Source of the DNA: a virus
Length of the DNA: 15,390 nucleotides
UHGV virus genome: UHGV-1727288
Reading direction: 5' to 3' (one strand)
Shown: one piece after another, positions 1 to 15,390 of the stretch
Numbering within the stretch: the first letter of the stretch is position 1
Layout: each line of letters starts with the position of its first letter
Notes under the pieces: generated by a model
The model's database searches: none
What the model was told of the DNA's origin: nothing
What the model saw: the letters and a program-made list of their open reading frames with translations, nothing else
Position numbers and translations under genes: made by a program

Positions 1-323
1 CAGCTCCGGGTGATTACCCTGAAAATACAACCACTATCGCCCCGTTAACGCCATACGATAAATGGGATGGTGAGAAATGGGTGACCGATACTGAGGCACA
101 GCATAGCGCCGCAGTAGACGCGGCAGAAGCACAGCGCCAGTCACTGATTGATGCTGCAATGGCTTCCATCAGTCTGATTCAGCTGAAATTACAGGCCGGA
201 CGGAAGCTGACGCAGGCAGAAACAACCCGACTTAACGCCGTGCTGGATTACATTGACGCGGTGGCGGCAACAGATACCAGCACCGCGCCGGATGTCATCT
301 GGCCTGAACTGCCGGAGGCGTAG
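1..323 (+). CDS. Tail fiber assembly protein, alternative copy (Tfa'), 5'-truncated by window edge
   Basis: Open frame from the window start (codon phase 3, 6, ...) to the stop at 321-323. Translation ...PYDKWDGEKWVTDTEAQ...DVIWPELPEA is typical of tail-fiber-assembly C-termini. It is convergent with and overlaps the 3' end of the minus-strand tfa at 295-323. The track start at 81 is a GTG inside a longer open frame. Confidence 0.6.
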   Translation, partial: APGDYPENTTTIAPLTPYDKWDGEKWVTDTEAQHSAAVDAAEAQRQSLIDAAMASISLIQLKLQAGRKLTQAETTRLNAVLDYIDAVAATDTSTAPDVIWPELPEA

Positions 324-732
324 GCCATTCAATATCTGGCGCACCGGTAGTATCGACTAGCTCCAGTGCGTCCAGATAATCCAGCCACGAATTATATTGC
401 GCCAGTTCCTCGCCTTTCAGACGACCAATAGCGGCTTTACCGGGCCATTGTTTACTGTTCATGTATTCGTTGGCCTGATTAAGCAATAATTGCCTTTCTG
501 ATTCTGCCTGTTGAATAAGTTCTTCATGTGATGGTGGAGGTATTAGTGCCCATGTGGGTAATCCATTTTTTCCTGCAACACGAATTTTGTCATCTGGAGG
601 CGTATTGATTGCAAATTCATTATAAACATCATCACTGACAGCAAGAGCATCATCTGGCCATGAATTTGCATTAATGTAATCATCCTTAAGTGCAGGATTC
701 ACAAAAATGTTTAAAGATGGACTATAAAACAT
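295..732 (-). CDS. G: Tail fiber assembly protein (P2 G-like)
   Basis: 145-aa ORF starting 1 nt after the H stop (TAA 734-736, ATG 730-732). C-terminal ...DIEWPTPPAVQAR resembles the Tfa family and sits at the P2 gene G position. Confidence 0.8.
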   Translation of the reverse strand: MFYSPSLNIFVNPALKDDYINANSWPDDALAVSDDVYNEFAINTPPDDKIRVAGKNGLPTWALIPPPSHEELIQQAESERQLLLNQANEYMNSKQWPGKAAIGRLKGEELAQYNSWLDYLDALELVDTTGAPDIEWPTPPAVQAR

Positions 733-733
733 A

Positions 734-1909
734 TTACACCCCTATAGCGATATAACGACCTAATACAGCGTTTGCAGCAGTCGCTATGCTTGAAAAACCG
801 CGGAACTGATTTGATGTAATTGCAGAAGCCGACAGGATTCCTGCGCCTGAAGGTGCATGCCCCACATGACTAACTATCATTCCATAACATGCTGACGGAA
901 AGGCAAAAGGAAAATCGTTAAGATATCCGGCATCTTCACCACCAGACCCACCAAATCTCGCCTGCCCCCACTGAATAATCAGTGTTCTCCGGGAACCTGA
1001 AATAATTAACGGGATCGTTACATACCCATTCAGGCCAATGACACCCGATGCAGTGCCAGCCAGAGATAATTCTCCCAAACCAAGGTATGTGAGAAGACTA
1101 GGTACATCCTTTCCACTCAAATTAGTCAGCGTATTGTCCAGCGGTTGTTTACCTTCCAGCGCATTGTTAATGGTGGTGCTGAATTTCGGGTCATTGTTAA
1201 TGGCTGCGGCAATTTCTTTCAGTGTATCCATCGTGGCAGGCGCACCGTTAATCAGAGCGGTAATAGCGTCCTGAACAAACGCAGTAGTCGCAATCCGCGT
1301 GGTGTTATTTCCTGCGGTAGGTGTCGGCGCTTTTGGTTCTCCGGTAAATGTCGGATTATGTTTCTGTGCATACTGGGTATGAGGATCCTGTGCGGCAATG
1401 TGGTTTCTCATCTGGTCATCCACATACAGCCTTAATTCCAGGACTTCATCATCCACGTATTTACGGGTCGCCAGTACCACCGACGGGTCAATTTTCAGCG
1501 TAATAGCTTCGGTATTCGTGACAACCAGAATCATGCGGATAGTCTGGGTACGACCGCTGCCTTCCTGCAACTGCGGTTTGTACGTTTCCGGGCAGTTCGC
1601 CACCGCAATGAGTACGCCTTCATCATCGTAAAGCCCAATCTCACGGATCCAGAATCCTCCCTCGTTCTCAGGAATAATTTGCTCCGCAATAATCTGGCTC
1701 TGGTTGTTCGGGTCAACACTCAGAAGATTCAGCGGCGCGATGCGTTTCTGGTTAATCAGTTTTGTCTGTGCCGGGTCTGGTGTCGGCAAGACACCATTCG
1801 CATCACCAACGGCCATTTGCGTCAGATTCAGCTTACTGCCGAGCATCGTCGCGTTAGCCAGCCGTGCTGCGCCCTGATTAGTCAGAATGGCGTAGTATTT
1901 CACTGTCAT
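734..1909 (-). CDS. H: Tail fiber protein (P2 H-like), conserved N-terminus with variable C-terminal receptor-binding part
   Basis: 391-aa ORF. The N-terminal ~150 aa (…MAVGD…GGFW.RE.GLYDD.G.LIAVAN…YKP.L.EGSGR.QT.RM…) match the recalled P2 gpH N-terminus. It sits at the position of P2 H, and its start overlaps the I stop. Confidence 0.85.
   Translation of the reverse strand: MTVKYYAILTNQGAARLANATMLGSKLNLTQMAVGDANGVLPTPDPAQTKLINQKRIAPLNLLSVDPNNQSQIIAEQIIPENEGGFWIREIGLYDDEGVLIAVANCPETYKPQLQEGSGRTQTIRMILVVTNTEAITLKIDPSVVLATRKYVDDEVLELRLYVDDQMRNHIAAQDPHTQYAQKHNPTFTGEPKAPTPTAGNNTTRIATTAFVQDAITALINGAPATMDTLKEIAAAINNDPKFSTTINNALEGKQPLDNTLTNLSGKDVPSLLTYLGLGELSLAGTASGVIGLNGYVTIPLIISGSRRTLIIQWGQARFGGSGGEDAGYLNDFPFAFPSACYGMIVSHVGHAPSGAGILSASAITSNQFRGFSSIATAANAVLGRYIAIGV
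1070..1095. other. Candidate DNA-invertase (Hin/Gin/Cin/Pin family) crossover site inside gene H
   Basis: TTCTCCCAAACC-AA-GGTATGTGAGAA: 26 bp with two 12-bp arms that are inverted repeats (10 of 12 positions) around a central AA. Architecture and AAACCAAGG core resemble hix/gix/cix sites. It lies at the constant/variable junction of H, encoding ...LLTYLGLGE.... Confidence 0.6.
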
Positions 1910-2517
1910 GCGTTTACTCTCAGGTTATCAATTAAATGAATGGCCGAGGCCGGGAAATAATCCCCTCCGACAATAATGGCCTCCGGGGTGTAGGGATAAA
2001 CCGTCAGGGCGTCGCCGTGATAGCATCCCGCACCGGCAAAAATGTTGCCGGTTGTACTTAAACTGATAGCCAGTCCCGTCAGATGGCGGCTTGCCGGTTT
2101 TGCATCAGCAACGAGGCGCTCCAGCTCCTGATACATTTCTTCGGTGATACCCTGCTCAAGCACGCCAACAACGATACGGAACGTCCCCGGCTCCTCGTTG
2201 AGCTGCCACCACTCCCTCACCTCAATCAGATAGCCGAGCGGCTCCACCACACGCCGGATTGCACCTATAGTGCCTTTATGACAGTGAATGAAATACGCAT
2301 CGCGGATAACAGCGCGTTTTGTCGCTTCCGGCCACTTTTCATCCCACCTGTCGACCGAAAACGCCCACGCCAGCCACGGCAGCAGATTTGCCGGGCAGGT
2401 ATCCGGGTTCCACAGCTCACGAATACTGACCGGCGTTTTTTCAATTTCCGCACAGGCTTTTGCGGCGGCAACTTCAAGCGGTGATGAGCCGGTCGGCAGC
2501 AGTCGCGAATCACTCAT
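1906..2517 (-). CDS. I: Baseplate assembly protein I
   Basis: 203-aa ORF; the first ~100 aa match recalled P2 gpI (MSDSRLLPTGSSPLEVAAAKACAEIEKTPV...). Overlaps the J stop and H start as in P2. Confidence 0.9.
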   Translation of the reverse strand: MSDSRLLPTGSSPLEVAAAKACAEIEKTPVSIRELWNPDTCPANLLPWLAWAFSVDRWDEKWPEATKRAVIRDAYFIHCHKGTIGAIRRVVEPLGYLIEVREWWQLNEEPGTFRIVVGVLEQGITEEMYQELERLVADAKPASRHLTGLAISLSTTGNIFAGAGCYHGDALTVYPYTPEAIIVGGDYFPASAIHLIDNLRVNA

Positions 2518-3418
2518 CCGAGCCTCCGGTCACGACGCGGCATTCGGTGCAGAAAGACGCCTGCGTACTGTTGAGCACGATGTCGGCCAGTGGTGCGGCC
2601 AGCTCGACACGCTGCACGCCTTCCACATGCAAAGCGGCATAAATGGCAGACAGACGGATGTCGCGCCCCAGCCGGTGCTGTGCCGTGATGTATGCTTCCA
2701 GTTTTTTCACGGCGGCCGCGCGGATGGGTTCGCTTTCGGGACCAGGGTAAAGGTAAAGCGTGGCGTTTATCTGGTATTCAACGATGGCGGCAGACTGCAC
2801 GGTCACGCGGTCGGCAACCGGCCTGACGTCCTCGCCATTAAGGGCGTTACGCACCACAGCCAGCAGGTCTTCGGATGCGACGCCGTTATTTTCACGTGAC
2901 AGCACAGAGATAGTGACACAGGCAGGAGACGGACTGGTGACAGAAATATCGGCGACACGCCCGTCAGCACTGCGACCATGATACTGATAGGCTCCCACTG
3001 ACCCGGCGACGCTTAAGCCCTCAAAAGCCTGCTGAATACGCAGACGATAATCGGTGTCAGATTCCATCACTGCCGGTGTCGGCGGAATGGTCGAATCATC
3101 TGCCGGGGTGATAATCAGGCGCGTGGTGTTGTAATTGGCACCAATTACATCAAGGTCATTACCGGCAGCACAGGCCAGCATCACCGCCCGTGCGGCCTCA
3201 TTCACACGCTGACGCCAGATAAGCTCACGATAAGCATTTTCCTCCAGCAGTTTAACGAGAGGCTCAGATTCCAGCGTCAGGGTACGGGCGACCGCCTCCT
3301 GCTGGTCTTCCGGGTAAAGGGAAATCAGTGTCGCCTTGCGTTCGGCAAGAATGGTTTCAAAGTCCAGCTCCTCGACCACATCCGGTGCGGGTAGCTGGTT
3401 CAGGTCGATAATCGGCAT
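2510..3418 (-). CDS. J: Baseplate assembly protein J (baseplate wedge)
   Basis: 302-aa ORF, same length as P2 gpJ, with P2-like sequence (MPIIDLNQLPAPDVVEELDFE...). Sits between W and I. Confidence 0.9.
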   Translation of the reverse strand: MPIIDLNQLPAPDVVEELDFETILAERKATLISLYPEDQQEAVARTLTLESEPLVKLLEENAYRELIWRQRVNEAARAVMLACAAGNDLDVIGANYNTTRLIITPADDSTIPPTPAVMESDTDYRLRIQQAFEGLSVAGSVGAYQYHGRSADGRVADISVTSPSPACVTISVLSRENNGVASEDLLAVVRNALNGEDVRPVADRVTVQSAAIVEYQINATLYLYPGPESEPIRAAAVKKLEAYITAQHRLGRDIRLSAIYAALHVEGVQRVELAAPLADIVLNSTQASFCTECRVVTGGSDE

Positions 3419-3422
3419 GGTT

Positions 3423-3770
3423 TCAACTCACAGGGATGGTTAACGAAAGTGGCTGGCCGGTGTCGTTGTGCTGGCCGGTTAACATGACCGTCATTCGCCC
3501 GTCAAAACTGCGCTCAGTGGTGACGGATGACAGGGTGACGCGGGGTTCCCATTTCAGCACCGCCATGTAACAGGCGACCTTAATCTGCAACTCAAGCGCC
3601 GGGGTCTGCGGCTGGTCAATCATTGATGCCAGCAACGAGCCGTAATCACGACGCATCACCCGTGAACCGACCGGTGTGCGCAGGATATCGCCGATACTCT
3701 GGCTGATATGCTCAAGGTCAGTGACAGTCAGGCCATCACTGCGATTCATTCCGAGATAACGCGCTGTCAT
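3423..3770 (-). CDS. W: Baseplate assembly protein W (gp25-like wedge protein)
   Basis: 115-aa ORF matching P2 gpW in length and position. Start overlaps the V stop (ATGA). Confidence 0.9.
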   Translation of the reverse strand: MTARYLGMNRSDGLTVTDLEHISQSIGDILRTPVGSRVMRRDYGSLLASMIDQPQTPALELQIKVACYMAVLKWEPRVTLSSVTTERSFDGRMTVMLTGQHNDTGQPLSLTIPVS

Positions 3771-4402
3771 AGAGGTCCCCCTGTTGTGCCGCCACTGTCG
3801 CCGGGGTGTTTATGGGTATGCAGTACCTTACCGTTTGATGAGAGTTCACCGCCGGTGTGTTCAATGTTGCCGCGCATCGTCCCGCCCTTCTGCACTTCCA
3901 GCGTGCCGGTAATCAGCCTGTTGGTGCAGACTACCTCCGGTGTGTCCAGGGTGATGCGGGTTGACGCTTTCACCATGACCACCGGCACCGTGGCAGTAAC
4001 AGAATCAGAAGCCGTCACGCTGGCCGTTTTAATTCCGCTTACCGTGAGTGCACTGGTTTCGGGTTCATACTCAATCACCGCCCCGTCAGGGAAACGGATA
4101 TGCAGGGCATCCGCCGACGCAGACGGCGCGGGGTTATCGCCGGAATAAATCCCCGGCAGAACGAACGCCGTGTCGAGTTCACCGCCCACGGCCAGAATCA
4201 GCACCTGCTCCCCCACGGAAGGTGCCCACCATGTGCGCGAACGTCCGGCACGATGGGTCAGCCACTGAAGCCAGTCGGTGCACATACCGCCGGTCTGCAC
4301 ACGGCAGCGACCGGCGTTAAGGTCGGTTTCGACGATAATGCCGGGGCGTATCATGTTGCGCAGTGCGCGCGCGAGTTCCTGGATATTTGCGAGTGTTTTC
4401 AT
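3767..4402 (-). CDS. V: Baseplate central spike / assembly protein V
   Basis: From the ATG at 4400-4402 (MKTLANIQELARALRNMIRPGIIVETDL...) the product is 211 aa, matching recalled P2 gpV. The track's longer ORF uses an upstream TTG (4438); an ATG at 4414 is also possible. Confidence 0.85.
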   Translation of the reverse strand: MKTLANIQELARALRNMIRPGIIVETDLNAGRCRVQTGGMCTDWLQWLTHRAGRSRTWWAPSVGEQVLILAVGGELDTAFVLPGIYSGDNPAPSASADALHIRFPDGAVIEYEPETSALTVSGIKTASVTASDSVTATVPVVMVKASTRITLDTPEVVCTNRLITGTLEVQKGGTMRGNIEHTGGELSSNGKVLHTHKHPGDSGGTTGGPL

Positions 4403-4535
4403 AAGATCTAGCATGCTGCTGAGAACTGATGAGAACAATAAAAGAGTGTTTATCTAAGGTTGACACAACACTCCATTTGAAGTGAATATAATGATTACTT
4501 AACTGGCAAAAAAACATCCTCACTAATTGGAGCCA
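4403..4535. promoter_or_regulatory. AT-rich divergent control region: expected late promoter for V (minus strand) plus promoter and RBS for the toxSAS cargo gene (plus strand)
   Basis: Sharp drop in GC relative to flanking genes. TTGACA at 4460-4465 and TATAAT at 4487-4492, but with a 21-nt spacer (non-canonical). GGAG at 4529-4532 upstream of candidate starts. In P2 the V operon has its own Ogr-dependent late promoter at this position. Confidence 0.4.
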
Positions 4536-5627
4536 ATGGATACACGCATGTCAGACATTCTAATTACTTATGATGAACGGAAAGATAAATTTGAGTCCTA
4601 TGCCCTTACTCTTAAATCGTTATTAACCACGTTAATTCGCAATGAAAAAATTTCAATTCACTCACTTGAATCAAGAGTTAAAACAAAAAAAAGCCTTGAA
4701 GGTAAGATTAATAAAAAGGGAAAATACAAGTCTATAGATGATATTACTGATATCGTTGGTATCAGGATCATCACACATTATGCTGATGATGTTGATAAGA
4801 TAGCTGCTATAGTTGAAAAGGAGTTCACCATTGACCAAGAGAACTCTATTGATAAAAGAACCTCAATTGCGCCTGATAAATTTGGTTACCTATCACTTCA
4901 TTATATAGTAACTTTAAACTCAACCAGAACAAACTTAAAAGAATATGAAGTATATAAAAACATCAAAGCCGAATTACAAATACGATCAATCCTTCAGCAT
5001 GCCTGGGCGGAGATTGAACACGACATTGGTTATAAGTCGGCCACAGGACTGCCTAATGAAATAAGAAGATACTTTTCACGCTTAGCTGGTCTTTTAGAAA
5101 TGGCCGATGATGAATTTATTAAAATCAGAAAAAAGATTTCTGAACGGCAGAAAGAGGTTGCAAAAGAACTAGAGCAAGGAACTAGTGATTCAGTTTTAGA
5201 TATTTTCACTTTGGATGAATTCTTAAACACAAGTCGAGTTATGAGTGAACTTTCAGAAGAGATAAAAGAAAAAACAGGAATCACAGTACATGGCCGATAC
5301 AAGGATAAAGATTTGGGATACCTACTAAATGGTTTAAACCTAGCCAACATAACTACAATAGAACAACTCAATCAAAAACTCTCACAAATGAAAAAGCAGA
5401 TCGTAGATAGAATATTCTGCTTCGGAGAACCATTTATTAATTATTGCAGAGAAACCACCATGCCAAAAGAAGCTCTTTTGAGTTATTTATGTCAAATTAT
5501 CGTTGCGTTTCAAAACTCACCTTCGTTAGAATCTGAATTTAATAACAAAGCAGGTTTAAATCTGAAAAACAGCGATATCTCCGATTTTTTCTCGAATATA
5601 AGAGAAAACATAAGCACACAACCTTAG
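4536..5627 (+). CDS. RelA/SpoT-synthetase-domain protein; candidate fused toxSAS toxin-antitoxin (CapRel-like) anti-phage defense protein
   Basis: The N-terminal half has the synthetase motifs of RelA/SpoT nucleotidyltransferases: SRVKTKKSLEGKINKK, DIVGIRIITHYADD, GYLSLHYIV, ELQIRSILQHAWAEIEHDIGYK. The ~160-aa C-terminal extension has no motif I recognise. No adjacent small antitoxin ORF. AT-rich and on the opposite strand to the flanking phage genes. Start is ambiguous: TTG 4527, ATG 4536 or ATG 4548. Confidence 0.8.
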   Translation: MDTRMSDILITYDERKDKFESYALTLKSLLTTLIRNEKISIHSLESRVKTKKSLEGKINKKGKYKSIDDITDIVGIRIITHYADDVDKIAAIVEKEFTIDQENSIDKRTSIAPDKFGYLSLHYIVTLNSTRTNLKEYEVYKNIKAELQIRSILQHAWAEIEHDIGYKSATGLPNEIRRYFSRLAGLLEMADDEFIKIRKKISERQKEVAKELEQGTSDSVLDIFTLDEFLNTSRVMSELSEEIKEKTGITVHGRYKDKDLGYLLNGLNLANITTIEQLNQKLSQMKKQIVDRIFCFGEPFINYCRETTMPKEALLSYLCQIIVAFQNSPSLESEFNNKAGLNLKNSDISDFFSNIRENISTQP

Positions 5628-5656
5628 CTTTAGTTTTAACGTATTCTAACAGAAGA

Positions 5657-5682
5657 CTGCTGCCGGTAAGCACCGGCAGCAG
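5657..5682. terminator. Hairpin between convergent genes (toxSAS gene and S), likely terminator
   Basis: Perfect inverted repeat CTGCTGCCGGT-aagc-ACCGGCAGCAG (11-bp stem, 4-nt loop), 30 nt after the toxSAS stop and 26 nt beyond the S stop. The minus-strand side is followed by a moderately T-rich tract (GTCTTCTGTT); the plus-strand side is not. Confidence 0.55.
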
Positions 5683-5707
5683 CAATGAGGTGTCGGGAAT
5701 GACACAA

Positions 5708-6160
5708 CTAACGCTCAAGGTGAGCCAGGATAATCTCTTCAATCATCTGCGCATCCTCACCGGTAAAGCCGAGCAGAGGACGCGCCGGATAATCAATTTT
5801 CTTACCGTCTTTCCGGGTTTCTTCCGACAGACCGAACTGATGCACACTGGCGATTTTCGGTGACTTCCCGCCGTAAAACTCCATTGATGCCTGTTCAGGG
5901 CTGGCGCGGATATGCAAAAAACGACTGGTGATAAGTTTCGCAAACATTTTTCGCTTAACGCGACCGGTCTTTTTTCTGGCGCTCTGCTGCTGGCGTGGCG
6001 CGTAGGGGGTGCCGTCCGGGGCTTTCTGTGCCATCACCCGACGCTGCTGACTCTGCCGCAGACGTTTCGCCAGTTCGGCGCTCAGTCGCCGACGCCCTGA
6101 CGGTGACAGCGATTCAATCAGTCCGGTCAGCCGGTCTTCAAAACGCTTAAACTCATTCAT
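5708..6160 (-). CDS. S: Tail completion / virion morphogenesis protein S
   Basis: 150-aa ORF matching P2 gpS in length and position. Start overlaps the R stop. Confidence 0.88.
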   Translation of the reverse strand: MNEFKRFEDRLTGLIESLSPSGRRRLSAELAKRLRQSQQRRVMAQKAPDGTPYAPRQQQSARKKTGRVKRKMFAKLITSRFLHIRASPEQASMEFYGGKSPKIASVHQFGLSEETRKDGKKIDYPARPLLGFTGEDAQMIEEIILAHLER

Positions 6161-6620
6161 CCCACTTGCTCACCAGTTCGCCATTGATATAAAGCTCCAC
6201 CGGGCGGGTGACCGGCTCCGGCGGCGTGGGTTCCGGGATATTCTTCACATGCAGTGCGCCGTCCACCTCACTGACCAGCGTGCGCTCGGTCAGCATCAGG
6301 CTGATACTGATATCAAAGCTGCTGTCATTGTTGATGTCTGCATAAAACGTGAAGCCCTTTTTCTGGCCTGCGTCGGTGGTCATGATGTCGGGCTGATTTT
6401 CCCGCAGCCACGCCAGCACCGGCACGATGAGCAGGTCAAAATCACCGGTAAAGTCGGTCACAATCACATTGAGCGTGTAACGCTTTTCGAATGACAACGA
6501 CGTCGCCAGCGTGGAGGCAATACTCCCGTTATCAACGAATATCCGCAGCATCTCGGGACTGGTTTTCAGCACCGTGACGGCATCAGTCAGCGCCCTGCGC
6601 AGGCTGTCGGGTTTGAGCAT
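6153..6620 (-). CDS. R: Tail completion protein R
   Basis: 155-aa ORF matching P2 gpR in length and position, between the spanin genes and S. Confidence 0.88.
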   Translation of the reverse strand: MLKPDSLRRALTDAVTVLKTSPEMLRIFVDNGSIASTLATSLSFEKRYTLNVIVTDFTGDFDLLIVPVLAWLRENQPDIMTTDAGQKKGFTFYADINNDSSFDISISLMLTERTLVSEVDGALHVKNIPEPTPPEPVTRPVELYINGELVSKWDE

Positions 6621-6873
6621 CGTTTTCGTCCTGACAGTGTTTAATCATTTTTACCTGGCTGGCACAGCGTGCCAGCGCGTTCTCAAGCTGCCGGATATCA
6701 GCACTTAAATCGCCGTTCGTCTCCGGGTCACTGCCCGGCATCGGGCAAAGGCTCACTTTCGGGCAGGCGTTGGCGACAATCACTGGCGTCGGTGCAGGCC
6801 GGGCGCTGGTGCAACCGGCGCACAGCATCAGGCAGGTCAGCACCGTACCAGCGGCGAAAATCTTCGTTTTCAT
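6583..6873 (-). CDS. lysC: Outer-membrane spanin lipoprotein (Rz1-like, P2 LysC-like)
   Basis: 96-aa ORF with an N-terminal hydrophobic signal and lipobox-like LMLCAGC, then a Pro-rich segment. It starts inside lysB in another frame and runs past the lysB stop into R (overlapped spanin architecture, as in P2). Confidence 0.7.
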   Translation of the reverse strand: MKTKIFAAGTVLTCLMLCAGCTSARPAPTPVIVANACPKVSLCPMPGSDPETNGDLSADIRQLENALARCASQVKMIKHCQDENDAQTRQPAQGAD

Positions 6874-7153
6874 TCAGTAACCTCGTGATGGTTTTCTCGC
6901 GCTGTGCTTCACGCTTCGCGGCGTTCTCCAGTTCCTGACGCAGTGCCACCTGCGCCAGCTCGTTTTTGTCTGCTCTGGCGAGGGCAACATGAAGCTGATT
7001 TTTCAGCATGGTGATGGTCGTCTGCTGCCCGTTGGCGACGTTGTTCGCCCTGTCCAGCGAGGTGCGCAGGCTGGCGTTTTCATGCTTCGCCAGAAACAGA
7101 CCAGCCACCGCCAGTGATAACAACACAACCAGCACAATCATCAGCTTTAACAT
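6728..7153 (-). CDS. lysB: Inner-membrane spanin (Rz-like, P2 LysB-like)
   Basis: 141-aa ORF with an N-terminal transmembrane segment (MLKLMIVLVVLLSLAVAGLF) followed by a charged, helix-prone region. Sits at the P2 lysB position. Confidence 0.85.
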   Translation of the reverse strand: MLKLMIVLVVLLSLAVAGLFLAKHENASLRTSLDRANNVANGQQTTITMLKNQLHVALARADKNELAQVALRQELENAAKREAQREKTITRLLNENEDFRRWYGADLPDAVRRLHQRPACTDASDCRQRLPESEPLPDAGQ

Positions 7154-7566
7154 GGTTCCCGCCCCTCAAAACGCTGACGACAGGCCGTGCGTATCAACCG
7201 GAAGAACACCGACGCCACGAGGTAAATCAGCGCGGTAAAAATCCACCCGGCAGCGACCAGCGAGATAAACGTCGCCACCATCACCACCAGAGCCGCCGCC
7301 CGTCTGCGCCACGGCACCGGCTGCAAAAACAGCGACGTGACAATCTTCACGGCCAGCGATTCCGGCGGCAGCTCCCGCCCGTAGCGTTCCAGCACATACT
7401 CAGTGGCATACACGCCGACACCACCGGCAACCACACAGATAACCGTCGCCAGAATCGCCCAGGCGGCGACAAAATTGACGGCCACGCTCTGCGGGTAAAT
7501 CAGGGACAGTGCCAGCATCAGCGCCAGCGACACGTTCAGCATCAGTGAAAGGGATAATTTCTTCAT
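7147..7566 (-). CDS. lysA: Lysis regulatory membrane protein LysA
   Basis: 139-aa ORF with several hydrophobic transmembrane segments, directly downstream of endolysin K as in P2. Confidence 0.8.
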   Translation of the reverse strand: MKKLSLSLMLNVSLALMLALSLIYPQSVAVNFVAAWAILATVICVVAGGVGVYATEYVLERYGRELPPESLAVKIVTSLFLQPVPWRRRAAALVVMVATFISLVAAGWIFTALIYLVASVFFRLIRTACRQRFEGREPC

Positions 7567-7580
7567 GGTGTTTACTCCGT

Positions 7581-8078
7581 TTAAGCCGGTACGCCGCCAG
7601 CGGTACGCCAGACGGTGACCAGTTTTTCCAGTGAATGCTCACGCTGACCGTAACCGGCACCCGGCAGGGACGCCCAGATATTGCGACAGCGTGAAATGGC
7701 GCGCTCAATGCGTCCCGCCCGGATGTCATCCAGTGCACCGCGTTCGCGGATCAACTGAATGGCAAGTCTGTCCTGTGACAACGGACTGAAATCCGGCAGG
7801 GCAAGCTGTTTGCGGTAATGCGGCCAGAACAGGTAAAGCTGCTGATAGCGACCGGAGGCCGTGGATTTTTCACCGCGACGGTTAAACACCTTCGCCGGTC
7901 GGCCATGCGCGAACGGGTGGTCACTGTAGTCGGTGAAAATTTCCGGCTTCCCGTCCAGTCCGGTGACTATCACGTCATAGCCCCGGTTTTTCGTCAGCGG
8001 ATGATTCGCCGTCCCTTCGGACACGGCCAGCATGTCAAGAAAGGCGGCGATATTCTGATGCGTGTTAATTACCGGCAT
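7581..8078 (-). CDS. K: Endolysin (lambda R-like lytic transglycosylase/lysozyme), P2 gpK
   Basis: 165 aa. Contains FLDMLAVSEGT, GYDVIV, FTDYSDHP, GRYQ, IWASLPGAGYGQ.EH, all shared with the recalled lambda R / P2 K endolysin. Confidence 0.92.
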   Translation of the reverse strand: MPVINTHQNIAAFLDMLAVSEGTANHPLTKNRGYDVIVTGLDGKPEIFTDYSDHPFAHGRPAKVFNRRGEKSTASGRYQQLYLFWPHYRKQLALPDFSPLSQDRLAIQLIRERGALDDIRAGRIERAISRCRNIWASLPGAGYGQREHSLEKLVTVWRTAGGVPA

Positions 8079-8359
8079 TACGGTTTCCCCCTGCCCTTAA
8101 AACGGCGCTGAATGGCAATCTCAATCACCTGATAACCGGCGATACCCAGCATGGAGCCAATGCCGCACACCGCAGGCAGTGACAGGTCAGGAAACTGCAC
8201 CAGAACAACACCGGCAACCATCGAGACAAAACCACCGAGCAACATGCGCCCGATAAACAGACGCGGGGTGATGGGTTCACCACCGGCAAGCACCTTGCCG
8301 ACAACAATCAGCACCCCAATCATGAAAAGCGACAGGACGCTTTTTTCTTCTGCTGTCAT
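8078..8359 (-). CDS. Y: Holin (P2 gpY)
   Basis: 93-aa ORF with multiple hydrophobic transmembrane segments and a charged C-terminus, immediately upstream of the endolysin. Matches P2 Y in length and position. Confidence 0.88.
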   Translation of the reverse strand: MTAEEKSVLSLFMIGVLIVVGKVLAGGEPITPRLFIGRMLLGGFVSMVAGVVLVQFPDLSLPAVCGIGSMLGIAGYQVIEIAIQRRFKGRGKP

Positions 8360-8362
8360 GCG

Positions 8363-8566
8363 TTACTCCCACAGATTGACAGTTTCAGCCACGGGCGCGG
8401 TCTGAACGTCGGGCAGTTCGACGGCGGTGCCGTGTGGCAGCACCGCACCCAGTTCAGCCAGTCCCGGATTTGCGGCGAGCACGGTCTCAACCACGCCCTC
8501 AGTGCGCCCGTAATACCGGACACAAATGGCGTCGAGCGTGTCGCCCTGTAGCGCAAAGGTCTTCAT
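8363..8566 (-). CDS. X: Tail protein X (LysM-like)
   Basis: From the ATG at 8564-8566 the 67-aa product MKTFALQGDTLDAICVRYYGRTEGVVETVLAANPGLAELGAVLPHGTAVELPDVQTAPVAETVNLWE matches recalled P2 gpX. Start overlaps the L stop (ATGA). The longer track ORF (8363-8635) is likely over-extended. Confidence 0.88.
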   Translation of the reverse strand: MKTFALQGDTLDAICVRYYGRTEGVVETVLAANPGLAELGAVLPHGTAVELPDVQTAPVAETVNLWE

Positions 8567-9075
8567 CAGATTTGACTCACGATGCAGCGTGGCTTGTCCT
8601 GGATACGCGCCACCGCCCAGCGCATATCCCGCCACAGTTCATCAATGGTGCTGTCAATGCTGTCAGCCTTCTTGTCGCCTTTCGCACTGGCATCCACGCC
8701 GCGATAACGCTCATAAAGCGACGCGGTCGCCATCGCACACACGGCGCGCTCGTAGTAAAAAACTTTGATGCTTTCACCGTCGATGTCGTCCGCCGGGACG
8801 TCTGCCAGACGCGTAAAACCGGCGGCAATTTTCTGTTCGCGGTACTCGTACAGCTCCGCATTCGTCTCCGCCATGCCTGACTTGATGGCCTCACGCAGAC
8901 GGGCGGGGGCGACGGTCTGCTCAAGGCGCATACGTTCCCGGACGCGCTTCGGGTCGATATCGGGAAAAAAGAACGGGTTTTTAATCACCGGCTCGTCGCC
9001 TGCCGGTTGCGGGATGACCACCGTACCCTCACCGGACACGGGAGCCTCCTTTCGCGGAATAATCAGCGTCATCAT
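8566..9075 (-). CDS. L: Head completion/stabilization protein L
   Basis: From the ATG at 9073-9075 (MMTLIIPRKEAPVSGEGTVVIPQPAGDEPVIKN...) the product is 169 aa, matching recalled P2 gpL. GAGG Shine-Dalgarno upstream. The track ORF extends to 9135. Confidence 0.9.
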   Translation of the reverse strand: MMTLIIPRKEAPVSGEGTVVIPQPAGDEPVIKNPFFFPDIDPKRVRERMRLEQTVAPARLREAIKSGMAETNAELYEYREQKIAAGFTRLADVPADDIDGESIKVFYYERAVCAMATASLYERYRGVDASAKGDKKADSIDSTIDELWRDMRWAVARIQDKPRCIVSQI

Positions 9076-9174
9076 GACTACCTCTGAAAAGTCGGGCGGT
9101 GGACGCCGGTGCAGTGTCAGGTGATTCACCCTCACTGACCGGCGTGCCGCCCTGGCGCGGGGCGCATTCGGTTG

Positions 9175-9918
9175 TTAACTGGCTTTCTTTTTCGGGCGTC
9201 CACGTTTTGCCGGTGCCACGCTCCGGGTCTTACGCGGGGCGCGGGTGGCCGCTTTTGGCTGCGGCTCCGGCTTCGGTTTCAGTTCCCGCTCCAGTCGTTC
9301 AATCTCTTTTTTGACGCCTGCCTGACAGTCGAGCTGTGTCGCACGTTGCAGGTGCGCCAGCGCACCGGCGGCATCACCACCGTCACGCAGAAACAGACCG
9401 GTAATTTTGTGCAGCTTTGCGCGCACTTCATCAGGCATGTCAGCCGTGGCGGTCAGTTCAAGGGTCTCCGTCAGCAGGCGGGTATCCACAGACTCACCGG
9501 CAGCGTGAGCGCGCATGGCCGCAAGCGCTACCTCCTCGGTGAACATGTACGGCGGGGTACGGCGGTGTTTACCCGGCATGGTCAGACCGTACTTCAGGGC
9601 ATAACGGGCAATCTCCAGCGCACCGGCAATATCGCCGGTATCCAGACGCCACAGCATGACCGTCATCAGAATGTCATCCTGTGCACCTTTGCCCTGCTCC
9701 AGCACGCCGTTCACCCACGGCAACCAGAACGGCAGCAGTTCGCGTTTTTTCGCGGCCTTCAGCTCTTTTGAATAAATCGCTTTCAGTATGCGCTGGTCTG
9801 CGGCGAGCTTAACCAGCATCTGCTCATAGACAGTTGCATGTCGCAGCGGGGCGGCTTCCCGCTGCGCGGTCATCGCTGCCGAGACCCGCATCATGTGGCG
9901 CTGTGCGGGACTCGTCAT
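9175..9918 (-). CDS. M: Terminase small (endonuclease) subunit M
   Basis: 247-aa ORF matching P2 gpM in length and position, with a basic Lys/Arg/Pro-rich C-terminus. Confidence 0.9.
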   Translation of the reverse strand: MTSPAQRHMMRVSAAMTAQREAAPLRHATVYEQMLVKLAADQRILKAIYSKELKAAKKRELLPFWLPWVNGVLEQGKGAQDDILMTVMLWRLDTGDIAGALEIARYALKYGLTMPGKHRRTPPYMFTEEVALAAMRAHAAGESVDTRLLTETLELTATADMPDEVRAKLHKITGLFLRDGGDAAGALAHLQRATQLDCQAGVKKEIERLERELKPKPEPQPKAATRAPRKTRSVAPAKRGRPKKKAS

Positions 9919-9921
9919 CGG

Positions 9922-10995
9922 TTACGCTCCCGGCTCTGCGGTCGCTTTAGCCAGTGTGGAGAAATCACCGACCTTAATTTTTTCCACCAGACAACCGGCG
10001 GCGTAGTCTTCCACCACGTAATCAATGTTCATTGACTCGTAGTTCTCCACGCGGTCGAGTTTCGGGTTTTCCTCAATCACGCGGCGATGGCTGTCATCCA
10101 TGTAGTAGATGGACAGGTTTTCCAGCTTTGTGATGAGCATCGCATCCGCCGGGAAGTACGGGACGCGTACCGCCGGCAGGTTACCGATGCGTTTCTGGCT
10201 GATGATGACGTCAGCGGCCAGCATTTCGCTGTTGTCCTGCTCCTTGTTGACGATGGGAAAATACTTGTCCGCCAGTAGCTGACGTCCCACTATCACCACA
10301 AGGTCAGGGTCTTCCTGATACCACGGCTCAATCAGGTTGTTGGTCGCATCCATCACCAGTGCGTCAAGGCTGGCATAATCACCGCCCTTACCCACGCGGA
10401 TAACCTCAGAGGTGGTGTGCCCTTCCTCGTCAGTGACCTTGCTCATCACGCGCGCCGGGGCTTCATTGCGGTATTTCTGCAGCCAGCCGACCGCCACATC
10501 CTGCAGCATCGGATTGCTGCTGCGGTCAGAGGTTTCGGCACGCCTCACGCCGTTAAAACCGGCCATGATTAAATCAAGGGACTGGCGTTTGATAATGGCG
10601 TTACGGACACGGAGCTGGAAATCCTGATAACGCGCCCACAGGTCCAGCGTTTTGTAGCGGATATAAAAATCGAAGTTAATCTGGTCGCATTCGTACTTGT
10701 TTGACGCCAGCTTCGAGAAGTCCTTCGGCTGACGCTCGGTGCCACCGGCGGTGTCGGTGGTGCTGGCGATGGAGCCGGTGACACCGATGCCAATTTTTTC
10801 CCCTTTCATTTCGCTGACCGGCACAATGTTGATGCGGGTCAGAAAGTCAGAGGACTCCTGCATGGTGTTCATCAGGGTCTGGGTGACCGACGGTTCAACG
10901 GTGAATTTTTTCGACACATCACCGGCGTCGATGCCGTTCAGTTCGGCAACACGGGACAGGTAGGCATTAAATTTAAAGCGGGTTTCCTGGCGCAT
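9922..10995 (-). CDS. N: Major capsid protein N
   Basis: 357-aa ORF matching P2 gpN in length and position, between O and M. Confidence 0.92.
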   Translation of the reverse strand: MRQETRFKFNAYLSRVAELNGIDAGDVSKKFTVEPSVTQTLMNTMQESSDFLTRINIVPVSEMKGEKIGIGVTGSIASTTDTAGGTERQPKDFSKLASNKYECDQINFDFYIRYKTLDLWARYQDFQLRVRNAIIKRQSLDLIMAGFNGVRRAETSDRSSNPMLQDVAVGWLQKYRNEAPARVMSKVTDEEGHTTSEVIRVGKGGDYASLDALVMDATNNLIEPWYQEDPDLVVIVGRQLLADKYFPIVNKEQDNSEMLAADVIISQKRIGNLPAVRVPYFPADAMLITKLENLSIYYMDDSHRRVIEENPKLDRVENYESMNIDYVVEDYAAGCLVEKIKVGDFSTLAKATAEPGA

Positions 10996-11053
10996 ATTTT
11001 TTCCTGAAATTAAGGGTTAATCGTGAAGGTTTGCCCGGACTGGCTGACGCCGG

Positions 11054-11908
11054 TCAGCAGTTCGTCATCAGGGCGTCACCACCACCGCCGGTGGCTTTGC
11101 TGCGGCGCTGCTGGGTCAGACTTTCGGTGTGGTCGAGACTGTTTTTCAGGCGGGTGAATGCCTGGCTGGTTTCATCCGCCCTGTCAGTCACATCCTGCTT
11201 AAGTGCAGAAAAGGCGGTTTCCATCTCTGCGAGGCGCTGCTCAGTGGCGCTCAGTTTTTCCTGCACATGCTCAGCGACAGCGGTCACCGCTTCATGCACG
11301 TCATTCAGACGGGCGTCATCGCTGGCCTGTTTGCGGCCAAAAATGGATTTCACCTTTTCGGTCAGGGCGGTGAACACGGTTTCAGGCAGGTCTTCAAATT
11401 CCAGCTCAACGGGCGTTGCCACTGAAATCAGGTTTTCAGGGCTTAATTTGAAGCGGTTCAGAGGGTTGTGTTTTGCCGTGCGGCAGAATTCCAGGTATTC
11501 CGTGCCGAGGCTTGCCGGGTCATCGGTGACGGCCAGCCCCACCAGATAACATTTGCCGGTATTGGCAAAGTTCGGCTGAATTTCCATTGAGGTGTAGACC
11601 TTCTGCGCGGCCTTGTTCATCGCGATAAGGTCATCTGTCGGGGTGATTTTCGCAAACAGCGCCCATTTGCCTTTCAGCGCCGAATCATCGTCAATCTTTT
11701 CGGCCTTCAGTTCGGCCACATCGCCATAACGCTTAAAAATACCGTCAGGCAGGATGCCGCGCAGATGTTCCAGGTTAATGCGGCAACCATAGACACGCGG
11801 GTCAAAGGTTTCGGCCATTTCCTGAATATCCTGCGCACTGATGACACGCCCGTCACAGGTGTCACCCTCAACGCCGATACGAAAGAATTTTGAGACTTTT
11901 TTTGCCAT
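11054..11908 (-). CDS. O: Capsid scaffolding protein O
   Basis: From the ATG at 11906-11908 (MAKKVSKFFRIGVEGDTCDGRVISAQDIQEMAETFDPRVYG...) the product is 284 aa, matching recalled P2 gpO. The track ORF is extended 22 codons upstream. Confidence 0.9.
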   Translation of the reverse strand: MAKKVSKFFRIGVEGDTCDGRVISAQDIQEMAETFDPRVYGCRINLEHLRGILPDGIFKRYGDVAELKAEKIDDDSALKGKWALFAKITPTDDLIAMNKAAQKVYTSMEIQPNFANTGKCYLVGLAVTDDPASLGTEYLEFCRTAKHNPLNRFKLSPENLISVATPVELEFEDLPETVFTALTEKVKSIFGRKQASDDARLNDVHEAVTAVAEHVQEKLSATEQRLAEMETAFSALKQDVTDRADETSQAFTRLKNSLDHTESLTQQRRSKATGGGGDALMTNC

Positions 11909-12081
11909 TGTCAGGAGTCCTGAATAGTGATTAGAGGAGTCACATGTCGGCATCAGTTTCCCGACGATACGCATCCTCCGCCATCAGTCCCGGATGGCTT
12001 ATCACTGACACAACAGCACCTTAGCGAATCGCGGGGCGCGACTCAGTAGCCTTGCCGTGTATTCATCACGGCGAGGTATTC
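11909..12081. promoter_or_regulatory. Divergent intergenic region expected to hold late promoters for the O operon (minus) and P-Q operon (plus)
   Basis: 173-bp gap between the divergent O and P starts. In P2 this interval carries the Ogr-dependent P_O and P_P promoters. No perfect TGT-N12-ACA activator site was found by eye. A 6-bp-arm dyad TCAGGA-g-TCCTGA (11911-11923) overlaps the O ribosome-binding region. Confidence 0.4.
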
Positions 12082-13854
12082 ATGACCATCACCACAGACA
12101 CCACTCTTTTACACGACCCGCGTCGTCAGGCGGCGCTGCTGTACTGGCAGGGGTTTTCCGTGCCGCAGATTGCCGCCATGTTGCAGATGAAACGCCCGAC
12201 GGTGCAGAGCTGGAAACAGCGCGACGGCTGGGACAGTGTTGCCCCCATCAGCCGTGTCGAAATGAGTCTGGAAGCGCGGCTGACCCAGCTCATCATCAAA
12301 CCGCAGAAAACCGGCGGTGACTTCAAGGAAATTGACCTGCTGGGACGCCAGATTGAACGACTGGCACGGGTCAACCGCTACAGCCAGACCGGCAACGAAG
12401 CAGACCTTAATCCGAACGTCGCTAACCGCAACAAAGGCGGGCGTCGCAAACCGAAAAAGAATTTTTTCAGTGACGAGGCCATCGAAAAGCTGGAGCAGAT
12501 TTTCTTTGAGCAGTCTTTCGACTATCAGTTGCACTGGTATCGCGCCGGGCTTGAGCACCGCATCCGCGATATCCTGAAATCCCGCCAGATTGGCGCGACG
12601 TTTTATTTTTCCCGCGAGGCGCTGCTGCGCGCCCTGAAAACCGGTCATAACCAGATTTTTCTGTCGGCCAGTAAAACGCAGGCGTATGTGTTCCGCGAAT
12701 ACATCATCGCCTTTGCCCGGCTGGTTGACGTTGACCTGACCGGTGACCCGATTGTCCTGGGCAATAACGGCGCAAAACTGATTTTTCTCGGCACCAACTC
12801 CAACACCGCGCAGAGCCATAACGGCGACCTGTACGTCGACGAGATTTTCTGGATCCCGAATTTTCAGGTACTGCGTAAGGTGGCATCAGGTATGGCCTCA
12901 CAGAGTCACCTGCGTTCGACCTATTTCTCCACCCCGTCCACGCTGGCGCACGACGCCTACCCGTTCTGGTCGGGTGAACTGTTTAACCGGGGACGCGCCA
13001 GCGCCGCTGAACGCGTGGAAATCGACGTCAGTCATAACGCCCTTGCCGGTGGGCTTCTCTGTGCGGACGGCCAGTGGCGGCAGATTGTCACCATTGAGGA
13101 CGCCCTGAAAGGTGGCTGCACGCTGTTCGACATTGAGCAGCTTAAACGCGAAAACAGCGCCGACGATTTTAAAAACCTGTTCATGTGTGAATTTGTTGAC
13201 GACAAGGCGTCGGTGTTCCCGTTCGAGGAGCTGCAACGCTGCATGGTCGACACGCTGGAAGAATGGGAAGACTATGCGCCGTTTGCCACCAATCCGTTCG
13301 GCTCACGTCCGGTATGGATTGGTTACGACCCGTCACACCGTGGCGACAGCGCCGGATGCGTGGTGCTGGCACCGCCGGTGGTGGCCGGTGGCAAATTCAG
13401 AATACTTGAGCGTCACCAGTGGAAAGGCATGGACTTTGCCACCCAGGCTGAATCCATCCGCAAACTCACCGAAAAATACAACGTCGAATACATCGGAATT
13501 GATGCCACCGGCCTCGGTGTCGGCGTGTTCCAGCTCGTGCGCTCGTTCTATCCCGCCGCGCGCGATATCCGCTACACGCCGGAAATGAAAACCGCAATGG
13601 TGCTCAAGGCAAAAGACGTTATCCGCCGTGGCTGTCTGGAATATGACGTCAGCGCCACCGACATCACCAGCTCGTTTATGGCTATCCGCAAGACCATGAC
13701 CAGCAGTGGACGCAGCGCCACCTATGAGGCCAGCCGCAGCGAGGAAGCCAGCCACGCCGACCTCGCCTGGGCGACCATGCACGCCCTGTTAAATGAGCCA
13801 CTCACCGCCGGTATCAGCACCCCGCTGACATCCACCATTCTGGAGTTTTACTGA
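12082..13854 (+). CDS. P: Terminase large (ATPase) subunit P
   Basis: From the ATG at 12082 (MTITTDTTLLHDPRRQAALLYWQGFSVPQIAAMLQ...) the product is 590 aa, matching recalled P2 gpP. GAGGT Shine-Dalgarno 8 nt upstream. The track ORF starts 10 codons earlier. Confidence 0.93.
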   Translation: MTITTDTTLLHDPRRQAALLYWQGFSVPQIAAMLQMKRPTVQSWKQRDGWDSVAPISRVEMSLEARLTQLIIKPQKTGGDFKEIDLLGRQIERLARVNRYSQTGNEADLNPNVANRNKGGRRKPKKNFFSDEAIEKLEQIFFEQSFDYQLHWYRAGLEHRIRDILKSRQIGATFYFSREALLRALKTGHNQIFLSASKTQAYVFREYIIAFARLVDVDLTGDPIVLGNNGAKLIFLGTNSNTAQSHNGDLYVDEIFWIPNFQVLRKVASGMASQSHLRSTYFSTPSTLAHDAYPFWSGELFNRGRASAAERVEIDVSHNALAGGLLCADGQWRQIVTIEDALKGGCTLFDIEQLKRENSADDFKNLFMCEFVDDKASVFPFEELQRCMVDTLEEWEDYAPFATNPFGSRPVWIGYDPSHRGDSAGCVVLAPPVVAGGKFRILERHQWKGMDFATQAESIRKLTEKYNVEYIGIDATGLGVGVFQLVRSFYPAARDIRYTPEMKTAMVLKAKDVIRRGCLEYDVSATDITSSFMAIRKTMTSSGRSATYEASRSEEASHADLAWATMHALLNEPLTAGISTPLTSTILEFY

Positions 13855-14888
13855 TGAGCAAGAAAAAAGGGAAAACACCGCAACCTGCGGCAAAAAAAAT
13901 GACCGCCAGCGCCCCGAAAATGGAAGCATTCACCTTTGGCGAGCCAGTGCCGGTACTCGACCGCCGTGACATTCTGGATTATGTCGAGTGCATCAGTAAC
14001 GGCAGATGGTATGAGCCACCGGTCAGCTTTACCGGTCTGGCAAAAAGCCTGCGTGCTGCCGTGCATCACAGCTCACCGATTTACGTCAAACGCAATATTC
14101 TGGCCTCGACATTTATCCCGCACCCGTGGCTTTCCCAGCAGGATTTCAGCCGCTTTGTGCTGGATTTTCTGGTGTTCGGTAATGCGTTTCTGGAAAAGCG
14201 TTACAGCACCACCGGTAAGGTCATCAGACTGGAAACCTCACCGGCAAAATATACCCGCCGTGGCGTGGAGGAGGATGTTTACTGGTGGGTGCCGTCCTTC
14301 AACGAGCCGACACCTTTCGCGCCCGGCTCCGTGTTTCACCTGCTGGAGCCGGATATTAATCAGGAGCTGTACGGCCTGCCGGAATATCTCAGCGCCCTTA
14401 ACTCTGCCTGGCTGAATGAGTCGGCCACGCTGTTCCGCCGCAAGTATTACGAAAACGGCGCACATGCCGGATACATCATGTACGTCACTGATGCCGTGCA
14501 GGATCGCAACGATATCGAAATGCTTCGCGAAAACATGGTGAAGTCGAAAGGCCGCAACAACTTTAAAAATCTGTTTCTCTACGCCCCGCAGGGAAAAGCC
14601 GACGGCATTAAAATTATCCCGCTCAGTGAAGTGGCGACGAAAGACGATTTTTTTAATATCAAAAAAGCCAGCGCCGCTGACCTGCTGGACGCGCACCGCA
14701 TCCCCTTTCAGTTGATGGGCGGCAAGCCGGAGAATGTCGGGTCGCTGGGGGATATTGAGAAAGTGGCAAAGGTCTTTGTCCGCAATGAGCTTATCCCGTT
14801 ACAGGACAGGATCCGCGAGATAAACGGCTGGCTCGGTCAGGAGGTCATCCGCTTTAAAAACTACTCACTGGACACTGACAACGGCTGA
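13854..14888 (+). CDS. Q: Portal (capsid portal vertex) protein Q
   Basis: 344-aa ORF matching P2 gpQ in length and position. Its start overlaps the P stop (TGATG). Confidence 0.92.
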   Translation: MSKKKGKTPQPAAKKMTASAPKMEAFTFGEPVPVLDRRDILDYVECISNGRWYEPPVSFTGLAKSLRAAVHHSSPIYVKRNILASTFIPHPWLSQQDFSRFVLDFLVFGNAFLEKRYSTTGKVIRLETSPAKYTRRGVEEDVYWWVPSFNEPTPFAPGSVFHLLEPDINQELYGLPEYLSALNSAWLNESATLFRRKYYENGAHAGYIMYVTDAVQDRNDIEMLRENMVKSKGRNNFKNLFLYAPQGKADGIKIIPLSEVATKDDFFNIKKASAADLLDAHRIPFQLMGGKPENVGSLGDIEKVAKVFVRNELIPLQDRIREINGWLGQEVIRFKNYSLDTDNG

Positions 14889-14893
14889 ACATC

Positions 14894-14915
14894 GCCGCCT
14901 GCGGGCGGCTTTTTT
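14894..14915 (+). terminator. Rho-independent terminator after Q
   Basis: GCCGCC-tgcg-GGCGGC stem-loop followed immediately by TTTTTT, 6 nt after the Q stop codon. Confidence 0.75.
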
Positions 14916-15057
14916 ACATCCCGTAATCACGCCCTCACACGCTCACCACCGCACAAAACATCCCGCAGACACACCAACGCCCCGGCTAACAATCTAAACG
15001 CCATCACGACGCGCTCAGACGCTGAAAAAATAAAATCAGCACCACCGCCAGCGCGCA

Positions 15058-15076
15058 GTGCTTTCCCCGCCTCGCC
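15058..15076. other. cos site: P2-type 19-nt cohesive-end sequence
   Basis: GTGCTTTCCCCGCCTCGCC is the exact reverse complement of the recalled P2 cohesive end 5'-GGCGAGGCGGGGAAAGCAC-3'. It lies ~170 bp past Q, as in P2. Confidence 0.7.
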
Positions 15077-15314
15077 CGCCCGCTTCATGGGGCGGTTTTA
15101 ATGCAGTTGCATGATTTAGCCGAATCCGCGCCATTGTTGACATTGATGTTTTGATATGGATATGGCGTAAGCATGCGAATTCATTCAAGATGATGCAAGA
15201 ATGATGAAATTATGGTACAGATCGATTAGCCATAATATGCCCCACGTTGTTACATGTGGTTCATAAGAGTTATGGCTCATAGGGATTTATACAAAATATA
15301 TATAGGTAATTATC

Positions 15315-15390
15315 ATGTCAGGTGAAACTCAAAATATTTCAGCAATGGCAGAAAAAATATCTTCAGACCTATTCAAATGGTTTAAGTGGG
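15315..15390 (+). CDS. Start of an unidentified AT-rich ORF (runs off window edge); possible cargo gene at the cos-proximal locus
   Basis: ATG at 15315 preceded by AGGT 7 nt upstream. Open frame to the window end (MSGETQNISAMAEKISSDLFKWFKW...). AT-rich like the toxSAS gene. Only 25 codons are visible. Confidence 0.3.
   Translation, partial: MSGETQNISAMAEKISSDLFKWFKW

Follow-up and report, generated by a model that had tools for sequence, protein, structure and literature searches.

The e14 element of Escherichia coli K-12 contains an invertible cassette, the P segment (stfP-tfaP / tfaE-stfE, with pinE), in which the parts follow the order tip, tfa, converging tfa, tip and invertase. Inversion of this segment by PinE/PinQ at TTGGTTTGGGAGAAGG repeats has been published (PMC12529663), and both of its orientations are found in cultures and in databases (PMC12529663; PMC4272514). 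Inversions have been detected in e14 and also in P2-like prophages of EPEC (PMC4272514). In addition, the e14 protein StfE2 was reported to be a free receptor-blocking protein against T2 (PMC12529663).

The G segment of phage Mu (S-U / U'-S', with gin) follows the same logic. The constant N-terminus of the fiber lies outside the segment, two converging pairs of tip and chaperone lie within it, and the segment is served by 26-bp sites and an adjacent serine invertase. Phage P2 itself has no invertase and no second tip or chaperone; it contains a single 669-aa H and a single G, with a terminator and the Z/fun moron before FI. The order found in phage pro483 (Peduovirus pro483) is tail fiber, tfa, tfa, collar fiber tip, DNA invertase and tail sheath, and in pro483 and other P2-like phages and prophages a DNA invertase is located between G and FI.

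In this study, we analyzed a stretch of viral DNA of 15,390 nucleotides (UHGV virus genome UHGV-1727288), referred to below as the window. An initial annotation had described two tail fiber assembly (tfa) genes at its left end, arranged tail-to-tail, and had taken this arrangement for one half of an invertible tail-fiber cassette. The analyses reported here make it very probable that the two converging tfa genes form the center of a two-state Pin/Gin/Cin ('Din')-type invertible tail-fiber segment in a P2-like E. coli prophage.

Results

Identity of the window

The gene content, with genes I, J, W and V through to capsid, terminase and portal genes, identifies the window as the late region of a P2-like (Peduovirus-type) E. 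coli prophage. A search of phage records gave 97.3% identity to phage pro483 across 87% of the window, and the terminase and portal genes were also matched by phage records. P2 gene I comes next after a 391-aa fiber gene H, and for the rest of the window the matching RefSeq annotation lists J, W, V, a RelA/SpoT-like gene, and tail completion, lysis, head completion, small terminase and capsid genes. Positions 1-2000 are 99.7% identical to E. coli SC477 (NZ_LR778152, locus L001) and to two other genomes. Base 1 of the window corresponds to position 8001 of L001.

The RelA/SpoT-like gene (4548-5627, plus strand) encodes a 359-aa protein resembling small alarmone synthetases of the RelA/SpoT type; the gene is flanked by baseplate gene V and tail-completion gene S and runs opposite to them. 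The protein matches Pfam PF04607 (1.9e-21), the PADLOC candidate PDC-S33 (1e-16) and, over residues 19-206 only, YjbM/RelQ-type synthetases in the PDB (~1e-15), and its C-terminal ~150 aa have no assignment in these Pfam, PADLOC and PDB matches. The gene looks like a moron by its sequence and position, and is possibly a toxSAS-type defense gene in a P2 variable slot.

Two converging tfa genes

The minus-strand tfa gene (295-732) is a complete ORF of 145 aa, with ATG at 732 and TGA at 297-295, as had been annotated. It is of the TfaP type, is in the active orientation, is equivalent to P2 gene G, and corresponds to the RefSeq tail fiber assembly protein WP_057081032.1. Its product matches the Pfam family Caudo_TAP with E=1e-32 and 113.4 bits, and the curated cut-off of this family is 22.1 bits.

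On the plus strand, frame 3 is open from base 3 to a TAG at 321-323 (106 codons), and the other two plus frames are full of stops. The product scores 96.5 bits against Caudo_TAP (PF02413; E=1.8e-27), likewise above the cut-off, and because the match covers profile positions 20-131 of 131, the frame encodes the C-terminal part of a Tfa protein whose gene is truncated at the edge of the window. Of its 106 aa, 105 were shared with the full-length, 200-aa TfaE of SC477 and 104 with e14 TfaE. Thus, the plus-strand tfa-like frame initially placed at 1-323 is real, but it starts at base 3 and amounts to about half of a 200-aa gene: the feature at 3-323, designated tfa' here, holds the last 106 of 200 codons and the stop of a TfaE-type gene in the silent orientation.

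The two genes converge and share 29 bp at 295-323, a stretch that is coding in both strands, with the stops at 295-297 (minus strand) and 321-323 (plus strand). Both this overlap and the C-terminal signatures of the two products had been read correctly from the start; the plus frame ends in ...APDVIWPELPEA and the minus-strand Tfa in ...APDIEWPTPPAVQAR, each followed by its stop. The 29 bases of the overlap are the same in the window, in SC477, in phage pro483 and in tfaP/tfaE of e14 (1208517-1208545 of the e14 record), the coordinates of the overlap being 3518-3546 in locus L004 and 3251-3279 in locus L005. The tfaP-type sequence flanking the overlap differs by ~20% from that of e14, yet the overlap is base-for-base identical.

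The divergence that had been expected between the two Tfa proteins was found: across 81 aligned C-terminal positions, their identity is 34.6%. This value rules out that one tfa was recently duplicated, in tandem or inverted, and the two genes are diverged paralogues. Given the Caudo_TAP E-values and the identical arrangement in other elements, the converging pair is far beyond chance.

The fiber gene and the crossover sites

The fiber gene H (734-1909, minus strand; 391 aa) is located directly upstream of the minus-strand tfa. Its constant N-terminal part (1096-1909; residues 1-271, followed by the codons of the crossover site) lies outside the invertible segment and is the same in both orientation states; residues 1-150 match the P2-type Phage_tail_fib N-terminal domain of Pfam (PF12571; E=1.1e-62). 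The variable C-terminal tip (734-1069; residues 281-391 and the stop) lies inside the segment, and residues 310-390 match Gp53-like_C of Pfam (E=1.6e-11). This tip is 32.8% identical to that of e14 StfP.

Between these two parts, at 1070-1095 and within H codons 272-280 (LLTYLGLGE), is a 26-bp crossover site of the pix/gix type, TTCTCCCAAACC-AA-GGTATGTGAGAA. The best inverted repeat of the region is the 26-bp pair formed by this site (9070-9095 of L001, inside H) and L001 7171-7196, which lies between the invertase and the alternative tip. Read in one orientation, the two arms are TTCTCCCAAACC-AA-GGTATGTGAGAA and TTCTCCCAAACC-AA-CGTTTATGAAAA, and the central dinucleotide AA/TT is common to both.

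A scan allowing mismatches found exactly one crossover site in the window, that at 1070-1095, the partner being outside it. The same scan recovered the two e14 sites, one of which is identical to the invertase-proximal site of the present locus, and the two gix sites of Mu. It can be regarded as validated, because the Mu gix sites are centered exactly on the annotated G-segment boundaries of the Mu record. In phages S164 and MET_P1_103_31, homology to the window also begins exactly at 1070, the outer edge of the site; the site is a boundary in comparisons between phages as well, where orientation or cassette differs.

The region to the left of the window in relatives

Because the left edge of the window cuts through the silent tfa, its left flank was inferred from relatives, including SC477 (L001) and locus L002. 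In both of these, the leftward order is a full plus-strand tfa, a plus-strand segment encoding a Collar domain, a minus-strand recombinase and the tail sheath gene FI. The plus-strand tfa of SC477 is a complete gene of 200 aa, named tfaE by PGAP. Directly 5' of it, on the same strand, is the alternative tip (L001 7197-7721), which consists of 174 residues with a Phage Tail Collar domain and lacks the fiber N-terminal (baseplate-binding) domain. It had been predicted that leftward extension would reveal an alternative C-terminal segment of H bounded by a second crossover site. The near-identical relatives contain both, in the form of the Collar-domain tip and the 26-bp inverted partner that bounds it. 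The plus-strand frame in these relatives is not a degraded remnant devoid of an alternative fiber segment, which had been named as the opposite outcome. For the genome from which the window derives, the second site is expected, by comparison with these relatives, to resemble TTTTCATAAACGTTGGTTTGGGAGAA.

The recombinase of SC477 (L001 6522-7115, minus strand; 197 aa) contains Resolvase (5.6e-53) and HTH_7 (1.1e-12) domains of Pfam, matches solved structures of Mu Gin with E=3.6e-95, and is 86% identical to PinE of e14. To judge from these matches, it is a Gin/Pin-type serine invertase, positioned just outside the second crossover site. The silent cassette and the invertase fill the slot between G and FI that is occupied in P2 by the terminator and Z/fun moron.

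Several features of the switch region bear on its possible regulation. A weak terminator-like hairpin with a T-run (L001 7154-7135, minus strand) separates the invertible segment from the start codon of the invertase; read-through from the late operon might stop here, and almost no space is left downstream of the hairpin for an invertase promoter. A consensus scan of the switch region gave 6 promoter-like hits, compared with 5.3 expected, i.e., chance level, and no plus-strand promoter-like site before the silent tip. A Fis-like 15-mer centered at +101 is common to the invertase genes of SC477 and pro483, pinE and gin, but with the degenerate motif used, neither a second site nor the expected spacing could be assigned, and conservation of the coding sequence confounds the comparison.

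Both orientations of the segment

Based on the relatives, the whole invertible segment is 1897 bp between the central dinucleotides (L001 7185-9081). The window contains positions 1-1082 of it, and ~815 bp more lie to the left. When this 1897-bp block of SC477 was inverted in silico, the fiber frame stayed open and encoded a 454-aa protein, designated H' here. The 391-aa H and the 454-aa H' have residues 1-280 in common and then diverge, with H' entering the Collar-type tip.

The inverted state was found in nature. An 800-nt query over the predicted new junction had a 100% match in E. coli SC455 (NZ_LR778146, L003), whose annotation shows a 454-aa fiber followed by tfaE, with the Gp53-like tip adjoining the recombinase. 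SC455 and the in-silico inverted SC477 locus had 0 mismatches in 8800 bases, and SC455 differed from the native SC477 locus only within L001 7197-9069, the interval bounded by the inner edges of the sites. The sites have their inner 14 bases in common, and the exchange point therefore maps to this stretch, which includes the central dinucleotide. SC455 appears to be closely related to SC477, since 8.8 kb are identical apart from the inversion. Both orientations occur naturally in otherwise identical DNA, with the same genes and sites, and in each of them the fiber is fused in frame to a tip.

We further examined contigs encoding the exact 145-aa Tfa of the window. Among 10 non-redundant loci, two had the orientation of the window (391-aa H) and eight the other (454-aa H'), and the invertase was present in nine of the 10. 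The relatives thus support the invertible-cassette reading, with the correction that the window represents more than the 'one half' initially proposed, as it holds the active tip and its chaperone together with half of the silent chaperone.

Condition of the silent frame and alternative explanations

The tfa' fragment of the window has 6, 12 and 9 nucleotide differences from SC477, e14 and pro483, respectively, with ratios of synonymous to non-synonymous codon changes of 5:1, 9:2 and 8:1. This is the pattern of purifying selection, as would be expected if the silent gene is used whenever the segment flips. A degraded remnant is ruled out as a reading of the plus-strand frame by the intact ORF in relatives and the mostly synonymous substitutions.

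Positions 1-200 of the window contain 6 substitutions absent from every relative examined, and positions 201-2337 are identical to SC477. Six private substitutions in 1-200, followed by none for ~2.1 kb in this comparison, indicate a recombination (mosaic) joint inside the silent tfa'. No exact match to window 30-215 was present in the collections of genome contigs and viral contigs, and the best complete E. coli genome was 98.5% identical over window 1-330.

A shortened version of the locus was observed at L010 3126-6376 (GCA_022179965). It has the same cassette, with the identical Tfa, but contains neither the invertase nor the sheath-to-D tail genes, and ogr, which adjoins host pflB/focA, lies ~260 bp away from the silent tip. 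By this gene content, L010 is a locked, partly deleted prophage remnant.

The same fate could be proposed for the genome analyzed here. If its invertase and/or second site had been lost, the plus-strand tfa would be a permanently silent fossil. The left flank lies outside the window, L010 provides an example of such a derivative, in which ogr abuts the silent tip and the recombinase and the genes from tail sheath to D are gone, and the private substitutions of window 1-200 could also be accommodated. However, the recombinase was kept in all but one of the 10 loci with identical Tfa, the frame in the window is unbroken with five of its six private differences synonymous, and the P2-like late region is intact throughout the remainder of the window. 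We consider a locked relic improbable for this genome. An arrangement without inversion, in which two independent chaperone genes would be transcribed convergently, e.g., to serve two different fibers at once, is less probable still and hardly tenable. Convergent intact ORFs do exist and RefSeq gives the silent tip its own ATG, but this tip lacks any fiber N-terminal (baseplate-binding) domain, it is not preceded by a plus-strand promoter-like site in a region where such hits are at chance level overall, and a natural isolate carries exactly the inverted state, delimited by precise 26-bp sites beside a Gin-like invertase.

Discussion

As an invertible tail-fiber switch, the locus would operate in the following way. 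The late operon V-W-J-I-H, on the minus strand, reads into the invertible segment. Residues 1-280 of H, encoded outside the segment, are constant, and at the site at 1070-1095 the frame enters whichever tip faces the site. In the orientation of the window, this is the 111-residue Gp53-like tip, and the matching chaperone Tfa (295-732) comes after it. The alternative pair, the 174-residue Collar-type tip and a TfaE-type chaperone, is stored reversed on the other strand and has no fiber N-terminus. The serine invertase encoded beyond the second site would synapse both sites, swap strands at the central dinucleotide and flip ~1.9 kb. After the flip, H would be joined in frame to the other tip to give the 454-aa H', with the other chaperone next.

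What is known about Gin, Cin, Pin and Hin suggests that late transcription from the V-operon promoter would express the tip and chaperone pair joined to the N-terminus of H, and that Fis, acting on an enhancer in the 5' part of the invertase gene, would assist inversion. The expected outcome would be mixed phage progeny with two receptor specificities, a change in host range that is predicted from knowledge of the family. We infer from these related systems that the adjacent invertase would be the catalyst, that Fis and the enhancer would be required and that host range would change.

The main consequence of these observations is for annotation. What RefSeq lists separately as a 391-aa H, a pair of tfa genes and, beside the recombinase, a short 'phage tail protein' is one switchable unit. 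Assemblies of the same prophage that differ by a 1.9-kb inversion reflect phase variation rather than misassembly, and prediction of host range for such prophages should weigh both tips.

A separate question is whether the tip that faces the invertase could be a protein in its own right. In relatives, an in-frame ATG precedes the invertase-proximal crossover site by 25 nt (L001 7143-7196, beyond the left end of the window). It gives a 17-residue leader, MPVARYLCIFINVGLGE, that is conserved with e14 stfE (MPFACYFFIFINVGLGE), and because of it RefSeq calls the silent tip as a stand-alone protein of 191 or 128 aa, depending on orientation. A GGAG motif is only 0-3 nt from the ATGs of the invertase-proximal tip, and neither a well-spaced ribosome-binding site nor a promoter was found before this ATG by the promoter/terminator scan and inspection of the sequence in SC477. 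Considering the report on StfE2, the lysogen could conceivably produce the tip facing the invertase as a free receptor-binding domain, which would mask a surface receptor and block other phages, although we regard this as unlikely. If true, the switch would toggle the host range of the virion and the protection of the lysogen together.

Nothing in the tail-fiber switch challenges current understanding, and annotated RefSeq genomes as well as a sequenced phage contain it. Compared with P2, the locus shows the same late gene order, the same family of H N-terminal domain and a chaperone gene after H; the second tip and chaperone and the invertase are what P2 lacks. Mu shares the design, but its segment is ~3 kb, a 28-bp gap separates U from U' in place of an overlap, gix differs at 9 of 26 positions, and the phage backbone is unrelated. 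In pro483, the cassette occupies the same position and has the same 29-bp overlap, and the crossover sites differ by one base. A cassette exchange sets the two apart, affecting parts of the tip and, in the active Tfa, the N-terminal half; the switch region was matched over only 78%, at 92.8% identity.

The likeness to e14 extends from the order of the parts to the identical 29-bp overlap (window 295-323) and the identical invertase-proximal crossover site, TTCTCCCAAACCAACGTTTATGAAAA. TfaE of e14 is 98% identical to the window fragment and 90% identical to the full-length SC477 counterpart. TfaP of e14 and the active Tfa are 47.9% identical, with the C-terminal ~55 aa near-identical, and the StfE tip and the silent tip are 58% identical. 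The segment is 1897 bp here and 1797 bp in e14. However, e14 is a defective lambdoid remnant with a short fiber N-terminus, in which stfE is annotated as a pseudogene, whereas here the cassette is fused to a 280-residue P2-type H N-terminus within an apparently complete P2-like late region. The switch is thus an already known one, a textbook invertible tail-fiber switch that is effectively the e14 P segment grafted onto a P2-type fiber.

Follow-up and report, generated by a model that had tools for sequence, protein, structure and literature searches.

Evidence for a Pin/Cin-type crossover site within tail fiber gene H of a P2-like E. coli prophage lineage

Does a 26-bp sequence inside the tail fiber gene of a P2-like prophage mark the point at which one receptor-binding tip is exchanged for another by DNA inversion? 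The question is raised by a 15,390-nucleotide stretch of viral DNA (UHGV virus genome UHGV-1727288), referred to here in its entirety as the window, in which an earlier note, made from the letters alone, had proposed a serine-invertase crossover site. Our analysis leads us to regard it as highly probable that positions 1070-1095 function as a crossover site of the Pin/Cin type in a lineage of P2-like E. coli prophages. Since the window is a whole metagenome contig and its own left flank is nonexistent, the tests were run in close prophages, chiefly that of isolate SC477 (L001). The features considered below are as follows, in window coordinates.

1070..1095, unstranded: very probable 26-bp serine-invertase crossover site (pix/cix type), TTCTCCCAAACC-AA-GGTATGTGAGAA, with matches in e14 and P1 gene S
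1082..1083, unstranded: central AA/TT dinucleotide, within codon 276 of H, where staggered cleavage and strand exchange presumably take place
1084..1909, minus strand: constant, non-inverting 5' part of H (codons 1-276); Pfam Phage_tail_fib at residues 1-150, E = 1e-62
734..1081, minus strand: variable 3' part of H, expressed in the window orientation; Pfam Gp53-like_C at residues 310-390, E = 1.6e-11
295..732, minus strand: 145-aa tail fiber assembly chaperone, within the invertible segment; Pfam Caudo_TAP, E = 1e-32
1..323, plus strand: final 106 codons (3' end) of a convergent tfaE-like chaperone gene, truncated where the contig stops; Caudo_TAP, E = 1.8e-27
1..1083, unstranded: window part of the 1,901-bp invertible segment, as delimited in L001 coordinates; the remainder would extend to window-equivalent position -817

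The fiber gene and the site within it

The minus-strand open reading frame at 734..1909 encodes a 391-aa protein with a match to Pfam Phage_tail_fib (Phage tail-collar fibre protein, N-terminal; E = 1e-62). Its neighbors are the P2-type genes I, J, W, and V, and it is therefore the equivalent of P2 H. The constant part, an N-terminus like that of P2 H, serves for attachment to the baseplate, and the Gp53-like C-terminal domain is presumed to be the receptor-binding tip. A prefix of 280 residues is identical in both orientation forms described below, while residues 281-391 are unique to the window's form, so that the earlier proposal of a P2-H-like constant N-terminus joined to a variable C-terminus at the site was borne out. 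In the flipped isolate SC455 the 734..1081 stretch is silent and adjoins the invertase. The 145-aa chaperone is cognate to the currently expressed C-terminus and travels with the segment in the SC455 prophage (L003), and the tfaE-like gene at 1..323 belongs to the silent alternative cassette; in L001 the full tfaE-like gene encodes 200 aa and is 90% identical to e14 TfaE. Two convergent chaperone genes are the hallmark of the Mu G and P1 C segments, and both are present in the window (295..732, minus strand; 1..323, plus strand).

The 26-mer, TTCTCCCAAACCAAGGTATGTGAGAA, lies at 1070-1095 on the plus strand, exactly where the earlier note had placed it and with the same sequence. The note's description of two imperfect 12-bp arms around a 2-bp core also holds, the arms being complementary at 10 of 12 positions around an AA core. 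The half-site at 1070-1081 falls within the invertible segment and that at 1084-1095 within the constant part of H. Translated as part of H, the site spans codons 272-280 and reads LLTYLGLGE, in agreement with the claimed position about 272 codons into the gene. A homology boundary coincides exactly with position 1070, since S164, MET_P1_103_31, 500465-2, and the flipped isolate SC455 align only rightwards of it.

The shape of the palindrome is not distinctive by itself, because four 12-2-12 palindromes with at least 10 of 12 matching positions were found in the window compared to ∼0.7 in shuffles; palindromic architecture alone was consequently dropped as evidence. Three further palindromes were noted in this search. 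The first, CTGCTGCCGGTAAGCACCGGCAGCAG (5657-5682; 11/12 perfect), is situated just past a RelA/SpoT-like gene and is probably the terminator hairpin of that gene. The other two, TGTTGTAATTGGCACCAATTACATCA (3127-3152; 11/12) in the coding region of gene J and GTAATGCGTTTCTGGAAAAGCGTTAC (14179-14204; 10/12), likewise in a coding region, are unlike an invertase site.

More informative was the comparison with six reference crossover sites, extracted from the deposited records of P1 (L004), Mu (L005), and e14 of E. coli K-12 (L006). The window site is identical at 22 of 26 positions to the e14 site TTCTCCCAAACCAAGGTTTTCGAGAG and at 21 of 26 to the P1 site in gene S, TTCTCTTAAACCAAGGTATTGGATAA, which upholds the suggested likeness to known serine-invertase sites. 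Chance alone would produce agreement with any of the six at 21 or more of 26 positions ∼7e-4 times per window.

The window is the entire ENA contig ERZ1303392 NODE_2358_length_15390_cov_3.36, with ∼3.4x coverage. Its position 1 falls within the tfaE-like gene, and the DNA at this left end is common to many prophages at ∼90% identity. The assembly probably broke here because of the shared repeat or because of mixed orientations.

Partner site, invertase, and inversion in close relatives

In whole-window searches of complete E. coli genomes and of phages, the best match was 99.1% identical. Three complete genomes were 99.7% identical over window positions 1-2000, all of them called in the window's orientation. 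The prophages used for the tests were 99.7% identical over these first 2000 positions and 99.1% and 98.5% identical over the whole window; the left flanks of both L001 (SC477) and L002 (strain 401651) were examined, and window-equivalent coordinates are given as L001 coordinates minus 6000. Left of the window, L001 and L002 carry, in order, the rest of the tfaE-like gene, a Collar-domain fragment, a 26-bp site, and the gene for a 197-aa invertase. The invertase and the partner site are seen in relatives only, because the contig ends inside the invertible segment, 804 bp short of the predicted position of the partner site.

The partner site, TTTTCATAAACGTTGGTTTGGGAGAA, is located at L001 5171-5196 (window-equivalent -829..-804). 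Among inverted repeats of the window site it ranks first, the two arms being separated by 1,873 bp. The two sites have the same inner half-site and core; that of the partner reads TT (AA on the other strand), and an AA core is common to both sites once they are aligned in inverted orientation. The reverse complement of the partner is identical at 26 of 26 positions to the pinE-proximal site of e14. An inverted partner left of the window, as the earlier note had predicted, thus exists in the 99.7%-identical prophages 1,873 bp leftward, the window's own flank being absent. Scans of L001, L002, and L003 allowing up to 8 mismatches returned exactly two crossover sites, and no extra ones of the kind a multi-inversion system would have.

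The silent Collar-domain cassette of L001 (5146-5721, plus strand) is annotated in RefSeq as a stand-alone 191-aa "phage tail protein" with an ATG upstream of the crossover site, and its K-12 equivalent, stfE (L006), carries a pseudogene label. A more fitting description of both is that of alternative 3' cassettes of the fiber gene that lack a promoter.

The invertase gene of L001 (4522..5115; window-equivalent -1478..-885) is annotated "recombinase family protein," and its 5' end faces the partner site. The 197-aa product matches Pfam Resolvase (E = 6e-53) and HTH_7 (E = 1e-12) as well as the crystal structure of Mu Gin, 3UJ3, over residues 1-184 (E = 3.6e-95), and its sequence identity is 84.8% with PinE, 78.0% with Cin, and 77.0% with Gin. 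It retains Ser9, Arg42, and His106. Fis/enhancer-dependent invertases are set apart from resolvases by conserved basic residues at Hin positions 47/48/51 together with Gln151, Arg154, and Leu155 (McLean 2013, PMC3798978), and the Fis/enhancer-contact residues K46, K47, R50, Q150, R153, and L154 (Gin numbering, i.e., Hin numbering minus 1) are all kept in the 197-aa protein. The relatives thereby supply, beside the partner site, the adjacent serine invertase of about 190 aa that had been anticipated.

A recombinational enhancer would be expected in cis within the 5' portion of the invertase gene, as two Fis sites ∼47 bp apart. Over its first 150 nt this gene shares 88% identity with pinE and 71-75% with gin and cin, and a strict search of the four aligned invertase genes found no conserved G-N13-C Fis core pair with a spacing of 44-52 bp. 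Homology to these genes suggests that an enhancer may nevertheless reside in the invertase gene.

The consequence of inversion could be followed directly. When the 1,901 bp running from one core to the other (L001 5183-7083) were reverse-complemented in silico, the H frame remained open, with a 454-aa product that shares the same 280 N-terminal residues and continues with GSALPVGVPVPWP... into a Collar-domain StfE-like C-terminus. A 1,000-bp query over this hypothetical flipped junction was 100.0% identical to NZ_LR778146.1, the genome of isolate SC455, which belongs to the same deposit series as SC477. Over 13,917 bp, the SC455 prophage and the in-silico flipped L001 show 0 mismatches, and the natural sequences of the two isolates differ solely within L001 5197-7069, strictly between the two 26-bp sites. 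The breakpoint of this natural inversion is confined to 14 bp, namely the inner half-site plus the core. An identical inverted repeat of just 14 bp speaks for site-specific exchange at the core rather than ordinary homologous recombination.

The RefSeq annotation of SC455 contains the 454-aa fusion, with residues 1-280 being those of the window's H. Among complete E. coli genomes matched at a coverage of at least 80%, the flipped junction was present in 20 and the window's junction in 26. The 280-aa prefix is followed either by 111 aa (Gp53-like_C) and a 145-aa Caudo_TAP protein or by 174 aa (Collar) and a 200-aa Caudo_TAP protein. Both orientations are thus seen in nature, in the SC455/SC477 pair as a base-perfect inversion.

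Proposed mechanism and alternative explanations

We hold with considerable confidence that 1070-1095 is the fiber-gene-proximal site of a two-site DNA-inversion switch, operated in a P2-like prophage by a serine invertase of the Pin/Cin/Gin type. The invertase encoded just past the contig's left end would bind, as dimers, to the window site and to the inverted partner 1.9 kb away, and the dimers on the two sites would assemble with a Fis-bound enhancer on supercoiled DNA, as in the Hin/Gin literature (PMC3798978). At each of the two sites, Ser9 would then cut both strands in a staggered manner at the central AA/TT dinucleotide (PMC3798978), one pair of subunits would rotate by 180 degrees, and religation of the ends would leave the 1,901-bp segment inverted. 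Cleavage at the core and the dependence on Fis and the enhancer are carried over here, by analogy, from the Hin/Gin mechanism. Just the cassette joined to codon 276 would be expressed, because both transcription and translation begin in the constant portion of H. The window orientation would give the 391-aa fiber with the Gp53-like C-terminus together with the 145-aa chaperone, and the other orientation would give the 454-aa fiber with the Collar/StfE-like C-terminus together with the 200-aa TfaE chaperone. By analogy with Mu and P1, the likely outcome would be two alternative host-receptor specificities in one lysogen population.

What remains chiefly in doubt is whether the contig's source genome still has the invertase. 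If the enzyme had been lost or inactivated there, the 26-mer would be an unused relic and the fiber would be locked in its Gp53-like form, an explanation that we consider very unlikely. It draws some support from the contig, which stops before the invertase position, and from a comparison of prophages whose gpI or gpJ is identical to that of the window. In this comparison the sites tend to accompany the invertase: L008, L012, and L013 possess the enzyme together with two canonical sites, and both enzyme and sites are missing from L014-L017, whose H is of the long classical P2 type. Two prophages with the window's gpI (L007 and L011) have lost the invertase, the silent cassette, and the second convergent chaperone; their H protein is 507 aa long, and in L011 a 51-aa HTH_7 fragment is what is left of the invertase. 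These two are locked descendants of the switch, and loss therefore does occur in the lineage.

The window nevertheless differs from such locked forms. The sole site of L007 and L011, at 11639-11664 in each, has decayed to TTCTCCCAAACCAAGATAATCAAGAA, and the second convergent chaperone that they lack is represented in the window by the tfaE 3' end at 1-323. The window site is moreover identical to that of the SC477/SC455 pair, which did invert, and the invertase is present in both of the close genomes whose flank was examined (L001 and L002). We infer that it is present in the genome behind the contig as well. Even after such a loss, a co-resident PinE could still recombine the window site, since invertases of the Din family can substitute for one another in trans.

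It is extremely improbable that the 26-mer is no recombination site at all but a chance palindrome or the coding sequence of an LGLGE linker, with the inversions arising through RecA-dependent recombination between short inverted repeats. The 26-mer is indeed coding, LGL-type motifs recur at the same position in fibers, and, as the four palindromes of the window (∼0.7 expected) illustrate, 12-2-12 symmetry is not rare here. However, the partner half-site by the invertase lies outside any expressed gene and is yet identical to e14 at 26 of 26 positions, and a dedicated invertase of the Gin family directly adjoins it. Resemblance to known sites at 21 or more of 26 positions, expected 7e-4 times by chance, also speaks against a coincidence. 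Finally, the inversion is base-perfect although the identical inverted repeat measures just 14 bp, a length far below that of efficient RecA substrates.

A multi-site, shufflon-like arrangement with more than two crossover sites and at least three fiber C-termini, as in the p15B Min system or in the P2-like EPEC prophage with three repeats and four variants (Goldberg 2014, PMC4272514), has a negligible probability here, as L001, L002, and L003 have exactly two sites (up to 8 mismatches) and the segment contains just two fiber C-termini and two chaperones. A true shufflon, with an Rci tyrosine recombinase and 19-bp sfx sites, was rejected on the grounds that the recombinase is of the serine type (Resolvase) and that there are only two sites, of 26 bp.

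Alongside the two-site switch that we favor, some related prophages show a variation of the sites themselves. L009 and L010 have the invertase, with crossover sites that are hybrid: the outer half-sites and the TT core are canonical (TTCTCGCATACC-TT / TTTTCTTAAACG-TT), and the inner half-sites are the noncanonical CAATTGAAATCG, which starts an 83-bp inverted repeat with 81% complementarity (copies in L009 at 11423-11505 and 13188-13270). The noncanonical inner halves look as if they had come from recombination with a quasi-site, and the hybrid sites may derive from one. Across related prophages, one and the same gpI/H N-terminus is joined at the crossover position to several differing C-termini, and the partner site and TfaE cassette recur nearly verbatim in the lambdoid e14 element. 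We regard it as unlikely, though worth stating, that the crossover site is a general splice point at which unrelated phages exchange fiber-tip cassettes. Should the mosaicism be driven by invertase-mediated exchange between co-resident prophages, rather than by ordinary homologous recombination, the switch would in addition promote the horizontal evolution of host range; the splice-point idea is old in the literature, however, and even if true it would be moderately new at most.

Relation to known inversion systems

The evidence supports assignment of the system to the Din-family serine-invertase switches and to the tail-fiber cassettes typified by Mu G, P1 C, and e14 P. The closest relative is the P segment of e14 in K-12 with its invertase PinE (84.8% identical; pix sites; stfP-tfaP / stfE-tfaE). 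Its invertase-proximal site is identical to that of the prophage at 26 of 26 positions and its fiber-gene site at 22 of 26, and in both elements the 5' end of the invertase gene adjoins a site. The silent cassette of e14 is also homologous, with 90% identity for TfaE and 56% overall for the StfE-like C-terminus, which is near-identical over its first ∼100 residues. The two differ in their chassis, which here is an intact-looking late operon of a P2-type myovirus (V W J I H) and in e14 a defective lambdoid remnant. They also differ in the constant part, here the P2 H N-terminus, and in the expressed cassette, a Gp53-like C-terminus plus a 145-aa chaperone instead of StfP/TfaP.

In P1, the S/U and S'/U' cassettes of the C segment are arranged convergently in the same way as here, and Cin is 78.0% identical to the invertase, with the gene S cix site matching at 21/26. 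The cin gene, however, precedes the segment, with a cix site overlapping its 3' end, and P1 has 0.6-kb inverted repeats inside the segment, whereas the identical repeat here amounts to only 14 bp (half-site plus core). The Mu G segment, with Gin (77.0% identical; 3UJ3, E = 3.6e-95), resembles the present system in having a constant Sc, alternative Sv/Sv' parts with U/U' chaperones, and the 5' end of gin by a site. Its gix sites (TTCCTGTAAACCGAGGTTTTGGATAA) are in contrast more divergent, differing from the window site at more than 8 positions and carrying GA instead of AA at the core. The Mu G / P1 C arrangement ascribed to this locus beforehand was recovered in the close prophages: constant H, site, variable C-terminus with chaperone, convergent second chaperone with a second, promoterless C-terminus, partner site, and invertase. 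Hin of the Salmonella H segment belongs to the same enzyme subclass and uses 26-bp sites of the same architecture, and the Fis/enhancer-contact residues defined in Hin are all kept here. Hin flips a promoter and so switches flagellin, whereas the system described here flips coding cassettes and so creates in-frame gene fusions. The Fin invertase of Fels-2 was reportedly the subject of work by Kutsukake in 2006.

The same class of element has been described in the P2-like prophages of EPEC E2348/69, which we liken to the present one by description (tail-fiber inversions, an invertase, and inverted repeats; PMC4272514). For these prophages and e14, inversion was shown by sequencing and PCR (Goldberg 2014, PMC4272514), and sequencing showed coexisting tail-fiber variants in the P2-like prophages of this strain (PMC4272514). 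One EPEC prophage has three repeats and four variants, compared to the simple two-site, two-variant form found here. Because inversion in P2-like E. coli prophages had already been demonstrated by that work (Goldberg 2014, PMC4272514), the present switch is known in kind. It also introduces no new principle, host-range switching of phages by Din-family invertases having been known since Mu, P1, and e14.

The practical consequences concern annotation and prediction. The 391-aa "phage tail protein" of the contig is to be read as one of two alternative fibers, and promoterless fragments lying by an invertase in related genomes as silent cassettes rather than pseudogenes. Either orientation can turn up in assemblies and metagenome bins, which can also break at the switch. 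For host-range prediction and for the engineering of P2-like phages or tailocins, both receptor-binding tips are needed.

A separate observation concerns the gene that precedes the putative terminator mentioned above. Inserted in antisense between P2 genes S and V, at window positions 4548-5627 on the plus strand, it encodes a 359-aa protein with Pfam RelA_SpoT at residues 42-165, and the gene is missing from most related P2-like prophages; L014 has a different RelA_SpoT gene (424 aa) at another position. The best PDB matches of the 359-aa protein are small alarmone synthetases of the YjbM/RelQ type (E ∼ 1e-15, residues 19-206), the C-terminal ∼150 aa having no assignment, and the PADLOC candidate defence family PDC-S33 matches it with E = 1e-16. 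This protein may thus be a toxic, alarmone-synthetase-type anti-phage moron.

Follow-up and report, generated by a model that had tools for sequence, protein, structure and literature searches.

We identify positions 15051–15112 of a 15,390-nucleotide stretch of viral DNA (UHGV-1727288, hereafter "the window") as the canonical cos site of an integrated P2-like Escherichia coli prophage, in which the GC-rich hairpin beside the cohesive end is not a separate element; we put the probability of this reading at about 0.85. The P2-family cos site is an already known element, and the interpretation as cos given in the initial annotation is correct. The finding leaves knowledge of P2-family packaging unchanged; it anchors the map of the prophage by fixing the ends of the virion genome, and it implies that the GC hairpin should neither be annotated as a terminator nor counted as a separate regulatory element.

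A P2-type cohesive end

The plus strand reads GTGCTTTCCCCGCCTCGCC at 15058–15076, and the reverse complement of this 19-mer, GGCGAGGCGGGGAAAGCAC, is identical to bases 1–19 of the P2 genome (NC_001895), which are labelled 'cosL; left cohesive end' in that record, and also to the 19 bases with which the sequence of satellite P4 begins. The same sequence has been given for the P2 cohesive end in the literature (PMC3931495). The window contains a single match to it, even when up to three mismatches are allowed, against 0.01 expected from dinucleotide shuffles. The 19-mer that had been taken for the reverse complement of the P2 cos end is thus an exact and unique match to P2 cosL, and it begins 170 bp after the stop codon of Q (14888), in agreement with the distance of ~170 bp beyond Q proposed for the packaging site.

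A BLAST search against isolated phages returned 89 records, and in the linear phage records S164, P24A7b and fiAA91-ss ('cosL' annotated) the terminus corresponds exactly to window position 15076. The cohesive ends in the P2 and 186 records are annotated with 'top strand cut at 5' end and bottom strand cut at 3' end'. Transferred to the window prophage, this annotation would place the cuts at 15057/15058 on the plus strand and at 15076/15077 on the minus strand (Table 1), and the predicted minus-strand nick would split the first from the second base pair of the hairpin stem. The stem opens with base 15076, at which the 19-mer ends, and hairpin and cohesive end therefore have this one base in common; the inverted repeat and the TTTT that had been described directly after the cohesive end are present, but the former starts within it.

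Table 1. Coordinates of the cos site and of neighbouring features in the window.
Feature	Position	Strand	Basis
Terminase small subunit gene (P2 M homologue), presumed cos-recognition protein	9175..9918	-	RefSeq annotation only
Terminase large (ATPase) subunit gene (P2 P homologue)	12082..13854	+	ORF; RefSeq annotation of identical prophage
Portal protein gene (P2 Q homologue)	13854..14888	+	ORF; RefSeq annotation of identical genome
tQ, intrinsic terminator of the P-Q operon, GCCGCC-TGCG-GGCGGC + T6	14894..14915	+	Identical to the P2 tQ feature
62-bp conserved block, -36..+26	15051..15112		Column information profile of 106 distinct IMG/VR cos regions
55-bp cos core common to P2 and satellite P4, -29..+26 from nick	15051..15105		P2/P4 alignment
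Second nick-flanking heptamer GCGCGCA, same orientation relative to its own nick	15051..15057	+	Conservation of +20..+26; symmetry read off the sequence
Predicted plus-strand nick, between 15057 and 15058	15057..15058	+	P2 and 186 cohesive-end annotation
19-nt cohesive-end sequence GGCGAGGCGGGGAAAGCAC, predicted 5' overhang after terminase cutting	15058..15076	-	Exact match to P2 cosL and P4 end
Predicted minus-strand nick, between 15077 and 15076	15076..15077	-	P2/186 annotation; deposited linear genomes begin/end at 15076
Hairpin: CCGCCC (15076-81), loop GCTTCATG, GGGCGG (15090-95), then TTTT (15096-99)	15076..15099	+	Sequence; fold prediction
Nick-flanking heptamer GCGGGCG, the hairpin arm beside the cut; nearly invariant as AAGCGGGCR	15077..15083	-	Conservation profile
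Palindrome ATGCA-GT-TGCAT, family consensus ATGCAnCTGCAT, adjoining the A/T run	15101..15112		TGCA peaks in cos regions
Distal cluster of degenerate TGCAT-like motifs (CGCAT, TGAAT, TGCAT), ~97-121 bp from nick	15173..15197		Family-wide TGCA peaks
5' portion of the first variable-cargo gene, which continues past the window end	15315..15390	+	Locus L004 CDS 9276-10340; PADLOC Hp1

Conserved sequence of the cos site

When the circularised junctions of P2 and P4 are compared, a single block of similarity is found at −29 to +26 from the top-strand nick (52/55 identical), outside which the two sequences are near random (8/31 and 14/34). The coordinates of the 55-bp core used here are a reconstruction from this alignment, and its length agrees with that of the core of Ziermann & Calendar (1990), which, in the accounts of that work given in PMC3931495, PMC5694545 and PMC9594776, is conserved in P2-related phages and needed for packaging. 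Over this core, alignment of the window to the cos regions of P2, P4 and 186 gave identities of 54/55, 51/55 and 49/55, respectively, and both the hairpin and its T-run lie wholly inside it. Homology of the window to other phages and prophages stops at ~15111–15133, or at ~15181 in some E. coli prophages.

A scan of IMG/VR anchored on the cohesive end (GGCGNGGCGGGGAAAGCA) yielded 106 distinct sequences. In these cos regions, the boxes AAGCGGGC (−9 to −2), TGCATnAAAA (−29 to −20) and TGCGCGC (+20 to +26) are 94–100% conserved, with 96–100% for each of the first and the last; the exception is the variable "n" at −24 (87%). Position −1 is G or A about equally often, and position −16, in the outer hairpin arm, is C in only 61% of the regions. 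The flanks of the two nicks, GCGCGCA^G on the plus strand and GCGGGCG^G on the minus strand (consensus GCGSGCR^, with the caret at the cut), show two-fold symmetry and are nearly invariant across the same set. GCGGGCG^G mirrors GCGCGCA^G, so that the two constitute two-fold-symmetric half-sites around the 19-bp stagger, a pattern that would be expected for a symmetric nuclease assembly.

We propose that, after replication, the phage terminase (small subunit gpM and large subunit gpP, both encoded in the window) would recognise 15051–15112 and nick the two strands at the positions given above, leaving 19-nt 5′ cohesive ends with the sequence GGCGAGGCGGGGAAAGCAC; in the prophage, the two virion ends would be joined at cos, 170 bp downstream of the portal gene. 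The conserved boxes, which we infer to be terminase contacts, would be read by the enzyme as double-stranded sequence. One hairpin arm, GCGGGCG, is the nearly invariant heptamer flanking the predicted minus-strand nick, mirroring GCGCGCA at the plus-strand nick; the other arm is the less conserved C-rich box of the core, and the TTTT is the invariant A4 tract that adjoins the conserved TGCAT palindrome. Accounted for in this way, the hairpin probably arises as a side effect of recognition boxes that are conserved as duplex sequence, and the complementarity of its arms is most likely incidental or dispensable.

Comparison with known cos systems

P2 (cosL 1–19, cosR 33575–33593) has not only the same 19-nt cohesive end as the window but also identical hairpin arms, A/T run and tQ sequence, and the same layout, with cos ~170 bp from the end of Q and a variable defence locus on the opposite side. 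At the P2 right end, the same hairpin, AAAACCGCCCCGTGAAGCGGGCG, stands immediately before the cohesive end. One hairpin-loop base differs between P2 and the window (A for G); furthermore, the window carries the full ATGCAnCTGCAT palindrome, whereas the old side of P2 has only TGCAT, and the cargo of the window is Hp1/Hp2/Hp3 (see below) instead of old/tin. In P2, old and tin lie beyond cos and are transcribed away from it, with a promoter ~150 bp from the end.

P4 (NC_001609) shares with the window the identical 19-mer, an intact hairpin, the A run and the TGCAT motifs, including the distal cluster. However, its similarity to the window stops 7 bp past the cohesive end, on the Q side of the helpers; the side on which helpers carry Q is where P4 has its variable hotspot. 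The architecture of 186 (NC_001317) is the same as that of the window, as are the length of the cohesive end and the ATGCAACTGCATTAAAA box, but the 186 cohesive end differs at two positions (GGCGTGG...CAT), and its hairpin arms, CCGACC and GGGCAG, interrupt the 6-bp stem.

The cos of phage lambda (cosN, cosB, cosQ) combines a staggered nick site and partly two-fold-symmetric flanks with repeated binding motifs for the small terminase on one side. The likeness of the window to lambda cos is one of analogy only, the lambda ends being 12 nt long as opposed to 19 nt, with no sequence similarity.

Base pairing in the hairpin

The hairpin, with a stem of six G–C pairs and an 8-nt loop, is predicted to fold with −13.6 kcal/mol; only four consecutive U follow the stem, and then AAUG. 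The 57-nt stretch 15056–15112 folds no better than its dinucleotide shuffles (z = −0.15), and a search of 14800–15390 against Rfam in E-value mode gave no family match.

A second scan of IMG/VR was anchored on TGCAT together with a relaxed, divergent cohesive end. Pairs were counted in 112 distinct cores, each read as the RNA that corresponds to the window plus strand, the 186-type G-to-A change being scored as a G–U wobble. Paired cells amounted to 72.9%, compared with 72.7 ± 0.4% in column-preserving shuffles, 194 of 500 of which were at least as high; the covariation score was 0.130, compared with 0.125 in shuffles (86/500 as high), and the three inner pairs were unpaired in 38–49% of the sequences. 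Cells in which both sides had changed and the pair was kept numbered four, a value reached by just 30 of the 500 shuffles, although the cores are phylogenetically related and the pair and change counts are therefore non-independent events. A C–G to T–A change in the stem occurs in the divergent locus L216.

Within the close P2/186/P4 family, all six pairs are kept (G–U allowed) in 31 of 75 distinct cores, with a mean of about −10 kcal/mol, and 63 of the 75 fold at or below −8 kcal/mol. By contrast, in clades with divergent cohesive ends, six pairs are present in only 2 of 46 cores (mean about −5 kcal/mol), and the largest of these clades keeps 2–4 of the six in a DNA-orientation count; the hairpin is largely lost there, yet TGCATnAAAA and AAGCGNGCR persist. 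Across these alignments, the conserved feature of the cos core is its sequence, and the base pairing is not conserved. Many close-family cores nevertheless fold, and a few both-side changes are found; dyad symmetry may therefore be weakly selected, as it could be if, for instance, a dimeric protein used it.

An alternative register was also considered, with a 4-bp stem CCCR/YGGG and a 5-nt loop, for which CCCA...TGGG in 186 looked compensatory. It was rejected: the closing pair is A·C in 80 of the 106 cores and A–T in only 3, A is the majority state, and the signal is not significant.

The hairpin as a terminator or a structural signal

The hairpin and T-run could be a working rho-independent terminator on the plus strand, one that stops late transcripts running past tQ and through cos, and so shields the defence genes and their own promoter against the P-Q operon; we consider this unlikely. 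A consensus scan does classify the element as terminator-like (six G–C pairs, then five T in the next eight bases), its predicted energy is near that of tQ (−14.4 kcal/mol), and of the 48 helper-type cores in the close family, 42 form a hairpin at or below −8 kcal/mol. The orientation also fits, given that Q, cos and the cargo are all on the plus strand, an arrangement shared by P2, whose old gene is read away from cos. However, the U-run is just four long and is followed by AAUG, the loop has 8 nt, and the fold z-score of 15056–15112 is −0.15. No terminator is annotated at the cos hairpin in the P2 and 186 records, in which tQ/tW and others are.

The P-Q operon already has a terminator of its own, labelled 'tQ; putative rho-independent terminator for P operon' in the P2 record, which ends the operon 150 bp before cos. 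Used as a positive control, tQ was found in every helper-type locus with −12 to −16 kcal/mol and five or six U, and its two structurally different versions are always fully paired. Pairing maintained among homologues, as expected of a rho-independent terminator, is thus seen everywhere for tQ but not for the cos hairpin, with pairing at the shuffled expectation and no covariation among the 112 cores.

In the related divergent clades, the hairpin is lost while the A/T run remains invariant, and in P4-type satellites both are at least as well kept as in helpers. In P4 itself, the annotated genes nearest to cos, gop and beta, are oriented away from it; hence the T-run strand receives no annotated transcription, and on the psu strand there is no U-run after the stem. 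Packaging therefore explains the invariance of the A/T run better than termination does. On these comparisons, a terminator or insulator role of the cos hairpin is unsupported, and the earlier suggestion that it insulates the cargo gains no comparative support, given the missing covariation, the clades that keep the T/A run after largely losing the hairpin, and the presence of tQ upstream; some termination may nevertheless occur in this particular prophage.

A second terminator-like element, GCGCTGGCGGTGGTGC followed by TGATTTTATTTTTT, lies on the minus strand at 15025–15054, on the other side of the cohesive end, with an inverted repeat at 15039–15054, so that the cohesive end is bracketed by outward-facing hairpin/T-run motifs. 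At this place, 186 has a better inverted repeat, CGCGCCA-GAGG-TGGCGCG, with no T-run, and P4 has no second repeat.

The inverted repeat could alternatively act on terminase through its structure, either as a hairpin or cruciform extruded at the nick in a supercoiled packaging substrate or as a two-fold site bound by a dimeric protein, which appears very unlikely. The predicted minus-strand nick does fall within the stem, dyad symmetry is frequent in the close P2/186/P4 family, the few both-side changes preserve the pair, and the second inverted repeat beyond the cohesive end, weaker in the window than in 186, could be read in the same way. Against this, inverted repeats with 6-bp arms and an 8-nt spacer extrude poorly, and the pairing is at the shuffled expectation. 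Furthermore, the 186 stem carries two changes that leave at most five pairs, one of them a G–T wobble, and 186, whose cos is of the same type, can also act as helper to P4; in the largest divergent clade, only about half of the six pairs remain; and the second repeat is absent from P4, which has nothing but the cos core in common with P2 and is nevertheless packaged by the P2 terminase. The initial suggestion that the hairpin may belong to the terminase recognition region holds at the level of sequence, inside the P2/P4 core, and not at the level of base pairing.

Prophage context

Positions 15040–15390 match E. coli 401651 at 100% identity, within a P2-like prophage of its chromosome. The gene order is terminase P, portal Q, terminator tQ, cos, variable cargo and replication gene A. 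In the RefSeq annotation of the 401651 prophage, small terminase, capsid, scaffold, large terminase and portal are followed by an unannotated 426-bp gap that contains cos, and then by three hypothetical genes, an IS3 element, replication endonuclease A and the cox/C region. By this annotation, the cognate terminase genes M and P reside in the same element as cos, and the prophage has a full set of head, terminase, lysis, tail, replication and cox/C-region genes, that is, it is a complete P2-type prophage; the window therefore crosses the joined virion ends within an integrated prophage, which bears out the original reading of this junction.

That the match is instead the cos of a P4-type satellite, or a remnant in a defective prophage, and not a working helper packaging site, is hardly credible: helpers and satellites alike do carry the cos core (matched in 2163 of 5426 complete E. 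coli genomes), and an IS3 element lies in the cargo region of the source genome, but the Q-side flank (TGCGCGCTGGCGGTGGTGC..., tQ, Q, P) is of the helper type and 93–98% identical to isolated P2-like phages, and the gene set is full, with a replication gene A of full length (2304 bp; intactness judged by length alone).

Two short minus-strand ORFs, 14927–15088 (53 aa) and 15036–15188 (50 aa), both overlap the cos core, and a 'hypothetical protein' is annotated in the Q–cos interval in several deposited phage records. If these annotations correspond to the two ORFs, the gene calls are probably spurious, because conservation here tracks the cos boxes.

A candidate terminase-binding array

TGCA is found at −29 in 96% and at −35 in 81–83% of cos regions. 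Beyond the core, family-wide TGCA peaks occur at −101, −111, −120 and −124 in helpers, satellites and divergent-end clades alike (cos regions L009–L248). Per 40 nt, the distal stretch holds 2.75 copies for the first set and 1.54 for the divergent one, compared with 0.05–0.16 in control windows. We tentatively suggest, with the odds somewhat against it, that the YGCAT(N)A repeats at −29, −35, −101, −111 and ~−120/−124 form a gpM-binding array, of which the T-run with AATGCA would be the nick-proximal copy.

By analogy, such an array could be the P2-family counterpart of lambda cosB, which to our knowledge has not been mapped to date. In the literature on the small terminase, packaging reviews and work on P4 cosmids, we found neither binding sites mapped for P2 nor coordinates of a minimal cos. 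Cosmid transduction is reported to increase more than 1000-fold when the cos flanks are lengthened (PMC9594776), and this effect, together with TGCAT motifs at fixed distances and homology that in some other E. coli prophages reaches ~15181, suggests a cosB-like array. If real, the gpM array would explain both the gain from longer flanks and the presence, ~100 bp away, of a TGCAT cluster that helpers and satellites share beyond the 55-bp core. The array is a testable terminase-binding candidate and may help in the design of efficient P2/P4 cosmids.

The leftmost TGCA copy of P2 overlaps the putative −35 region of the old promoter, and a promoter role is an alternative reading for the TGCA copies. 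Agreement of the sixth base of TGCATN between proximal and distal copies was 0.43, compared with 0.27 in permutations, in a set of related sequences in which the proximal-T class mostly has distal G; this is a hint of concerted change between the copies.

Cargo beyond cos

The base composition breaks at 15113, from a GC content of 0.585 (14889–15112) to 0.356 (15113–15390), which marks the start of horizontally exchanged cargo DNA. The first cargo gene begins at 15315 and is transcribed away from cos, as are old/tin in P2. The cargo is a three-gene operon encoding proteins of 354, 370 and 223 aa (locus L004, 9276–12132) that match PADLOC Hp1, Hp2 and Hp3 (PDLC03004-06; E = 2e-63, 2e-37 and 6e-8, respectively), and a Pfam search of the three proteins found no family. 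We take this Hp1/Hp2/Hp3 cargo to be '3HP', one of the systems known from the P2 hotspot (Rousset et al. 2022). In P2-like phages, anti-phage systems cluster at the locus beside cos (Rousset et al. 2022, PMC9122126), and 15112/15113 is the boundary between conserved packaging DNA and this cargo hotspot.

In some RefSeq records, the first cargo protein is labelled a PD-(D/E)XK nuclease. The IS3-family transposase of E. coli 401651 lies outside the window, between the cargo operon and replication gene A (L004, 12406–13634), and, as annotated, shares ~30 bp with the 3′ end of A.

The E. coli genomes that match 15040–15390, a query that includes the cos core, carry up to five copies each, and seven of the places are on plasmids. 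Nearly all of the matches cover the cos-proximal part only, with at least 80% of the query matched in just nine genomes; the abundance of the cos core in E. coli is a consequence of the wide occurrence of P2-like helpers and P4-like satellites.

Follow-up and report, generated by a model that had tools for sequence, protein, structure and literature searches.

The AT-rich DNA beyond cos in a P2-like prophage is very probably the left edge of a 3HP anti-phage cassette

The region between cos and gene A of P2-like phages is a hotspot for defence genes (Rousset et al. 2022, Cell Host Microbe, PMC9122126). The virus genome studied here, UHGV-1727288, whose whole 15,390-nt stretch is called the window below, ends inside this region: beyond cos the DNA turns AT-rich, and the first 76 nt of a new gene are visible where the sequence stops. 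Which cargo begins there, and how might it act? The original prediction, made from the letters of the window, proposed a second cargo locus at the position of old and tin in P2, possibly a further defence system. The features of this edge are the following, in window coordinates.

13854 to 14888, plus strand: P2 gene Q, encoding the portal protein (from the ORF list; Phage_portal by Pfam in related contigs).
14894 to 14909, plus strand: terminator-like GC hairpin followed by a T-run, 3' of Q (from the sequence; the hairpin lies at 12005-12020 of L001, the E. coli 401651 locus, whose coordinates are those of the window minus 2889).
15058 to 15076, minus strand: cos, the exact P2 19-nt cohesive end GGCGAGGCGGGGAAAGCAC (single exact match).
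15112 to 15181, no strand: junction zone, where backbone homology ends at about 15112-15116 and the next 70 nt are common to prophages with other cargo.
15171 to 15226, plus strand: conserved block upstream of the gene called hp1 below (from an alignment of seven enterobacterial upstream regions).
15304 to 15307, plus strand: Shine-Dalgarno sequence AGGT, 7 nt ahead of the start codon (AGGT(A/G)A is invariant in seven upstream regions).
15315 to 15390, plus strand: opening 76 nt (25 codons) of hp1; the gene continues past the end of the window and has 354 aa in relatives.

Gene Q is the final backbone gene ahead of cos and is annotated as "phage portal protein" in a record 99% identical to the window. 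Shuffling the sequence 200 times never produced the cos 19-mer, which also occurs in the P2 old-tin clone given in Rousset Table S2 (PMC9122126), and a GC hairpin at 15076-15095 adjoins cos. The compositional switch beyond cos is real, as had been noted: positions 15101-15390 have a GC of 0.359 where the remainder of the window has 0.54, and the drop falls at the very position where homology to P2-like prophages ends. This homology stops at 15105-15116 in most records and reaches 15133 or 15181 in a minority; hundreds of E. coli records diverge from the window past about 15105-15116. The segment 15112-15181 is 94% identical to a P2-like prophage of E. coli GYB01 (L089 6001-6292), which has a SIR2-family gene of 1011 aa, oriented the other way, as its cargo in this slot. 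The approximately 70 nt shared past the junction may be a recombination scar, or else a common edge used for cargo exchange.

Scanning the window in 290-nt stretches reveals three places with a GC of 0.40 or less: about 415-900, 4326-5770, and 15067 to the end. The stretch at about 415-900 (ORF 295-732, minus strand) belongs to the tail-fibre and assembly region at the left end of the window. The island at about 4326-5770 holds an AT-rich cargo gene (4549-5628, plus strand, GC 0.335), placed between baseplate gene V and a virion-morphogenesis gene. Its 359-aa product is a RelA/SpoT-type nucleotide pyrophosphokinase (Pfam RelA_SpoT, 1.8e-21; PADLOC candidate PDC-S33, 1e-16), possibly a CapRel-like toxSAS defence protein, and the gene is presumably the first cargo locus that the original prediction had in mind when it spoke of a second.

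Both the ATG at 15315 and the AGGT that had been proposed as its Shine-Dalgarno sequence at 15304-15307 are confirmed, and the frame that they open, translated as MSGETQNISAMAEKISSDLFKWFKW, leaves the window after 25 codons. Its continuation can be read in relatives. The closest genome belongs to E. coli 401651 (NZ_CM129040.1), whose P2-like prophage, inserted beside yegR/yegS, is 99.1% identical to the window overall and 100% identical across its last 591 nt. There the ORF of 354 aa is followed by ORFs of 370 and 223 aa, a hairpin terminator and, on the opposite strand, gene A; the first two ORFs, hp1 and hp2, share 4 nt (ATGA), and 11 nt separate hp2 from hp3. The three genes, with gene A behind them, occur in nine of nine complete E. 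coli genomes that matched a 501-nt query over its full length, at an identity of at least 95.8%. They recur in three of five IMG/VR contigs that carry the exact 76-nt gene start and are 97-98.5% identical to the window (the three that extend far enough), and in five further assemblies, found through their identical third protein and at most 99.82% identical to the window. Among all sequences with the same gene start, an intact 354-aa ORF was missed solely in L005 and L007, which are cut by contig or locus ends. From these unanimous relatives we infer that the downstream genes of the window are likewise hp1, hp2 and hp3. The frame thus does not close soon after the edge of the window, being 354 aa long in the nearest relatives, nor is it a P2 core gene: what lies between cos and gene A is a three-gene operon, as expected for a second cargo locus at the old/tin position.

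The two closest relatives also share an insertion outside this operon. An IS3-family element lies at the 3' end of gene A in E. coli 401651 (L001, approximately 15465-16795) and again in GCA_029999835.1 (L097 6946-8174); in both it replaces the last nine residues of gpA, ...DGWPGFTTVID becoming ...DGWLGFMDLPLYFQTPVIT. The insertion may affect replication of the prophage.

Which system do the three genes form? A PADLOC scan of their products in the relatives returned the Hp1, Hp2 and Hp3 models only. The three models follow one another and are matched almost end to end: Hp1 with 1.9e-63 (residues 1-350 of 354), Hp2 with 2.2e-37 (4-363 of 370) and Hp3 with 6e-8 (2-201 of 223). A three-gene system "with no clear predicted domain" has been cloned from the P2 hotspot and shown to protect against P1 (PMC9122126); its proteins, encoded on pFR109 and originating from E. 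coli E1114, are entered as "hp + hp + hp" in Table S2 of that study. BLASTP against these validated proteins gives full-length alignments with 36, 31 and 19% identity (E of 5e-67, 9e-40 and 1e-10), and the genes stand in the pFR109 order, adjacent and co-oriented. Moreover, Table S5 of the same study lists WP_024160514 + WP_001398851 + WP_032238998 as the P2-hotspot content of several genomes (PMC9122126), and this is the trio of CFSAN061763, a relative 99% identical to the window. The original prediction had recognised no match for the visible N-terminus; this needs correcting, as the protein belongs to a catalogued system with near-identical alleles in Table S5, and went unrecognised because the family bears no informative name. 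The suspicion of defence cargo, on the other hand, is borne out by the PADLOC models and by a validated hp + hp + hp system in the same hotspot.

We conclude, with high confidence, that the AT-rich tail of the window marks the beginning of a 3HP cassette (hp1-hp2-hp3, about 3.1 kb, GC 0.34) that was acquired horizontally and occupies the hotspot between cos and gene A of a P2-like prophage. We take 3HP to be the system named Rst_3HP in DefenseFinder. The present allele is a diverged member of this catalogued family, and its protective role against phages is predicted from a homologue that is 19-36% identical. The two alleles share the hotspot, the gene order and an HPxD...DLKS motif in Hp1. 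They differ in protein size (354, 370 and 223 aa here, 333, 359 and 227 aa in pFR109) as well as in sequence, the tested allele being only 36, 31 and 19% identical to the present one, and it was published without assigned domains or mechanism. With old, tin and orf91 of P2, the cassette shares the slot from cos to gene A and a general role, the exclusion of other phages by a prophage-encoded function. Of these proteins, Old acts as an ATPase-TOPRIM nuclease, and Tin inhibits T-even replication. In length and sequence, however, Old and Tin, as given in Rousset Table S2, are unrelated to the present proteins.

The distribution of 3HP is that of a unit independent of P2. Of 5426 complete E. coli genomes, 10 contain the cassette, whereas the neighbouring cos region is present in more than 2000; deposited phage genomes lack the cassette at the DNA level. 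An identical Hp3 protein nevertheless occurs in 1309 index blocks of an assembly collection, many of them from Salmonella, and a census describes 3HP as abundant in Salmonella Typhi and Paratyphi A, where it is mostly prophage-borne (PMC11305592). Searching species-representative genomes by Hp1 alignment yielded 80 loci with Hp1 at 35-87% identity, in Enterobacterales, many Pseudomonas, Vibrio, Burkholderiales and others. Hidden Markov models of Hp2 and Hp3 place hp2 and hp3 immediately downstream of hp1 and co-oriented with it in all 74 loci with enough DNA, the remaining six being contig ends; three-gene synteny is therefore strict across Proteobacteria. A P2 portal gene or gene A lies nearby in only three of these loci, and about 70 of the 80 are outside P2 phages; the cassette is an autonomous unit that P2-like phages have captured. 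An exhaustive Hp1 profile search extended the family to 518 representatives at 50% clustering, and a plasmid triad whose Hp1 is 26% identical still retains all three genes.

Several related loci lie further afield. About a dozen plasmids of Enterobacter, Citrobacter and Klebsiella carry a distant triad of 363, 415 and 215 aa in which HPTD...DLK is kept, for instance the IncFIB plasmid of Citrobacter freundii (L091 5001-7994), and an apparently decayed copy stands beside IS110 on pKP100-mcr8 of K. pneumoniae (L092 2307-5311). A second 3HP variant, with 76% DNA identity, fills the corresponding slot in a Klebsiella-like P2 prophage of E. coli MRSN346647 (L090 4002-6870), which shows that alleles within the 3HP family are exchanged at the P2 hotspot.

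The original prediction also pointed to a TTGACA beyond cos. The hexamer does lie at 15137-15142; as evidence of a promoter, by contrast, it is poor. With three copies on each strand of the 15.4-kb window, TTGACA is about as frequent as chance predicts, a promoter scan found no -10 partner at a distance of 16-18 nt, and the hexamer falls within the 70 nt common to the SIR2-cargo prophage, hence is not specific to the 3HP cassette. Closer to hp1, the block 15171-15226 aligns across seven upstream regions of enterobacterial 3HP cassettes, taken from E. coli, Erwinia, Superficieibacter (partial), Pluralibacter, Ewingella and Yersinia, whereas its flanks do not. It comprises three ATGCA(A/T) repeats with a spacing of about 10 nt, followed by TATGRT. 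Convincing -35 and -10 elements were sought inside the block and none could be assigned, for which reason we propose it as a candidate promoter or operator by way of hypothesis. Pseudomonas cassettes (L035-L051, L058, L064, L086) have another conserved sequence, …TTTGTGCTGGCATGAGGCCATATTC…GTTCCTGCGCATTCATTTCGTGACAGGAAC…, approximately 100-130 nt 5' of hp1, which suggests lineage-specific regulation.

What might the three proteins do? PHROGs assigns them to three families of unknown function, Pfam-A (in a set without PF26115) and NCBIfam searches returned no match for any of them, and no PDB sequence relatives of Hp1, Hp2 or Hp3, or of their profiles, were found. A precomputed match to PF26115, PDDEXK_GAPS4 (E <= 1e-5 class), does exist on the 354-aa Hp1 product and on 118 of the 120 Hp1 homologues listed, and one Hp1 allele is recorded in RefSeq as a PD-(D/E)XK nuclease domain protein. 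In 60-61 aligned homologues the motif H50-P-T-D53 ... D72-L-K74-S75 does not vary; among 148 diverse representatives (50% clustering), HPxD is present in 141 and DxK in 143, as expected for an active site under selection. Given the precomputed Pfam match and this motif, Hp1 is a predicted PD-(D/E)XK nuclease of the GAPS4 domain type.

For Hp2 and Hp3, confident AlphaFold models (pLDDT 82 and pTM 0.72 for Hp2; pLDDT 92 and pTM 0.84 for Hp3) suggest the fold common to RdgC and CENP-L-CENP-N (Iml3-Chl4). The best Foldseek matches of Hp2 among viral models are phage "Recombination-associated proteins", aligned over the full length with E between 1.4e-5 and 2.6e-5. Matches to RexA are much weaker than those to RdgC and Iml3, and the alpha/beta units of which the RdgC fold is made are common ones, with scores against KA1, TBP-like and RnlA domains as well. 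No Pfam RdgC match was obtained in Hp2 or Hp3 at E <= 1, and hhalign against E. coli RdgC gives probabilities of 0.8% for the Hp2 profile and 0.3% for the Hp3 profile. There being no link in sequence to RdgC, the idea of a ring is an analogy at the level of the fold. Ahead of its RdgC-like body, the Hp2 model has a four-helix N-terminal domain with a pI of 9.3; whole-protein pI values, from 5.1 to 6.5, are acidic to neutral.

The proteins that share this fold form different assemblies: RdgC forms a homodimeric ring whose basic pore takes DNA, Iml3-Chl4 forms a heterodimeric horseshoe that grips centromeric DNA, and RexA, which resembles RdgC, serves a phage-exclusion system as its DNA-binding sensor; none of the three binds DNA in a sequence-specific manner (PMC11077077). 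E. coli RdgC (PDB 2OWL), Iml3-Chl4 / CENP-L-CENP-N and lambda RexA (PDB 8TWQ) are without detectable sequence similarity to Hp2 and Hp3. RdgC, furthermore, is a homodimer with no associated nuclease, whereas here two different proteins of predicted RdgC fold are encoded beside one.

The most conserved part of Hp2 across 75 loci is a segment at residues 253-266 or thereabouts (L001 14243-14284), with the pattern [HR]-I-x-[KR]-A-S-L-[KR]-G-x-G-V, preceded by an acidic, low-confidence linker, NENEDDSDDDD. The segment is a candidate site of contact with DNA or a partner. Hp3 has a look-alike, conserved among enterobacterial members only. This lysine-rich KAxLKG segment, family-wide in Hp2 and not in Hp3, was rejected as a link between the two proteins, and so was the notion that they are detectable paralogues (hhalign probability 1.2%).

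The domain assigned to Hp1 invites a comparison with GAPS4, a system formed by GAPS4a and GAPS4b (Mahata et al., bioRxiv 10.1101/2023.03.28.534373, 10.1101/2025.09.07.674715). GAPS4 is reported to be an a2b2 complex in which GAPS4b makes a ring and the nuclease GAPS4a is docked on helical domains; it senses linear or broken DNA, degrades DNA non-selectively, and is abortive (bioRxiv 10.1101/2025.09.07.674715). The likenesses to 3HP are several: PF26115, built on the GAPS4 nuclease domain, has a precomputed match on Hp1; the catalytic Asp has a similar position (D53 in Hp1, D59 and D49 in two GAPS4a proteins); the partner proteins are similar in size; and the GAPS4b ring with its nuclease-holding helical domains has a counterpart in the modelled helical N-terminal domain of Hp2 and the ring-type RdgC fold. 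The differences are equally plain. GAPS4 consists of two genes, or one fusion, against three in 3HP, the GAPS4a motif is HGxD...SxK where Hp1 has HPxD...DxK, and GAPS4 protects against many coliphages, the tested 3HP against P1 only. GAPS4 relatives were looked for at three levels: no two-gene system occurs among the 80 Hp1-related loci, the best 150 of the 518 representatives from the exhaustive Hp1 profile search are all of Hp1 type with no GAPS4a-type protein among them, and tblastn on plasmids for GAPS4-type systems brought up three-gene triads and one decayed copy only. With its three genes and a motif differing from that of GAPS4a, 3HP is not a member of GAPS4, and by analogy it may work like it.

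A working model can be assembled from these assignments. Hp1 would be the effector, a PD-(D/E)XK DNase. Hp2 and Hp3 together would build a DNA-binding ring serving as the sensor, most likely of linear or broken DNA, or of a recombination or replication intermediate of an incoming phage. Hp1 would dock on the basic four-helix N-terminal domain of Hp2, and the ring, on engaging DNA, would license it to cut. All that goes beyond the fold assignments being inference by analogy, we hold this model of a DNA-encircling Hp2-Hp3 sensor licensing the Hp1 nuclease only tentatively; more tentatively still, 3HP might be a three-subunit elaboration of a GAPS4-type DNA-integrity sentinel, in which a ring of RdgC type, heterodimeric and pseudo-symmetric, would clamp, or be threaded by, exposed ends of phage DNA or recombination intermediates and so activate the docked Hp1 DNase. 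Identity and mechanism taken jointly are, on balance, probably right. It may be speculated that the P1-only range of the tested homologue fits a sensor of exposed ends or cyclisation intermediates.

Other schemes would use the same parts differently. Hp1 could be a toxin held by Hp2 and/or Hp3 and freed when a phage protein removes or degrades them, so that the module would be abortive without any DNA sensing by a ring. Such toxin-antitoxin-like working is common among prophage defence cargoes, would agree with the tight translational coupling of three genes that are never found apart, and has a parallel in the abortive outcome of GAPS4; two partners with a DNA-binding fold, however, exceed the needs of a simple antitoxin, and we regard the scheme as unlikely. 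Judged quite unlikely is a logic closer to RexA, whereby the RdgC-fold proteins would sense a phage protein-DNA or recombination complex, for instance P1 cyclisation intermediates, rather than free ends, and Hp1 would act on a specific target, not necessarily bulk DNA. RexA, however, is by far the weaker of the fold matches, the cassette has no RexB-like membrane partner, and the conserved PD-(D/E)XK triad suggests phosphodiester cleavage.

The remaining two readings dispute that the locus is functional defence cargo at all. RdgC is a modulator of RecA and has phage-encoded counterparts, the RdgC-like "recombination-associated proteins", and so the three genes could be an accessory, RdgC-like RecA modulators plus a nuclease, for recombination or replication of the P2-like phage itself. 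Against this stand the exchange of unrelated defence genes (old/tin, SIR2, others) at the same slot, the location of most species-level loci (some 70 of 80) outside P2 phages, the measurable P1 protection given by the homologue, a GC of 0.34 against 0.54 that marks the cassette as foreign, and its rarity, at 10 of 5426 complete E. coli genomes, when more than 2000 have the adjoining cos region; the accessory role is accordingly very improbable. Least credible of all is a spurious or truncated ORF in the window's own genome, with no functional cargo behind it. The visible part is indeed only 76 nt long and a related triad has decayed on pKP100-mcr8, but every carrier of this gene start save the end-cut L005 and L007 has the 354 aa intact, and the identical Hp3 in 1309 index blocks speaks against it.

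As an annotation, the finding adds little: the 3HP cassette at the P2 cos-to-A hotspot is an already catalogued system at a known location, indeed a textbook site of defence cargo, and for that reason its novelty is low; running a defence finder on the full prophage would label the genes as 3HP. The mechanism is another matter. A literature search for it produced census mentions only, and it appears to be unpublished. New here is the GAPS4-type PD-(D/E)XK domain predicted on Hp1, with its strictly conserved HPxD...DLKS motif. The fold assignments turn three hypothetical proteins into a concrete and cheaply testable model, connecting 3HP with GAPS4 and with the RexA/RdgC fold. Since 3HP is abundant in prophages of Salmonella Typhi and Paratyphi A (PMC11305592), the range of phages that it affects is of some relevance to phage therapy and phage typing. 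If the sentinel reading is true, it would explain the sensitivity of P1, a phage obliged to cyclise by recombination, and the RdgC / CENP-LN fold would be a recurrent DNA-sensing module of bacterial immunity, found in 3HP, in RexA and possibly in GAPS4b.
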